Positions 1-64,000 of a stretch of DNA of 64,000 bases are shown in pieces; position 1 is the first letter of the stretch, and each line of letters starts with the position of its first letter. The stretch is from Nitrospirota bacterium. GTDB taxonomy: Bacteria; Nitrospirota; Thermodesulfovibrionia; Thermodesulfovibrionales; Dissulfurispiraceae. The notes beneath the pieces were generated by a model. The model did no database searches and was not told the origin of the DNA. It saw only the letters and a program-made list of their open reading frames with translations. Location: assembly GCA_040754455.1 (NCBI GenBank), contig JBFMCP010000006.1:33649-97648 (forward strand), written 5' to 3'. A program made the translations under genes and the position numbers.

Positions 1-456
1 AACCTCCTCGATTGTCCCTTCAGGACCTGCGAGAGCGAGATAGAGAAGCTCTCGAAAATCACCAACGTTATCCTCATCGATCTTCACGCCGAGGCAACCT
101 CGGAAAAGATCGCCTTCGGCTATTACTTTGACGGCAAAGTCAGCGCGATCATCGGCACCCATACCCATGTGCAGACCGCCGATGAAAAGATCCTCCAGGG
201 CGGCACCGCCTATATTACCGACGCTGGAATGACCGGCCCTCAGATATCGGTGATCGGCATAGAAAAAGAGCAGATCATCGAGCGCTTCCTCACCCATATG
301 CCGAGGAGATACGACGTCGCCGGAGGCGCGGCAATCTTCTCCGGCGTTGTGATCGAGATAGACGACACAAGCGGCAAAGCGAAAGGAATACAGCGGTTGC
401 AGTTAACTACTTCATCGGGAGGTATGTATGGTTCAGGCAAAAGTGAAATGGGTTGA
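1..456 (+). CDS. ymdB: YmdB-like (TIGR00282 family) metallophosphoesterase, 5' partial
   Basis: Frame 1 is open from base 1: DCPF...DLHAEATSEK...GTHTHVQTADEKIL...TAYITDAGMTGP, hallmark YmdB motifs. Confidence 0.9.
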   Translation, partial: NLLDCPFRTCESEIEKLSKITNVILIDLHAEATSEKIAFGYYFDGKVSAIIGTHTHVQTADEKILQGGTAYITDAGMTGPQISVIGIEKEQIIERFLTHMPRRYDVAGGAAIFSGVVIEIDDTSGKAKGIQRLQLTTSSGGMYGSGKSEMG

Positions 457-847
457 TGGTCTTCAATTCGTTGGAGAATCGCAAACAAAGCATGCAATCG
501 TCATGGATGCCGATCCCGAGGTCGGCGGCGCTGACACCGGTATGCGTCCTATGGAACTGCTCCTCATCGGCCTCGGCGGCTGCTCCGGCATGGATGTCGC
601 CTCCATCCTCCAGAAAAAGCGGCAGCAGATCGCCGATATCGAGATCAACGTTAAAGGCAACAAGGCCGAGACCTATCCCAAGAAGTACACCGACATCGAG
701 ATCGAATTCATCGTCAAAGGAAAAGAGGTATCCGAAGAGGCTGTCAAAAAAGCAGTAGAAGCCTCAATGGAAAAGTACTGCTCCGTCAAAGCAACCCTCG
801 AAGGCACCGCGAAAATTACCTGGAGCTATAAAATAGTACAGGTTTGA
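428..847 (+). CDS. OsmC family protein
   Basis: RPMELLLIGLGGCSGMDV and EKYCSVKATL motifs. Confidence 0.88.
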   Translation: MVQAKVKWVDGLQFVGESQTKHAIVMDADPEVGGADTGMRPMELLLIGLGGCSGMDVASILQKKRQQIADIEINVKGNKAETYPKKYTDIEIEFIVKGKEVSEEAVKKAVEASMEKYCSVKATLEGTAKITWSYKIVQV

Positions 848-922
848 TCTCTTAGCCCTTTTCTGAAGCGGTTAGCGAGCAGGTGCAGAAGTTAAACGAG
901 GAACTAAGGAACCAGTTACAAC

Positions 923-2158
923 TTAGAAAAGCCGTACCGTAACTTCCTCTCCGGCATCCAACCCCAGCTTTTCCTGGGGAATCATCACGGTACCGTCGGC
1001 TTTTACCAGCGTGGTAATCAGTCCCGATTTGCCGAGGACAGGAACAGCGTACCATTCTCCATCCAGTTCTTCGAGGGCAACACGAATGTGGTCCTCTCTT
1101 CCGGCAGAGGATGCTATGCTCTTGGCCATTTTGGCTCTGGCTGTTTTGAAAAAAGATCGCTTTGGATGCAGTCCGCTCAGTCGTTCGAGGAGCGGTCGTA
1201 TGAAGAGGTCGAAACAGACTGCCGTAGCGGCAGGATGTCCCGGCAGTCCAAGAATGGGCTTATTGTTCACCAGTCCGCCGATCATCGGTTTTCCGGGTTT
1301 CAGTGACACGCCGTGAAAGAGCACGCCGGGGCTTCCGATATCGTTGATGATATCGGCGGTCATATCCTTGGTGCCGGCAGAGGTCCCGCCGCTGATGAGG
1401 ACCATATCAGATTCCTGCAGTGCTTCTTCAATCGCCGTTCTGATGAGCGTATACTCGTCCTTAAAAATTCCTTTTTTAACCGGGATACCACCGTGGTCAC
1501 TGATGAGTCCGGCTAATGTAAAAGAATTGATATCCCTCACCTGCCCCGGTCCTAAGGGGCTGCGTGCAGGAACGATTTCATCACCGGTAGAGATGACGGC
1601 GACAACCGGTTTCATATAGACTTCTATCTCGGTGATGCCGAGGCCTGCAAGGGCGGCAATATCCTGCGCCCTCAGGCGGTGACCTTTTATGATGATCACT
1701 TCGCCGTTCTTTACATCCTCACCTCGCTGGATCACATTTTCATTCGGAGCGACCGACTTCAGCACCTCGATCATATCATCGGATACGACCTGCACATGTT
1801 CGAGCATTACTACTGCATCAGCTCCTTCGGGGAGCATTCCGCCGGTAGGGATCTTCGCGGTCTCGCCCTTGGCGATATTGACAGCCGGCGCCATCCCCAT
1901 GAATATCTCGCCTTTCAGGGTGATATACGCAGGAGCGGTCTCCTTTGCGCCGAACGTATCCGCGGCATTCACTGCATATCCGTCGACGGTAGAACGCGCA
2001 AAGCCGGGAAGATCTTCAGGTGCGATAACATCGTGAGCGATAACGCGGCCGTAGCATTCTTCTATAGGAAGCCGCTCGGCAGAGGGCCGTAACTCCGGAG
2101 AGGATTTCAATATGCGCTGTAATGCATCGGAAGGTAAAAGATAGCTTTTATCGAACAT
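923..2158 (-). CDS. moeA: Molybdopterin molybdotransferase MoeA
   Basis: RSTVDGYAV, IPTGGMLPEGADAVVMLE, STGDE, SGGTSAG, KPGKP, GLPGHP. Confidence 0.93.
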   Translation of the reverse strand: MFDKSYLLPSDALQRILKSSPELRPSAERLPIEECYGRVIAHDVIAPEDLPGFARSTVDGYAVNAADTFGAKETAPAYITLKGEIFMGMAPAVNIAKGETAKIPTGGMLPEGADAVVMLEHVQVVSDDMIEVLKSVAPNENVIQRGEDVKNGEVIIIKGHRLRAQDIAALAGLGITEIEVYMKPVVAVISTGDEIVPARSPLGPGQVRDINSFTLAGLISDHGGIPVKKGIFKDEYTLIRTAIEEALQESDMVLISGGTSAGTKDMTADIINDIGSPGVLFHGVSLKPGKPMIGGLVNNKPILGLPGHPAATAVCFDLFIRPLLERLSGLHPKRSFFKTARAKMAKSIASSAGREDHIRVALEELDGEWYAVPVLGKSGLITTLVKADGTVMIPQEKLGLDAGEEVTVRLF

Positions 2159-2175
2159 AACTCAGAAATATCCTA

Positions 2176-2275
2176 CATACGAAGCACGAAATCCTAAGCA
2201 GCTTCGCAAGACCGAAACCGTTTTGAATTTCTGATATTTCATTTGTTTAGAATTTAGAAATTAGGATTTCGTATG
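2176..2275. repeat. Inverted short-repeat element (CGAAATCCTAA ... TTAGGATTTCG)
   Basis: Left arm catacgaagcacgaaatcctaa; right arm tttagaatttagaaattaggatttcgtatg. Confidence 0.55.
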
Positions 2276-2288
2276 TGCCGTTTCGTTT

Positions 2289-2996
2289 TTAGAGGGGGCT
2301 TTTTTTCAAGACCTCGGCATTCCGGCCGTTTTTGAGCAGATCGAGAATCCGTGTTATCGACTCGTCATGGAGCTGATAAATGTAATCCTTGTCGAGGCCC
2401 ATCTTCCTCTTTTTATTGAAGAGCGAGAGATAGAGAATTCCTTTATATATCCTCTTATTGGTCTTGAAAGAAAAGATGTAGCTGTCGAGAGAGCCTTCGA
2501 GAAAACTGTCGTTTCTCTGCTGGACCGTCTTGCTGATGGTCACCGTCTGGAGCCAATAGACCTTGTTGATCATGCTGTCGGCCTTGAGCTCGAGCCAGGT
2601 GTGCTCCATGTCCATGGTATCTTCGGTCAGGGTCTCATGGGCAACGGTATCGGCAGCGAGATGGCTCAAATAGCCGTAGACAAAGGCCTTTTCTGGCCCC
2701 TTCTTCGCCTGCGAGAGGAGATTAAGCCCTACCTCCCAGCTGTGCGAGCTCTTATTGTCAGGCAGATATTTTTTCCCGAGAATCATGTCGGCCATCAGGT
2801 TGCCGTAGAGAAAGTCCTGGCGGTATTTACGCATAAGGCCCAATACGCCTGCGGGAATGAGCGGTGCGTAGGCAAAAAGCTCGTTGCCGAGATACATGTG
2901 GGTAAGGGGTCCCCAGGCAAAGGCAAAAGAAGGCACAAGGATGAGGCCGATCAGAAGCAGCACAAAAAACATAATTTTATACCTCGAAGGAGCCAC
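2289..2996 (-). CDS. Zinc-dependent phospholipase C family protein
   Basis: Signal-like N-terminus followed by AWGPLTH; FLYGNLMAD; GYLSHLAADTVAH; HTWLE. Confidence 0.75.
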   Translation of the reverse strand: MAPSRYKIMFFVLLLIGLILVPSFAFAWGPLTHMYLGNELFAYAPLIPAGVLGLMRKYRQDFLYGNLMADMILGKKYLPDNKSSHSWEVGLNLLSQAKKGPEKAFVYGYLSHLAADTVAHETLTEDTMDMEHTWLELKADSMINKVYWLQTVTISKTVQQRNDSFLEGSLDSYIFSFKTNKRIYKGILYLSLFNKKRKMGLDKDYIYQLHDESITRILDLLKNGRNAEVLKKSPL

Positions 2997-3010
2997 AGAC
3001 GTGGCTCAAC

Positions 3011-4507
3011 TCATTTTCCCGCAGGGCAAAGCCCTTCCAAAAAGGTTACTAATAAACGCACCCCGATCCCGGTCGCGCCTTTCGGGATATAGGGTTTATC
3101 CTTTTCATTCCATGCGGTGCCTGCGATGTCGAGATGGATCCATGGAGTGGTACCGGCGAACTCTTTGAGGAAGTATGCTGCGGTGACGAGCGAGCCCTTT
3201 CTGCCGCCCGCATTCTTCATATCCGCAACATCGCTCTTCAGGTAATCCTTATATTCATCATAGAGCGGCATCTGCCATACCCGTTCATAAGTCTCTTCAG
3301 ATGCCCTCTTCACCTGCTCCATCAGATCCTGGTCATTTCCCATCATGGCTATCGCCTCATTCCCCAGAGCAATCGAACAGGCTCCGGTAAGGGTTGCTAT
3401 ATCGATGACCGCCTTAGGACTATAGTATTTTAGTGCATAACCGATAGCATCCGCAAGGATTAATCTGCCCTCGGCATCGGTGCTGATGATTTCGATCGTC
3501 AATCCGTTGACAGCCCTGAGCACATCGCCGGGCTTGAATGCCGTGCCGCTGGGGAGATTCTCCGTTGCCGGGACAATGCCGACCAGGTTGACCGGCAGAC
3601 CAAGCGCTGCAGCGGCCTTGATTACCCCGAGCACGGCCGAGCCTCCGGCCATATCGTATTTCATCTTTTCCATTCCCTCTGCGGGCTTGATGGAAATGCC
3701 GCCGCTGTCGAAGGTGATCGCCTTTCCGATAAGAACGAGAGGAGCACCCTTCCCTCCTTTATATTCGAGAACAATAAATTTCGGAGGTTCGGCAGAGCCC
3801 CTGGCAACGGCGAGGTAGGCGCCCATACCCTCTTTTTTGGTGTCCCTTTCCTCCAATATTTTCACTTTGATCTTTTTATTTTCAGCAAGCGATTGTGCTG
3901 CAACACTTAATGCGGTAGGCGTCATATCGTTAGAGGGCGTATTGACGAGGTCCCGCGCAAACATCACGGCTGATACGACCGTCTCAATCTTTTTTAAGGG
4001 AAGACCCTTATCATCGTCGAGCACAATGAGCGTGGCGAGCCCTTTGCCGTTTTCCTTTTTCTTGTATTTCTCGAACCGGTAAAGGGAGAGCAGCCCGCCT
4101 TCGACGAAATATACCACCTGCTTGTTTTTTGCACCCGTCGCAATCGCAAACTCTTGCAGTGTCGTGCGGAACTGCATCGTAGAGACAGCGATATCAGAAC
4201 ACCCGAGATCTCGTGCATAAGAAAAGGCCTTTCCTCCTGCCTGCCTGAGGCGCTCGGGAGTAAGCTCAGCCTGTTTACCGAGGCCGATCATCAGGATTCG
4301 CGATGCATTGATGCCGTGGGCATGAAGAAGGGTGAGCTGATTGTGCTTCCCGGTAAATTCCTTTGTGTTGATTACTTTTGCAATGAGGCCGCCGATGATA
4401 GCATTGATATCGGCATATATGTCCGAAGGAGGATTTTCGAAACAAGGGAGGACCAGTACGTCAGCACGTACCGCTTCTTCTGCCGTATCCTTGATGACGA
4501 TATTCAT
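3011..4507 (-). CDS. pepA: Leucyl aminopeptidase (M17)
   Basis: GKAITFDSGGISIKP, MKYDMAG, STDAEGRLILADA, DIATLTGA, WIHLDIAG. Confidence 0.95.
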   Translation of the reverse strand: MNIVIKDTAEEAVRADVLVLPCFENPPSDIYADINAIIGGLIAKVINTKEFTGKHNQLTLLHAHGINASRILMIGLGKQAELTPERLRQAGGKAFSYARDLGCSDIAVSTMQFRTTLQEFAIATGAKNKQVVYFVEGGLLSLYRFEKYKKKENGKGLATLIVLDDDKGLPLKKIETVVSAVMFARDLVNTPSNDMTPTALSVAAQSLAENKKIKVKILEERDTKKEGMGAYLAVARGSAEPPKFIVLEYKGGKGAPLVLIGKAITFDSGGISIKPAEGMEKMKYDMAGGSAVLGVIKAAAALGLPVNLVGIVPATENLPSGTAFKPGDVLRAVNGLTIEIISTDAEGRLILADAIGYALKYYSPKAVIDIATLTGACSIALGNEAIAMMGNDQDLMEQVKRASEETYERVWQMPLYDEYKDYLKSDVADMKNAGGRKGSLVTAAYFLKEFAGTTPWIHLDIAGTAWNEKDKPYIPKGATGIGVRLLVTFLEGLCPAGK

Positions 4508-5103
4508 TATTCGATCTGGGCCCTGCCCGGACGCGGGGAACGGTTGAACCTGTTCATTGCCTTGTCGATGCCTTCTGCCACAATGACCGAAACGGCGTCG
4601 GATGCATTAATTATAGCATCTTTTATTGCGTTCTTCTCCGCAGTCGTAAAAGTGCTCAGGACATAGCGCTCGACGGGGATATCCCGGTCGCGCCCGATGC
4701 CCACTTTGACCCTTATGAAATCCTTCGTTCCCGTCTCCTGTATAATCGACTCGATGCCTTTATGTCCGCCCGATGAGCCGCCCTTCCTGATCTTTATGAC
4801 GCCGGTTTCGAGGTCGAGATCGTCGTGGACGACGATCAGTGTTTTGGATAGATTATCGGTGGGGATTCCGTATTTCTTGAGAACCCTTTTGACGGCAAGG
4901 CCGCTCCTGTTCATAAAGGTAAGGGGCTTGAGGAGGACGGTCTCCTGCCCCTCAATAGCCCCTTTCCCTATGCTGTAGAGCTCTTTTTCATTCAGGGTAA
5001 TCCGGTAGGCTTCGGCGAGCTGGTCGATGACATTGAAGCCGACATTATGACGGGTCTTAGCATACCTGCTGCCCGGATTTCCCAGTCCGACAATGATCCA
5101 CAT
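4507..5103 (-). CDS. pth: Peptidyl-tRNA hydrolase
   Basis: IVGLGNPG, TRHNVGF, KPLTFMNRSG, HDDLDL, GGHKG; start placed at MWIIVG. Confidence 0.95.
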   Translation of the reverse strand: MWIIVGLGNPGSRYAKTRHNVGFNVIDQLAEAYRITLNEKELYSIGKGAIEGQETVLLKPLTFMNRSGLAVKRVLKKYGIPTDNLSKTLIVVHDDLDLETGVIKIRKGGSSGGHKGIESIIQETGTKDFIRVKVGIGRDRDIPVERYVLSTFTTAEKNAIKDAIINASDAVSVIVAEGIDKAMNRFNRSPRPGRAQIE

Positions 5104-5110
5104 AAATAAA

Positions 5111-5189
5111 GCCGTTATAGCGTCCAGCGTTATTGCGCACAAGGATCACTCTTGCTATAAACGCTATAACGCGACAGACGCGATAAACG
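5111..5189. repeat. GCGTTATA-family inverted short-tandem-repeat element, copy 1
   Basis: gccgttatagcgtccagcgttattgcgc ... gctataaacgctataacgcgacagacgcgataaacg. Confidence 0.7.
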
Positions 5190-5849
5190 TTATTTTTTCT
5201 CTTTTGTCTCTTTCGCTTCCTCTTCGGTCTTCTTGCCCTTCTTGATCACTTCGGGCTCTGCAACCTCTGTTACTGCCTCTGCAGGCGCCGCTTCCTCCTT
5301 GACGCCGACTACGGAAGCGAGCACTTCATGAGGTTCGCTGAGGATGCGGACTCCCTCGCCGGGCTGCAGATCGCTGACATGAATAGACTGGCCGATCAAC
5401 AGGTTGGTAACATCAACATCGAAATGGCCGGGAATCTTGTCAGGAAGACACTCGACCTCGATTTCTCTGAGACCGTGCTGCAGGATGCCCTTATCTCTCT
5501 TGACTCCAATGGCCTCACCTTTGATCACCACATGCACCATAACCCTTATTGCCTCGGTAGCGGAGACCTCCTGAAAATCCACATGGATCAGATCACCCGT
5601 AATGGGGTCCGTCTGGTAGTCCTTTACAATAGCCTGTTTGGTATCGCCAGGGAACTTGAGGTTCACGATCACCTGTTCGCCTGCCGTCTTGCTGATAAAA
5701 GATGCAAGCTCCTTGCCTGAAAGCTGTATGGACTGGGCATTGCCTTTCCGGTACATGACTCCAGGAACCGAGCCGTTTGCTCTCAGCGAACGCGCTCCGC
5801 CTTTACCCGTTCTCTCTCTCTTTTCGACACTCAACACGACTTTTTCCAT
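5190..5849 (-). CDS. rplY: 50S ribosomal protein L25 / Ctc
   Basis: GKGGARSLRANGSVPGVMY, HVDF, EPEVIKKGKK; GGAGG RBS before the ATG at 5849. Confidence 0.93.
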   Translation of the reverse strand: MEKVVLSVEKRERTGKGGARSLRANGSVPGVMYRKGNAQSIQLSGKELASFISKTAGEQVIVNLKFPGDTKQAIVKDYQTDPITGDLIHVDFQEVSATEAIRVMVHVVIKGEAIGVKRDKGILQHGLREIEVECLPDKIPGHFDVDVTNLLIGQSIHVSDLQPGEGVRILSEPHEVLASVVGVKEEAAPAEAVTEVAEPEVIKKGKKTEEEAKETKEKK

Positions 5850-5864
5850 AATTCCTCCATTCAA

Positions 5865-5959
5865 AAGTAAGAAGTAGGAAGTAGGAAGTAAGAAGTAAAA
5901 GAGAGAAAATAGTTGTTTGTTTCCAACTTCCCGCTTCTTACTTCTCACTTCTTACTTTT
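5865..5959. repeat. Inverted heptamer arrays (AAGTARG)n ... (TTCTTAC-like)n
   Basis: aagtaag aagtagg aagtagg aagtaag aagtaaa, then ttccaac ttcccgc ttcttac ttctcac ttcttac. Confidence 0.8.
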
Positions 5960-5962
5960 TAT

Positions 5963-6904
5963 TTATACAAACAACGAGCTTACCGACGTCTCCTCGTGGA
6001 TCCTCTTGATCGCTTCTGAAAGAAGCTTCGAAACGCTCAGCACCTTAAGCTTTTTACAGATACTCACCTTGTCATCCAGAGGAATTGTATCGGTGGTGAT
6101 CACTTCCTCCAATACCGAATTGTTTATCCTGTCGATAGCAGGACCCGACAATACCGCGTGGCTGCATGCAGCGCATACCCGCTTCGCCCCATTCTCATGC
6201 AGGGCCTGTGCCGCCTGGGTAATGGTGCCTGCCGTATCGATCATATCATCAAGCAGGATGACATCCCTGTCCTTCACGTTGCCGATAACGTTCATGACCT
6301 TCGATACATTCGCTGCTTCGCGCCGCTTGTCGACAATCGCGAGCGACGCATTCAGCCGTTTTGCAAACGCCCGTGCACGCTCGACACCGCCTGCATCCGG
6401 GGAGACGATGACAAGATTGTCGAACTGACTCTTCTTTATATATTCAAGCAGGACCGGCGCAGCGTAAAGATGATCAACAGGAATATCGAAAAATCCCTGG
6501 ATCTGCGCGGCATGGAGATCGATGGTCAACACCCTGTTCGTCCCTGCCGCGGTGAGGAGATCGGCAACGAGTTTCGATGAAATAGGTACCCTCGGCTGGA
6601 CCTTCCGGTCCTGGCGCGCATACCCGTAGTAGGGCACTACCGCCGTGATCCTGCGCGCAGAGGCCCGCTTCAAGGCATCGATGATGAGGAGCAGTTCCAT
6701 AAGGTTGTGGTTCACGGGCGAACAGGTGGGCTGTATGACAAAGACGTCGCACCCCCTGACGTTCTCATTGATCTGTACCGTTATCTCGCCATCGCTGAAG
6801 GTGTTCACCATAGTGTCGGTCAAGGAAATTCCGCTCTGTTTGCTCACAGCCTCCGCGAGCGGCCGGTTTGCATTGCCAGTAATAAGCTTGATACGGTCAG
6901 ACAT
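5963..6904 (-). CDS. prs: Ribose-phosphate pyrophosphokinase
   Basis: [43 protein letters not shown]. Confidence 0.97.
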
Positions 6905-6927
6905 GCTCTCTCCTCCAATTTAATAGT

Positions 6928-7013
6928 GCGTTATAGCGCCAAGCGTTCATCGCGTTTAGAGCGAGGCAGATTTCTTGTACACTGGAACGCTCTACGCTGC
7001 ACGCTACAACGCT
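6928..7013. repeat. GCGTTATA-family inverted element, copy 2
   Basis: gcgttatagcgccaagcgttcatcgcgtttagagcg ... aacgctctacgctgcacgctacaacgct. Confidence 0.7.
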
Positions 7014-7018
7014 TTTAC

Positions 7019-7090
7019 CTGGGGCGCCAGGATTCGAACCTGGGAATGGCAGATCCAAAATCTGCTGACTTACCGCTTGTCGACGCCCCA
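7019..7090 (-). tRNA. tRNA-Gln(TTG), CCA not encoded
   Basis: Reverse complement TGGGGCG...GCAGA-TTTTGGA-TCTGC...GGTTCGAATCC...CGCCCCAG; conserved ispE-tRNA-Gln-prs context. Confidence 0.95.
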
Positions 7091-7097
7091 AAATTTT

Positions 7098-7170
7098 CGT
7101 TTATAGCGCCGAGCGTTGCTAAAATCAGAATCCTTTATGTCTAAACGCACAACGCTGAACGCTATAACGC
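7098..7170. repeat. GCGTTATA-family inverted element, copy 3
   Basis: cgtttatagcgccgagcgttg ... aacgcacaacgctgaacgctataacgc. Confidence 0.7.
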
Positions 7171-7171
7171 T

Positions 7172-8044
7172 CTACGATGTTAATGTTTCGACCACCCTGC
7201 AAAAATACGGTGCGAATTGATGCGATGCAGCGACCGCCTGTTCGCGGTTTTCAAAAAGGCCGAATACGGTGGACCCGCTCCCGCTCATGAGGGCAAGCCC
7301 GGCCCCGCATGCGAGCAGCTGCCCTTTCAGAGCTCCGATAACAGGATACCGCCCAATCACCTCGTCTTCGAAATCGTTACGGATGAGTGCCTTGAGACGT
7401 GTACGATCACCGACTTTCAGGGCCTCATAAATTAACTGGATATTATTATCGGAATTACCCTTATTTGTCAATTCCCTTCGGCCTGCGAAACTGCTCCGCC
7501 GGGCGCTGAGCGCACCGTAGGCCCATGCCGTCGCCACGGATACCGGGGGCTTTACCAGAAGCAAGGTGTAAGGAATCTCTATGGCGAGGGGGGTGAGGAC
7601 CTCTCCTCTTCCCTCAGCAAGCGCCAGAGGGCCGTCAAAAAAGAAGGGAACATCGGACCCCAGCGTGCCACCGACCATTTTAAGCTCCTCCTCGCTGAGG
7701 CGGAGTCCCCAGAGGGTATTCAGTCCCCTCAATGCCGAGGCTGCATCGCTGCTCCCCCCACCGAGTCCGGCTCCCCAGGGGATCTCCTTGTTCAGCACGA
7801 TGCGCGCCCCCCTGGTGCAACCGGTAAACTGCTGCAAGGACCGCGCGGCTTTAAAGACGAGGTTCTGCTCGGGCGGCAGCTCCATTCCGGTAATCAATTC
7901 AAGCGTATCGGCAGGGCTGAACGACAGCGTATCACAGAGAGTGATGCAGTGCATCAGAGAGCGGATGTTGTGGTACCCGTCAGCTCTTTTATCCAATACC
8001 GAGAGGGTCCAGTTTATCTTGGCAGGCGCCTTAATGGTGAGCAT
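7172..8044 (-). CDS. ispE: 4-diphosphocytidyl-2-C-methyl-D-erythritol kinase
   Basis: APAKIN, GAGLGGGSSDAA, LGSDVPFF, MSGSGSTVFG. Confidence 0.95.
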   Translation of the reverse strand: MLTIKAPAKINWTLSVLDKRADGYHNIRSLMHCITLCDTLSFSPADTLELITGMELPPEQNLVFKAARSLQQFTGCTRGARIVLNKEIPWGAGLGGGSSDAASALRGLNTLWGLRLSEEELKMVGGTLGSDVPFFFDGPLALAEGRGEVLTPLAIEIPYTLLLVKPPVSVATAWAYGALSARRSSFAGRRELTNKGNSDNNIQLIYEALKVGDRTRLKALIRNDFEDEVIGRYPVIGALKGQLLACGAGLALMSGSGSTVFGLFENREQAVAASHQFAPYFCRVVETLTS

Positions 8045-8064
8045 GGGATCGGTTGAGGAACGCG

Positions 8065-9813
8065 TTACAGAGCGCTCTTCTGATGCTGCTTCTGTTTTAT
8101 GTTCCGTATCTTCCGCTCAATACGCTCTTTCAGTCCCTCTTCCTTAGCAGGAAATTTCAGTGCCTCATTCCACGATTCAAGGGCATCGTGATCACTCTTC
8201 AGTGCTTCATAGACATCGCCGATATGCTCATGCAGCACAGGATCGTCGTTCACTGACTTCAGGGCCTTTTTAAGTGTCGTCAGTGCTTCATCGAACCTGC
8301 CGAGCTTGAAATAGACCCAGCCGAGGCTATCGATAATGTACCCGCTGTCGGGTTTCAGGTCCAGCGCCCTGGTGATGAGATTGAGGGCCTCATCGAGGTG
8401 GATGCCCTTTTCCGCATAGCTGTAGCCGAGGTAATTCATGGCATCGGCATGCTTCGGATTCAGCTCAATCGTATACTTGAGTGCCGCTACCATATCATCA
8501 AAGCGCCCCATCTTCTCATAGAGAACAGCAAGGTTGAAGTTCAGCTCGTCGTTCTCCTTGAACCGTGCCAGCCCCTCCCTGAAGACAGCTTCAGCTTTGA
8601 TATAATTCTTCAGCTGCATATGGGCGGCGCCGAGATACGCATAGATTTCGGGCTTGTCCTTTTCAAAGCTCAGTATTTCCTCATAGATTCTCGCTGCATC
8701 ATCGTAGCGGTTCTTCTGTGCGTAGATAAATCCGAGGGAAAGAAAAGCGCTGATGTTCTTGGGGTCGAGCGTGAGGATCTTTTTCAACTCCTCGATGGCT
8801 GCATCGTGCCGGTCCAGCTCTTCGAGGGCGAGCACCTTGTAGTTCCTCACTGCAAGGTCTCTCGGCTTCGCAGCGAGGACAACCTCGAATTCCGCGAGCG
8901 CCCGCTCGTACTGTTTTTCCTGCAGATAGAGCAATCCGAGCCTGAGGTGGGCGTCGACATTGCCCGGCACCCGCTCCAGCGCCTCTTCAAGGGCCTTGAT
9001 CGCTTTCCTGAAATCCTTCTCAGAGAGGTACATCTGGAAGAGTTTCTCCCTGGTGAGCATATTGTTGGGATTCACCTCGAGGGCTTTCATATAGTATGCC
9101 TCAGCGGTAGGCAGGTCTCCTTTCAGCTCACGAATAAAACCTGCATTGACGTACGCGGCATCAAAGGACGGGCGGATGGTGATGATTTTCCTAAACATAT
9201 CTTCGGCGCTGTCATAAGACTTCGCTTCGAGATAGGCCGATCCTATATAATACAGGGCCATAATATTATCGGGATCCTTTTCCAGTACTTTCCCGAACAG
9301 GGCTTGCGCCTTTCTTGTTTCTCCCTTTCCTGCATAGAGCGAACCGAGGAACAGAAGCGCCTCATCCTTGTCCGGAGCCAGCCGTACCACACGTTCGTAT
9401 ATTTTTATCGCTGCGTCGCTCTTTTTCTCATTATGGTAAAGCTCGCCGAGAAGCATGAGTGCAGGGACGTAATCGGGATGCACTTTTATCAGCTCTTCTA
9501 GTCCGGTCAGCGCATCAGAGATCCGTCCCACTTTGATGAGCGCCATACTGATCTGGGTTTTCAGATGGACAGAATGCGGATCGAACGCAAGGGCGTTCTG
9601 GTAGTGCTGCAGCGCCTCTTCCCACTTCTCATCCTGTTCTGCCGCGTAGCCCTGAAGATACGCCAGAAACGCCTTTCCGGCATAGGGCGGCCACTCCTCC
9701 CGATGTCTTTTCTCCGGAGTTGCCGTACTGATCGTCTTCTGGGCAGTCGTTGCGCACGAGGCAGTAAACAGCGGGAATAGCAAGAGCAGGGGAACGAAAA
9801 GTCTTAATAGCAT
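8065..9813 (-). CDS. Tetratricopeptide repeat protein, probable lipoprotein
   Basis: Signal peptide with TASC lipobox-like site; many TPRs; NYLGYSYAE and IIDSLGWVYFK motifs typical of the TPR gene found next to ispE. Confidence 0.85.
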   Translation of the reverse strand: MLLRLFVPLLLLFPLFTASCATTAQKTISTATPEKRHREEWPPYAGKAFLAYLQGYAAEQDEKWEEALQHYQNALAFDPHSVHLKTQISMALIKVGRISDALTGLEELIKVHPDYVPALMLLGELYHNEKKSDAAIKIYERVVRLAPDKDEALLFLGSLYAGKGETRKAQALFGKVLEKDPDNIMALYYIGSAYLEAKSYDSAEDMFRKIITIRPSFDAAYVNAGFIRELKGDLPTAEAYYMKALEVNPNNMLTREKLFQMYLSEKDFRKAIKALEEALERVPGNVDAHLRLGLLYLQEKQYERALAEFEVVLAAKPRDLAVRNYKVLALEELDRHDAAIEELKKILTLDPKNISAFLSLGFIYAQKNRYDDAARIYEEILSFEKDKPEIYAYLGAAHMQLKNYIKAEAVFREGLARFKENDELNFNLAVLYEKMGRFDDMVAALKYTIELNPKHADAMNYLGYSYAEKGIHLDEALNLITRALDLKPDSGYIIDSLGWVYFKLGRFDEALTTLKKALKSVNDDPVLHEHIGDVYEALKSDHDALESWNEALKFPAKEEGLKERIERKIRNIKQKQHQKSAL

Positions 9814-9856
9814 AATTTTTTATTATCGCACAATGGATAGATAAAGTTAAAGGTGA

Positions 9857-9888
9857 TAAAAACAGTGGGGAGCCGACAGCTCCCCACT
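9857..9888 (-). terminator. Intrinsic terminator downstream of the small peptide gene
   Basis: AGTGGGGAGC-TGTCG-GCTCCCCACT 10-bp hairpin followed by GTTTTTA on the minus strand. Confidence 0.75.
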
Positions 9889-9914
9889 CATGAAGTCTTT
9901 GTAATGAAGCAACG

Positions 9915-9977
9915 TTAGCACGAACCCTTACATTTGCAGGTCATCGCTGCCTTTTTGGCTACCTTCTTGATCGTCAT
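9915..9977 (-). CDS. 20-aa Cys-rich peptide MTIKKVAKKAAMTCKCKGSC, putative radical SAM-modified RiPP precursor
   Basis: Hand translation; AAGGAGGT Shine-Dalgarno just upstream of the ATG; directly downstream of the rSAM/SPASM gene; followed by a terminator; too short for the ORF track. Confidence 0.75.
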   Translation of the reverse strand: MTIKKVAKKAAMTCKCKGSC

Positions 9978-10031
9978 CGGCGCACCTCCTTTTCCAAGGG
10001 GTCATGCCGGACTTCATGCCCGGTTATTTCA

Positions 10032-11192
10032 TTATATCATAATATCATATGCATAGCAGCGGTAGAGGTCCCGCTTCAGTGATATTTCATTGCCTTCCGT
10101 TCCCGTCCCCGCCCTGAACCGGCAGCCCCCGCGACAAAGGTGCATTACCTCACAATCCAGTGCGGCGCATTCAAGATCGTCAATCCGTACTGGTTTCATT
10201 CTGGTCCAACTCGTCCTCAGCCCTTCCCGTATCGTGCCTATCGGTGCAGTGGCATAAAAGGCGCATTTGCTTATGCGTCCGTCGGCGAGCACTGACATCA
10301 AATGATGTCCGCAGGCATATCCGTCTCCTCCTCCATGCAGGCCGCTGCCGAACCCATACCGCAGGTACCTTCCGGCCCTTTCCGGACTCACCTGCAGAAG
10401 GGGGTTACATAGCAAATTACCCGCAGCGCAGGGCACATCGACAGTCCACTCCCTGATGCCCATCTCCTTGAAGAGCACTTCCATTGCATCGAATTCACCG
10501 AGGTTCTCCCGATGCACCATGGTGGCAATGGATACCGCTATTCCCGTATTCAGCACCCTCTTGACCCGCTCCATCACCCGTTTGTAGGTCCCCCTCCCTC
10601 TGAGCGCATCATGACCGCGCTCCAGGCCGTCAACGCTGAATTGCACTTCTTGCACGTTCAATGTTTCCAGTATTTCATCATGCAGCATGAGACCATTGGT
10701 GAAGAGTATCTTCCTGAACCGGTATCGGGGCAGCAGCTCATTGAGCGCTGCAAAGCGGCGGTGCATCAGCGGCTCGCCGCCGGTGATCAGGAGGCGGAGG
10801 CCCTGCATCTCCTCGAACTCATCGAGAATTGTCGCGATGCTTTCGATTGACAACTCGTTGTCGCGTGCCGCCCCGAGGTAACAATGTCTGCAGGAGAGGT
10901 TGCAGCGGTCGGTAATCTGCAATTCGAGATACCGCAAAGAGGGAACCGGTGCTGCTCCAAACGGAGGCCGTTCCGCTGAAACAGCCTCCGTTGTCAGAAT
11001 GCCTTCTGAAAGGCAAGAGCCGATAAAGTCTTTTTCAACTCCCGCGCCGCTGCATCCATCGTGAGCTGCACAGCACTGGAGGAACGAAAAGGCCTCTTCG
11101 TCAAGTTCATAAAGCTCATCATTGACCATATCATACACGGCAAAGGTTTCGAGCCGCTTCAGAACAAACCTGTCGGAGAGATAATAGCGCAT
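10032..11192 (-). CDS. Radical SAM/SPASM domain protein with RRE(PqqD)-like N-terminal extension
   Basis: CNLSCRHC (CxxxCxxC), TGGEP, C-x10-G-x4-C ... C-x4-C-x5-C-x3-C ... C; ~85-aa N-terminal extension. Confidence 0.88.
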   Translation of the reverse strand: MRYYLSDRFVLKRLETFAVYDMVNDELYELDEEAFSFLQCCAAHDGCSGAGVEKDFIGSCLSEGILTTEAVSAERPPFGAAPVPSLRYLELQITDRCNLSCRHCYLGAARDNELSIESIATILDEFEEMQGLRLLITGGEPLMHRRFAALNELLPRYRFRKILFTNGLMLHDEILETLNVQEVQFSVDGLERGHDALRGRGTYKRVMERVKRVLNTGIAVSIATMVHRENLGEFDAMEVLFKEMGIREWTVDVPCAAGNLLCNPLLQVSPERAGRYLRYGFGSGLHGGGDGYACGHHLMSVLADGRISKCAFYATAPIGTIREGLRTSWTRMKPVRIDDLECAALDCEVMHLCRGGCRFRAGTGTEGNEISLKRDLYRCYAYDIMI

Positions 11193-11231
11193 ACCTTATT
11201 TTACAACAGCCATGTCTTGTTATAATTAACA

Positions 11232-11666
11232 ATGCACTATTTAGAACATCCGCTACCATCACTGCCGCGACTGCGAGGCCATCATCTCATCTGTCTTCAT
11301 TTCTATCGCGGTGAGGGGTACAACGAGGCATTTATCGCCAATCTAGAGAGTGTTTTAGAGAGAGCAGAAGAGTATGGTGTCGAGGTCTGTCGCGGGACAG
11401 ACGACGTCTGCTGTGCCTGTCCCTCTCGCGATCTCAACCGCTGCGCCCATACCGAGCATGCCGAAGAAGAGATACAGGCAATGGATGATCGCGCACTGCA
11501 TCTATTAGGGGTGCGGCATGGGCAAACAGTGCAGTGGGGGGCGGTCAGAAAAAGACTCTCCGGCCTCTTCTCCGAATGGTATGCGGCATGCTGTGATGGA
11601 TGCAATTGGAAAAGGGCGTGCGAGAAAAACGACCTTTACCGGGATCTTTCTGCTAAAACAGCATAA
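11232..11666 (+). CDS. DUF1284 family Cys-rich protein
   Basis: LRGHHLICLHFYRGEGY, DDVCCACP, CCDGCNW motifs. Confidence 0.8.
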   Translation: MHYLEHPLPSLPRLRGHHLICLHFYRGEGYNEAFIANLESVLERAEEYGVEVCRGTDDVCCACPSRDLNRCAHTEHAEEEIQAMDDRALHLLGVRHGQTVQWGAVRKRLSGLFSEWYAACCDGCNWKRACEKNDLYRDLSAKTA

Positions 11667-13746
11667 GATTTTGGTACAGGGGCCACTCATCGATGGTCAG
11701 CACCTCCACACGATTCTTGCCCCTTCCCTTTGCCTGATAGAGCGCATCGTCTGCCCTCTTTATAAAACTGTCTGCGATGTCATTTTCATTGAGCTCGGTC
11801 ACTCCTATGCTTACGGTGACCTCTCCGACGGCACTGAAGAACTGGCTCTCGATCTCTTTTCTTATCTTCTCCGCCAGCCACACCGCTCCCTCAAGCTCTG
11901 TTTCCGGAGCAAGCAGGATGAATTCCTCACCGCCGAATCGTGCAAAGACATCGGTACTCCGTATGTTCCTGCTTACAATATTGGTGGCCGTCACCAGCAC
12001 CGCGTCCCCCATGGCGTGTCCGAAGGTATCATTCACCTTTTTGAAATCATCGATATCGAAGAGGATGAGTGAAAGGGGAATTTTATACCGTGCGGACCGC
12101 TGCAGCTCTCTCTCGAGAACCTCGTAGAACTTCCTCCGGTTGTAGATGTTGGTGAGGGTATCCCGCTCTGCAAGGTCCCTCAACTTCTCCTCCATCATTT
12201 TACGTTCCGTAACATCACGGAAGATAGCGCGCGTGGCAAAAGGTTTGCCGTTTACAAAATTGCAATTAACGCTCCCCTCCACCGTCATTGTCCTTCCCTC
12301 TTTCGTCACAAACACCACTTCAACCTTATCGATAACCTCTCCCGCCATCACGCGTTGGAACATTTCGCCACAGTGGGCATGACAGTCGGGATGAATGATA
12401 TTAAAGATGGTGAGTTTCGAAACTTCCTCCTCGGTATAGCCCAGAGCTTTCCGCCACGCATTGTTTACATACTGGAACGTCCCGTCGGGGGCGACGCTCT
12501 GGATGAGGTCGTTGGCGTTCTCGAAAAGGTCGCGGTATCGTTCTTCGCTCTCCCTCAATGCCTCTTCAGCCCATGTCCTGACAATGATCTCCTGCCGCAG
12601 GTCCGCATTCACCCGTTCGAGCTCCGCCGTCCGCTCCATGACCCGCTCTTCGAGCTCGTGCCGTGCCTGTTCCAATGCCGCCCGGGAGATGCTCAGCCGC
12701 CGGTTCAGCTTCATCACATAGGTCGTCGTTATCGCCATGAGTGTTACCGCTGCAGCCGCCAGAGCAAACCAGTACCAGTATGCCCTGAGAAGTTCGGCGG
12801 CCGTAATCTTCCCGGAATCCTTATAAATACCGACCTTGAGCTCTTTCAGACATTCGTGTACCGGCTGATAATCAAGGGGGATGGTCCAGCCTGCACTGCC
12901 GGCCGCCCGTGCCGCACGGCTATTACGGGGCATGTTCAAAAGCGCAATCGTCACCTTTCTCGCATTCTCCTCTGAGGTGTGCCGCACTCTCGCAATCGGC
13001 CATTCCGGATAAAGAGATGTACTGTGCAGGAAGAGAAATTCCTCATTGTACTGACGGTTGAGGATACGGAAATCGTCAAGGTCGATTTTTCCTTCCTGGA
13101 CCATCCGTTCGAGGATGCAGGTGCGAACCGTCCCGGCATCGACCTTACCGTCCCTTACCGCAAAAACAACGGCATCATGCGTGCCGCCGAATTCGAGCTT
13201 CTTGAAATCTTTGTAGGGGTCGATTCCTTTTCGCTTCAGCTCGCGCAGGGCCATCCACCACCCCCCGAGGGAATTCTCCTCGACCGCCATAAAGGAGGCA
13301 TTCGCCAGATCAGTCAGCTCCCTGATATCCTCTCGATCGGCACGGGTGAAAATGACGCCGCCGTATTGCGTGTAGCTGCTCCCGTATGCATAGTTCCTCA
13401 ACGTGGCTATTCTGTTGACGCCATACAGCTTCTCCATCTCAACATAATCGGCGGGGTTGGTGATGATGAAATCGACCCCTCCCTGTTTCACGACGTGTCT
13501 GATTTCATTGAAAGTGAGAGGGACAATGGTAAACGAATGCTCCGGTATCTGCCGGGAGAGATAGGCAGCAGTGGGATCCCACATCGTGCGTGCGGCTGCA
13601 GTGCCCCTGTAGGCGAGCACACCGATCCTGATTTCCTGCTTCGGCTGAGACAATACATCGCCGCAGAGCATAAGAGAGACGAGGAGGACCGCTCCTATGA
13701 ATGTGCATGCGTGCGTTCTCTCGCAGAATTTCGTTACACAGCTCAT
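11653..13746 (-). CDS. Diguanylate cyclase: periplasmic PhnD/TtrS-like binding domain, TM helix, PAS, GGDEF
   Basis: IGVLAYRG...WDPTAAYL periplasmic domain; TM helix; PAS (EERYRDLFENAND); DTLTNIYNRR, DIDDFKKVNDTFGH, RFGGEEF. Confidence 0.9.
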   Translation of the reverse strand: MSCVTKFCERTHACTFIGAVLLVSLMLCGDVLSQPKQEIRIGVLAYRGTAAARTMWDPTAAYLSRQIPEHSFTIVPLTFNEIRHVVKQGGVDFIITNPADYVEMEKLYGVNRIATLRNYAYGSSYTQYGGVIFTRADREDIRELTDLANASFMAVEENSLGGWWMALRELKRKGIDPYKDFKKLEFGGTHDAVVFAVRDGKVDAGTVRTCILERMVQEGKIDLDDFRILNRQYNEEFLFLHSTSLYPEWPIARVRHTSEENARKVTIALLNMPRNSRAARAAGSAGWTIPLDYQPVHECLKELKVGIYKDSGKITAAELLRAYWYWFALAAAAVTLMAITTTYVMKLNRRLSISRAALEQARHELEERVMERTAELERVNADLRQEIIVRTWAEEALRESEERYRDLFENANDLIQSVAPDGTFQYVNNAWRKALGYTEEEVSKLTIFNIIHPDCHAHCGEMFQRVMAGEVIDKVEVVFVTKEGRTMTVEGSVNCNFVNGKPFATRAIFRDVTERKMMEEKLRDLAERDTLTNIYNRRKFYEVLERELQRSARYKIPLSLILFDIDDFKKVNDTFGHAMGDAVLVTATNIVSRNIRSTDVFARFGGEEFILLAPETELEGAVWLAEKIRKEIESQFFSAVGEVTVSIGVTELNENDIADSFIKRADDALYQAKGRGKNRVEVLTIDEWPLYQNLMLF

Positions 13747-13953
13747 AGCGTACGTGATTCCTCCCCTTGGATGTCCTGTCCTGAAACAAGCATCAACGGC
13801 TCCTCAACGCTGCATATGCGCTCATGTCGCTCTCGAGCATTCTGCGACTGGCTTAGCTTATCAAAAACGCTGCGTGCAGCGAAAGACATTTTCGTCCCTG
13901 AAAAGCCTTTTTTTGTTATTCGTGATGTACATCACAAGGACTCCGGACTGCGT

Positions 13954-15105
13954 TTATTCGGGAGTCCTTTCCCTTCGTGCCTTGAAATAGTCCAGAAAGG
14001 CTTTTACCACCGCCGGATCGAACTGTCTCCCGGAATGCTTCTGCAGTTCTGCAAGTGCATTCTCCCAGCTCAGCCCTTTCCGGTACGGCCTGTTGGTCGT
14101 CATTGCATCAAAGGCATCGGCCACGGCAACGATGCGCGCCAGAAGGGGAATCGCCTCCCCCTTCAAACCCTCGGGATACCCGGAGCCGTCGTACCGCTCA
14201 TGATGATATTTTATGCCGGGAATGACTCCCCTGAGCTTCTTGATCCGGGAGAGGACAGCGGCACCGAATTCAGGATGTTTCCGCATCTCGCCGAACTCCT
14301 CGGAAGTAAGTCTGCCCGGGTTCAGCAATATGGTATCCCTGACGCCTATCTTCCCGATATCGTGCAGTATTGCGGCAAGCCGCAGCCTGACCATCTCTCT
14401 TCTGGTCAAGCCTATTCGCCTGCCAATGGCCAGACTATACTCCATAACCCGCCGCGTATGCCCGCCGGTATAGGGATCTCTCATTTCTATGGTCTCGGCC
14501 AGGGCCTGCATGGTGTTATAGAATGTCTCGTTCAGCTCGTCACGGAGCCGCGTATTTTCCACAGCAATGGCGACCTGATTTGAGAATGAGACCATCAGCA
14601 CCATATCCTCAGAAGTAAACATCCCGCTCTTCTTGTTGATTACCTGGAGCACCCCGAGAAGCTTATTGCGGGCGGTTACCGGAACGCAGACCATATTTCT
14701 GGTTTTAAATCCGCTCCGTTCATCGACCTTTTTGAAAAATCGGGGGTCGTTTTCGGCATCTTCTACAATCAAGGGAAGCTGGTTCTCTGCAACCCATCCA
14801 GCGATGCCCTGCCCTTTCTTCAGCCGGACCGTCTTGACCACGTCGCCCCGCTTACCGCTCGCCACATCGAAATAGAGATCACCGGTGCTTCCGTCGACAA
14901 AGAGCAGGCTGCCGGCTTCGGCATCAGTCATGCGCATAGCGGATTCAATAGCACGCCGCTTGATTTCATCGATATCGAGGGCTGAATTGATAAGCGTCGT
15001 AAGCTCCACAAAGGCATCAAGGTGATTTGCCTTATGGGGATATGTATATGCGCTATATCCCTTAGCGCCCACGCCTGCCGCCTCCTCTGCGGTCAACAGG
15101 CGCAT
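13954..15105 (-). CDS. GAF + HD-GYP cyclic dinucleotide phosphodiesterase
   Basis: GAF (GQGIAGWV), RDPYTGGH, LHDIGK, HHERYDGSGYP, DAFDAMTTNRPY. Confidence 0.92.
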   Translation of the reverse strand: MRLLTAEEAAGVGAKGYSAYTYPHKANHLDAFVELTTLINSALDIDEIKRRAIESAMRMTDAEAGSLLFVDGSTGDLYFDVASGKRGDVVKTVRLKKGQGIAGWVAENQLPLIVEDAENDPRFFKKVDERSGFKTRNMVCVPVTARNKLLGVLQVINKKSGMFTSEDMVLMVSFSNQVAIAVENTRLRDELNETFYNTMQALAETIEMRDPYTGGHTRRVMEYSLAIGRRIGLTRREMVRLRLAAILHDIGKIGVRDTILLNPGRLTSEEFGEMRKHPEFGAAVLSRIKKLRGVIPGIKYHHERYDGSGYPEGLKGEAIPLLARIVAVADAFDAMTTNRPYRKGLSWENALAELQKHSGRQFDPAVVKAFLDYFKARRERTPE

Positions 15106-15323
15106 TCAGCCTGTTTTCAACAGCTTCCATCCTTATAATTATCGACGTCTTCCCCCGAACACTTAAGATGACCGCTGCATTGGTTGAGCGGAAAGCCCGC
15201 TGTTCTGCCGACAGCGGAAAAGGGTATTTTCCTTTCTAATTGAGCAACTTGCCACGTCATTTCATATAATAAGTCGGTCTGTAGTATAATTCAGGATGTA
15301 TTTTCTCAGGAGAGGACCCGAAC

Positions 15324-17891
15324 GTGTCTGAACTTACCCCCTTAATGAAGCAGTATTTCAGCATCAAGGAGAAGTACCACGATGCCATTGTGCTCTTCAG
15401 GCTGGGTGATTTCTATGAAATGTTCGGAGAAGACGCAAAGACCGCCTCCAGAATACTGCAGATAGCCCTAACCAGCAGGGACAAGAGCAAGGACGACCCT
15501 CTTCCCATGTGCGGCGTCCCCTACTTTTCAGTGGATACCTATATTTCGAAGCTCATCAAAGCGGGCCGCAAGGTCGCCATCTGCGAGCAGGTCGAAGATC
15601 CCAAGCTTGCAAAAGGCATTGTCCAGAGGGAGGTCGTAAAAGTCATCACCCCCGGCACCCATGTCCCTGAGCAGCCGAAAGAGAATGCCTATATTATGAG
15701 CATTTTCTCCTATCAGGGGACGAGCGGCATCACCCTTGCCGACCTCTCGACCGGCGCCTTCATTCTTTACGAAACCGAACGGCCGATCGAGGATGAAATC
15801 GGGCGCTGTGAACCGCGGGAAATCCTCTGTCCCCGGAGTGCAAAAGACAATCTCCATTATCAGGAGGCCTTCAGGGGGCTCTTTGTATCCTATTATGACG
15901 ACTGGTATTTCGATTATCCCGAAGCGTACAAGACGCTCCTCAAATATTTCAAGGTATCTTCCCTTGACGGCTACGGCTGCAGCGGGCTCACCACTGCTCT
16001 TTCCGCTGCCGGGGCATTGATCAGCTATCTTGAAGAGACGCAGCGGGTGCTTTCGTTCAAAAAGATCTCGGTCCTGAACCAGTCATTCTACATGTTCCTG
16101 GATACCGCAACAAAGAGAAATCTCGAGCTCACCCATAACCTGCGGGACGGCGCAGTCGAGGGGTCACTGCTCTGGGTGCTGGACGAAACTCTTACTCCCA
16201 TGGGAGGCCGGTTTCTGAGAGACGCAGTGACGATGCCCCTGCTCTCCACGGATGAGATCAGGCAGCGTCAGGACGCGGTTGAGGCGCTTATCGAGGATTA
16301 TGAGTTGATGGAGGACCTCAGGACCGTCCTCAGAAAGATTCAGGACATCGACCGCCTCACCTCTCGCGTCATTTCCCGGTCAGCCGGCCCAAGGGATGTC
16401 GTGGCATTAAAGACCACGGTTGTCCATCTCCCCGATATAAAAAAATACCTGATCGCCTCGTCGAACCCTTTTATCAAGGAAACAGGAAAGAATATCGGCG
16501 AGTTCAAAGAGCTGGAAGAGCTGATCAGCGCAAGCATTGTCGATAATCCTCCGGTCAATCCCCGGGACGGCGGCATCATTAAAAAGGGGTATAACAGGGA
16601 GATCGATGAGCTCAGGGATATCTCTACCAGCGGCAAGGATTTCATCGCACGCCTTGAGGCTGATGAAAAACAGAGGACCGGTATCCCTTCCCTGAAGGTG
16701 GGATTCAACAAGGTCTTCGGTTATTACATCGAAGTGACCAAGCCCAATCTCCATCTCGTCCCTGATGATTATATAAGGAAACAGACCCTCGCCAATTGCG
16801 AGCGGTTCATCACTCCTGACCTGAAGGAGTATGAGACCAAAGTACTGGGAGCCGAGGACCGGCTTCGGGAGCTTGAATACGAGCTCTTTCAGAATATCCT
16901 CGAAAAGATGCAGAAGCACACCGCGGCGCTCCTCGCTACTGCAGCACAGATCGCGCTCGTCGATTTCCTGCTCTCGCTGGCAGTGGTCGCCAAACGGTAC
17001 GATTACGTAAAGCCCGCAATCCATGATGACGGCATGCTCGAAATAATTGAGGGAAGGCATCCTGTCATCGAGCGGCTCATCACAACACGCAGCAGTGCCG
17101 CTATGGACGAGAAGTTCATTCCCAACAATACCGTGATGGATTACGAGGACAACAGGCTCCTGATCATCACCGGCCCCAACATGGCGGGTAAGTCCACCTA
17201 CATGCGTCAGGTCGCCCTTATCGTGCTGATGGCGCAGATCGGTTCCTTTGTCCCTGCGACACGGGCCGGCATCGGCATCGCAGACCGGATCTTTACCCGC
17301 ATCGGTGCATCGGATTTCATCACCAAAGGGCAGAGCACCTTCATGGTAGAGATGATCGAGACTGCCAATATCCTCAATAACGCCACAGGGAAGAGCCTGA
17401 TCCTCCTCGATGAAGTGGGAAGGGGTACGAGCACCTTCGACGGAATCAGCATCGCCTGGTCCGTAGCGGAATACCTTGCGAATACCCTTAAGGCACGCAC
17501 GCTCTTTGCCACCCATTACAATGAGCTGACCGATCTCTCGTTAAACATCGAAGGGGTTAAAAACTATAATGTGGTGGTCAAGGAATGGGGAGACGAGGTC
17601 ATATTCCTGAGAAAGATCGAGAAGGGACCGGCCGACAAGAGCTACGGCATACAGGTCGCCCGCCTCGCCGGCCTTCCCGAAGGTGTCATCGAACGGGCAA
17701 AAGTCGTGCTCGATAAACTCGAGAAGAAAGAGGCCAGGACCTTGATGCCGAGACATGCACAGATGGACCTTTTCACGACCGGCGACCCTGTCACCCAGGA
17801 ATTGCTTATGATCGACATGGAAACGATGACGCCGCAGAAGGCGCTCAAGACACTGGCTGCCCTGAAGAAGAAAGCTGAAGGGGCGCTATGA
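15324..17891 (+). CDS. mutS: DNA mismatch repair protein MutS
   Basis: TPLMKQY, FRLGDFYEMF, TGPNMAGKST, STFMVEM, DEVGRGT, SYGIQVA. Confidence 0.98.
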   Translation: MSELTPLMKQYFSIKEKYHDAIVLFRLGDFYEMFGEDAKTASRILQIALTSRDKSKDDPLPMCGVPYFSVDTYISKLIKAGRKVAICEQVEDPKLAKGIVQREVVKVITPGTHVPEQPKENAYIMSIFSYQGTSGITLADLSTGAFILYETERPIEDEIGRCEPREILCPRSAKDNLHYQEAFRGLFVSYYDDWYFDYPEAYKTLLKYFKVSSLDGYGCSGLTTALSAAGALISYLEETQRVLSFKKISVLNQSFYMFLDTATKRNLELTHNLRDGAVEGSLLWVLDETLTPMGGRFLRDAVTMPLLSTDEIRQRQDAVEALIEDYELMEDLRTVLRKIQDIDRLTSRVISRSAGPRDVVALKTTVVHLPDIKKYLIASSNPFIKETGKNIGEFKELEELISASIVDNPPVNPRDGGIIKKGYNREIDELRDISTSGKDFIARLEADEKQRTGIPSLKVGFNKVFGYYIEVTKPNLHLVPDDYIRKQTLANCERFITPDLKEYETKVLGAEDRLRELEYELFQNILEKMQKHTAALLATAAQIALVDFLLSLAVVAKRYDYVKPAIHDDGMLEIIEGRHPVIERLITTRSSAAMDEKFIPNNTVMDYEDNRLLIITGPNMAGKSTYMRQVALIVLMAQIGSFVPATRAGIGIADRIFTRIGASDFITKGQSTFMVEMIETANILNNATGKSLILLDEVGRGTSTFDGISIAWSVAEYLANTLKARTLFATHYNELTDLSLNIEGVKNYNVVVKEWGDEVIFLRKIEKGPADKSYGIQVARLAGLPEGVIERAKVVLDKLEKKEARTLMPRHAQMDLFTTGDPVTQELLMIDMETMTPQKALKTLAALKKKAEGAL

Positions 17892-18496
17892 TCGTGGTCG
17901 GGCTCACAGGCAATTACGGAATGGGGAAAAGCACCGTGGCCGGAATGTTCAAGGAAGCCGGTGCGCTCACGATCGATACCGACGAGATTGTTAAGGAGCT
18001 CCTTCGCGAGCCTGCGGTGATCAATGAGATAAAAAACGCTTTTGGCGAGGATGTCGTGGCAAACAATGTCATCAACAAAAAGAAGCTTGCTGATATCGTC
18101 TTCCAGAACCCCCATCTCCGTATCAGCCTCGAGAACATCCTTCATCCCAAAGTCTTCGAAGAAGTCAATAAACGGCTCTCCCGCATTCATTCGGGAGATG
18201 CAGCTGTTGTGATTATAGAGGCACCGGTGCTCTTCGAAAGGGGATACCAGAACAGATTCGATAAGATTATTACGGTCTTCGCCTCGGAAGAGGTGACACT
18301 GAAACGACTTAAGGCAAAAGGAATTCCCGAGGAGGAAGCGCTGCGGCGATTGAAGAGCCAGTTCCCGAGCGGGATGAAGATCGGCAAGTCGGACTTTACC
18401 ATAGATAACAGCGGCGATCCTGAGGAGACGAGAAAACAGGTTGAAACAGTATACGAGGAGCTCGCAGCAATGGAACGAAGACATGGAAATAATTAA
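17888..18496 (+). CDS. coaE: Dephospho-CoA kinase
   Basis: VGLTGNYGMGKST, LENILHP, EAPVLFE. Confidence 0.92.
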   Translation: MIVVGLTGNYGMGKSTVAGMFKEAGALTIDTDEIVKELLREPAVINEIKNAFGEDVVANNVINKKKLADIVFQNPHLRISLENILHPKVFEEVNKRLSRIHSGDAAVVIIEAPVLFERGYQNRFDKIITVFASEEVTLKRLKAKGIPEEEALRRLKSQFPSGMKIGKSDFTIDNSGDPEETRKQVETVYEELAAMERRHGNN

Positions 18497-19499
18497 GCAC
18501 CTGGACACCTTGGCGTCCTATCCCAACCCTGTCGTCACCATCGGAAACTTTGATGGAGTGCATCGGGGACACCAGAAGATCTTTTCCCGGGTCGTTCAAA
18601 AGGCGAAGGAGATCAACGGCACTCCCATTGCAATCACGTTCAATCCCCATCCGGTGCGTGTCCTGGCTCCCGAGAGGGGCATGAAGATGATCAACACCAT
18701 CGATGATAAGCGCTCGTTGATCGCCCGCATGGGAATCAAGGTCCTCATCTGCATCAATTTTGACAAGGAGTTCGCCAGAACGGAGCCTGATGAATTTATC
18801 AAAAATGTCCTTGTCGGGAAACTCCATACCCGCTGGGTGATCGTCGGCCACAGCTACTCTTTCGGGAAAGGGAAGAAAGGGACCACCGCGCTGCTCAGGG
18901 CACGGGGGAAGAAGTACGGATTCAAGGTCAGTGTGGTGCGGTATGCTGAATTCCATGGAGAGAAGGTAAGCAGCAGCAGGATACGAAGCGCAATCTTGCG
19001 TGGCAAGGTATGCGAGGCTTCCCAGATGCTCGGCCGCGCCTATCATATCAACGGCACGGTCATCAAAGGCGCCGGAAGAGGATGCCCGCTACTCCATACC
19101 CCCACAGCAAACCTGAGCACCCCCAATGAGCTCATCCCGAAAGAGGGCGTTTATGCGGTGAGAGTATCATTTCCGGAGTCGGAGCACCGATTCCCCCATT
19201 CACCGGTTCACCCATTCACCGATTTTCCGATTCACCGGTTCACCGATGTGCCGGTGTACGACGGGATAGCGAATATAGGGAACAATCCTACCTTTGAGAA
19301 TGCCGCAATGAGCTATGAGGTGCACCTGTTTGATTTCAATAAAAATATCGTAGGAGAACGGCTGAGGGTACATTTCATCGAGCGCATCAGGGACGAGAAA
19401 AAGTTCTCGAGCGTCAAAGAGCTCGAAATGCATATACATAATGATATAGAAAAAGCAAAGGCTATCCTGTCGAAAAAAAAGGACCCGCTATATCTTTAG
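18483..19499 (+). CDS. ribF: Bifunctional riboflavin kinase/FAD synthetase carrying a 24-aa repeat-derived insertion
   Basis: TIGNFDGVHRGH, VSSSRIR, PTANL, NIGNNPTF, EVHLFDF, RDEKKF. Confidence 0.95.
   Translation: MEIIKHLDTLASYPNPVVTIGNFDGVHRGHQKIFSRVVQKAKEINGTPIAITFNPHPVRVLAPERGMKMINTIDDKRSLIARMGIKVLICINFDKEFARTEPDEFIKNVLVGKLHTRWVIVGHSYSFGKGKKGTTALLRARGKKYGFKVSVVRYAEFHGEKVSSSRIRSAILRGKVCEASQMLGRAYHINGTVIKGAGRGCPLLHTPTANLSTPNELIPKEGVYAVRVSFPESEHRFPHSPVHPFTDFPIHRFTDVPVYDGIANIGNNPTFENAAMSYEVHLFDFNKNIVGERLRVHFIERIRDEKKFSSVKELEMHIHNDIEKAKAILSKKKDPLYL
19184..19255 (+). repeat. Nine-unit octamer tandem repeat (TCACCGAT consensus) inside ribF
   Basis: gcaccgat tcccccat tcaccggt tcacccat tcaccgat tttccgat tcaccggt tcaccgat gtgccggt = 72 nt. 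Confidence 0.85.
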
Positions 19500-21578
19500 C
19501 GGATCGACATCAACCATCACCCTTATGCCTTTTATTCCCTCAAGCCGCCTGAGGACCTCCTGTGCCGCCGCATGCAGGGCCTTTCGCTCTTTCGATTTCA
19601 TGAGCACCTGAAAACAGTACCGGTGCGTCCGGGAGTGGCTGGGCACCGCTGCCGGCCCCAGTATCTCAACTTCCCGCAGGTCGCCCCTCCCCAGTACGCG
19701 CGCCACCTCAGCCTCATATATCTCGGGATTTTCCTTGGCACGCACGGTAAAAAGAACGAGCTTTGAAAAAGGCGGGTAGTCAAGCAGCTTTCTCTGGGAG
19801 AGCTCATAGTTATAAAAGCCGTCCAGGTCGAAATTTTTTATATAACGGAACATCCTGTTCTTCGGCATGAAGGTTTGCATGAAAAGAAAGCCGTTTGATC
19901 GTACCATCTGTGCGATGTACAGAACCTCCTGCATAGCATGCTCATGAGCCCTGAAGTCAGGCTGCGAAAGCAGGAGGTCCATGTTCAAAAAAGCAGCAGC
20001 CCCGAAAGCCTCATCTCCGGCGCCGGTATATTCGAGCCGCTTCGCATAGGCAGTCCCGATAACAAGCGGAGTCATATCAGCGGCAAGCGCAAGAGCATCC
20101 GGCTCAACGGTAGTGGCGGTTATTCTTCTTTGTCGCTTCATGCGCGATCCTTCTCTCTTTTCAAGGAGCACTGCTTCCGCGTGCAGTGCCTTTTCCACCT
20201 CCTCCTTCACCCGTTCGGTGCCGGCACCGAAAGGCACTATCGCCGTGCTTTTACACTGTTCACATTGGTCAGGAACAGACTCGCGATACCCGCAGTAATG
20301 GCACTTTGCTGTTTTTTCGTTCTTATGGAACACCAATGATGCGTTACACCGCTTACACCGGGCTATCGATCCGCATTCCTCGCACCGTATGAGCGAATAC
20401 CCCTTCCTGTTGATAAGGAAGAGCACCCGCTCGCCGGCCACCACAAGCCCTCCCGCGTGTCTCAGAAGCTCTCGGGACACCGGCAGATTTCCTTTGCCCT
20501 GCCGCCTCATATCTATGATCTTTACTCTAGGCCGTTCTACCTCGGGCACCCTGATCTCCTCCTCCTCACTGTACGGTTCGCCGGCTCGTGGCCGTTCCTT
20601 GCCTTTAAGTAAGGTGTATTTCCCGATGCGTGCATTCTGTACCGATTCCAGTGACGGACAGAGGGAGGAGAGCACCACGCAGGCATGCTCCATGAACCCC
20701 CGCATCACGGCAACATCTCTTCCGTTATAGCGAAGCCCCTCCTCTCCTTTATAGGAAGGACTGTGTTCCTCCAGTACCGCAACGAAAGAGAGCTTCTTAA
20801 GCGGGGCCAGGGCTGCTGAGCGCGTGCCGACCACAATGTCCGATACGCCATTGATGATGGCGCTGATCGCCTCACCTCTCTGGCGCTTGCCCAGCCTGCT
20901 GTGGAGCACGCTCAACCGCTCTCCTGCGAGAGGCCTCAGCAGCGCTTCCAGCCGGGGGATATGGCCGATTTCAGGGACGAGAATGATGATACCTCTCGCC
21001 TCATTCCCCACTGCCCTGATGATCTCGCTCAAAAAAAGGTACTCGTAAAAAACAAAGGGTGCCGGAAGAAGAAAAGCCTTGTAACACTCTTCCCTTATCG
21101 CCGCGACCACCGTTGCACAATGTTCATCAAAACGCTGAAAGTCGAGATGATGCTGCGGTGCGTCGATGGTTGAGGGAGGGGCGAACGGTATGCTATTATT
21201 AGTGGTGTCGTTTGCGTTCGCCCCTTCTGCCCGCCCCCTCTTTCGTCCCGTACCTTTTTCAAACATGGCTGCAAGGGTTTCCTCAAAAAAACTGCTCTTC
21301 AGGGCAATTCCCATAGGGGTCAGATAGTAGTCGGAGAGCCATTTCAGGAAGAGCGTCGTTGATGCTGCGGCAAAATGCTGATGAATAGCGGCAAGCTCTT
21401 TGATCCCCTTGCTCACCCCACTGTAGTTTTCTTCATGGGCACCGATAACTATCCCATAAGAGGTCTTGCGCATGAGCGGCGCTGCTACGATTCTGCCGAT
21501 GAGATCAGGCGGAGCGCAGGAAGGAACCCTGTAGGTAAGCGGACGGATTTTCAAGGGGAAGACGACATCGGCAAACAT
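19488..21578 (-). CDS. priA: Primosomal protein N' (PriA) with degenerate helicase motifs
   Basis: LVPEI, VVGTRSA, INRKGYS, four CxxC Zn knuckles, GAGTERV, PDFRA, YPPF, C-terminal DVDP. Confidence 0.9.
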   Translation of the reverse strand: MFADVVFPLKIRPLTYRVPSCAPPDLIGRIVAAPLMRKTSYGIVIGAHEENYSGVSKGIKELAAIHQHFAAASTTLFLKWLSDYYLTPMGIALKSSFFEETLAAMFEKGTGRKRGRAEGANANDTTNNSIPFAPPSTIDAPQHHLDFQRFDEHCATVVAAIREECYKAFLLPAPFVFYEYLFLSEIIRAVGNEARGIIILVPEIGHIPRLEALLRPLAGERLSVLHSRLGKRQRGEAISAIINGVSDIVVGTRSAALAPLKKLSFVAVLEEHSPSYKGEEGLRYNGRDVAVMRGFMEHACVVLSSLCPSLESVQNARIGKYTLLKGKERPRAGEPYSEEEEIRVPEVERPRVKIIDMRRQGKGNLPVSRELLRHAGGLVVAGERVLFLINRKGYSLIRCEECGSIARCKRCNASLVFHKNEKTAKCHYCGYRESVPDQCEQCKSTAIVPFGAGTERVKEEVEKALHAEAVLLEKREGSRMKRQRRITATTVEPDALALAADMTPLVIGTAYAKRLEYTGAGDEAFGAAAFLNMDLLLSQPDFRAHEHAMQEVLYIAQMVRSNGFLFMQTFMPKNRMFRYIKNFDLDGFYNYELSQRKLLDYPPFSKLVLFTVRAKENPEIYEAEVARVLGRGDLREVEILGPAAVPSHSRTHRYCFQVLMKSKERKALHAAAQEVLRRLEGIKGIRVMVDVDPLKI

Positions 21579-21633
21579 GATATGTAGGATAAAAAATAGG
21601 CGAACGGAAAAACAAGATAGATAAGGGGTTTGG

Positions 21634-21663
21634 TTGACATTGCCCGGCTAAAAGGGGTAATAT
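21634..21663 (+). promoter_or_regulatory. Putative sigma70 promoter of clpC
   Basis: TTGACA-N18-TAATAT, about 40 nt upstream of the ATG. Confidence 0.45.
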
Positions 21664-21702
21664 TTGCATAGAAGACTTACAACATTTTAGAGGTGAAAAA
21701 GG

Positions 21703-24156
21703 ATGTTTGAGAAATTTACCGAACGAGGTCGCAAGATCATAATATATGCCAAGGAGGAAGCCGAACGGAGGAGCAACGACTACCTCGGCACCGAGCACCT
21801 TCTTCTGGCCATATTGAGAGAAGAGGACAGCATTCCCATCACCATCATCAAGAAGATGGGATTGAATATAGATGAAATAAAGTTCGAAATAGAGAAAAAC
21901 CTTCCTATCGGCGGTAACCTCTTGACTTTCGGAGATATTCCCTTTACACCGCGGGCAAAGAAAGTGCTCGAGCTCGCCATAGAAGAGGCCAGGCTGTTAG
22001 GCCACAACTATATCGGCAGCGAGCATCTCCTCCTCGGCCTTATCAGAGAGGATGAGGGTATCGCCGGAAAGATACTGAGGAATCTCGGTGCAAACCTCCT
22101 CGCTGCCCGCCAGCTGACCATCAATCTCGCTATCAAACCGCAATTCCAGCAGGCGAGCCAGAAGGAACGGAGGAAGACCAACACCCCTGCCCTGGATGAG
22201 TTCGGAAGGGATCTGACCATGCTCGCGGTCGAAGGAAAACTCGATCCGGTCATCGGAAGAGATGACGAGATCGAGCGCGTCCTGCAGATCCTTGGCAGGA
22301 GAATCAAGAACAATCCGGCTATCATCGGCGAACCCGGCGTCGGAAAAACCGCTATTGTCGAAGGACTTGCCCAGAAGATCGTTGCCGGTGATGTCCCCGA
22401 CAGCCTTATCGGCAAGAGAATCATCTCCCTTGATCTCGGCGCCCTGATCGCAGGCACCAAATACAGAGGCCAGTTCGAGGAACGGCTGAAGGCGGTCATG
22501 AGAGAAATCCTGCAGTCAGAGAATGTCATCCTCTTCATCGACGAGTTCCATACCCTCATCGGTGCGGGAGCGGCGGAAGGCTCGGTCGATGCATCGAACA
22601 TGCTGAAACCGGCGCTCTCAAGGGGCGAGCTGCAGTGCATCGGCGCGACAACACCCGATGAATACAGGAAGTATATCGAGAAAGACGGCGCACTGGAGCG
22701 GAGATTCCAGTCTGTGTACATACAGCCGCCTGCGGTCGAAACAGCGATAGATATACTCAAGGGTCTGCGGCCGAGGTATGAGAACCATCACAAAGTGAAA
22801 ATCCAGGATGATTCCGTCGAGGCAGCGGTGAAGCTCTCTGACCGGTACATCACCGACCGGTACCTGCCTGACAAGGCGATCGATGTTATCGACGAGACCG
22901 GTTCACGGATAAAGCTCAAGAGATCCACCATGCCCCAGGAGCTGAGGGATATGGAGACCGAGCTGATCCAGCTCTCGAAGGAAAAGAGCCTGTATGTACG
23001 GCTGCATGATATCGACAAGGCTCAGAGCATCCGGGTAAAAGAGGACAAGCTCAGGAAGACGTATGAGCACCAATATAAAAAATGGAAGGACTCGCTGAGC
23101 AAAGAGGTTCCGGTAGTCACTGAAGAGGATGTTGCCTACACCGTTTCGAAGATGACCGGCATCCCTCTCTTCAAGCTCGAAGAGACAGAGTCCGAAAAGC
23201 TTATCAAGATGGAAGAGATCCTGCACCAGAGGATCATCGGGCAGGATGAGGGCATCAGGGCGATTGCGAAGGCAATACGCCGCTCCAGAGCAGGCCTGAA
23301 GCACAAGAACAGGCCGATCGGCTCGTTCTTCCTCCTCGGCCCTACTGGCGTCGGAAAGACCGAGCTCGCAAAAGCGTTGGCCGAATTCATGTTCAACGAT
23401 GAGACCGCCCTGATAAAAGTCGATATGTCCGAATACATGGAGCGGTTCAATGTGTCACGGCTGACCGGCGCACCTCCCGGTTACGTGGGATACGAAGAGG
23501 GAGGCCAGCTGACCGAGAAGGTCCGCAAGCGGCCCTATTCAGTCATCCTCTTTGACGAGATCGAGAAGGCGCACCAGGATGTCTTCAACATGCTTCTCCA
23601 GATACTGGACGAAGGCGTGCTGACGGACAGCTACGGCAGGAAGATCGATTTCAGAAACACGATCATCATGATGACCTCCAACCTGGGGGCAAGGATCATC
23701 GAGAAGGCGACACCGCTCGGCTTCTTCCGTACCTCAGGATCGGAAGACACCTACGGGAAGATCAAGGACAATGTCCTTTCCGAGCTGAAGAAAACCTTCA
23801 ACCCCGAGTTCCTCAACCGTGTCGATGATATCGTGGTCTTCCACCCTCTCGAAAAAGAGCACCTGCTCTCCATCATCGATCTGCTGCTCATCGAGACGAA
23901 CAAGAAGCTCACCGAGCATGCGTTGACCGTAGAGGTATCTCCTGAGGCAAAGGAGTGGCTGCTCAACAAATACTATCAGCCCGCCTACGGTGCGCGGCCG
24001 ATGAGAAGAGCGATCTCCAAGGAGATCGAAGACCCGCTCTCCGAGGAGATCATCAAGGGCAGATTCAAGAACACGTCGGTGGTCAAGGTAGTTCTTGAAG
24101 GTGACAAGCTCACCTTTAAAGAGGCCGAAGAAGCGGTGCTGGTGTCGGTCAACTAA
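21703..24156 (+). CDS. clpC: ATP-dependent Clp protease ATP-binding subunit ClpC
   Basis: MFEKFTER and two Clp-N repeats; [16 protein letters not shown]; short middle domain; PEFLNR; GARP. Confidence 0.93.
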
Positions 24157-24180
24157 AAACGACCGCATCCCACATACATA

Positions 24181-24221
24181 AAAACAGCCTGTCATCTTTC
24201 AAGGTGGCAGGCTTTTTTTTT
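24181..24221 (+). terminator. Intrinsic terminator after clpC
   Basis: AGCCTGTCATC-TTTCAA-GGTGGCAGGCT stem followed by a long T tract. Confidence 0.8.
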
Positions 24222-24277
24222 ATGAAGCCAGTTGCTATAATAATGTACTTCACATCATTTTATCCCAGGGAGCTATC

Positions 24278-24805
24278 GTGAACACTAAGACTATCACCTT
24301 ATTGCTTCTCCTTATTGTAGGCGTTGCCGGTGTCGTCCTCCTTTCGAGGACCGAAGAAAAGCCACGCGCAACAACAGCGGTCAAGGGCCTCGACGCCCCT
24401 GCCTTCGAGCTGAAGGACACCACAGGGAAGGTGTGGAAGCTCTCGGATCTGAAGGGCAAGGTGGTGCTGGTGAATTTCTGGGCCACCTGGTGCGACACCT
24501 GTAAAGAGGAAAAGCCTTCCCTCGTGAACCTGATCAATAGTGAGAAAGGGAATGACAAATTCGTCTTTGTCTCGGTGCTCTTCAGGGACGATCCGGCCAA
24601 GGTGCCGGCTTATATGAGGGAGTACGGTTACTCTTTCCCCGTTCTCATCGACGACAAAAATATTGCCAAGGCCTATGGACTGACCGGCGTCCCCGAAAGC
24701 TTCCTGATCGACAAGAATGGAATACTCAGAGAGAAGGTCATCGGCCCGATGCAGTGGGATACCCCTGAGGTCAAGGCAGTTATTGCAAAACTCATCGGCG
24801 AATAG
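24278..24805 (+). CDS. TlpA/ResA family thiol-disulfide oxidoreductase
   Basis: N-terminal TM helix, VNFWATWCDTC, GVPESFLID. Confidence 0.9.
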   Translation: MNTKTITLLLLLIVGVAGVVLLSRTEEKPRATTAVKGLDAPAFELKDTTGKVWKLSDLKGKVVLVNFWATWCDTCKEEKPSLVNLINSEKGNDKFVFVSVLFRDDPAKVPAYMREYGYSFPVLIDDKNIAKAYGLTGVPESFLIDKNGILREKVIGPMQWDTPEVKAVIAKLIGE

Positions 24806-24808
24806 TCG

Positions 24809-25342
24809 ATGCGGAGAAGATCCCCTACCCCTCCTGAAAAGGCGCTTCTCCTGATCGGCACGCTCTTCTCTGATGATGCCTCCTTTGTCAAGGCGCAGCA
24901 GGTGCTTGAAGAGACGTTTGGCGAGATCATCATGGAGAGTCCCGTCATCCCCTGGAATTTTTCCGAACACTATAAGCAGGAGCTCGGCGAGCCCATCTAC
25001 CGCAAGTTCCTCTTCTTCAAAAATCTCATTGATCAGGATCAGCTCGCCTCGATCAAACTGAAGACCTTCGAGATCGAAAACAATCTTTCCATAGACGGAA
25101 AGCGGACCATCAATATCGATCCCGGCTACCTGACCCTCGCAAAACTCGTCCTGGCCACCACAAAGGATTATTCCCACCGCCTTTACCTCGGACAGGGCGT
25201 TTACGCAGAAGTGACGCTCATCTACAACAAAGAGGGCAGGTTTGTTCCTCTTCCCAACACCTATAGAGATTTTCAGGACGAGCGGTACCAGAAAACCTTT
25301 TTAATGGCGCGGATGCTGCTGTACGCTCTCCTGGGCAGGTGA
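24809..25342 (+). CDS. DUF4416 family protein
   Basis: YKQELG, RTINIDPGY, LATTKDYSHRLYL, IYN...TYRD. Confidence 0.8.
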   Translation: MRRRSPTPPEKALLLIGTLFSDDASFVKAQQVLEETFGEIIMESPVIPWNFSEHYKQELGEPIYRKFLFFKNLIDQDQLASIKLKTFEIENNLSIDGKRTINIDPGYLTLAKLVLATTKDYSHRLYLGQGVYAEVTLIYNKEGRFVPLPNTYRDFQDERYQKTFLMARMLLYALLGR

Positions 25343-25413
25343 ATCGGAAGCAGAACTTACGCTTTATGTGTGATTTTGAAACTCACGCGGGGTAACGGCA
25401 GGGACAGGTACTG

Positions 25414-26019
25414 CTACAGCAGCACCAGAAGGCTCATCATTGCAATCGACCAGATGATGTCCAGCGGCAGTTGGAGCTCGCAGGTCGAATCAAAGAGAAT
25501 ATCCACGCGCGGCGGGAATTCCTCATCGGCAAGCCATAGGATCACCGTCACCGGGACCCGGGGCACGGGAAAGAGCGTAAACGAGGCATCGCCATATCCT
25601 GCTTGTATGCCGTCGAAATGCGCCCCCTTCTTCAAAAAACCCTCGCGGTCGTTGCGGTACTTTTCCGCAACTTTGTCGAGCGGCAGCACATGTGACCCTC
25701 TGAAAAAAAGCTGCCCCCCCGTAAGGTTGACCGGCGCAACGAGCTTGCCTGAAAGGGCAATGTCCTTTGCGCTGACAAGATACCAGGGCACGGAGAGCCG
25801 GAAGAAATAGGCGAGGCGGTTCAGGAAGAGCGCACTGTCAGGTGCTTCACTCGTGATCTTTCCCTCCTTGGGTGAAATAAGGAAATCCTTGCCGCAGGAA
25901 CGCAATGTATACATGCCTGAGGCTTTGTCAAAAGTGACCTGCGCGTTCCTGCAGACCTGATCGGGATCGAGACCGGAAAGTATTTCCCAGGCTTTATCTT
26001 CTCCGGGAGCAATCGACAT
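25414..26019 (-). CDS. DUF3786 family protein
   Basis: GGQLFF, PRVPVTVILWLADEEFPP...LFD motif. Confidence 0.75.
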   Translation of the reverse strand: MSIAPGEDKAWEILSGLDPDQVCRNAQVTFDKASGMYTLRSCGKDFLISPKEGKITSEAPDSALFLNRLAYFFRLSVPWYLVSAKDIALSGKLVAPVNLTGGQLFFRGSHVLPLDKVAEKYRNDREGFLKKGAHFDGIQAGYGDASFTLFPVPRVPVTVILWLADEEFPPRVDILFDSTCELQLPLDIIWSIAMMSLLVLL

Positions 26020-26128
26020 AGATTAATTATACCTTATACCACACAAAGTTTTGATAGTAACGGTGCGCAGGTTATTTAAAATCCAATGTGCAGCAGGCAG
26101 AAAAGGAGTTTACAGAGGGAACTTCCGC

Positions 26129-26632
26129 CTACTTTCTTTTCATGAGAAGCTTGCTGAGGCTTACAATAATCTCCACATCCTCCACTCCCGCCTTCTTACG
26201 CACAATTACTTTCACCACATCAGGAGCTACGACCTGGACATTTGAATCTTTTACCGTGCCTACATATTTATCGAGAGAGAACACTCTCTTGTGTCTTCGT
26301 GAATAGAAATCCACCGGAGCATGCCAGGGCTGGTGCCCGCCGGAGCTATACCTGCCGATTATGAAGAACCTGGAATCAGGCGTCCAAGTAGCGTGATTGA
26401 CGACCCAGCCGTGACTGCCGTCGGAAGAACTATAATCCTTTTCAAAAATAAGCGCTCCGTTCATTTTCCGGATCTCGATACGGCTTTCCGGGAGCCCGGA
26501 GCCCTCTTTGCTCACCGGGACCACCAGGGCACGGAGACGGCCATCCGGAGAGATATATTCCTTTTGTCCCCTTGCGTATCCGGCAGCTGGAAGCATAACA
26601 AACAGCAAAACTACCAGCATCCATCTCAGCAT
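26129..26632 (-). CDS. Hypothetical exported protein
   Basis: GAGGAG RBS; signal peptide; SPDG and WTPDSRF beta-propeller-like motifs. Confidence 0.65.
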   Translation of the reverse strand: MLRWMLVVLLFVMLPAAGYARGQKEYISPDGRLRALVVPVSKEGSGLPESRIEIRKMNGALIFEKDYSSSDGSHGWVVNHATWTPDSRFFIIGRYSSGGHQPWHAPVDFYSRRHKRVFSLDKYVGTVKDSNVQVVAPDVVKVIVRKKAGVEDVEIIVSLSKLLMKRK

Positions 26633-26829
26633 GTGCTATCCTCCTCATTACACCACCTTTTGAAAGTATCGAAATTATAGCAGAATCAGCGCTGCAGCGT
26701 GGAAGTGAGTATTCACCTGATGCATTATTGTCGTCACCTACGTTGTTCAACCTCTTGCTGACAAAGCTGGTCTCTATAATGTAAAATATTACGATATACC
26801 GACCTGGGGCGGTATATAAGTTATTGACT

Positions 26830-26919
26830 GGAGAGGTGACCGAGAGGCCGAAGGTGCACGACTGGAAATCGTGTGTGGGGTCAAACTCACCCAGGGTTCG
26901 AATCCCTGCCTCTCCGCCA
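26830..26919 (+). tRNA. tRNA-Ser(GGA)
   Basis: GGAGAGG...CACGA-CTGGAAA-TCGTG, long variable arm, GGTTCGAATCC, CCTCTCCGCCA. Confidence 0.96.
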
Positions 26920-26928
26920 GAATTTAAA

Positions 26929-27002
26929 GTTCACTGTTCACGGTTCATTGTTCATGGTTTCCTGCTATTTACAACGAACAGTAAACGGTAAACCATAAGC
27001 GG
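26929..27002. repeat. Inverted heptamer arrays (GTTCAYN)n ... (AAACNRT-like)n
   Basis: gttcact gttcacg gttcatt gttcatg gtt ... gaacagt aaacggt aaaccat aagcgg. Confidence 0.75.
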
Positions 27003-27015
27003 TCTTTCTACAGCC

Positions 27016-27114
27016 GGGGGCTGGCCCTGCGCAGCAGGCTCGTGTGAATCCCGCCAGGTCCGGAAGGAAGCAACGGTAAGCATTCTGTCTGGGTGCCGCA
27101 GCAAGCCGGCCCCA
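27016..27114 (+). ncRNA. ffs: Signal recognition particle RNA (4.5S)
   Basis: CCAGGTCCGGAAGGAAGCAAC domain IV core; terminal GGGGCTGG/CCGGCCCC pairing; upstream of dnaX. Confidence 0.93.
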
Positions 27115-27124
27115 TAAACGTAAA

Positions 27125-27195
27125 GCGTTATGCGTTGAGCGTTATAGCGTAAAAATAAAATGTTATAAACGCGATAAATGCTGTACGCTATAACG
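27125..27195. repeat. GCGTTATA-family inverted element, copy 4
   Basis: gcgttatgcgttgagcgttatagcgt ... aacgcgataaatgctgtacgctataacg. Confidence 0.7.
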
Positions 27196-27243
27196 ATGGC
27201 GAGCCGGTCCCCGGGTGTAGAAAGAAAGGCTGAGGATATAAAG

Positions 27244-27320
27244 GGCAAAAATCAAAGAGCAAAAATAAAAAATAGGGACTCTTTATTTTTTCATTTTGCT
27301 CTTTACATTTTGATTTTTTT
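27244..27320. repeat. Inverted A-rich heptamer-like arrays (CAAAAAT ... ATTTTG)
   Basis: gcaaaaatcaaagagcaaaaataaaaaatag ... ttattttttcattttgctctttacattttgatttttt. Confidence 0.6.
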
Positions 27321-27329
27321 CGAGGATAA

Positions 27330-28967
27330 ATGGCGTACCTGGTTTTAGCACGAAAATGGAGACCGCAGACCTTCGATGATCTCGTCGGTCAGGAGCATGT
27401 AGCCCGTATTCTCAAAAACGCCATCACCAACAGCAAGGTAGCCCACGCATACATCTTCTCCGGTCCCCGCGGTGTCGGCAAGACATCGACCGCACGTATT
27501 CTTGCAAAAGCACTGAACTGTATTCAGGGGCCGACGCCCGATCCCTGCGGAACGTGCCCCTCGTGCACGGCGGTTGCCGACGGCTCATCCATCGATGTCT
27601 CCGAAATCGACGGTGCTTCGAATACCGGCGTCGATAACATCCGGGACCTCAGGGAGAGGATCAGGTATGCCCCCTCTGAAAGCAGGTACAAGATATATAT
27701 TATTGACGAGGCGCATATGCTCTCCACCTCTGCCTTCAACGCCTTGCTCAAGACACTCGAAGAGCCGCCGCCTCATGTGATCTTTGTGCTCGCAACGACC
27801 GAGCCCAAGAAGATTCCCCCGACCGTGCTTTCACGATGCCAGCATCTGCCGTTCAAAAGAATCTCTGGGCAACAGATCAAGGGACGGCTGAAGGTCATTG
27901 CCGATGCCGAAAAGATAAGTATCGCCGGGCCTGCACTCGATATGATTGCCCGGGCAGCTGAAGGGAGCATGAGAGACGCTCTGACGATTCTGGACCAGAT
28001 CGTCTCCTTTACGGAAAATATCACCGCCGCTGAGGTCAAAGACCTGCTCGGTATTACCGATACCGAGACCCTCTCCCGACTCACGGCAGCGGTTATCGAA
28101 GGCAATCGCAAAGAGATCATCAACCTGCTCGCAGAGCTTACCGATACCGGGACCGACCTCAAGGCGTTCACCAGGGACCTCTTACAATTCATAAGGAACC
28201 TCCTGATTGCAAAGATAGTGGATGAGCCGGAAGGTATCGTTGATCTGAGTGAAGAGGAAGTAGCGTCGATCGGCACGATAAAAGACAGCACCACCGAAGA
28301 GCACCTCGCCCTCATCCTCTCCGACCTGATTAAAGCAGAGCCGGGCATCAGAGGGGCCTTCTATCCGAGGATCGCCCTCGAGATGGCGCTCCTCAGATTA
28401 AGCTTCCTCAACCATCTTACCGTGATCAATGAAGCCCTCAGGGTCGTACAGGGCGCGGATACCGGTGACCGGCGGACCAGCCGCACGCTGCCTGCAGGAA
28501 GTGAAAAAAAAAATGAACAAATAGTTTCGGAAAACAAGCCAAACAGAGATATTCCTGTCCCGTCCACACCTCCCCCCCGTCAGTTTCCTGAGAGGAACAC
28601 GCCACTGCCCGACCTCTGGAACAAGGTACTCGATGCCATCGACGAGACCAACCATCCGCTTGCGAGCAAGCTGAGGGATGGCAAGGCATCCTTCGCTGCC
28701 GATGAAATTACGATTGTCTTTAACGGCGGCATGTCAGTGCATGTCGAATCGGTGAAAGAGAATCTTCCGGCAATCAGGGACATGATCAAGGAGCGGTCGG
28801 GAAAAACAGTATCATTTAAAATCGAGACCGCGAAATCAACGGGAATAAGCAAAAAAGAGTTGAAGGAGAAGGCGCTTCGGAATCCGGTGGTGGTGGAGGC
28901 GCTCGAATTGTTCGAGGGCAGGATCGTTGATGTCATCCCGATGAATAATAAGAGCGAGATATCCTAG
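27330..28967 (+). CDS. dnaX: DNA polymerase III subunit gamma/tau
   Basis: LARKWRPQTF, GPRGVGKT, IIDEAHML, LKTLEEPP, SRC. Confidence 0.97.
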   Translation: MAYLVLARKWRPQTFDDLVGQEHVARILKNAITNSKVAHAYIFSGPRGVGKTSTARILAKALNCIQGPTPDPCGTCPSCTAVADGSSIDVSEIDGASNTGVDNIRDLRERIRYAPSESRYKIYIIDEAHMLSTSAFNALLKTLEEPPPHVIFVLATTEPKKIPPTVLSRCQHLPFKRISGQQIKGRLKVIADAEKISIAGPALDMIARAAEGSMRDALTILDQIVSFTENITAAEVKDLLGITDTETLSRLTAAVIEGNRKEIINLLAELTDTGTDLKAFTRDLLQFIRNLLIAKIVDEPEGIVDLSEEEVASIGTIKDSTTEEHLALILSDLIKAEPGIRGAFYPRIALEMALLRLSFLNHLTVINEALRVVQGADTGDRRTSRTLPAGSEKKNEQIVSENKPNRDIPVPSTPPPRQFPERNTPLPDLWNKVLDAIDETNHPLASKLRDGKASFAADEITIVFNGGMSVHVESVKENLPAIRDMIKERSGKTVSFKIETAKSTGISKKELKEKALRNPVVVEALELFEGRIVDVIPMNNKSEIS

Positions 28968-29032
28968 CGGTACTTATGTTTTAGTATATAATTATTAGAA
29001 AACCGGGAAAAAAACAGCCAAAGGAGGCGAAG

Positions 29033-29374
29033 ATGTCGAAGAAGATGCTCGGAGATATAATGCGTGAGGCGCAGAAGCTGCAGGCCGAAATGCAGAAAAT
29101 GCAGGAAGCGGCAAAGACCAAAACGGTTGAGGCCACAGCCGGCGGCGGCATGGTCACCGTCGTTGCAAACGGCGGCGGCGAGCTGGTATCGATAAAGATA
29201 GAGAAAGATGTGGTCAATCCTGACGATGTCGATATGCTCCAGGACCTCATCCTCGCTGCATCGAATGAAGCGCTGAGGAGGGCCCAGCAGATGATGAATG
29301 AGGAGATGTCGAAGCTTACGATGGGGATGCAGCTGCCGGGCATGGGCGGACTGGGCAACCTCTTCGGAAAATAA
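29033..29374 (+). CDS. ybaB: YbaB/EbfC nucleoid-associated protein
   Basis: AGGGMVTV, DDVDMLQDLILAA; dnaX-ybaB-recR synteny. Confidence 0.93.
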   Translation: MSKKMLGDIMREAQKLQAEMQKMQEAAKTKTVEATAGGGMVTVVANGGGELVSIKIEKDVVNPDDVDMLQDLILAASNEALRRAQQMMNEEMSKLTMGMQLPGMGGLGNLFGK

Positions 29375-29377
29375 ACG

Positions 29378-29459
29378 GCGTTCAGCGTTGGGCGTTATAG
29401 CGTCTATTGCGATTAAACGTAATAAACTCTGAACGCGATGAACGCCGCACGCAATAACG
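29378..29459. repeat. GCGTTATA-family inverted element, copy 5
   Basis: gcgttcagcgttgggcgttatagcgtctattgcg ... aacgcgatgaacgccgcacgcaataacg. Confidence 0.7.
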
Positions 29460-29467
29460 GTTTTCTT

Positions 29468-30061
29468 ATGACACAAGGAATTATCGAGAATCTTATCACC
29501 CAGCTTTCAAAACTTCCCGGCATCGGGAGGAAGAGCGCACAGCGTCTTGCCTTTTTCATCCTGACCATGCCTCCTGAAGAGGCAAAAGGGATCGCCGCTG
29601 CGATCAGCGACGTGAAGGACAAGGCGCGGTTCTGCTCCACCTGTTTCAATATTACTGATGTCGATCCCTGCGAGATCTGCAGTAATCCGGAGAGAGATAA
29701 AGGCAAAATCTGCGTGGTCGAGGAACCGAGCAATATCCTTGCCGTTGAACGGACCAGGAGCTTTACCGGCGTCTACCATGTCCTGCTGGGCGCGCTCTCG
29801 CCTCTCGACGGGATAACACCTGACCGCCTGAAAATACATGAGCTTACCACACGGATACAGACCGACTATGTGCAGGAGGTTATTCTGGCGACAAACCCCA
29901 ACACCAAGGGGGAAATGACCGCCCGTTATATTACCGAAGTGATTAAACCGCTCAATGTAAGAGTCACGAGGATTGCCTACGGGCTACCCATCGGCAGCGA
30001 TATCGAATTCGCGGATGAAGTCACACTCGCCAAAGCCCTCGAAGGTAGAAGAGACATGTAA
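29468..30061 (+). CDS. recR: Recombination protein RecR
   Basis: LPGIGRKSAQRLA, C4 Zn finger, ICVVE, YHVL, RIAYGLPIG. Confidence 0.96.
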   Translation: MTQGIIENLITQLSKLPGIGRKSAQRLAFFILTMPPEEAKGIAAAISDVKDKARFCSTCFNITDVDPCEICSNPERDKGKICVVEEPSNILAVERTRSFTGVYHVLLGALSPLDGITPDRLKIHELTTRIQTDYVQEVILATNPNTKGEMTARYITEVIKPLNVRVTRIAYGLPIGSDIEFADEVTLAKALEGRRDM

Positions 30062-30074
30062 AAGTCAAAAAGTT

Positions 30075-30401
30075 TTACTCGTTTTCTTCTCTTTTAATCC
30101 CGATCTCAACCTGCTTTTGCGCAATCCTTGTTCCCCTCGGCAGTCTCCTCCGGTCGAGCACTTCAGCGAGAAAGGGCAACAGAAGAGAGCCGAAAGGGAG
30201 CAGAAAAATAATCAGGACAGGGATAATAAGTGAGATCTTCAATAAATGAAGCTTGATCTTCAGCTTTTCCTCTGCTGTCCAGGGCTTACCGGTATTGCGG
30301 TTTTTCATCAGCAACTGCATCAGCCCTTTGGTTTCGAGGACCTGTTCGAGAATAAACGCTCTATTCTTTGCGATGAGCCGTTTGAAGTAATTGACAAGCA
30401 C
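30075..30401 (-). CDS. Small hypothetical membrane protein (LETM1-like segment possible)
   Basis: W-T-x-EEK...IPVLIIFLLPFGSLLLP helix with prolines; start uncertain. Confidence 0.55.
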   Translation of the reverse strand: MLVNYFKRLIAKNRAFILEQVLETKGLMQLLMKNRNTGKPWTAEEKLKIKLHLLKISLIIPVLIIFLLPFGSLLLPFLAEVLDRRRLPRGTRIAQKQVEIGIKREENE

Positions 30402-30445
30402 CGGTGCGGCCGAAGCTCTCTCCTTTCACACCCCCGACACAATTG

Positions 30446-32077
30446 TTATCGGATACCCAGTGCCTCTTTGGTTATCCGCTCTGCAGCATCGAAAACAGCC
30501 TGCTTCCCCTCAGCAGTCCTTGCTTCGATATAGAATCTGACCTTGGGTTCAGTACCCGACGGACGTATCATCAACCACGAGTCATCATCGAAGACCATTT
30601 TCGTTCCGTCCACGGTGATCAGGTCCTTGACCGTCCTCGTCGATCCTCCTATGGTGATCACTGTTCCTTTTTGGTATTTATCCTTTATACTTGAAAGCTT
30701 CTTAAGAAGCGGCGCTCCCACGAGGGCACGGTCGACGGCAATACCCGAACGGTCGGGATAGTAAGCGCCGAACTCTTGCATCAGGTCCTCAAGATAGGCG
30801 CTCAGATTCTTGCCGGTCACCGCCATCATCTCAAGGGCGATGAGCAGCCCGAAAAGGGCATCTTTCTCAAGAGTGTGATTATATGCGGAGATACCGTCGG
30901 ACTCCTCAAAAGCGACAATCGCTCTCTCCGGCGACGTTCTGAGAAGATAGGGCCTGAAATTCTTGAAGCCGACCTTTGTCTCTTTTACCGGGATGCCCAA
31001 TTTCTCCGCAATGGCATTCACGAGATTGCTCGTGCCCACCGACTTCACTGCCACTCCCGATATCCCTTTGTGCACGTGAAGAAAGTGCAGCACCATGGCA
31101 CCGAAGTAGTTCATCGGTATCTGCCGGGTACCATCGCTATGCCGGATGCGGTCGCCATCGGGGTCCATGATAACCCCTAACTTAAACGCCGCCCTGCTCT
31201 CTCTCAAAACCTCCTCTACTCCCCTCATGTTTTCCTCGGAAGGTTCGGGGGCTACACCACCGAAAAGGACATCGTTTTCCGTTCTGAGATATCTGATCGC
31301 GTCGCTTTTGCCGAGAATCCGTTCTATTTTTCCCCTCGTCGCACCATGCACATGATCGACGCAGACAATGCAGTCGGCCGTGCGCACAAAATCCCTGATC
31401 CTCTCCAGATTAAGCGTCTTCCTTCCGGCAATGTAGTCGATGTAGAGCGCCGTGAGATCAATTGTTTTGATTTCCGCCGGCCGCTTCGGTTCAAGCACGA
31501 GGGACGCTCCCATCATACGGTTCGCCATCTCCTCGATCTTCGAAGTGATCTCTGTGCCGGCAGGGCCTCCGTCAGAAGGGTTGAACTTGTATCCTGCATA
31601 GTTTGCAGGATTGTGCGAGGGAGTAAGATTAATCGAGCACGCGGCATTGGTCATCTCGATACCGGCGGAAAACTCGGGGGTCGTCGCTTCTCCCGCATAC
31701 CATGTCCTGATCCCGCTGTGCTGGAGAATCCCCAACACCTCACTGGCGAAATGGGGGCCGAGAAACCGATTATCGTGTCCGACGATAACGCCTCTTCTTG
31801 CAACCTCCTCAAAATCAGATACGCCCATTGCCTGCATGACTGCCTGATCGCCGCTTTTGAGCATCTCGACAATCGCGGTCGTCACAATGCGCAGGGCATT
31901 GAAGGTGTAGTCAGTGCCGATCTCGCCGCGCCACCCCGATGTGCCGAACACAATGGGTGCAGGGCGGGTATTCTCACGGGCAAACTGCTCTATGATCGGC
32001 AGCAGCTCGCTGCTTCTCGATATGTCCGACAACAGAACCTTCCAGCATGAAGCGGCATCTTTGAATGTCGTATGCAT
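30446..32077 (-). CDS. Phosphoglucomutase/phosphomannomutase family protein
   Basis: FGTSGWRG, TPSHNP, DPDGDR, VGFK, EES, RPSGTEPK. Confidence 0.92.
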   Translation of the reverse strand: MHTTFKDAASCWKVLLSDISRSSELLPIIEQFARENTRPAPIVFGTSGWRGEIGTDYTFNALRIVTTAIVEMLKSGDQAVMQAMGVSDFEEVARRGVIVGHDNRFLGPHFASEVLGILQHSGIRTWYAGEATTPEFSAGIEMTNAACSINLTPSHNPANYAGYKFNPSDGGPAGTEITSKIEEMANRMMGASLVLEPKRPAEIKTIDLTALYIDYIAGRKTLNLERIRDFVRTADCIVCVDHVHGATRGKIERILGKSDAIRYLRTENDVLFGGVAPEPSEENMRGVEEVLRESRAAFKLGVIMDPDGDRIRHSDGTRQIPMNYFGAMVLHFLHVHKGISGVAVKSVGTSNLVNAIAEKLGIPVKETKVGFKNFRPYLLRTSPERAIVAFEESDGISAYNHTLEKDALFGLLIALEMMAVTGKNLSAYLEDLMQEFGAYYPDRSGIAVDRALVGAPLLKKLSSIKDKYQKGTVITIGGSTRTVKDLITVDGTKMVFDDDSWLMIRPSGTEPKVRFYIEARTAEGKQAVFDAAERITKEALGIR

Positions 32078-32214
32078 GTACCCCCCCGGGGATTGTAGTA
32101 GCAACACAGAACTATTGTATCACAAGAAACCAATCCTTTCGAGACCAGCATAATATGTTTCCAGATCGTATACGCAATACATCGACAGCCGCCGGTTCTC
32201 CTGTTATAGTGCTG

Positions 32215-33540
32215 CTATCGCGAGTTGTACAACGCGATACGCTCGCCCCACTCCATTGCCTTATGGAGGATATCCTGCTCACAGGCATCCACGAACGAGC
32301 CTCCGTTGATAATCAGACGACCGTCCACCAGCACGCTCTCGACATCGGAAGCGCGTGCAGCGTAGACAATGTGCGAGTAAACGTCGTAGAGAGGAAGGAG
32401 ATGCGGCTTCCGGAGGTTGATCGTGATAAGATCAGCCTTTTTGCCCTTCGCAATGCTGCCGATGCTCGAGCCCATGCCGAGCACCTCGGCGCCCCACCGT
32501 GTAGCCATAAGGAGCGCTGTCTTTGAATCGAGCACCGTCGGGTCTTTTGCGGCCGTTTTATGGAGTTTCGCAGCAGTAGAAAGCTCGCTGAGGATATTCA
32601 GGTCATTGTTGCTGGCAGCGCCATCGGTCCCGAAGGAGACCTTCACCCCTGCAGCAAGCATCCTTGGCACGGGAGCTATCCCGGAGGCGAGTTTGAGATT
32701 GCTCTCAAGACAATGGGAGACGCCGACCTCCCGCTCAGCAAGGAGCGCTATTTCGTGCTCATCGACCCAGACGCAATGGGCGGCAACGACCCGCCGGTTG
32801 AGGACACCGATGGCGGCGAGGTGCTCGACCGGCCGTTTACCGTATTTTGAGACAATCTCGCCGACCTCCCACTCCGTCTCCGACAGATGAATCGACATCA
32901 GCACATCGTGGCGCTCAGCAAGTGCCATGGCACGCTGCAGTGTCTCAGGGCCGCAGGCATAGGCGGAATGGGGAGCGATGCAGGGCGTAATCAATTCATC
33001 CCCTTTCCACTCCTCGATGAAACGCTCGGCGTTGTCGAGGTATTCATCAATGGTCTTTGCAGTCATGGTGGGAAAATCGAGAATCCCCACACCCAGCACC
33101 GCCCTCATCCCGAGTTTTTTTGTAGACGCTGCCGCGCTCCCACCGAAAAAATACATATCATTATATGTGGTGATTCCCGCTTTGAGCATTTCAACGCAGG
33201 CGAGTTCTATGGCATCAGCGACAAACCCGGAGCTCAAGAGACTGTTTTCCGCCGGCCATATATGCTCTTCAAGCCATACCTTCAAAGGGAGATCATCAGC
33301 AAGCCCCCTGAAGTAGACCATTGCCGCATGAGTGTGAGTATTGATGAGCCCGGGGAGTACCACTCTGCCCTCGCCGCCCACAATGCGGTCGCACTGATAA
33401 TCACGCAGAATGCTCTCTGAAGGGGCAACATCGATAATGCGCCGGTCCTTGACAGCAACAGCACCATCGACGATCGTATCCATCCGCTCATCTATGGTGA
33501 GCACATAATCGCCGCGAACAATGTAATCAACCGATTCCAT
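32215..33540 (-). CDS. mtaD: Amidohydrolase, MTA/SAH deaminase-like
   Basis: PGLINTHTH, RGLADDLPL, APHSAY, HLSET, AHCV, SNLKLASG, GTDGAASNN. Confidence 0.8.
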   Translation of the reverse strand: MESVDYIVRGDYVLTIDERMDTIVDGAVAVKDRRIIDVAPSESILRDYQCDRIVGGEGRVVLPGLINTHTHAAMVYFRGLADDLPLKVWLEEHIWPAENSLLSSGFVADAIELACVEMLKAGITTYNDMYFFGGSAAASTKKLGMRAVLGVGILDFPTMTAKTIDEYLDNAERFIEEWKGDELITPCIAPHSAYACGPETLQRAMALAERHDVLMSIHLSETEWEVGEIVSKYGKRPVEHLAAIGVLNRRVVAAHCVWVDEHEIALLAEREVGVSHCLESNLKLASGIAPVPRMLAAGVKVSFGTDGAASNNDLNILSELSTAAKLHKTAAKDPTVLDSKTALLMATRWGAEVLGMGSSIGSIAKGKKADLITINLRKPHLLPLYDVYSHIVYAARASDVESVLVDGRLIINGGSFVDACEQDILHKAMEWGERIALYNSR

Positions 33541-33572
33541 AAAAGGGACTCCTTTGCTCTAAAACTAAACCT

Positions 33573-33611
33573 ACCACGGAAACACGGGGAATCTCTCTGT
33601 GTCTCCGTGGT
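33573..33611. repeat. Short inverted repeat (ACCACGGAAACACGG ... CTGTGTCTCCGTGGT)
   Basis: Imperfect palindrome in the mqnP-mtaD spacer. Confidence 0.55.
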
Positions 33612-33624
33612 TAATTTTTCTTTG

Positions 33625-34488
33625 TTACCGCATCAGTACCGCCGCAAGCGTGCATATGAATATCGTGATACTGATATAGCCGTTCATATTGAAAAATGCC
33701 ATATTCAGCTTGCTCAGGTCATGGGGCCTTACGAGCGAGTGCTCATAGACCAAAAGCGCGCCAACGAAAACCATTCCTATCCAGTAGGCAATCCCCAGGT
33801 TGAACAGCACCCCGTTCACGAAGAGCAGCGACCAGGTAATCAGGTGAAATACCCGTGAAAGCGTCAGTGTCCTTGCAATGCCGAACCGCTGCGGAATGGA
33901 GTGGAGTCCGTACTGACGGTCAAACTCGATATCCTGGAGCGCGTAGAGGACATCGAACCCGGCAAGCCAGAAGACGACGGCAATGCTGAGCGGCAGCACC
34001 TCCGCATCAACCGTCCCCCGCACGGCAATCCAGGCACCCAGCGGGGCTGCGGAAATAGCGATGCCGAGGACAAAGTGTGCAAGCCAGGTAAAACGCTTTG
34101 TATATGAATAGAGGAACAGCACGGCAATCGCCAGGGGAGAGAGCTTAAGCGCAAGGGGATTGAGCATGAAGGCGGCAAGGACAAAAACAGCGAAAGAGAC
34201 AACGGTGAATACCGTTGCATCAACAGTCCGTATCTTGCCCGAAGGGATTTCCCTGGCCGCTGTCCTCGGATTTGCCGCATCGATCCGTCGGTCGATGATC
34301 CTGTTCAGCCCCATTGCCCCTGACCTCGCCCCGACCATGGCAACGGTAATCCAGAGCAGTTTCCCTGTCGCGGGAATTCCCGCTGCAGCGAGGACCGCTC
34401 CGGTGAAGGCGAAAGGGAGTGCAAAGACAGAGTGCGAGAACTTGATCATCCTCAGATAGAGGACGATTTTTGAGAAGATTTTTTCCAT
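33625..34488 (-). CDS. mqnP: UbiA-like polyprenyltransferase (MqnP type, futalosine pathway)
   Basis: IKFSHSVFALPF, NRIIDRRIDAANPRT, YSYTKRFT, GFDVLYALQD, AFFNMNG. Confidence 0.8.
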   Translation of the reverse strand: MEKIFSKIVLYLRMIKFSHSVFALPFAFTGAVLAAAGIPATGKLLWITVAMVGARSGAMGLNRIIDRRIDAANPRTAAREIPSGKIRTVDATVFTVVSFAVFVLAAFMLNPLALKLSPLAIAVLFLYSYTKRFTWLAHFVLGIAISAAPLGAWIAVRGTVDAEVLPLSIAVVFWLAGFDVLYALQDIEFDRQYGLHSIPQRFGIARTLTLSRVFHLITWSLLFVNGVLFNLGIAYWIGMVFVGALLVYEHSLVRPHDLSKLNMAFFNMNGYISITIFICTLAAVLMR

Positions 34489-34609
34489 AACTGGTATGAT
34501 ACCATACCTCTTCCACAGGAGGAATAACAGGGGCTTCTCCAGCGGGAAATGGGTGTTTTCCCCTGGGATTACAAAGCATTCTTTTGGTAGCCAGTCAGTC
34601 CCATGCTTC

Positions 34610-34638
34610 TTGACAAAGCATGAAAACTATGTTAAGAA
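34610..34638 (+). promoter_or_regulatory. Putative sigma70 promoter of gcvH-lpdA
   Basis: TTGACA-N17-TAAGAA with TG extension. Confidence 0.45.
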
Positions 34639-34680
34639 TTTCTCAAATTCCGTTTTTCTGATACCACCAAGGAGGAAGGC

Positions 34681-35067
34681 ATGTATCCGGATAATCTCAA
34701 GTATCACAAAGAGCACACATGGGTGAAGGTTTCAGGGAGAAAGGCAACCGTCGGCATCACCGACTACGCGCAGGATGCACTGGGAGACATCGTCTACATC
34801 GACCTTCCCGAGATAGAGGCCACCGTCGAAGCCAATGCCGAGATGGCGGAGATCGAGTCCACCAAAGCCACCTCCTCTGTCGTTGCACCGGTCAGCGGCA
34901 CGGTCATCGAGATTAACGAGAAACTTACCGATTCTCCTGAAATTATAAATGAAGAACCGTACGGCAAGGGATGGATTGCGGTCATCGAGATGGAGGATGA
35001 GGCCGAACTCGACGATCTGATGGATGCCGAGGACTATGAACGCTACATTGAAGAGGAAGCGAAATGA
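34681..35067 (+). CDS. gcvH: Glycine cleavage system H protein (lipoyl carrier)
   Basis: HTWV, VGITDYAQDALGDIVY, ESTKA lipoyl-Lys, EPYGKGW. Confidence 0.93.
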   Translation: MYPDNLKYHKEHTWVKVSGRKATVGITDYAQDALGDIVYIDLPEIEATVEANAEMAEIESTKATSSVVAPVSGTVIEINEKLTDSPEIINEEPYGKGWIAVIEMEDEAELDDLMDAEDYERYIEEEAK

Positions 35068-36449
35068 ACGTTACGGTGATCGGTGCAGGACCTGGAGGTT
35101 ATGTGGCAGCATTGAAAGCGGCCCAGCTCGGTGCCCGCGTTACCGTCATAGAGGACGCTGAAGTGGGCGGCACCTGCCTGAACTGGGGGTGTATCCCCAC
35201 CAAGGCGCTCGTCGGCTCCATCGAGGCGCTGCGCAAGGCACGGCATGCCGAGGAATTCGGCGTCGAGATCTCCGGACCGGTTGCCCCCAATCTTGCCAAA
35301 ATCATGGAGCGGAAAGATAAGGTCGTTGCAACACAGATCAAGGGCATCCGCTCGCTCTTCAAGGGCCGCGGCATCACCCTGATTGAAGGGAGGGGAATGC
35401 TGCTCACTCCCGAAAAGATCGAGGTGCAGAAAAAAGACGGTGCTGTCGAGATCATCGAAACCGATAAGATCATCATCGCCACAGGGTCGCGGCCTGCACA
35501 GATACCCCTCTTTCCCTGCGACGGTGAGCATCTCCTCTCAAGTGACGATGCGGTCGGCTTGAAGGCGATTCCCAAAAGTATCATTATCGTCGGCGCCGGC
35601 GTCATCGGCTGTGAGTTCGCCTGCATCTTCAGCGAGCTCGGGACCGAGGTCACCATGATCGACCTGATGCCCCGGGTGCTTTCGACGGAAGATCCCGAGA
35701 TAGCGGAAATCCTTGCGAGAGAGCTGAAAAAGAAAAAGGTCAAAGTGCTGACCGGCACTTCAGCAGGACAGGTGGAAGGCCGCCATGACGGCATTCATGT
35801 TACGCTCATTGACGGCAAGGAGCTCGTCGCGGAAAAGCTCCTCGTTGCAATCGGCCGCTTTTTCAATACCGAAAATTTAGGGCTCGAGGCAGTGGGGGTA
35901 AAAAGAGGAAGCAAAAGGGAAATACTCGTCAATGAAAAGATGGAGACGAATATAGAAGGCATCTATGCGGTCGGTGATGTGACCGGCGGCATGCTCCTCG
36001 CCCATGTCGCATCACATGAGGGCATTGTTGCCGCCTCAAATGCCTGCGGCATCGAAAAGACCATGGACTACTCCGTTGTTCCCTCCGGTATATTTACCTA
36101 TCCCGAAATCGGTTCGGTAGGTCTGCGGGAGCACCAGGCAGCCGAGCAGGGGTTGAACATAAGAATCGGGCGCTTTCAGTTCAGGGCATTAGGCAAAGCC
36201 CATGCCATGGGAGAGATCGCCGGCATGATCAAGATCATTGCCGATGCCGTCACCGACCAGGTGCTCGGCGTGCATATCATCGGTCCTCATGCCTCGGATC
36301 TCATTCACGAGGGGGCGCTCGCCATGAAGGCAGGCCTCACCTCGCAGGCGGTCGCCGATATGATCCACGCCCATCCTACCCTGTCGGAAGGCATCATGGA
36401 AGCCGCCGCCGATGTGCATGGCGAAGCACTCCATGTACTTCCGAAGTAG
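35064..36449 (+). CDS. lpdA: Dihydrolipoyl dehydrogenase
   Basis: GAGPGGY, GGTCLNWGCIPTK, GAGVIG, HAHPTLSE. Confidence 0.95.
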   Translation: MNVTVIGAGPGGYVAALKAAQLGARVTVIEDAEVGGTCLNWGCIPTKALVGSIEALRKARHAEEFGVEISGPVAPNLAKIMERKDKVVATQIKGIRSLFKGRGITLIEGRGMLLTPEKIEVQKKDGAVEIIETDKIIIATGSRPAQIPLFPCDGEHLLSSDDAVGLKAIPKSIIIVGAGVIGCEFACIFSELGTEVTMIDLMPRVLSTEDPEIAEILARELKKKKVKVLTGTSAGQVEGRHDGIHVTLIDGKELVAEKLLVAIGRFFNTENLGLEAVGVKRGSKREILVNEKMETNIEGIYAVGDVTGGMLLAHVASHEGIVAASNACGIEKTMDYSVVPSGIFTYPEIGSVGLREHQAAEQGLNIRIGRFQFRALGKAHAMGEIAGMIKIIADAVTDQVLGVHIIGPHASDLIHEGALAMKAGLTSQAVADMIHAHPTLSEGIMEAAADVHGEALHVLPK

Positions 36450-36475
36450 CACCACGCGCCGGCAATACTTTATAA

Positions 36476-37825
<1,350 letters not shown>

Positions 37826-37924
37826 TATTCACGATGCGGACAGGAACGGGGTTGGAGCACACCTTTCTGTCTTTAACCCGAACGCGTAGCCCTGTATAGA
37901 TTTTTTCAGTCCGTATGTTTCATA

Positions 37925-38275
37925 ATGTCTGACATGCGGGGCAGGATCAGACCGAAAAATTTGAGGCAACAGGTCGCTGTTGAGAGCAAGAGACGCACCG
38001 TTCTCTTCTTCAGCATCGTCTCTGTTGCCTTTTTGTATTTGAGCTTCACCCTGCTCTTCGGGAATATGGGGTTCCTCAAATACAACGAGCTCAAAAAGAC
38101 GAAGAGCAGGCTCGAGTCGGAAATAACCACCCTGGAACAGGAAAACAAGCAGCTCAAGCAGCATGTCACCGCACTCAAGCAGGATCCCTTCTACATCGAA
38201 AAACATGCGCGGGAAGAGTACGGTCTGGCAAAACCCGACGAGTACATCTTCCAGTTCAACGACAATGCCCGATAA
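37925..38275 (+). CDS. ftsB: Septum formation initiator FtsB/DivIC
   Basis: TM helix, coiled coil, IEKHAREEYGLAKPDE; downstream of eno. Confidence 0.85.
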   Translation: MSDMRGRIRPKNLRQQVAVESKRRTVLFFSIVSVAFLYLSFTLLFGNMGFLKYNELKKTKSRLESEITTLEQENKQLKQHVTALKQDPFYIEKHAREEYGLAKPDEYIFQFNDNAR

Positions 38276-40442
38276 TCCCCTCTACGTCGCCCTCATCTGG
38301 CACATGCATCAGCCATACTATAAGGATCCCTTCACCGGGATTTATCGCCTTCCCTGGGTCAGGCTGCACGGGGTAAAGGACTATCTCGATATGCTCAAGA
38401 TCGCCGCAGAATTCCCCGATGTGCACCATACGTTCAATCTCGTTCCCTCGCTGCTCGAGCAGCTGAACGATTATGTCGAGCATAACGCCACCGACCGCCA
38501 TCTCGAACTCACGCTCAAGGCCCCGGCGGACCTCACGGAGGCGGAGCGGCTCTTCGTTCTGGAAAATTTCTTCCTCGCCAATTGGGACAATATGATAAAA
38601 CCTTTCCCCCGCTACTACGAGCTGCTCACGATGAGGGGATTCCGCATCACCAAGGGTGATGTCCTGCGGGCATCGCGGTACTTTAAAGAGAACGATCTCA
38701 GGGATCTTCAGGTACTCTTCAACCTGGCCTGGATCGACCCCCTGTTCAGAGAGAGCGATCCCTTTCTGCAGGGCCTCGTACAGAAAGGAAGAGATTATAC
38801 CGAGGAGGAAAAACAGCTCCTCATCGAGAAGCAACTGCAGATATTGAAAGAAATCATTCCTGAATACAGGAGATTGAGCAGTTCAGGCCAGATCGAGCTC
38901 TCCGTCACCCCTTATTACCATCCCATACTCCCCCTCCTGTGGGACACCGATATCGCACGGATGGCAATGCCGCAGGTGAATCTCCCGAAGAGGAGATTCT
39001 CTTATCCCGAAGACGCGATCGCACAGATCAGAATGGCCATCGAATACTTCGAGGGGCTCTTCGGGTATCGGCCTGCAGGCATGTGGCCCTCTGAAGGCTC
39101 GGTCAGCGAAGAAGTGGTGCGGGCGATGGGCGCGGAGGGGATACGGTGGGCCGCCTCGGACGAGGAGGTACTTTCCCGCTCACTCGGCAGGCCGTTCAGG
39201 AGCCCTGAGGGCCATCTGATCGATGCGACAGCACTCTATCGGCCCCATCAGTTCGGCAACGTCTCACTCTTCTTCCGCGATCACAGGCTTTCGGACCTTA
39301 TCGGGTTCACCTATTCAGGATGGAAAGCGGAAAAGGCGGTGGAGGACTTCATGAACAAGTTCGTGCAGATACGGAATGCCCTCCCCCGCGACAGGGCTTA
39401 TATCGTTCCGGTGATCCTCGATGGGGAAAACGCCTGGGAATACTACGCCAACGACGGCCACGACTTCCTGCGCGGACTCTTCCGGGCACTGAGCAATGAC
39501 CGCCGCTTCAAGGCGGTGACGATCTCCGAATTCATGAATGAGCACGGCGCCGGCGATCCCCTGCCGCGTCTGCATGCAGGATCGTGGATCAGTGCGAACT
39601 TCGGCATCTGGATCGGCCACGAGGAAGACAACCTTGCGTGGGACTATCTGACCCAGACAAGAGATGATCTTGAAGCATTCAGCAAGACCCATCCCGATAG
39701 CGACCTCTCCGCAGCCTGGAAGGCATTGTATGCCGCCGAAGGCAGCGACTGGAACTGGTGGTACGGCGACGAGCACACCACCGAAACACAGGAGGACTTC
39801 GACGAGCTCTTCAGGAGCTACCTGATGACGGTCTATAAGGTCATGGGACAGGATATTCCCCCCCACCTCTTTGTGCCGATACTGCGCGAGGACAGGAGCA
39901 TCGCACCCCAGGCGCCAATCCGTGGCTTCATTCACCCGAAGATCGACGGATACGTCACCAGTTATTTCGAGTGGCACCAGGCAGCGCAGATGGAGGTGAA
40001 GCGGTCGGGGGGAAGCATGCATAAGTCCGAAAGCTTTATCACCAGCCTGTATTACGGCTTTAATAAAGACCATCTCTACATAAGAATTGATCCCGCGGTC
40101 TCTTTTGCCAAGTTGAAGGAGCGCATTGTCATCCACATCAACATCGTCCATCCCCTCACCGCCAGAATAATCTTTACCCCCCGGGACAGCGGCAGGGGAG
40201 CGCTCTTTTATGAAAAAGTTCTTGAACAGTGGACCGAGACCGCTTCGATACAGAAGGTCGCTGCACAGGATATCTTCGAAATTGAGCTGCCGTTTGCTCA
40301 CCTCAGGGCTGCGGAAAACGATGAAGTCCATTTTTCCGTCGAAATACTGCGCGACAGCGAGGGGGTTGAGCGTGCGCCGTGGCGTGGACATATCACCGTG
40401 ACCGTACCCTCCCCTCACTACGAGTCCATCATGTGGTACTGA
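38265..40442 (+). CDS. Glycoside hydrolase family 57 (amylopullulanase-like)
   Basis: WHMHQP, HPILPLL, GMWPSE, ILDGENAWE, AEGSDWNWW. Confidence 0.92.
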   Translation: MPDNPLYVALIWHMHQPYYKDPFTGIYRLPWVRLHGVKDYLDMLKIAAEFPDVHHTFNLVPSLLEQLNDYVEHNATDRHLELTLKAPADLTEAERLFVLENFFLANWDNMIKPFPRYYELLTMRGFRITKGDVLRASRYFKENDLRDLQVLFNLAWIDPLFRESDPFLQGLVQKGRDYTEEEKQLLIEKQLQILKEIIPEYRRLSSSGQIELSVTPYYHPILPLLWDTDIARMAMPQVNLPKRRFSYPEDAIAQIRMAIEYFEGLFGYRPAGMWPSEGSVSEEVVRAMGAEGIRWAASDEEVLSRSLGRPFRSPEGHLIDATALYRPHQFGNVSLFFRDHRLSDLIGFTYSGWKAEKAVEDFMNKFVQIRNALPRDRAYIVPVILDGENAWEYYANDGHDFLRGLFRALSNDRRFKAVTISEFMNEHGAGDPLPRLHAGSWISANFGIWIGHEEDNLAWDYLTQTRDDLEAFSKTHPDSDLSAAWKALYAAEGSDWNWWYGDEHTTETQEDFDELFRSYLMTVYKVMGQDIPPHLFVPILREDRSIAPQAPIRGFIHPKIDGYVTSYFEWHQAAQMEVKRSGGSMHKSESFITSLYYGFNKDHLYIRIDPAVSFAKLKERIVIHINIVHPLTARIIFTPRDSGRGALFYEKVLEQWTETASIQKVAAQDIFEIELPFAHLRAAENDEVHFSVEILRDSEGVERAPWRGHITVTVPSPHYESIMWY

Positions 40443-40471
40443 AGCGCCGCTATCCTGCCTAATCGAAGATA

Positions 40472-41476
40472 ATGAACACTTCGCTCCTCCTCAATTCCGC
40501 TATCGGTACGTATGTCGTCCAATCGACGCTCCACGCGCTGATTGCGGCGCTGATTGTGGACAGGGGTCTTCAGGCCTGGAGTATCGAGCATCCTCTAATA
40601 CGGCAGCGGTTCAGGATCGCCGTCATTCAGGTTGCCCTTTTTTCATATCCTCTCTATCAGATGGTAAACCCGGAACGAGGATCTCTCCTCTTCAGACTCG
40701 GGGCGCTCTTCGATAGTGCACGATGGCTGAGCCTGGAACTCTGGGGATGGCTGCCCCTCGGCACACTCTTTGCGCTCATCCTGGTAATCACCACCCTTCT
40801 CTTTCTGTTCCAGGAGCTCATCCCTATCCTTAGACACGCCCGCACCCCCGCAAAGACCTCCTTTGTATGGAAAGAGTATGACTGCGAATCCTTTACGGGT
40901 GCGCCCTTGAAAACGGCGCCACAAGAATGCCCTAAAATATTTTTTGCCGAGACCGACGAGCTCTTCCTGTATTCCTCCACCGGAAGGAACACTGCGGTCT
41001 ATATCTCAAGCGGGCTCATTGCTGCACTCACTCCTGAACAGCTGCAGGCCGCGCTGGCACACGAAATCGCCCACATCAGAAGAAGCAGGCGGCCCCTGCT
41101 CATTGTCGTATTCATTCTGAGGATGGTGCTCTTCTTCAACCCTGTTGTCCTCCTCGAATTCAGGAGGATCACCCAGGAAGAGGAGAAAATTTGCGACGAC
41201 ATGGCGGCGGCATATAGCGGGACGCCGCATCATATGGCGGAGACCCTTAGGAAAATTCACCTCGCCGGGGCACCACATACCGATCCTCAGGGCAACACAC
41301 TCTCCCGCGTACGGCAGTCGCTTGAAGAATACAGTCATGCCGCCCATATAGCAACGAGGATCGCAAGACTTGAAGAGGAGACAGCAGCCGAAGACGTTTC
41401 CAAAGCGAACGGCAGATGGCCGCAGTTTATCTGCACCGTTATTATTGTTGCTGCCGTAAACTATTTTATCGTATGA
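40472..41476 (+). CDS. M56/M48 (BlaR1-like) membrane metallopeptidase
   Basis: Several TM helices, AHEIAH zinc motif, FFNPVV, EKICDD, RIARL. Confidence 0.82.
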   Translation: MNTSLLLNSAIGTYVVQSTLHALIAALIVDRGLQAWSIEHPLIRQRFRIAVIQVALFSYPLYQMVNPERGSLLFRLGALFDSARWLSLELWGWLPLGTLFALILVITTLLFLFQELIPILRHARTPAKTSFVWKEYDCESFTGAPLKTAPQECPKIFFAETDELFLYSSTGRNTAVYISSGLIAALTPEQLQAALAHEIAHIRRSRRPLLIVVFILRMVLFFNPVVLLEFRRITQEEEKICDDMAAAYSGTPHHMAETLRKIHLAGAPHTDPQGNTLSRVRQSLEEYSHAAHIATRIARLEEETAAEDVSKANGRWPQFICTVIIVAAVNYFIV

Positions 41477-42030
41477 TTAGGGCGGGATCGAACATGCATA
41501 CAACCGTTCTCCGTTTTATCTACTTTGCGATTACCGTCGCAGTCCTGCTGGTGGTCCTGAAGATGATCAACTGGCTTCCCCTCATTATCCAAAAGGAGAG
41601 CATGAGGCAGTACCACAGCATCGAGGAGATGCAGTCCAGGCTCAATATCGCGACCGTTTATATCCCTTCCTATTTCCCCCAACACCTTGCATGGCCGCCC
41701 TCGATCATCATCGCACAGCGCAAACCTTTTACTGCCGTTATCATGCATTTTCATTACCGGAACTCGGAAGAAGTCGGAATGGTGATACGGCAAGTACGTG
41801 CCGGGGAGCTCGCATTGCCTGATTCTGCTCTCGCGCTGCGAAAAGTTCTTCAAACGAGTAGTATCCTGATAAAAGACCGGAACGCCTTGCTGGAGACCGG
41901 CGAGTGTGATGGAGGAGCTTCCTGCAGCCGGGTATCCTGGGAGGAGGGGGGCCTTTCCATTACGGTTACGGCAAAGACCCCGCAGCGGGAGTTGATAAGG
42001 ATAGCCCGAAGCATGATCCCCTCACGATAG
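41473..42030 (+). CDS. Hypothetical membrane-anchored protein
   Basis: ATGA overlap with the previous stop; N-terminal TM helix; YIPSYFP...WPP; ELIRIARSM end; start could be 41494. Confidence 0.6.
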   Translation: MIRAGSNMHTTVLRFIYFAITVAVLLVVLKMINWLPLIIQKESMRQYHSIEEMQSRLNIATVYIPSYFPQHLAWPPSIIIAQRKPFTAVIMHFHYRNSEEVGMVIRQVRAGELALPDSALALRKVLQTSSILIKDRNALLETGECDGGASCSRVSWEEGGLSITVTAKTPQRELIRIARSMIPSR

Positions 42031-42076
42031 CGTACTGCGCAGGCAGGAAGGGGCTGCGCATAAAACAGCCGCCGTA

Positions 42077-42114
42077 TAGGACAAATTTCCCTCCCCACTA
42101 GGAACTTCTTCCAA
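42077..42114. promoter_or_regulatory. Two imperfect palindromic boxes, candidate response-regulator sites
   Basis: TAGGACAAATTTCCCT and TAGGAACTTCTTCCAA, starts 22 bp apart; TGGTATCGT extended -10-like motif follows. Confidence 0.4.
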
Positions 42115-42217
42115 TTGTCCGCCCCGCTCACGTTCTGGTATCGTTAAATCAAGAAGAGAGGATAAAGGAAAGAAAAGGGAAACGGGCGTAATAACAACCA
42201 CCACAAGGAGGCGTACC

Positions 42218-42598
42218 ATGTTACGGCTAGCACACAGAGGAGGAGAGAGAGTACGACGGGGTAATTACTGGAACTTCGGCACCGGCGAACGTATTACTGT
42301 CGTAAACCATGATGTCCTTCCGGGTGACGGCGCTGCCATCTATTACAAGGTATCTCCCCTGGCAATCCTTGCCGCGGGCCCGCTGCTCGGTCTTGCCTAT
42401 GCGGCGTTCCTGCCGTTCATCGGCATTGCCGCAGTCCTGAAGTTCACGATGACAAAGGCCGCCGCCGGAATCGTGCAGACTGCAGCCAGGCTGTCCGGCT
42501 TCGGGTGGAGACCCTCTGAGGCATATCTTTCGGGCAAGGCGTCTAAAAAGGTCGAGGACAAGAAAAATGACGGAGGACAGGAAACAGGGCATAATTAA
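42218..42598 (+). CDS. Small hypothetical membrane protein
   Basis: AAGGAGG RBS; GNYWN, LPGD, hydrophobic GPLLGLAYAAFLPFIG, WRPSEAYLSGK. Confidence 0.7.
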   Translation: MLRLAHRGGERVRRGNYWNFGTGERITVVNHDVLPGDGAAIYYKVSPLAILAAGPLLGLAYAAFLPFIGIAAVLKFTMTKAAAGIVQTAARLSGFGWRPSEAYLSGKASKKVEDKKNDGGQETGHN

Positions 42599-42651
42599 TT
42601 TATGAGGGGGCTTCGGATTACCATTCCGGGCCCCCTGTCGAGGAGGCATGT

Positions 42652-44043
42652 ATGTCGGCGCGATGGTACTTTGGTATAGTGCTGGGCCTTTTTCTCCTCT
42701 TCCCCCTTGCTCTTTCAGCTGCACCGGGTACGCTTTCGGAAGAGGACCGTCAGTGTCTCGCCTGTCACGAACAGGAGCAGGCGATGGTCTTCCAGAACGG
42801 CGAGAAGATATCGATCAAAGTCAATTCCCGGGACATCGGCGCCTCGGTGCACCGGATCATCGGGTGCTCCAATTGTCATAATTTTACCGCTGACACCCAC
42901 CCGAAAAGAAGCTTCAAAACGAAAGAACAGTACCATGCCTTTGCCTCAAGAATGTGTACGCGCTGCCACGTCTCCTACAAAACCGAGATCCATGCAAAGC
43001 TCATCAGCAAAGCACCGGCTGGGACGGTCTGTACCGATTGCCACGGTGCCCATACAGTCCGCCGCACGCGTGAAATGGCCCAGGGGAACCGGTACTGCCT
43101 GAGTTGCCACGGGAAGGACTCCCTCATGAGCTTCAAAAACGGTGAAAAGCTGTCCCTTCACATCAAAGAAGAACGTCTCAACCAATCGATCCATAAAGAT
43201 CTGAGCTGCAGCGATTGCCACTTCGGATTCTCTTCGGAAGACCATCCGGTACGGCACTTCAAGAACAAGCGGGATTATTCCATTGCCCTCTCGGAAAGCT
43301 GCCGGCGTTGTCATTTCGATAAATATACAAAGACCCTCGAGAGCATCCATTTCAACCTCCTCGCCAAGGGCAATCTGAATGCGCCGGTCTGTACCGATTG
43401 CCACGGCGCCCATTCAGTGCTCTCGGGCAGAAAAGAGAAGCTCGCCAATGCGAAGAAGTGCGAACAGTGTCATCCCGATATCTACCAGACGTATGCAAAA
43501 AGCGTCCATGGCGGTGCCCTCATATCGGAACACAACGATGATGTTCCGATATGCTCCGATTGCCACAAGGCGCATGATATCAGCGATCCACGGAGCACCG
43601 ATTTCCGGAACATGGTCCCCCAGATGTGCGGCAAGTGCCATGCAAACAAGGACATCATGGAAAAATACGGTCTCTCAACGGCGGTGGTCGACACCTATCT
43701 TCAGGACTTCCATGGCATTACCTTGAAATTCTACAAGAAAATGGGCAGTTCGAAACCTATTGCCGTCTGCATCGACTGCCACGGCATCCACGACATAACG
43801 AAGACGCATACCCCTAATACGAACCTTATCAAGGCCAATCTCGTCAAACGGTGTCAGAAGTGCCACCAGGACGCATCCATAGAGTTTCCCGAAAGCTGGA
43901 TCTCTCACTACGACCCCAGTATCAAAAAGGCGCCCATGGTATATATGGTGAATCTGGCCTATAAAATATTCATACCTTTTATGATCATCGGCCTGATCCT
44001 GCAGATTCTCCTGCATATCTGGCGCTATGCGATCAACAAATAG
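42652..44043 (+). CDS. Multiheme cytochrome c, 13 CxxCH motifs, C-terminal membrane anchor
   Basis: Signal peptide; CLACH, CSNCH, CTRCH, CTDCH, CLSCH, CSDCH, CRRCH, CTDCH, CEQCH, CSDCH, CGKCH, CIDCH, CQKCH. Confidence 0.92.
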   Translation: MSARWYFGIVLGLFLLFPLALSAAPGTLSEEDRQCLACHEQEQAMVFQNGEKISIKVNSRDIGASVHRIIGCSNCHNFTADTHPKRSFKTKEQYHAFASRMCTRCHVSYKTEIHAKLISKAPAGTVCTDCHGAHTVRRTREMAQGNRYCLSCHGKDSLMSFKNGEKLSLHIKEERLNQSIHKDLSCSDCHFGFSSEDHPVRHFKNKRDYSIALSESCRRCHFDKYTKTLESIHFNLLAKGNLNAPVCTDCHGAHSVLSGRKEKLANAKKCEQCHPDIYQTYAKSVHGGALISEHNDDVPICSDCHKAHDISDPRSTDFRNMVPQMCGKCHANKDIMEKYGLSTAVVDTYLQDFHGITLKFYKKMGSSKPIAVCIDCHGIHDITKTHTPNTNLIKANLVKRCQKCHQDASIEFPESWISHYDPSIKKAPMVYMVNLAYKIFIPFMIIGLILQILLHIWRYAINK

Positions 44044-44056
44044 AGGAGGGAGTACC

Positions 44057-44788
44057 ATGAAAGCGGCAGGCGGCGAATACATCAGAAGATTTCATCCTTA
44101 CCGGATTTTCGAGCATTGGGCCAATGCCCTCACCTTTATGGTCCTGGTCGTGACTGGCCTCTCGCAGAGGTTCCACGATTTCGCGACCTCGCAGTGGATC
44201 ATCATTGCCCTGGGCGGCATTGACACCACAAGGATCATCCATCGCTACACCGGCATCGTCTTCGCCATTCTGACACTCCAGCATATCCTTTCGGCATCCT
44301 TCGGTATTCTCTTCTTGAAATGGCAGCCCTCGATGATCATCCATAAGAAAGACTTTACCGACGCCATCGACAACCTGCGTTATTATTTCGGCCTTTCGGA
44401 ACATCCGGCACGGTGCGACCGGTTCGACTACAAGCAGAAATTCGAGTACTGGGGAGTCGTCATCGGCGGTATTCTCATGATCGTCACCGGTCTTGCGCTC
44501 TGGTTTCCGACGGTGGTGACGCGCGTGCTTCCCGGCGAGTTCATCCCTGTCTCAAAAGCGCTCCACACGAACGAGGCGCTGCTGGCCTTCCTGGTTATTA
44601 TCATCTGGCACGTCTACAACGCCATCTTCAGCCCCGAGGTCTTCCCCATCGACACCGTCATGTTTACGGGGAAGATTTCCCGCGAGCGGATGCTGCACGA
44701 ACATCCGATCGAATATGAGCGGCGGTTCGGCGTCCCGGCTGAGGAGGTGCCCACCCCTGCCATCGAAGGCACTACGCCGGTGCCTTGA
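44057..44788 (+). CDS. Cytochrome b, FdnI/CbcL-type membrane subunit
   Basis: RIFEHW, LVVTGL, RIIHR, QKFEYWG, HTNEALLA, WHVYN, HEHP. Confidence 0.85.
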   Translation: MKAAGGEYIRRFHPYRIFEHWANALTFMVLVVTGLSQRFHDFATSQWIIIALGGIDTTRIIHRYTGIVFAILTLQHILSASFGILFLKWQPSMIIHKKDFTDAIDNLRYYFGLSEHPARCDRFDYKQKFEYWGVVIGGILMIVTGLALWFPTVVTRVLPGEFIPVSKALHTNEALLAFLVIIIWHVYNAIFSPEVFPIDTVMFTGKISRERMLHEHPIEYERRFGVPAEEVPTPAIEGTTPVP

Positions 44789-44837
44789 CAGAGCCGGCGT
44801 TTTCAGTTATGGTTAACAGGGAAGGCACATACCTCTG

Positions 44838-46670
44838 ATGCGGAGAAAAATACTTGTTGCCATATTACTCAATGTCCTCGTCATATCGGTAACGCTCGGC
44901 ATCATCAGCAACCTTATCGTTAATGAAAGTATAAAACGCTCACTGCATGACCGCATTACCCTCTCCAGCATCATCGCCGATTACATCGAGATGTTGCTGC
45001 AGGGCAATCTCAACCGGCTTTATGATATCTCCCTTTCCGGAAAGATCGACCTGACCGACGGCGATTGGGAACCCGAAAAAAAGGCGCTCGAAACAGCATA
45101 CCGCTACTCCCTCTTTTCCGACGGCGTTTTCCTGCTGGACCGTTACGGCAACGAGCTGCTGACATACCCCTCACGTACGGAGTCAGCCGAAAACCTCACC
45201 TATATCAATTACGTCAATCAGGTGCTGCAGACCGGAAAGCCGGTGATCTCGAATATCTATACCATAGAGCCGATCAAGAAGCAGGTGATCTTTATCATGA
45301 CGCCGCTCAGGAACAAGGACGGCGGTATCGTCGGCATAGCAGGCGGCATGCTCAGTCCCACCAACCCCTTTATGAATCAGCTGCTCCAGACCATTAAACT
45401 AGAACAGAACAGCTATATAGAAATTGTCGATTACAACGAGATCGTCGTGGCCTCTGACAACCCTTCCCATGTCCTGAGACACCACAACCATGACCGCGCA
45501 TTGGGCAGAATGATCCGGGAGGCGCAATCGGGGATCAGGGAATGCCGGCATGGCTTCTCCCATCCGAAATCGGAAGCGGCAACGCTTGACCTCCTTGCCT
45601 TCGTCCCGCTCAAGATCGCTCCCTGGGGCGTCGTTGTAGGCCAGGCCGAGCATGATATCTTTGCCCCCTCGAAAAAACTGCAGAAAATATTTCTCGTACT
45701 GATCCTCACCTTTACCGGAACATCCCTCGTCTTCGCCATGGGCGTCAGCAAGGGCATTGTCCGGCCGCTCAAATCGCTCATTGATGAAACCAATAGAATC
45801 GCCGATGGCGATCTTTCACATCCAGTAAGCGGCATGGGCAGTGATGAGATTCTTCAGCTCAGCAAGAGTTTCGAGACCATGCGAAGAGAGCTCGCCGCAT
45901 CCCTCGAACGTATTCAGCGACAGAACGTAGAGCTTGAGCATCGCGTTGCCATGAGGACCATCCAGATACAGCAGAGCCGGCAGAAAGTCGAGAGCCTGCT
46001 CAAAAAAGTCATCTCTTCCCAGGAGGAGGAACGGAAGAGGATCGCCCGCGAGCTCCACGATGAGATACTGCAGGACATCTCGGCATGCCTCATCAACCTT
46101 GAGATATGCAAACTGTCTCCTGAAAGGATGAATGTGCAGAAAATCGATGAGATGAGAGAGATTGTGACAAAGAGCATCGACAATATCCATACGGTCATCC
46201 AGAACCTCAGGCCCTCGATGCTCGATGATCTCGGGCTTGATGCCGCCATTACCTGGCTCCTGAACAAAAACCTGAAGTCGCGGGGGATTACCTATTTTCT
46301 GACGATCAACCATCCCTCGGTCAGGAGATACCCTCCCCAGGTCGAGATACTGCTCTTCAGGATCATTCAGGAATCGATCACCAACATTGCGCGGCATGCG
46401 GGAGCGCAGAACGTCTTCGTCTGCCTCAGATCGGACGGCAAGGTCGCGAAGGTTGAAATAGAAGACGACGGCGAGGGATTCGATACACAGGAGGTACTCA
46501 GATATGTCGCCGAGAACGGAAGGGGTCTGGGACTGCTGGGAATGAAAGAGAGGGCAGCGCTGCTCGACGGAAGACTCCTCATATGCTCCGCTCCGGGGCA
46601 GGGGACAAGAATATCGGTGACCGTTCCGGTACCGTTAACGGAAGACGAATTGGAGGATGAACATGTCTAA
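44838..46670 (+). CDS. Sensor histidine kinase (Cache-like, HAMP, HisKA_3)
   Basis: QEEERKRIARELHDE, LRPSMLDDLGL, QESITNIARHA, DDGEGF, GLGLLGMKERA. Confidence 0.92.
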   Translation: MRRKILVAILLNVLVISVTLGIISNLIVNESIKRSLHDRITLSSIIADYIEMLLQGNLNRLYDISLSGKIDLTDGDWEPEKKALETAYRYSLFSDGVFLLDRYGNELLTYPSRTESAENLTYINYVNQVLQTGKPVISNIYTIEPIKKQVIFIMTPLRNKDGGIVGIAGGMLSPTNPFMNQLLQTIKLEQNSYIEIVDYNEIVVASDNPSHVLRHHNHDRALGRMIREAQSGIRECRHGFSHPKSEAATLDLLAFVPLKIAPWGVVVGQAEHDIFAPSKKLQKIFLVLILTFTGTSLVFAMGVSKGIVRPLKSLIDETNRIADGDLSHPVSGMGSDEILQLSKSFETMRRELAASLERIQRQNVELEHRVAMRTIQIQQSRQKVESLLKKVISSQEEERKRIARELHDEILQDISACLINLEICKLSPERMNVQKIDEMREIVTKSIDNIHTVIQNLRPSMLDDLGLDAAITWLLNKNLKSRGITYFLTINHPSVRRYPPQVEILLFRIIQESITNIARHAGAQNVFVCLRSDGKVAKVEIEDDGEGFDTQEVLRYVAENGRGLGLLGMKERAALLDGRLLICSAPGQGTRISVTVPVPLTEDELEDEHV

Positions 46671-47331
46671 AATTACTGTAATGATCGCAGATGATCACGC
46701 TTTGGTGCGGGAGGGGATCGCCGCATTTCTCAGAATGTGTGATGACATACAGGTCGTTGCCGAGGCCGCTGACGGTGTCGAGGCGATTGAGATATTCAAA
46801 AAGCATAAGCCTGATGTAGTGCTTATGGATATCTCGATGCCGAAGCTCGGCGGCCTGGAAGCCACTGTCGAGCTGAAAAAGATATGCCCTGATTGCAAGG
46901 TGCTCGTCCTCACCCAGTATGATGACCGTGAATATATCGCGCGCTTCCTGAAGGCAGGCGTTTCGGGCTACCTGCTCAAAAAGGCGGTGGGAAATGAGCT
47001 GATCTCCGCGATCAGGGCAGTGCACCGCGGGGAGTTTTACCTCTTTTCAGCAATTGCCTCGGAGGTGGTTGCGGGCTATCTCAACGCCGACCGCAAGCCG
47101 GATATCAGCGACCCTTACGAAAAGCTTACCGACCGGGAAAAACAGATACTGAAGCTGATTGCCGAAGGGCTGACGCACAAGGAAGTGGCTGATGTACTGA
47201 ACATCAGCGTCAAAACCGTCATCGCCCACCAGACGAATATCTGCGAAAAGCTCGATATCCACAACCGTTCGGGCCTCCTGAAGTTCGCCATACAGCGGGG
47301 GATCATCAAGATCGATATGGAGCACTTCTGA
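46657..47331 (+). CDS. NarL/LuxR-family response regulator
   Basis: IADDH, DVVLMDISMP, LTDREKQILKLIAEG HTH; start may be 46663. Confidence 0.93.
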   Translation: MNMSKITVMIADDHALVREGIAAFLRMCDDIQVVAEAADGVEAIEIFKKHKPDVVLMDISMPKLGGLEATVELKKICPDCKVLVLTQYDDREYIARFLKAGVSGYLLKKAVGNELISAIRAVHRGEFYLFSAIASEVVAGYLNADRKPDISDPYEKLTDREKQILKLIAEGLTHKEVADVLNISVKTVIAHQTNICEKLDIHNRSGLLKFAIQRGIIKIDMEHF

Positions 47332-47367
47332 AATTTCCCCGCTGGTTATAGTAGAATTAAGCTCAGC

Positions 47368-47811
47368 ATGAAAGCGCTGCTCCAGAGGGTCACCGCAGCA
47401 TCGGTCGAAGTCAACGGTTCCGTCATCGGACAGATCGGCAAAGGGCTCCTGCTCTTTCTGGGGGTCGAGAAAGGTGACGGTCCCGGGGATGCGGAGTATC
47501 TCGCAAAGAAAGTAGCGGGCCTCCGGATTTTCGAGGACCTGCAGGGCAAGATGAATCTTTCGGTACGCGATATCGCAGGGAGTGTTCTGGTCGTTTCACA
47601 GTTTACGCTGGCTGCGGACTGCCGTAAGGGGAACCGTCCTTCCTTTGACGCCGCGGAACTTCCCGACAAGGCACGGGAGCTCTACCACACATTCGTCGAC
47701 CGGTTGAAAGCGCACTCGCTCCAGGTCACCACCGGTGCATTCGGTGCCTCCATGAAAATACACCTGGTAAACGATGGTCCCGTGACCATTCTTGTCAATT
47801 CACGATCATAA
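47368..47811 (+). CDS. dtd: D-aminoacyl-tRNA deacylase
   Basis: QRV, LRIF, VSQFTL, GNRPSF, NDGPVT. Confidence 0.95.
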
Positions 47812-47812
47812 G

Positions 47813-49099
47813 ATGTGTATCCTGCTCGATTCCTTCCGCTCTTTTGTACGGGAACAGGGGATCGCGGAGCGTGTCTTTATCGTCGGCGGTGCGGTAAGGG
47901 ATATTCTCCTCGGCAGACCTCTGCAAGATATCGACATCGCCGTGCAGGGCGATGCTCTGGCAGTTGCAGAAACGTTTGCAGCGCGCATCGGCGCCACCTT
48001 TGTCCTCCTGGACAGGGAATTCAAGACCGCCCGTGTCGTCAGGGAGGGCAGTTTCCTGGATATCGCCGCACTCAGGGGGGGCTCCATTTTTGACGACCTC
48101 GGAGAACGCGATCTGACCATCAACGCCATGGCACTGCCCCTGGAGTACGAGGATGCCACGGCATCGATCATCGACCCTTACTCCGGCAGGTCTGACCTCT
48201 CCGGAAGAATTGTTCGTCTGATTGCAGAAAGCAACCTTATAAAAGATCCGCTGAGGGTTCTGAGAATATACCGGTTTGCCACTACCCTCTCCTTTGCGAT
48301 CGATGCCGCAACACGCAGTGCAGCGAAGCGGCATGCGCCGCTCCTGCAGTCGGTGGCAGGGGAGCGGATCGCCGATGAGATGCGCCATATTGTGAGTAGT
48401 CAGGATTCTTTCCCGATGATCCGGGCAATGGCGGAGGACGGTGTCATACAGCACGCGCTGCCTTGCTCCGGAATAGCAAGCGACGCCCTTATGCTCTACC
48501 GGCAGACCGAGGCAGTGCTCACGATGCTCTCCCGGTACTTTCCCGGCCATGCGCAGTTGTTCAGCCGCTACTTTGCCCTCGATTACCGGAAGATCGGTCT
48601 GAAATTGTCCACCCTCTTCTCCGACGCCCGGAGCGCAGAAAAGGCATCAGCAGACCTGCGGCTGTCTGTACGGGAGACCGAGTTCATCTCCACCATGGTA
48701 GTGCACCGCAGCACCATCATGCATCTCTACAGGAGCAGCACCCCCGATGATGCACGCCTCATCACCTTTCTAAAGGAATTCCGTGACGACCTCTACCCTC
48801 TCCTTATCCTTGCGATCGCCCTTTCAGAGACTGAGCACCAGGAGGACGCAGCAGCACTTCAGACATTTTGCCGCGACCTCCTCATCTTTTATCACGACAA
48901 ATTCATCCCGCGGCTGCGGATGCTGCCCCTCGTCACGGGAGACGATCTCATAAGGGAGTTTCACCTTTCACCTTCGCCCCTCTTTGGGACGATTCTCGGC
49001 GAGATCGAAGACGGGGTGCTCAAGGGGACTATTACTTCACGAGACGAGGCATTTGAGCTCGTCAAAACACTTCTTAAAGAAAAAGGGATCACACAATGA
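47813..49099 (+). CDS. Class II tRNA nucleotidyltransferase (probably CC-adding)
   Basis: VGGAVRDILLG...DIDI, RDLTINAMA, DPLRVLRIYRF, ERI. Confidence 0.85.
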   Translation: MCILLDSFRSFVREQGIAERVFIVGGAVRDILLGRPLQDIDIAVQGDALAVAETFAARIGATFVLLDREFKTARVVREGSFLDIAALRGGSIFDDLGERDLTINAMALPLEYEDATASIIDPYSGRSDLSGRIVRLIAESNLIKDPLRVLRIYRFATTLSFAIDAATRSAAKRHAPLLQSVAGERIADEMRHIVSSQDSFPMIRAMAEDGVIQHALPCSGIASDALMLYRQTEAVLTMLSRYFPGHAQLFSRYFALDYRKIGLKLSTLFSDARSAEKASADLRLSVRETEFISTMVVHRSTIMHLYRSSTPDDARLITFLKEFRDDLYPLLILAIALSETEHQEDAAALQTFCRDLLIFYHDKFIPRLRMLPLVTGDDLIREFHLSPSPLFGTILGEIEDGVLKGTITSRDEAFELVKTLLKEKGITQ

Positions 49100-49173
49100 C
49101 CTCTCTTCTCATCGGCTTTGCCGGCGGCTTTTTCTGAGGTCTCGTCGGCCTCGGCGGCGGCGTCATTATGATA
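49096..49173 (+). pseudogene. Remnant of a TauE/SafE (TSUP) transporter N-terminus
   Basis: MTSLLIGFAGGFF*GLVGLGGGVIMI with in-frame TGA at 49135; similarity lost after ~26 codons. Confidence 0.6.
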
Positions 49174-49217
49174 CGGATCATAAAGTGCCGCTCTGCCGTA
49201 TTGTATAATAAAAGATT

Positions 49218-50219
49218 ATGACTACGATAAATAGATCACATCTAAGAAAAATACGAAGCCTCGTACAGTGGGCGGTGTTCCTGATGATCCTGTACGCAGG
49301 TATCAGCTTCTCATCCTTCGTACAGGCCCTTGAGCGGGGCGACATTCCTTCATTCTCCCGCTCACCTTCGATCGAGGGCTTCATGCCCATCGGTGCTCTC
49401 ATGGCATTCAAGCTCTGGATCACTGAGGGCATCTTCGATCCTGTGCACCCCGCCGGTCTGGTGCTTTTCATCGGCGCCGTTTCCCTTGCAGTGGTAATGA
49501 AGAAATCCTTTTGCTCCTGGATATGCCCTGTCGGCACCCTCTCCGAGGCAGTGGGGACCATAGGCAAAACAGTATTTGGAAAGAACCATGCAATCCCTCG
49601 CCCTGTCGATTACGCGCTCAGGTCACTGAAATACATCCTTATGTTTTTCTTCCTCAACGTCATTCTCATAAAAATGGATCCTCCACAGATCGCGCTCTTT
49701 CTAAACACCCCCTACTGGAAGGTCGCTGATGTCAAGCTTCTGAAGTTTTTTACCGAGATGTCACTGACGACAACGGTTACGCTGGGTGTTCTCTTTGGAG
49801 TGTCGTTGTTCTACAAGAACTTCTGGTGCCGGTACCTCTGTCCCTACGGCGGACTACTGGGACTCCTGAGCATGTTGAGCCCGGTGAAGATACGGAGGGA
49901 GGAGACTCTTTGTATTCAGTGCGGTGCATGTACACAGAACTGCCCCTCCCGCATCCCGGTGCACACAAAGAGGACCATCCGTACCCCCGAGTGCACCGGC
50001 TGTCTCACCTGCGTCAGCCGCTGTCCGGCGCAAGGAGCGCTCGACGCAGCTGTAGCGGGAGGAAAGGCCCTCAGGCCCGAGCTCTTTGCGGCTCTCGTCG
50101 TTGTGCTGTTCTTCGGTCTGATTATGACGGCAAAAGCGGCAGGCGTGTGGTATTCGTCAGTGAGCCCCCGGGAGCTTATGGTGCTCATCTCCTCTTTGCA
50201 GCACCTAACGCACCCGTAA
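49218..50219 (+). CDS. Membrane 4Fe-4S binding protein (YccM/NapH-like)
   Basis: FCSWICPVG, WCRYLCPYG, CIQCGACTQNCP, CTGCLTCVSRCP. Confidence 0.85.
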   Translation: MTTINRSHLRKIRSLVQWAVFLMILYAGISFSSFVQALERGDIPSFSRSPSIEGFMPIGALMAFKLWITEGIFDPVHPAGLVLFIGAVSLAVVMKKSFCSWICPVGTLSEAVGTIGKTVFGKNHAIPRPVDYALRSLKYILMFFFLNVILIKMDPPQIALFLNTPYWKVADVKLLKFFTEMSLTTTVTLGVLFGVSLFYKNFWCRYLCPYGGLLGLLSMLSPVKIRREETLCIQCGACTQNCPSRIPVHTKRTIRTPECTGCLTCVSRCPAQGALDAAVAGGKALRPELFAALVVVLFFGLIMTAKAAGVWYSSVSPRELMVLISSLQHLTHP

Positions 50220-50228
50220 AAGGTTGCT

Positions 50229-50948
50229 CTAAAAGCTTTCCTTTTCCCACCGTATCGCCCGCTCGTACTCCTTGAAGAGCCGCTCTCTCCTCTTGAACTC
50301 CTTTGAATGGATGATTCTCCTTTTGCCGTTGTCGCAGCCGCCTGCGGCCGCCATATCGGCATGGAGCATCTCGTGGTAGATCACCAACTCGATGAAGTAG
50401 GAGGGGACCGTCTTTTTATCGAGCACCGGATTGATCCTGATGAGGTTCGAGTGGCTGCTGTAACTCCCCAGGGTCCTTCTCCGCGCCGCCCGCCTCGGGC
50501 TCCTCGCACCCCAGGTAATCGACGCAGATACCCCGCCGTCGAAATATTCCCTATTAATAGCTTCGAACACGGCGAGGAGATCGTAGTGCTTTCCCTGCGT
50601 AATGCATTTGATGGTCCTCTGCTTCAGCGATTTCAGCTCGTTACGGTGCTGCGCAATAAACGCCCTCAGGAGCGGTGTCTTCCCCCTCCTCTTCTTTACA
50701 AACGTCGCTATCTCCCTGATGACCTCCGTGCCAGCACGGAGGAACATCCGGTGGAGCCTGATGATTACCTGCTCTCCTTTGTCCTTCACAGAAAGCACAG
50801 TGCTGGAGTTATCGGTGATGATGAGCGAGACCGGCGCCCCTGTCCGCTCGCTGAGGAAACGCTCAAGAGATTCCCTGCTCTGCTCAAAAGACAGGCACAA
50901 CTGCTCGAAGACCGGAGAAGGATGTTCCGCTTTGCTGCGATGAAGCAT
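50229..50948 (-). CDS. SprT-like/DUF45 zinc metalloprotease domain protein
   Basis: INREYF, TLGSY, IRINPVLD, YHEMLH, HSKEF. Confidence 0.75.
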   Translation of the reverse strand: MLHRSKAEHPSPVFEQLCLSFEQSRESLERFLSERTGAPVSLIITDNSSTVLSVKDKGEQVIIRLHRMFLRAGTEVIREIATFVKKRRGKTPLLRAFIAQHRNELKSLKQRTIKCITQGKHYDLLAVFEAINREYFDGGVSASITWGARSPRRAARRRTLGSYSSHSNLIRINPVLDKKTVPSYFIELVIYHEMLHADMAAAGGCDNGKRRIIHSKEFKRRERLFKEYERAIRWEKESF

Positions 50949-51037
50949 GGTTAACTATACCATGAACGTAGACCAAAGTTCCTGCGGTTATGCTAATATT
51001 ACCTGCACATTGTTCAACCCCTTGAGGAGGAGAGACC

Positions 51038-52042
51038 ATGCCCGAGCTGCGACTGAACATGATATCCCGTGACTGGGTGATATTTCCCGCTGAAAAGAGA
51101 AAGCGGCCCGAAGAGTTCATCGGTGCGAGAGAAAGGAAGAAGCATCCCGAATTCGTCGCCACCTGCCCCTTCTGCCCCGGCAATGAGGAGAAATCTCCTG
51201 GCGAGCGCTACCGGGTGCACAATGAAAACGGCTGGGACGTGCGTGTGGTGCTCAACAAGTTCTCGGTACTCTGTGTCGACGGTGAACGGAAGAGAGTGAA
51301 CGAAGGATTAAAAAAGAGCGTCAACGGTGTCGGCTCTCACGAGCTTGTCATCGAATCGCCCCTTCATAATCATACCACCGCCCTTATGCCTCACGGCCAC
51401 CTTGCAAAGTTGCTGGAAGCATACAGGGACTGCCTCATCGAGGCGTACAAAGACCCCCGTGTTGAGCATGTCCTCATCTTTAAAAACAGCGGCCATGAGT
51501 CGGGGACTTCTATCGAACATCCGCTCTCGCAGATCGTGGGGTTGCCGATAACGCCATTCCAGGTGCGGAGCAGAATCGAGAGTGCCATGAGGTACTTCGA
51601 TGATACCGGCGAATGCCTCCTGTGCAATACCATCGGCCAGGAGCTCGCCGACGGCGCACGGATTCTCTTCACCACCGGTCACTTCGTCTCTTTTGTTCCT
51701 TATGCTGCGGCCTCTCCGTTCCATGTATGGATATTTCCCAAACGCCACTCCGGCTATTTCGGCGATATCAGGCCCGAAGAGGTCGTCGACCTCGCCGCAC
51801 ATCTCAAATCGGTCATGTCACGGATTTACTACGGCCTGGCGCACCCTGATTTCAATTACATAATAAAATCCGGCAGGCCCTCACACAGCGATTCGGCATA
51901 CATCCACTGGTATCTGACGATTGTACCCCGGGTCGCCATGACCTCCGGCTTCGAGCTCGGTTCGGGAATGTTCATCAATCCCCTGCTCCCCGAGGCAAGT
52001 GCGGACTTCCTGAGACGTGTTAAAATACCGGAGTATGCCTGA
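51038..52042 (+). CDS. galT: Galactose-1-phosphate uridylyltransferase-like protein (catalytic motif altered)
   Basis: MPELR, CPFCPGNE, GVGSHELVIESP, CLLC, HWYLTIVPR, GFELGSG; HPHSQ reads HPLSQ. Confidence 0.8.
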   Translation: MPELRLNMISRDWVIFPAEKRKRPEEFIGARERKKHPEFVATCPFCPGNEEKSPGERYRVHNENGWDVRVVLNKFSVLCVDGERKRVNEGLKKSVNGVGSHELVIESPLHNHTTALMPHGHLAKLLEAYRDCLIEAYKDPRVEHVLIFKNSGHESGTSIEHPLSQIVGLPITPFQVRSRIESAMRYFDDTGECLLCNTIGQELADGARILFTTGHFVSFVPYAAASPFHVWIFPKRHSGYFGDIRPEEVVDLAAHLKSVMSRIYYGLAHPDFNYIIKSGRPSHSDSAYIHWYLTIVPRVAMTSGFELGSGMFINPLLPEASADFLRRVKIPEYA

Positions 52043-52727
52043 TGAAAAGATCCTCGTTGTTGAAGACGAAAAGAAGATATCCGACATCGTAAGAGCCTAT
52101 CTCGAAAAAGAGGGGTTCCGCACCACTGTTGCACCTACCGGAAGAGAAGCGCTCAGGCTCCTCAGAGAGCCGTTCGATCTCCTCATTCTCGATCTGATGC
52201 TCCCCGATATGGACGGGGAGGCAATCTGCAGCTCTCTGCGTGAATTCTCCGATGTACCCATCATCATGCTGACGGCGAAGAGCGCCGAGGATGACCGGAT
52301 CAAAGGATTGGGCCTGGGTGCGGACGACTATGTGGTAAAACCCTTCAGTCCGAGAGAACTCGTTGCACGGGTAAAAGCGCATCTCAGGAGAACAAGGAAA
52401 GAGGAAAAGAGGATCCTCTCCTTCAACCATGGTCAGCTCAGGATCGATACCTCCTCGATGGAGGTAAGCAAAGCCGGTGTTCCCGTCTCATTGACCGCGA
52501 CGGAATTCAGGATACTGCTCCTCCTTGCCGAGCGGCCCCAGACCGTCTTCAGCAGGCTCCAGATCGTCAATGCCGTGCAGGGCTACGACTTCGAGGGATA
52601 TGAGAGGGTAATCGACGCGCACATCAAAAATATCCGCCATAAAATAGAAGACCATACGCAGAAGCCGGTCTTCATCAAGACCGTCTACGGCATCGGCTAC
52701 AAGTTCGTAGGGACCCCTGACGCATGA
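52035..52727 (+). CDS. OmpR-family response regulator
   Basis: ILVVEDE, LDLMLP, GADDYVVKPFSPRELVAR, IDAHIKNIRHK, TVYGIGY. Confidence 0.93.
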   Translation: MPDEKILVVEDEKKISDIVRAYLEKEGFRTTVAPTGREALRLLREPFDLLILDLMLPDMDGEAICSSLREFSDVPIIMLTAKSAEDDRIKGLGLGADDYVVKPFSPRELVARVKAHLRRTRKEEKRILSFNHGQLRIDTSSMEVSKAGVPVSLTATEFRILLLLAERPQTVFSRLQIVNAVQGYDFEGYERVIDAHIKNIRHKIEDHTQKPVFIKTVYGIGYKFVGTPDA

Positions 52728-54070
52728 AAACAAAAATCTTTTTCGCCTTCCTCGTCATCATCGCAGCGGCGCTCTTTTCGAACTTCGTCTTCGAATGGCT
52801 CATCATGAAGGACTTCGACAACTATGTAAAAGGGGTGAAGGAAGACCAGCTCTACTGGATCCTTGCGTCCGTCGAAGGGAGCTATTCCAATGGGGAATGG
52901 GATACCGCCGCCCTTTCGGAGTCGATCCACTGGGCAATGATGATGGGCATCGACATTCAGGTTCTCAACGCAGAAGGGCAAGAGGTCATCTCATCACAGC
53001 ACGCCCTGCATTCCCTTTCGGAATCCATGAAGCGCCGCATGGAAGGGCTCTTCCATATCCACGAGACCGGCGGGCAGTATACCCCTTACCCGCTCTATCT
53101 TCAGGGGAAGAAGATCGGGACACTCCTCGCAAGACCGTTCCAGAAAGAGACTATTAAAGAGAAAGAATTCATCTTCAAACGGAGAACGAAGAATTTCATT
53201 TACATTTCCCTTGCCATTGCCGGAGGCGGTTCGCTGCTGCTTGCCCTGTTGCTCAGCCAGTATCTCTCAAAACCCATAACCACCCTGAAAAACGCTGCGG
53301 AGAAGATTGCAAACCGTGATTTCAGTGTACGGGTGACCGCCCGGTCCTCCGGTGAGGTGGAAAAACTGACGGAGACCTTCAACACCATGGCGGAATCACT
53401 CGAGCGCGAAGAGCAGTTGAGAAAACACCTTATGCACAACATTGCCCATGAGCTCAGGACCCCCCTGACCATTATGAAGACGCATATCGAAGCCCTGATG
53501 GACGGGGTGATCGATAACTGCAGCAAGGGACTCGAAACACTACATAACGAGACCGAACGTCTGATAACCCTGGTCAAAGGGATCGAGGACATCACCTCCG
53601 CGGAGGCGAGCTTCTTTACAAAAAGGGAGACTACCGAGGTCAATCTCCGCGAGTTTCTTTCCGGCATTGTCACTGAAATGCTTCCCCTCTTCAGGGAGAA
53701 GGGTCTCGGTCTTTCTCTTCTGAAAGAGCATGAGATTGTCGTTGTCACCGAGGTGGAAAAGCTCGAGAGGATCGTTTTGAATGTCCTCTCGAATGCACTA
53801 AAGTACACTGATAAAGGCGGGACCTGGATCGATTACGGCATCGAGGGAGGCGGTTTCTATATCGAGATTAAAGATTCGGGGAAGGGCATCCCCGAGCGCG
53901 AGCTGCCCCATATCTTCACCCGCTTCCACCGCGTCGAAGGGGCCGGGCATGACGGCCTGGGCCTTGGCCTCGCCATTGTCAAAGAGCTCGTGACCGTCAT
54001 GGGCGGCAGCGTTGAAGTGGCGAGTACACTCAACGAGGGGACGACCTTCAGGATCAATTTACCGCTATGA
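52724..54070 (+). CDS. HAMP sensor histidine kinase (BaeS-like)
   Basis: Two TM helices, HAMP, AHELRTPL, NALKY, DSGKGI, GLGLGL. Confidence 0.92.
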   Translation: MKTKIFFAFLVIIAAALFSNFVFEWLIMKDFDNYVKGVKEDQLYWILASVEGSYSNGEWDTAALSESIHWAMMMGIDIQVLNAEGQEVISSQHALHSLSESMKRRMEGLFHIHETGGQYTPYPLYLQGKKIGTLLARPFQKETIKEKEFIFKRRTKNFIYISLAIAGGGSLLLALLLSQYLSKPITTLKNAAEKIANRDFSVRVTARSSGEVEKLTETFNTMAESLEREEQLRKHLMHNIAHELRTPLTIMKTHIEALMDGVIDNCSKGLETLHNETERLITLVKGIEDITSAEASFFTKRETTEVNLREFLSGIVTEMLPLFREKGLGLSLLKEHEIVVVTEVEKLERIVLNVLSNALKYTDKGGTWIDYGIEGGGFYIEIKDSGKGIPERELPHIFTRFHRVEGAGHDGLGLGLAIVKELVTVMGGSVEVASTLNEGTTFRINLPL

Positions 54071-54873
54071 ACGTCGCATTGATACAATTCAACAGCCGAT
54101 GGGAGGCAAAAAGAGAGAACCTCGAAAGGGCCGAGGAATTTGTGCAACGGGCCGCAGAGGACCACTGCGATGTCGTTATCTTTCCCGAGATGTTTGCTAC
54201 CGGGTTCTCGATGAATATTCCCGCCGTAGCCGACGAAGGATACGGCGAAACTGCAATAGCGCTCTCACATATGGCAAAAAAATACTCAATCAATCTTATT
54301 GCCGGGTATGCCATGGTCGGCCCGGGCGGTGGCAAGGCACGCAATATGGCGGTGGTATTCAACAGGAAGGGACAGCCCAATGTCACCTACACAAAAATTC
54401 ATCCCTTTTCTTTTGTCGGAGAGGACAAGCATTTCATTGCTGGAACGGCGACTTCCACCTTTACCATCGACGATCTGCCGTGCAGCGTCTTCATCTGTTA
54501 CGACCTGAGATTCCCCGAAGTGTTCAGGAGTGTCGCAAAGGAAGTGCAAGCGATCTTTGTGATCGCCAACTGGCCGACCTCACGGAAGGCGCACTGGGAG
54601 GCCCTCCTCAAGGCCCGTGCCATCGAGAACCAATGCTTCATCATCGGAGTGAACCGTATCGGAACCGACGGCAACGGTATCCATTATCCTGGTGCATCAC
54701 ATATCTTCGATCCTTTAGGAAACGATCTCTGTTCGGGCAATGATACTGATGAATATATAACAGGAGCACTCGATCCTGCAGAGGTCGAAAGGGTACGTTC
54801 CGCCTTCCCCTTTCTCAATGACATGAAGCACTGCATCCTTGAGTTCGATAACGGTGAAAACCACATATCGTAA
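54067..54873 (+). CDS. Carbon-nitrogen hydrolase (nitrilase family, YafV-like)
   Basis: FPEMF, YTKIH, ICYDLRFPE, ARAIENQ. Confidence 0.9.
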   Translation: MNVALIQFNSRWEAKRENLERAEEFVQRAAEDHCDVVIFPEMFATGFSMNIPAVADEGYGETAIALSHMAKKYSINLIAGYAMVGPGGGKARNMAVVFNRKGQPNVTYTKIHPFSFVGEDKHFIAGTATSTFTIDDLPCSVFICYDLRFPEVFRSVAKEVQAIFVIANWPTSRKAHWEALLKARAIENQCFIIGVNRIGTDGNGIHYPGASHIFDPLGNDLCSGNDTDEYITGALDPAEVERVRSAFPFLNDMKHCILEFDNGENHIS

Positions 54874-55213
54874 GATAAAAGCCTACACAACCAAGGACGG
54901 CTCCCTTATCAGGGAACTCATGCACCCCACGGTCCACGGCAATAAAAGGCAGAGCCTTGCCGAAGCAATCATTCCCGCAGGTAAAGAAACCGTGCTGCAT
55001 CGCCATCACCTCAGTGAAGAACTCTATCACATTACCGCAGGAACAGGACACATGATCCTCGGTGATGAAGAATTCCCTGTCGAATCCGGCGACACCGTCC
55101 TCATACCACCGAAAACACCGCACAAGATCAGGAACACAGGAAATGAACCATTAAAGATTCTTTGCTGCTGCGCCCCGTCCTATTCGCATGATGATACGGA
55201 ATTGGTTGAATAA
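54854..55213 (+). CDS. Cupin domain protein
   Basis: TKDGSLIRELMHP, HRHHLSEELY, PH, CCCAPSYSHDDT; start uncertain (GTG 54854 or TTG 54839). Confidence 0.82.
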   Translation: MKTTYRKIKAYTTKDGSLIRELMHPTVHGNKRQSLAEAIIPAGKETVLHRHHLSEELYHITAGTGHMILGDEEFPVESGDTVLIPPKTPHKIRNTGNEPLKILCCCAPSYSHDDTELVE

Positions 55214-55292
55214 GTATTCTCCCATACGCGCTTTGTGAGAGCCAATTGAGGAGCGCACCAGCCGGATGATCTCCACCCGACACCCACCCCCG

Positions 55293-58200
55293 GTTTCAAT
55301 CCACGCCCCTGCGCGAGGGGCGACCGAGCTGCAGCGTCTGCAATGGCAGGATATCGACGTGTTTCAATCCACGCCCCTGCGCGAGGGACGACGCCGTTAT
55401 AGGTGATTTTTGTTTTGACCAGATCATCGTTTCAATCCACGCCCCTGCGCGAGGGACGACATTGCCGGGTTTTTGTTATTCAATCTGTCAAATCATGTTT
55501 CAATCCACGCCCCTGCGCGAGGGACGACTAGAGTTCCATCAGGCCACTCTTACGGATGGCCTATTTCAATCCACGCCCCTGCGCGAGGGACGACCTTTTA
55601 TAAACTGGTATATTTCATCCATACTGTAGTTTCAATCCACGCCCCTGCGCGAGGGACGACCGCTGAGGACAGCTCTGGCTATGTCGATATGTCAGGTTTC
55701 AATCCACGCCCCTGCGCGAGGGACGACCCTATGTTGGAGCTACCAGCGTCAAGGGCATCATCATGTTTCAATCCACGCCCCTGCGCGAGGGACGACTCAC
55801 GGCGTCGGGCAACACTTCTACGTACTGCCGGTTTCAATCCACGCCCCTGCGCGAGGGACGACAGAACAGATGCTACAGATAGGATTGAGAAACTTAGGTT
55901 TCAATCCACGCCCCTGCGCGAGGGACGACACAATAATCCCCCATCTATTCATTATGAATGATTGTTTCAATCCACGCCCCTGCGCGAGGGACGACATGGT
56001 CATTTATCAGCCGTGTGAAGGCGCCAAGCTTCTCCTGTTTCAATCCACGCCCCTGCGCGAGGGACGACGTATCCTCAATGCCGCTGGCCCCTCCTTCGAC
56101 CCGTTTCAATCCACGCCCCTGCGCGAGGGACGACCGCGCATGGGTGCTCTCTCATGGTGATGGCGGTGTTTCAATCCACGCCCCTGCGCGAGGGACGACA
56201 AGTATTCTCTTCTCACTCATATTAACCCCAAACCATAGTTTCAATCCACGCCCCTGCGCGAGGGACGACCAGACCAATGCAGACCGCATAATCCCCATGA
56301 TTGCCACGTTTCAATCCACGCCCCTGCGCGAGGGACGACGTCCTCCCCCACCATATCTGCTTATCCACCAGTGTTTCAATCCACGCCCCTGCGCGAGGGA
56401 CGACTGCAAAAGGCGTACAAGATAGGAACCGATATCGTAGTTTCAATCCACGCCCCTGCGCGAGGGACGACGCTTCGTTTCATGCACTCAAGCGCGAGAT
56501 CATAAGGTTTCAATCCACGCCCCTGCGCGAGGGACGACTAAATCTCAAAGATATTTGCTCTATAATGAATGGTGTTTCAATCCACGCCCCTGCGCGAGGG
56601 ACGACATCGTTGACATATCCGCCCTCCCATTGAAGGGTGTTTCAATCCACGCCCCTGCGCGAGGGACGACTCAGGCTCCATATCGATTACGGTACATTTG
56701 ACATTGTTTCAATCCACGCCCCTGCGCGAGGGACGACTGGATGCTATCGGCATATCAGCTGTATCTGTAGATGTTTCAATCCACGCCCCTGCGCGAGGGA
56801 CGACCTGACGATGTATTCTTTGTTGACCTTCCTGGTGCTGTTTCAATCCACGCCCCTGCGCGAGGGACGACTAACTGGTGCTCATACACCCTCGCAGATT
56901 TTACAGGTTTCAATCCACGCCCCTGCGCGAGGGACGACATATCGGTCTGCGTCAGTGTCGCCCCATGAGGATCAGTTTCAATCCACGCCCCTGCGCGAGG
57001 GACGACTATAGCGGATATAAATATTATTACTCTCGTTCGTAAGTTTCAATCCACGCCCCTGCGCGAGGGACGACAGATGGGGAGGCAAGGATGCAACTGA
57101 TACAGATAGTTTCAATCCACGCCCCTGCGCGAGGGACGACATATGATTGATGTTACGCCGGTAGAGGGAGAGCAGTTTCAATCCACGCCCCTGCGCGAGG
57201 GACGACCGCTTCGTTTCATGCACTCAAGCGCGAGATCATAAGGTTTCAATCCACGCCCCTGCGCGAGGGACGACGATGTCTGGCTCGGTATTGCGGATTA
57301 TCTGTCACATAGTTTCAATCCACGCCCCTGCGCGAGGGACGACGTAAAGCTCCACAGATCAAATACCCCATGCTGCCAGTTTCAATCCACGCCCCTGCGC
57401 GAGGGACGACCCTCTTCGCTGATGGATACGGCCTTGCGCTTTATGTTTCAATCCACGCCCCTGCGCGAGGGACGACGATCCCCGGAGCGTACAGGAGATT
57501 ATGGGACACTCGTTTCAATCCACGCCCCTGCGCGAGGGACGACATCGAGGTCAACATTGGCAAGAGCGATGACCTGTGTTTCAATCCACGCCCCTGCGCG
57601 AGGGACGACACATCGGATGGTTGGCGGAATTGCATAGCAGTTGCGTTTCAATCCACGCCCCTGCGCGAGGGACGACGTCCAACGGATGTGGAGGCCATCC
57701 GCCTTAGCCAGTTTCAATCCACGCCCCTGCGCGAGGGACGACGATCGGCAACGAGGCCTGATCGTATCAGGTCGTGTTTCAATCCACGCCCCTGCGCGAG
57801 GGACGACCAACCATGTATTGATAGACTTCGTAGATGGTTTCGTTTCAATCCACGCCCCTGCGCGAGGGACGACTTCCCGAGATCAATAATTTCTTCTTCA
57901 ATAGTCGGTTTCAATCCACGCCCCTGCGCGAGGGACGACATGAGCCCTCTTTCTTGCTCTTCACATATTGGGCGTTTCAATCCACGCCCCTGCGCGAGGG
58001 ACGACGTGACCGCGAGGAAGCGAAGCAGAAAGCGATCAAAGTTTCAATCCACGCCCCTGCGCGAGGGACGACGATCTCACCGCGCTCTCAAGTCTACTTT
58101 CAGAGATGTTTCAATCCACGCCCCTGCGCGAGGGACGACGATTCCCCGGTACAGCCCAGTTCTTTGACCTTTTAGTTTCAATCCACGCCCCTGCGCGAGG

Positions 58201-58797
58201 GACGACGTTCACCAATCAGGAAGTTCCCAAGGAATACTGGTTTCAATCCACGCCCCTGCGCGAGGGACGACAAATGAAAGAGGGATTATCCTTGCCTGAT
58301 GACAGTTTCAATCCACGCCCCTGCGCGAGGGACGACCCGTGCAGATATAGAGGCACGCATTGAAGCCTGTTTCAATCCACGCCCCTGCGCGAGGGACGAC
58401 ACAAGGGGGGCTGATGCAATGAGCATCTGCCATGCTGTTTCAATCCACGCCCCTGCGCGAGGGACGACACCGTCGATGTCCTCATTGAGGACGTGATATC
58501 CTGGTTTCAATCCACGCCCCTGCGCGAGGGACGACCAAATACGCAGCCGAGATATCGGAGGCAAGCATAGTTTCAATCCACGCCCCTGCGCGAGGGACGA
58601 CTCCTCATGTCATAGGCTATAGCCTTTCATGCGATGTTTCAATCCACGCCCCTGCGCGAGGGACGACTTGCGCGGTACCATAACATATATACAAACACAG
58701 CAGTTTCAATCCACGCCCCTGCGCGAGGGACGACTATATGGGCAAAAAAGAGATTAAATACCAGTGTTTCAATCCACGCCCCTGCGCGAGGGACGAC
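55293..58797 (-). CRISPR. Type I-C CRISPR array: 53 repeats of 32 nt (GTCGTCCCTCGCGCAGGGGCGTGGATTGAAAC), 52 spacers of ~32-41 nt
   Basis: Repeats counted by hand; hairpin and ATTGAAAC end typical of I-C; leader on the cas2 side. Confidence 0.97.
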
Positions 58798-58982
58798 AGT
58801 TAAATTACAACTCATTAATAAATAAGCAGTTGTTGCTCGCTTTTTGCGAACCCCTCAATAAGCAATTAATAAAACACGTCATTGTCAAAGAGCAGCACGA
58901 CATTTTCATTGTTTTATAATACGTTTCCAGCGTTGCGAACCTCTTGGGCAACCTATGTGAACTATCGGCTCGCGTTACCATT
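58798..58982 (-). promoter_or_regulatory. CRISPR leader
   Basis: AT-rich non-coding region between cas2 and the first repeat; TGCGAACC twice; IHF-like TATTAATGAGTTG (minus, 58808-58820). Confidence 0.75.
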
Positions 58983-59273
58983 TCAGACAATCAGCGGCCC
59001 TTCTTGATCAACAGGTGCTTTTGCACCGACATGTTCCACCCGATGCTTCCAGTTGGAGCCGAGATAGTAAAACCTCAGACTATCCCTCTCTTGATCGATT
59101 TCTGAAATTAATCTCTCTTTCAGTTTTGTCCATTGTGCCGGATCAACAATGCATTCAAACACCGAATACTGCACCCTCTGCCCGTAATCCTTGCACGCAC
59201 GCGCGACTCTACGCAGACGTCGTTGTCCTCCCTCAGCATCAGTGGCGACATCATAACTCACTATCACAAACAT
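58983..59273 (-). CDS. cas2: CRISPR-associated endonuclease Cas2
   Basis: VSYDV, RLRRVARAC, GQRVQYSVFEC, DSLRFY. Confidence 0.97.
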   Translation of the reverse strand: MFVIVSYDVATDAEGGQRRLRRVARACKDYGQRVQYSVFECIVDPAQWTKLKERLISEIDQERDSLRFYYLGSNWKHRVEHVGAKAPVDQEGPLIV

Positions 59274-59283
59274 AGTGCTCCCC

Positions 59284-60315
59284 TCACTTCCATATGAACG
59301 GCGGATAATTGTCCATATCTCCGCGCAGATAACGCGCCATCAGCAATGCCTGCGTATAAAAGAGCAGACCGATAGTAACCTTCTCTTTCAAAAACGGATG
59401 CATAATCTCTTCCTGCTTCCGTTTCTGATAGGCGACCAGCACCGTCTTCCTTGTGTCATCATCCATCCAGACCGCTCCCGATTCCTTTTTCTTAAAACAC
59501 TTGTCCTGCACCTGACAGAGATTAATCAAAGATAGTGCCAGGCGGTCGGCGATAAAAGGACGAAATTCCTCCATCAGATCGAGTGCAAGCCCATATCTGC
59601 CGGGGCGATCTCTATGTAGGAAGCCAACAGCAGGGTCGAGCCCTACCGTCTCAAGCGCCGCGCGCACATCATGCATCACGAGGGTATACAGAAAAGACAG
59701 CAGGCAGTTTACATTATCCAGAGGAGGCCTCCTGTTTCTCTCATTGAAGCTGAAATAGTCTTTCTGCGAAGTGATGAGATGATCAAAGACATTGAAGTAG
59801 GTAGACGCCGATTCGCCTTCAATGCCGCGCACAACATCCAATGTTAAGTCTGCATTCAATCTCCGCAGGTAATGGGAGAGTCTTTGAGAAGCCGATGAAA
59901 TTGTCCCTGCGTCAATCTTTTCAGAATGGTCCCGTAGGGCGCGTTGAAGTACGGTGCGGCAGTTGGCGATCTTGCCGGTCACTACCGCCCGAGCAATTGT
60001 GGCGGAAGATTTCAAATCATCAGCACGGCGGTACTGTTCCCGCCTCAAAAAGACATTGCCGGAGACAGGCCCCTGGACCTTCGCGAGGAAGCCGCCGTTT
60101 TCGGTTAAAAAGCTGATGGACACCCCATTCTCTGCGCAAAATCCCATAAGATATGGACTGCATGATATATGTCCGAAACAGACAATTCCTCCGAGGGTGT
60201 GGACAGGTACTCGCAGGGCTATTTCTCCATCAACTTTGACGGCAACGGTTTCACCCTCTTTTGAAAGATACGCTCCCTGAGTTGTTATGAAAAGGGTATT
60301 GAGATGTCTCTTCAT
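59284..60315 (-). CDS. cas1: Type I-C Cas1
   Basis: LNTLFITTQGAYL, GIEG, RRPPLD, NCLLSFLY, GFLH, LALDLMEEFR, YPPF. Confidence 0.97.
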   Translation of the reverse strand: MKRHLNTLFITTQGAYLSKEGETVAVKVDGEIALRVPVHTLGGIVCFGHISCSPYLMGFCAENGVSISFLTENGGFLAKVQGPVSGNVFLRREQYRRADDLKSSATIARAVVTGKIANCRTVLQRALRDHSEKIDAGTISSASQRLSHYLRRLNADLTLDVVRGIEGESASTYFNVFDHLITSQKDYFSFNERNRRPPLDNVNCLLSFLYTLVMHDVRAALETVGLDPAVGFLHRDRPGRYGLALDLMEEFRPFIADRLALSLINLCQVQDKCFKKKESGAVWMDDDTRKTVLVAYQKRKQEEIMHPFLKEKVTIGLLFYTQALLMARYLRGDMDNYPPFIWK

Positions 60316-60944
60316 TCATCCCTCATTGCATTTTTCAGATAGGAATTTACCGACACTGTTTTGCCGCATGTTTTCGGAAGACAGAGATTGAGCAGCGAGC
60401 AGCGCTCACACTTTTTCGAATATTCGGGTTTCGGGGTGACACCTGAGGCTATAAGCTCATGCACTCCTTCAGTTACATTCTCTGTTTCTGCCCTCAGGTA
60501 TTTATCGAAGACAACGTCCTCCCTCCGGCGCGTCTGCCCGTAAAAAAGTGCCCCCTCCGTAATCTCAACATCGAGCATTTCCTCAAGACAGAGCGCCTGA
60601 GCGCAAAGCTGCACCCTGTCGCAATCATCAGCTTTCGGTTTGCCGCGTTTATACTCAACCGGAAAAGGCAGCCATGTTCCATCACCCTGCCGATGGAACT
60701 CCACAACATCAGCCTTGCCGATAAGCCCAAGTATGAGAGAGCGGAGAGGAACACCGTATTCAATGCGGATTTTTCCTCTCGCTTCTCGATTTGCAGTATC
60801 TACCTTTTCATGCATAATCCTGCCTTCGGCAGTAAAGAGATTTTCATCCCAGACCTGTTCAAGGTGTATTAAGGCACACTGCCGAGGACAAAACACAAAG
60901 TGCTGCAGTGACGATAGCAGAATAAAGTCGTCTTCGGAATACAT
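60312..60944 (-). CDS. cas4: Cas4
   Basis: QHFVFCPRQ, GKADVVE, PVEYKRG, QLCAQALCLEEM, CERCSLLNLC. Confidence 0.96.
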   Translation of the reverse strand: MYSEDDFILLSSLQHFVFCPRQCALIHLEQVWDENLFTAEGRIMHEKVDTANREARGKIRIEYGVPLRSLILGLIGKADVVEFHRQGDGTWLPFPVEYKRGKPKADDCDRVQLCAQALCLEEMLDVEITEGALFYGQTRRREDVVFDKYLRAETENVTEGVHELIASGVTPKPEYSKKCERCSLLNLCLPKTCGKTVSVNSYLKNAMRDE

Positions 60945-60946
60945 AT

Positions 60947-62041
60947 TTATAGTTTTACATCCAATGTTACCCCTTGAGGCATAGCCGTAGCCTCAGGAAT
61001 TATAATCGTATAATCGCTGAAATCACGCACAGGATTGATATTTGCTTTTGCTGTGACTTTCTCAAAAAGACTATGCGCTGAAGCATTGCCCATTACAGAG
61101 TCATGCTTGAAGACTATCAACTTGCGCGTTGCCATCTGTCCTCGTGCTGCTGAACGGTCATGCTCAAACATATTTATAAGGGCATACCACAGAAGGTCTA
61201 AGTCATTCATATTGAATCCTGTCTGCGCAGCAAAGGCAGGAGATATAAAGCCATGGCACCGATATAGTCCGTATGGCACTGTAAATTTTCTGCCCATGGT
61301 ACGATTATCTCCCTGCTGTTTCTCTGCCTCAGCCTCTGTAGCTACAGCCATTCTGGTTATGCTGTGCTCAAGCGGAACTATCTGATTGACACTGCGGGCA
61401 AAGGTAAGCTGTACAGGTCCGCGAACTTGTCCACAATTGGGAGCTGACTTCAAAGAGAGAACCCCGCCAAAAGTTCTGATATCATAAAATTTTTGACACA
61501 TTTTCCCTCTGCCCTGCTCAACCTCTTCCCCCGTCGGTCTCCGTGTCTTAGTATTTTTTAGAACAGAATTAATCGTATCCTTGACTGCTTTAATCGGCTT
61601 CGCTTCTTTTAGCCAATCTTTGACTTCTTTTTTGTCAGTATCAAATGCAACAGTGAGAAAATATTTTTCAGTATCTTCATCCATATCAATAGACATTCCA
61701 TTCGGCAATCCGTTCTCATCAAGCCATTCATAAACTTCTTTTGAAATATTAGCCTTTGATTCCTCACCCAACTGAATACCCAGTTCCTTGAATGCTGCCA
61801 CATGCGCTCGCCCAAGAACAGCCTTTTCTTTAACATAAATGTCAAATCCATCAGAGTAGTTTTTTACCAGCTGCACATAATTTCTCACCTTTCTTTTCAG
61901 GCATACATCTGTCACAAGCCCGTGCCCTGTTTCAGGATCAACACGGGGAAGGTTGCCAGCGTCAGGGTCACCGTTAGGATTGCCGTCCTTTACGTCAAAG
62001 AATAATACAAAGTCATAGCGGTTGTTGATTGGATTGCTCAT
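60947..62041 (-). CDS. cas7c: Type I-C Cas7/Csd2 with internal insertion
   Basis: [56 protein letters not shown]. Confidence 0.95.
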
Positions 62042-62066
62042 TTTCTATTCCTCCTTAAATTTGGAT

Positions 62067-63893
62067 TTATTGGTTGTTATCTTTCTTTTTGAAAAAATCC
62101 TGCCTCTGATGGTAATACCCCACGGCAAATCGTCCCTGATCGTCAAGTGACAAATGAGACGGAAAAGATTTATCAGCAATTACCTTGTCCATAATTTCGC
62201 CGATCAATTTCTCATAAAAACTCTTATAGTTTTCAAGCTTCGCCAAATGATGATTTTTCAACTTCATCAAGTACGGGAAAGCAACAACTGGCGTGCTTGA
62301 CGCCGAACCATAGAAGCGGTCGCGAATTGTTGCGTTAATTTTATTTTCCCCTCCCGCAGAATCAATTTGAACTTTTTCAAGTACGGCAAATAGCCGTCCA
62401 AGCAAATAGCCTGTGTTAGCGCAATTCGTATCTAATGACATCCCTACTTCCTCCTTTCTTTCATTTGAATTTCTATATCTTGCTTCTCGATTCAGTATCG
62501 CCTTGATAAGCGCAGCACGGGGATAACTTACATTCTGAATTGTTTTACCTGTTTTTGAATCTCTTTTCGATTGCTCCGCTTTCGTCCTAGTTATGACTGC
62601 GTTTAATAACGTACGTGGATATGGTATACCCGCAAGTATCGCCTTCATGAAGTAGCCTGCAAGATTGGGCATCACATCAAAATATCTTCCTTTGAAGTAG
62701 ACTCTATTTGTTTTATTGGGGTCTTTTGTTTCCACCGCTGTTGATGCGAGCAATTCATTAAGCTGGCAATTAGGCATTTCATAATCAGCATGAACAATAT
62801 CTATGTCATCAAAATGCTGATAGATGTTTTTGGCAACCTCGCGGACTGAGCCTTCATACCAAAACCTTATGGCAATTCTGGCAGAATTCGGGGCAAGTCC
62901 AAGAACATAGAATTTTGTATTTGGATCGAGTTCTGGCTTTGCTCCCGTCTCAGGCGATTTAAACATTGCAATCAGTGCCTTATAATCTTGTTCAGGATTA
63001 TCTTTCTGAGCTTCGCCAAAAATATCAGCAAAAACATCTTCCATATCATGTTTTTTCTCAGCCCAGAAGACTGTCGTGGCATCACCTATTTTAAGCCACT
63101 GCCTTGAATTATCACGCTGCATATAATTGATGGCAGTCACATAGGCAGCCGACGCTGCTTTACTGATTGGAGCATTCCTATGTCGTAAATTCTTACCACT
63201 CTTGCCATAAGACCAATATGCAGATTCGTTAAATGAAACCAAATGTGATTCACCTTTCTTTGAGCCTCGTAATCCTTTGATTGGATTTTCAAGAGGGGTT
63301 AAGTCATCAAATTCCCCTGTAACTAAACATTGGCCTTTTTCTGAACTTTCAATTTTTTTTCTGGCAACAATAGCCTCTTGCACTGCAGCACGATTACAAA
63401 TGAGTGATTGCTCATCTTCAAGCCTAAAGGCTAAAAATGGGTCTTTGGTCTTGATATCTTCCCATTCGGGATAATTTTTAATGTCCTCTTGATGGTGTTT
63501 TAATAAATTAACGACTGCTTTTACACCATCATCGACATCTGGGTTAGGAAAATAATCGAGGATAGTTAATAAAAACTTCTCTCTTTGTTTCCTCAATCTT
63601 ACAGTATCCCCCTCTGGACTTACCCCAAAGACATAGCTTGCTTTATCCCATAGCAAATTAGCCTCGATATCTGACGTCCGGCTTCCATCAAATACTTTTG
63701 GTACGATAAAAGGTCTTGCTTGTTTCCGTCTTCCCTCGCCAGTTCTGGTATCATCTACTCCAGTAATACTTCCATCTCTTTTAAGAGTAATTATGAAAGG
63801 AATTGCTACTCTCTTATATCCAATTGGCTCTAAATCGGGAATATCATCTTCTACCATCCTCTCATAATATTTCGCCAATGCCTGTAATATCAT
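62067..63893 (-). CDS. cas8c: Type I-C Cas8c/Csd1
   Basis: MILQALAKYYER, CLVTG, LVSFN, TTVFWA, LGLAPNSARI, GYLLGRLFAVLEK, GRFAVGYYHQ. Confidence 0.95.
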   Translation of the reverse strand: MILQALAKYYERMVEDDIPDLEPIGYKRVAIPFIITLKRDGSITGVDDTRTGEGRRKQARPFIVPKVFDGSRTSDIEANLLWDKASYVFGVSPEGDTVRLRKQREKFLLTILDYFPNPDVDDGVKAVVNLLKHHQEDIKNYPEWEDIKTKDPFLAFRLEDEQSLICNRAAVQEAIVARKKIESSEKGQCLVTGEFDDLTPLENPIKGLRGSKKGESHLVSFNESAYWSYGKSGKNLRHRNAPISKAASAAYVTAINYMQRDNSRQWLKIGDATTVFWAEKKHDMEDVFADIFGEAQKDNPEQDYKALIAMFKSPETGAKPELDPNTKFYVLGLAPNSARIAIRFWYEGSVREVAKNIYQHFDDIDIVHADYEMPNCQLNELLASTAVETKDPNKTNRVYFKGRYFDVMPNLAGYFMKAILAGIPYPRTLLNAVITRTKAEQSKRDSKTGKTIQNVSYPRAALIKAILNREARYRNSNERKEEVGMSLDTNCANTGYLLGRLFAVLEKVQIDSAGGENKINATIRDRFYGSASSTPVVAFPYLMKLKNHHLAKLENYKSFYEKLIGEIMDKVIADKSFPSHLSLDDQGRFAVGYYHQRQDFFKKKDNNQ

Positions 63894-64000
63894 CGCCTCA
63901 CCTCCTTTTCATCAATCAACATACGCCCATTATTAAGACTTGCTCGGAAAAATGATGGGCGGCAATTGTCATTGCAGAAGTGCTGATTATTCTCGTCTGC
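63890..64000 (-). CDS. cas5c: Type I-C Cas5, C-terminal fragment at window edge
   Basis: ...CRPSFFRASLNNGRMLIDEKEVRR*; stop overlaps the cas8c ATG. Confidence 0.75.
   Translation of the reverse strand, partial: ADENNQHFCNDNCRPSFFRASLNNGRMLIDEKEVRR

Follow-up and report, generated by a model that had tools for sequence, protein, structure and literature searches.

A radical SAM/SPASM enzyme and a 20-residue cysteine peptide encoded beside it in Nitrospirota and a second phylum

Introduction

A gene for a radical SAM (rSAM) enzyme in a Nitrospirota genome is followed by a reading frame of only 20 codons, and the locus raises the question of whether so short a frame is a gene and, if it is, what the two products do together. 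It was proposed in a preliminary description, made from the DNA letters, that the two form a minimal locus in which the enzyme, with a SPASM-like tail and an N-terminal extension resembling an RRE/PqqD domain, modifies an unannotated peptide having a CxCxxxC motif. Here we compare the pair with its orthologues, with curated family models, with solved structures and with the described systems of peptide modification. All coordinates are positions in the window, that is, the whole stretch of 64,000 nucleotides that was analysed, and the enzyme and the peptide are both encoded on its minus strand.

Results

Layout of the locus

The locus is composed of the following elements.

10032..11192, minus strand: gene of the radical SAM/SPASM enzyme (P0001), 386 amino acids (open reading frame and translation; Pfam Radical_SAM; AlphaFold model)
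9984..9991, minus strand: Shine-Dalgarno site AAGGAGGT, 6 nt 5' of the peptide ATG (read in the sequence)
9915..9977, minus strand: gene of the 20-amino-acid peptide (P0002), MTIKKVAKKAAMTCKCKGSC, stop codon included (translation; kept in 65 of 68 orthologous loci)
9856..9888, minus strand: intrinsic terminator with an 11-bp stem, a 3-nt loop and a T-run (hairpin search and fold energy)

The enzyme stop codon lies at 10032-10034 and the peptide ATG at 9977, giving the spacer of 54 nt that had been reported before, and all the sequence features that the preliminary description had listed are present where it had placed them, including the ribosome-binding site that it had called near-perfect. 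The terminator, to which a 10-bp stem had been ascribed, has 11 pairs (7 of them G-C) in a hairpin at 9864..9888 (minus strand) that is followed by GTTTTTAT; its folding energy is -22.4 kcal/mol, with z = -2.9 relative to shuffled sequences. The next gene past the terminator encodes a TPR protein (8065..9813) and has a promoter-like site of its own, which together with the terminator implies that the enzyme and the peptide make up a two-gene unit (operon).

The short reading frame is a gene

Orthologous enzyme loci were gathered from Nitrospirota (38 loci) and from a second phylum (30 loci, from relatives of Desulfobacteraceae), 68 in all, the second-phylum loci being reached via a Desulfobacteraceae MAG obtained in a contig search with the enzyme. 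The contig search with the single enzyme query gave two loci, one of which (L022, 23% identity) is unrelated and was rejected. In all 38 Nitrospirota loci a short reading frame lies just 3' of the enzyme gene and ends T-C-K-C-K-[G/S/N]-S-C-stop. In the second phylum the peptide adjoins the enzyme in 27 of 30 loci, lying downstream of it in 9 and upstream of it in 18. Overall, a 20-residue frame ending C-K-C-x-x-S-C is thus found beside the enzyme in 65 of the 68 loci, with locus L020 counted among the 65 having no ATG at the usual start position of the peptide; at the other three enzyme loci (L051, L052 and L067, the last of which is without upstream DNA) the peptide was not found in the flanking DNA covered.

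The 65 loci hold 49 distinct peptides, every one of which has exactly 20 residues with Cys as the last. Seven residues, M1, I3, C14, K15, C16, S19 and C20, are invariant among them, positions 4, 5 and 8 are K or R in nearly all, and V or I occupies position 6 in 48 of the 49. The mean pairwise differences between the peptide genes at codon positions 1, 2 and 3 are 0.257, 0.277 and 0.547, respectively, and the invariant positions together with this codon-position pattern indicate that the whole peptide is under purifying selection. Almost all of these 49 genes have a GGAGG-type site 5' of the ATG, and TAA, TAG and TGA all serve as stop codons across the orthologues. When back-translated, the motif pattern matches once in the 3.27-Mb genome, as expected of a single-copy gene, with the reversed control giving 0 matches.

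A rival reading takes the short frame for a chance occurrence or for a non-coding element, e.g., a leader or an attenuator. It could draw on the length of only 20 codons and on an exact look-up in which none of four peptide variants was found among 15 billion predicted proteins, an absence that we take to mean that gene callers miss the peptide. A chance or non-coding frame would not be expected, however, to keep seven residues invariant while the third codon positions vary at 0.547, to use three different stop codons with a Shine-Dalgarno site before the ATG throughout, or to occur on either side of the enzyme gene; nor did an Rfam scan of 9600..11800 give a relevant family, its sole match having E = 0.38. 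This reading, to which we give hardly any credence, is ruled out by the residue conservation and the codon-position pattern in the 49 distinct peptides. The short frame is a genuine gene that is co-conserved with the rSAM/SPASM enzyme, and the conservation of the frame beside enzyme homologues, which had been put forward as the check on the unannotated 20-residue peptide, is seen in two phyla.

It had also been proposed that the peptide consists of a Lys-rich, leader-like half and a C-terminal Cys core. Both halves are present. However, conservation is no weaker in the Lys-rich half than in the Cys half, and the peptides do not depart from a length of 20, so that the peptide may not be divisible into leader and core.

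The enzyme belongs to the radical SAM/SPASM class

Two Cys-containing regions of the enzyme are as follows.

10881..10904, minus strand: CxxxCxxC motif (C97, C101, C104) for the SAM-cleaving 4Fe-4S cluster (invariant in 41 members)
10056..10313, minus strand: SPASM-type region with seven Cys (C294, C310, C342, C347, C353, C357, C379) (conservation and structural alignments)

Pfam assigns only two families to the enzyme, Radical_SAM (PF04055; E = 3.6e-19, 70 bits against a cut-off of 29.5) and Fer4_12. In an alignment of 41 family members the CxxxCxxC motif, which reads C97-x3-C101-x2-C104 here, is invariant, as are C294, C310, C342, C347, C353 and C357, with C379 being at least 90% conserved. 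The spacing C294...G305-x4-C310, C342-x4-C347-x5-C353-x3-C357, C379 follows the seven-Cys SPASM pattern (C-x(9-15)-G-x4-C, C-x2-C-x5-C-x3-C, C) apart from the spacing between C342 and C347. The C-x4-C that had been noted in the tail is real, and among the sequences shown it is confined to those of Nitrospirota, the distant members shown having C-x2-C or C-x1-C. The Pfam SPASM model (PF13186) does not match this enzyme, and it matches 8 of the 41 family members at E <= 1, the best at 1.3e-05.

The AlphaFold model of the enzyme (pLDDT 93.7, pTM 0.92) matches the solved rSAM enzymes with Z of 20-27. The best match is SuiB (Z 27.0, rmsd 3.9 over 360 residues, model residues 2..385, 18% identity), followed by SkfB (Z 26.4, 7..372), anSME (Z 24.5, 81..386) and CteB (Z 23.8, 83..383), and for SuiB, anSME and CteB the aligned part of the model runs on to residues 383-386, that is, through the SPASM region. 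The nearest sequence relatives in the PDB are SkfB (1.9e-29), PqqE (1.9e-24) and CteB (1.1e-21). The enzyme is thus a member of the rSAM/SPASM class. With only seven conserved Cys available for two auxiliary clusters, one iron site would be left open, as in CteB, where a substrate Cys binds that site.

The N-terminal domain

The N-terminal extension, residues 1-85, had been described as patterned like an RRE/PqqD domain.

10983..11192, minus strand: N-terminal domain, about residues 1-70, putatively RRE-like (AlphaFold model; D25, L27 and Y28 conserved)

By definition an RRE/PqqD domain is a winged helix-turn-helix with three strands and three helices that matches a PqqD-type profile. The predicted structure here has strands at residues 9-13, 17-21 and 26-29 and helices at 32-41 and 54-63 (beta-beta-beta-helix-helix), or, counted within residues 3-63, three to four predicted strands and two helices, which gives the domain the appearance of a winged helix in reduced form. 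A conserved motif lies around D25-E-L-Y-E-L-D, with D25, L27 and Y28 kept, and of the structural alignments only those to SuiB (from residue 2) and SkfB extend into the domain.

The sequence comparisons gave the following. Pfam PqqD (PF05402) matched none of the 41 family members at E <= 1 and had no match anywhere in this genome. A profile of the first 88 residues, built from 31 loci, found no RRE-bearing structure in the PDB, its sole match there being a phage portal protein at E = 0.38. Aligned by hhalign with the PqqD domains of 14 relatives, the N-domain profile reached a probability of only 2% (E = 0.024, 27 columns), in a register that is nevertheless plausible, with ELYELD placed over IYxLN and the next helix over the PqqD helix. 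The earlier assignment is supported only in part, and homology to RREs stays putative: the predicted fold and the SuiB alignment from residue 2 are suggestive of an RRE/PqqD-like extension, whereas the PqqD sequence tests are not significant.

A third component with seven invariant cysteines

In the second phylum, the 450-500 nt between the upstream peptide and the enzyme encode a protein of about 110 residues. This protein (about 100 aa) has seven invariant Cys, in the motifs C-x3-C-x-[FY][FY]-K-P...E...C-x-G, C-x2-C-x-F-x3-[G/D]-C-D-F and P-C-G-G. Its gene adjoins the enzyme gene in 19 of the 30 second-phylum loci, and in 4 of the 30 the two read in one frame as a fused protein. In 11 of the 38 Nitrospirota loci it stands immediately 5' of the enzyme gene, in divergent orientation. 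Several library representatives of the enzyme have an N-terminal extension of about 125 residues without a Pfam match. In this genome the seven-Cys gene is unlinked, being an intact 99-aa reading frame on another contig (G000:C18:38975-39280); a TGA that appeared to lie within this gene is simply the stop codon of the intact frame. In this point the preliminary description has to be amended, because the locus is not minimal: a third partner with seven invariant Cys, encoded on another contig, belongs to the system.

Among 301 sampled Nitrospirota genomes, the enzyme and the seven-Cys protein are found together in 118, the enzyme alone in 11 and the protein alone in 4, and 168 have neither, so that the two co-occur in 118 of the 133 genomes having either, a count made across related, non-independent genomes that overstates the support and is to be read as co-distribution rather than as statistical proof. 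The enzyme, the peptide and the seven-Cys protein are a co-conserved three-gene set in two phyla. Pfam assigns no family to the seven-Cys protein, and the atlas places it only in unnamed clusters. Its model is all-helical (pLDDT 78.8), with a best Z of 2.5 in a fold search against the PDB.

One alternative, modelled on CrpC/CrpA or QhpD/QhpC, is that the seven-Cys protein is itself the substrate of the enzyme and that the 20-mer has an accessory function, for example as an adaptor, as a regulator or in binding a metal or cluster. This would be consistent with the co-occurrence given above (118 genomes with both, 15 with just one), with the place of the protein between the peptide and the enzyme, or fused to the latter, in many second-phylum loci, and with the existence of rSAM/SPASM enzymes that cross-link small Cys-rich proteins (PMC13692751). 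The peptide is, however, more tightly linked to the enzyme than the protein is (65 of 68 loci against 30 of 68) and is under strong selection over its whole length. The protein is encoded on another contig in this genome, and it would be uncommon for an enzyme to be fused with its substrate. We regard this alternative as unlikely.

Here, and likewise in 13 of 18 other unlinked loci that were fetched, the seven-Cys gene directly follows cutA, a gene of a divalent-ion tolerance family, and this neighbour together with the seven-Cys partner hints weakly at metal or redox handling. One may consider in this connection that the peptide acts unmodified, as a miniature metallothionein-like thiolate ligand for Cu, Zn or Fe-S, with the enzyme working on something else. 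Metallothioneins carry Cys-Lys motifs, which C-K-C-K-x-S-C resembles, and the cutA neighbourhood might fit such a ligand. Yet if enzyme and peptide had no direct relation, it would be difficult to account for the peptide adjoining one enzyme family in two gene orders and two phyla, and we think this possibility decidedly improbable, more so than that of the seven-Cys protein being the substrate.

Neighbourhood and distribution

The genes flanking the pair differ by lineage and include those of a TPR protein, rubrerythrin, superoxide dismutase, a nitroreductase, YchF and pyruvate:ferredoxin oxidoreductase, with an ABC-2 permease flanking the pair in one locus only. Among the 36 of 75 listed flank ORFs that were scanned, from several lineages, there is no peptidase next to the pair and no conserved protease or exporter near it, which bears out the earlier remark that none is adjacent. 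Two other neighbours were considered as components and rejected. The DUF1284 gene, divergent from the enzyme here, is adjacent in just 2 of the 38 Nitrospirota loci, and a second rSAM gene downstream in L021 recurs only in L042 (in the same place), L062 and L067.

The enzyme is found in 129 of 301 sampled Nitrospirota genomes, in 21 of the 23 within this genome's own family, and in 35 of 301 sampled genomes of the second phylum. In a library clustered at 50% identity, 88 representatives of its family are found at E <= 1e-30, and 2637 clusters reach E <= 1e-40 among 8000 candidates scored. The source names include Thermodesulfovibrionales, Dissulfurispira, Thermodesulfobacteriota, Syntrophaceae and one Aenigmarchaeota MAG, with Dissulfurispira thermophila and Thermodesulfovibrio representing cultured genera, and the naming sources label the enzyme only 'radical SAM protein' or generic radical SAM/SPASM. 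An intracellular role is suggested by the lineage-wide presence, by the constant length of the peptide and by the lack of genes for its export and processing among the flank ORFs scanned.

Another alternative is that a small cofactor is excised from the peptide, as PQQ is from PqqA and mycofactocin from MftA, in which case the enzyme would cross-link or decarboxylate the invariant C-terminal residues and general peptidases would release the product. The length fixed at 20 with Cys last in 49 of 49 distinct peptides, the housekeeping-like range, the lack of a conserved exporter nearby, and the presence of PqqE and MftC among the nearer named relatives are all compatible with such a precursor, as is an M29 aminopeptidase gene that lies beside the cutA and seven-Cys genes here and in 6 of 18 fetched loci. 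On the other side, the scores with the NCBIfam PqqE (TIGR02109; 53.6 against 381 bits) and MftC (TIGR03962; 75.6 against 265 bits) models are far below the cut-offs, none of the flank ORFs scanned in the different lineages points to a peptidase that goes with the pair, and the N-terminal half of the peptide, being as conserved as the C-terminal one, fits rather a product that keeps it. We consider excision improbable, to about the same degree as a modification of the seven-Cys protein.

Discussion

A proposed model of the pair

Based on the observations above, we propose that the enzyme and the peptide are part of a three-component, probably intracellular, peptide-modification system in which the enzyme cross-links Cys of the peptide, a proposal that we consider reasonably probable. 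In the model, the 20-residue peptide, the presumed substrate, would be translated from its own strong ribosome site, and its basic, conserved N-terminal half M-x-I-K/R-K-V/I would dock on the N-terminal domain of the enzyme. The enzyme would then act on the invariant C-terminal C-K-C-x-x-S-C by way of a 5'-deoxyadenosyl radical and would most likely join one or more Cys sulfurs to carbon atoms of the same peptide in sactionine- or ranthionine-type thioethers, with the three-Cys auxiliary cluster I holding the substrate thiolate. The residues three positions before each peptide Cys vary among the orthologues, and thus no acceptor residue can be named. The N-terminal half might be retained in the product, and since there is no dedicated protease or pump to cut or export it, the product would likely stay in the cell, where together with the seven-Cys protein, probably a metal or Fe-S protein, it may have a redox- or metal-related role.

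A more far-reaching version of this model, which we put forward only tentatively and hold to be less likely than not, is that the 20-mer falls outside both the antibiotics and the leader-plus-core RiPPs and would instead be a leaderless, intracellular, cross-linked prosthetic group, redox cofactor or Cu/Fe-S handling factor that works with the seven-Cys protein. The fixed length, the invariant motif, the dedicated enzyme with its seven-Cys partner and the lack of export genes look more like primary metabolism than like an antibiotic. If this version is true, it would represent a new peptide-derived cofactor system, housekeeping-like in a large share of Nitrospirota and in part of the second phylum. 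The peptide is missed by annotation, and the enzyme family is large and widespread. Because the system comprises only two or three small genes, it could be reconstituted in a heterologous host, and new peptide chemistry or a novel cofactor might come to light in this way.

Comparison with known systems

It had been stated that the pair could not be assigned to a named class, and this agrees with the family models. The peptide matches no NCBIfam family, precursor families included, even at E <= 10, and no Pfam model matches it. For the enzyme, none of the best 25 of 74 matched NCBIfam families reaches its cut-off, the best being ACGX rSAM (TIGR04340; 91.1 bits against 400), and no Pfam model for a named class passes. 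The literature search, which covered papers outside most subscription journals, found no paper on the enzyme-peptide family. The enzyme-peptide pair with its seven-Cys protein matches no described peptide-modification family among the curated families and the literature searched.

The SCIFF/ranthipeptide systems of Clostridia (CteA-CteB, Tte1186a-Tte1186) resemble the present one in having an rSAM/SPASM maturase with an adjoining short Cys-rich peptide, in their wide conservation within a lineage, often with no dedicated exporter, and in that CteB is a significant relative of the enzyme in both sequence and fold. SCIFF peptides, however, have about 45 residues and six Cys, whereas the peptide here always has 20 residues and three Cys and ends on Cys. 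The structural alignment with CteB spans residues 83-383 only, leaving the N-domain outside, neither the peptide nor the enzyme scores above the curated SCIFF cut-off (among the best 25 of 74 matched families for the enzyme), and to our knowledge the seven-Cys partner is not part of SCIFF loci.

With the sactipeptide synthases (SkfB/SkfA, AlbA) the enzyme shares its best sequence match in the PDB, SkfB, whose substrate is also a Cys-containing peptide. In sactipeptide systems the leader of the precursor is cleaved and the product is exported as an antibiotic; by contrast, no protease or exporter is conserved among the flank ORFs scanned here, and the NCBIfam SkfB model gives the enzyme 60 bits against a cut-off of 300. 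SuiB, which acts on SuiA in making streptide, is the best full-length fold match, with both the N-domain and the SPASM region spanned. It makes a Lys-Trp carbon-carbon bond, whereas the peptide here has no Trp and the two enzymes have the low identity given above.

PqqA/PqqE and MftA/MftC are similar in combining a very short precursor, in which the C-terminal residues are critical, with an rSAM/SPASM enzyme, and they can also be likened to the present system in having an intracellular product and a lineage-wide range. They differ in that their models score the enzyme far below the cut-offs, in that Pfam finds no PqqD-type domain here, and in that the remaining genes of their pathways have no conserved place next to the pair. 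In CrpC/CrpA of Methanococcus voltae, as described in PMC13692751, a SPASM rSAM enzyme with a predicted RRE makes ranthionine cross-links on a Cys-rich substrate from the same cluster. The substrate there is a Cys-rich protein rather than a 20-mer.

As for the class as a whole, a Cys-containing precursor beside an rSAM/SPASM maturase, by which sacti- and ranthipeptide systems are recognized, is found in 65 of the 68 loci, while the genes for leader removal and export, usual though not universal in such systems, are not conserved with the pair among the flank ORFs scanned here (36 of 75). The closest solved relatives of the enzyme are modifiers of peptides or proteins, among which SkfB and CteB make thioethers. 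Judged from the sequences, the pair is most likely a dedicated peptide-modification system of the sacti-/ranthipeptide kind.

Genes neighbouring the enzyme in the window

It is noted that a gene for a cysteine-rich DUF1284 protein lies beside the radical SAM/SPASM enzyme gene, the two genes being divergent with a gap of 39 nt. As this adjacency is present in only two of the 38 Nitrospirota enzyme loci (L001 and L010), the DUF1284 gene is probably no component of the putative peptide-modification system. The GGDEF gene is convergent with the DUF1284 gene, with their 3' ends overlapping, and together with an HD-GYP-type phosphodiesterase gene it makes up a neighbouring c-di-GMP gene pair in the window. 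The gene directly downstream of the intrinsic terminator that closes the enzyme-peptide operon encodes a TPR-repeat protein, and the equivalent position is taken by TPR genes in at least two other enzyme loci, L002 and L008.

Genes of the window around the enzyme-peptide operon
8065..9813, minus strand: TPR-repeat protein, 582 aa, lipoprotein-like N-terminus, directly 3' of the terminator
11232..11666, plus strand: cysteine-rich DUF1284 protein (Pfam, 2.5e-20)
11653..13746, minus strand: diguanylate cyclase carrying PAS, GGDEF and a phosphonate-binding-like domain on the periplasmic side
13954..15105, minus strand: phosphodiesterase with GAF and HD_5 (HD-GYP-type)

Arrangement of the system beyond the window

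The gene of the 7-Cys partner, which in this genome is on another contig (G000:C18, locus L074), stands in a tight same-strand run.

Genes at loci beyond the window
L074, 1513..3269, minus strand: M29 peptidase, cutA and the 7-Cys gene
L061, 848..1073, plus strand: 20-aa peptide gene, present twice in tandem, 5' of both the 7-Cys gene and the enzyme
L021, 4121..5053, plus strand: a second, different radical SAM gene, directly 3' of the family enzyme

In L074 the cutA stop overlaps the 7-Cys start, and a CxxCxxCC-domain gene adjoins the run on the opposite strand; of the 18 other loci where the 7-Cys gene is unlinked from the enzyme, 13 likewise have cutA ahead of it. In the enzyme family, five library proteins (P0126, P0128, P0129, P0132 and P0138) have an N-terminal extension of about 125 residues, to which no Pfam match was found, and in L054, L057, L066 and L069 one reading frame spans both the 7-Cys domain and the radical SAM enzyme.

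The tandem peptides of L061 differ by a single residue (C-K-C-K-S-S-C versus C-K-C-H-S-S-C). The second radical SAM gene is common only to three related second-phylum loci (L021, L062 and L067).

Finally, we note that in one Nitrospirota family the system is flanked by pyruvate:ferredoxin oxidoreductase genes and rubrerythrin, while at other loci its neighbour is nitroreductase or superoxide dismutase (redox-neighbour loci: L018, L032, L034, L037 and L033, L034, L035, L036). This recurrent setting among oxidative-stress and redox genes could be significant or merely coincidental.
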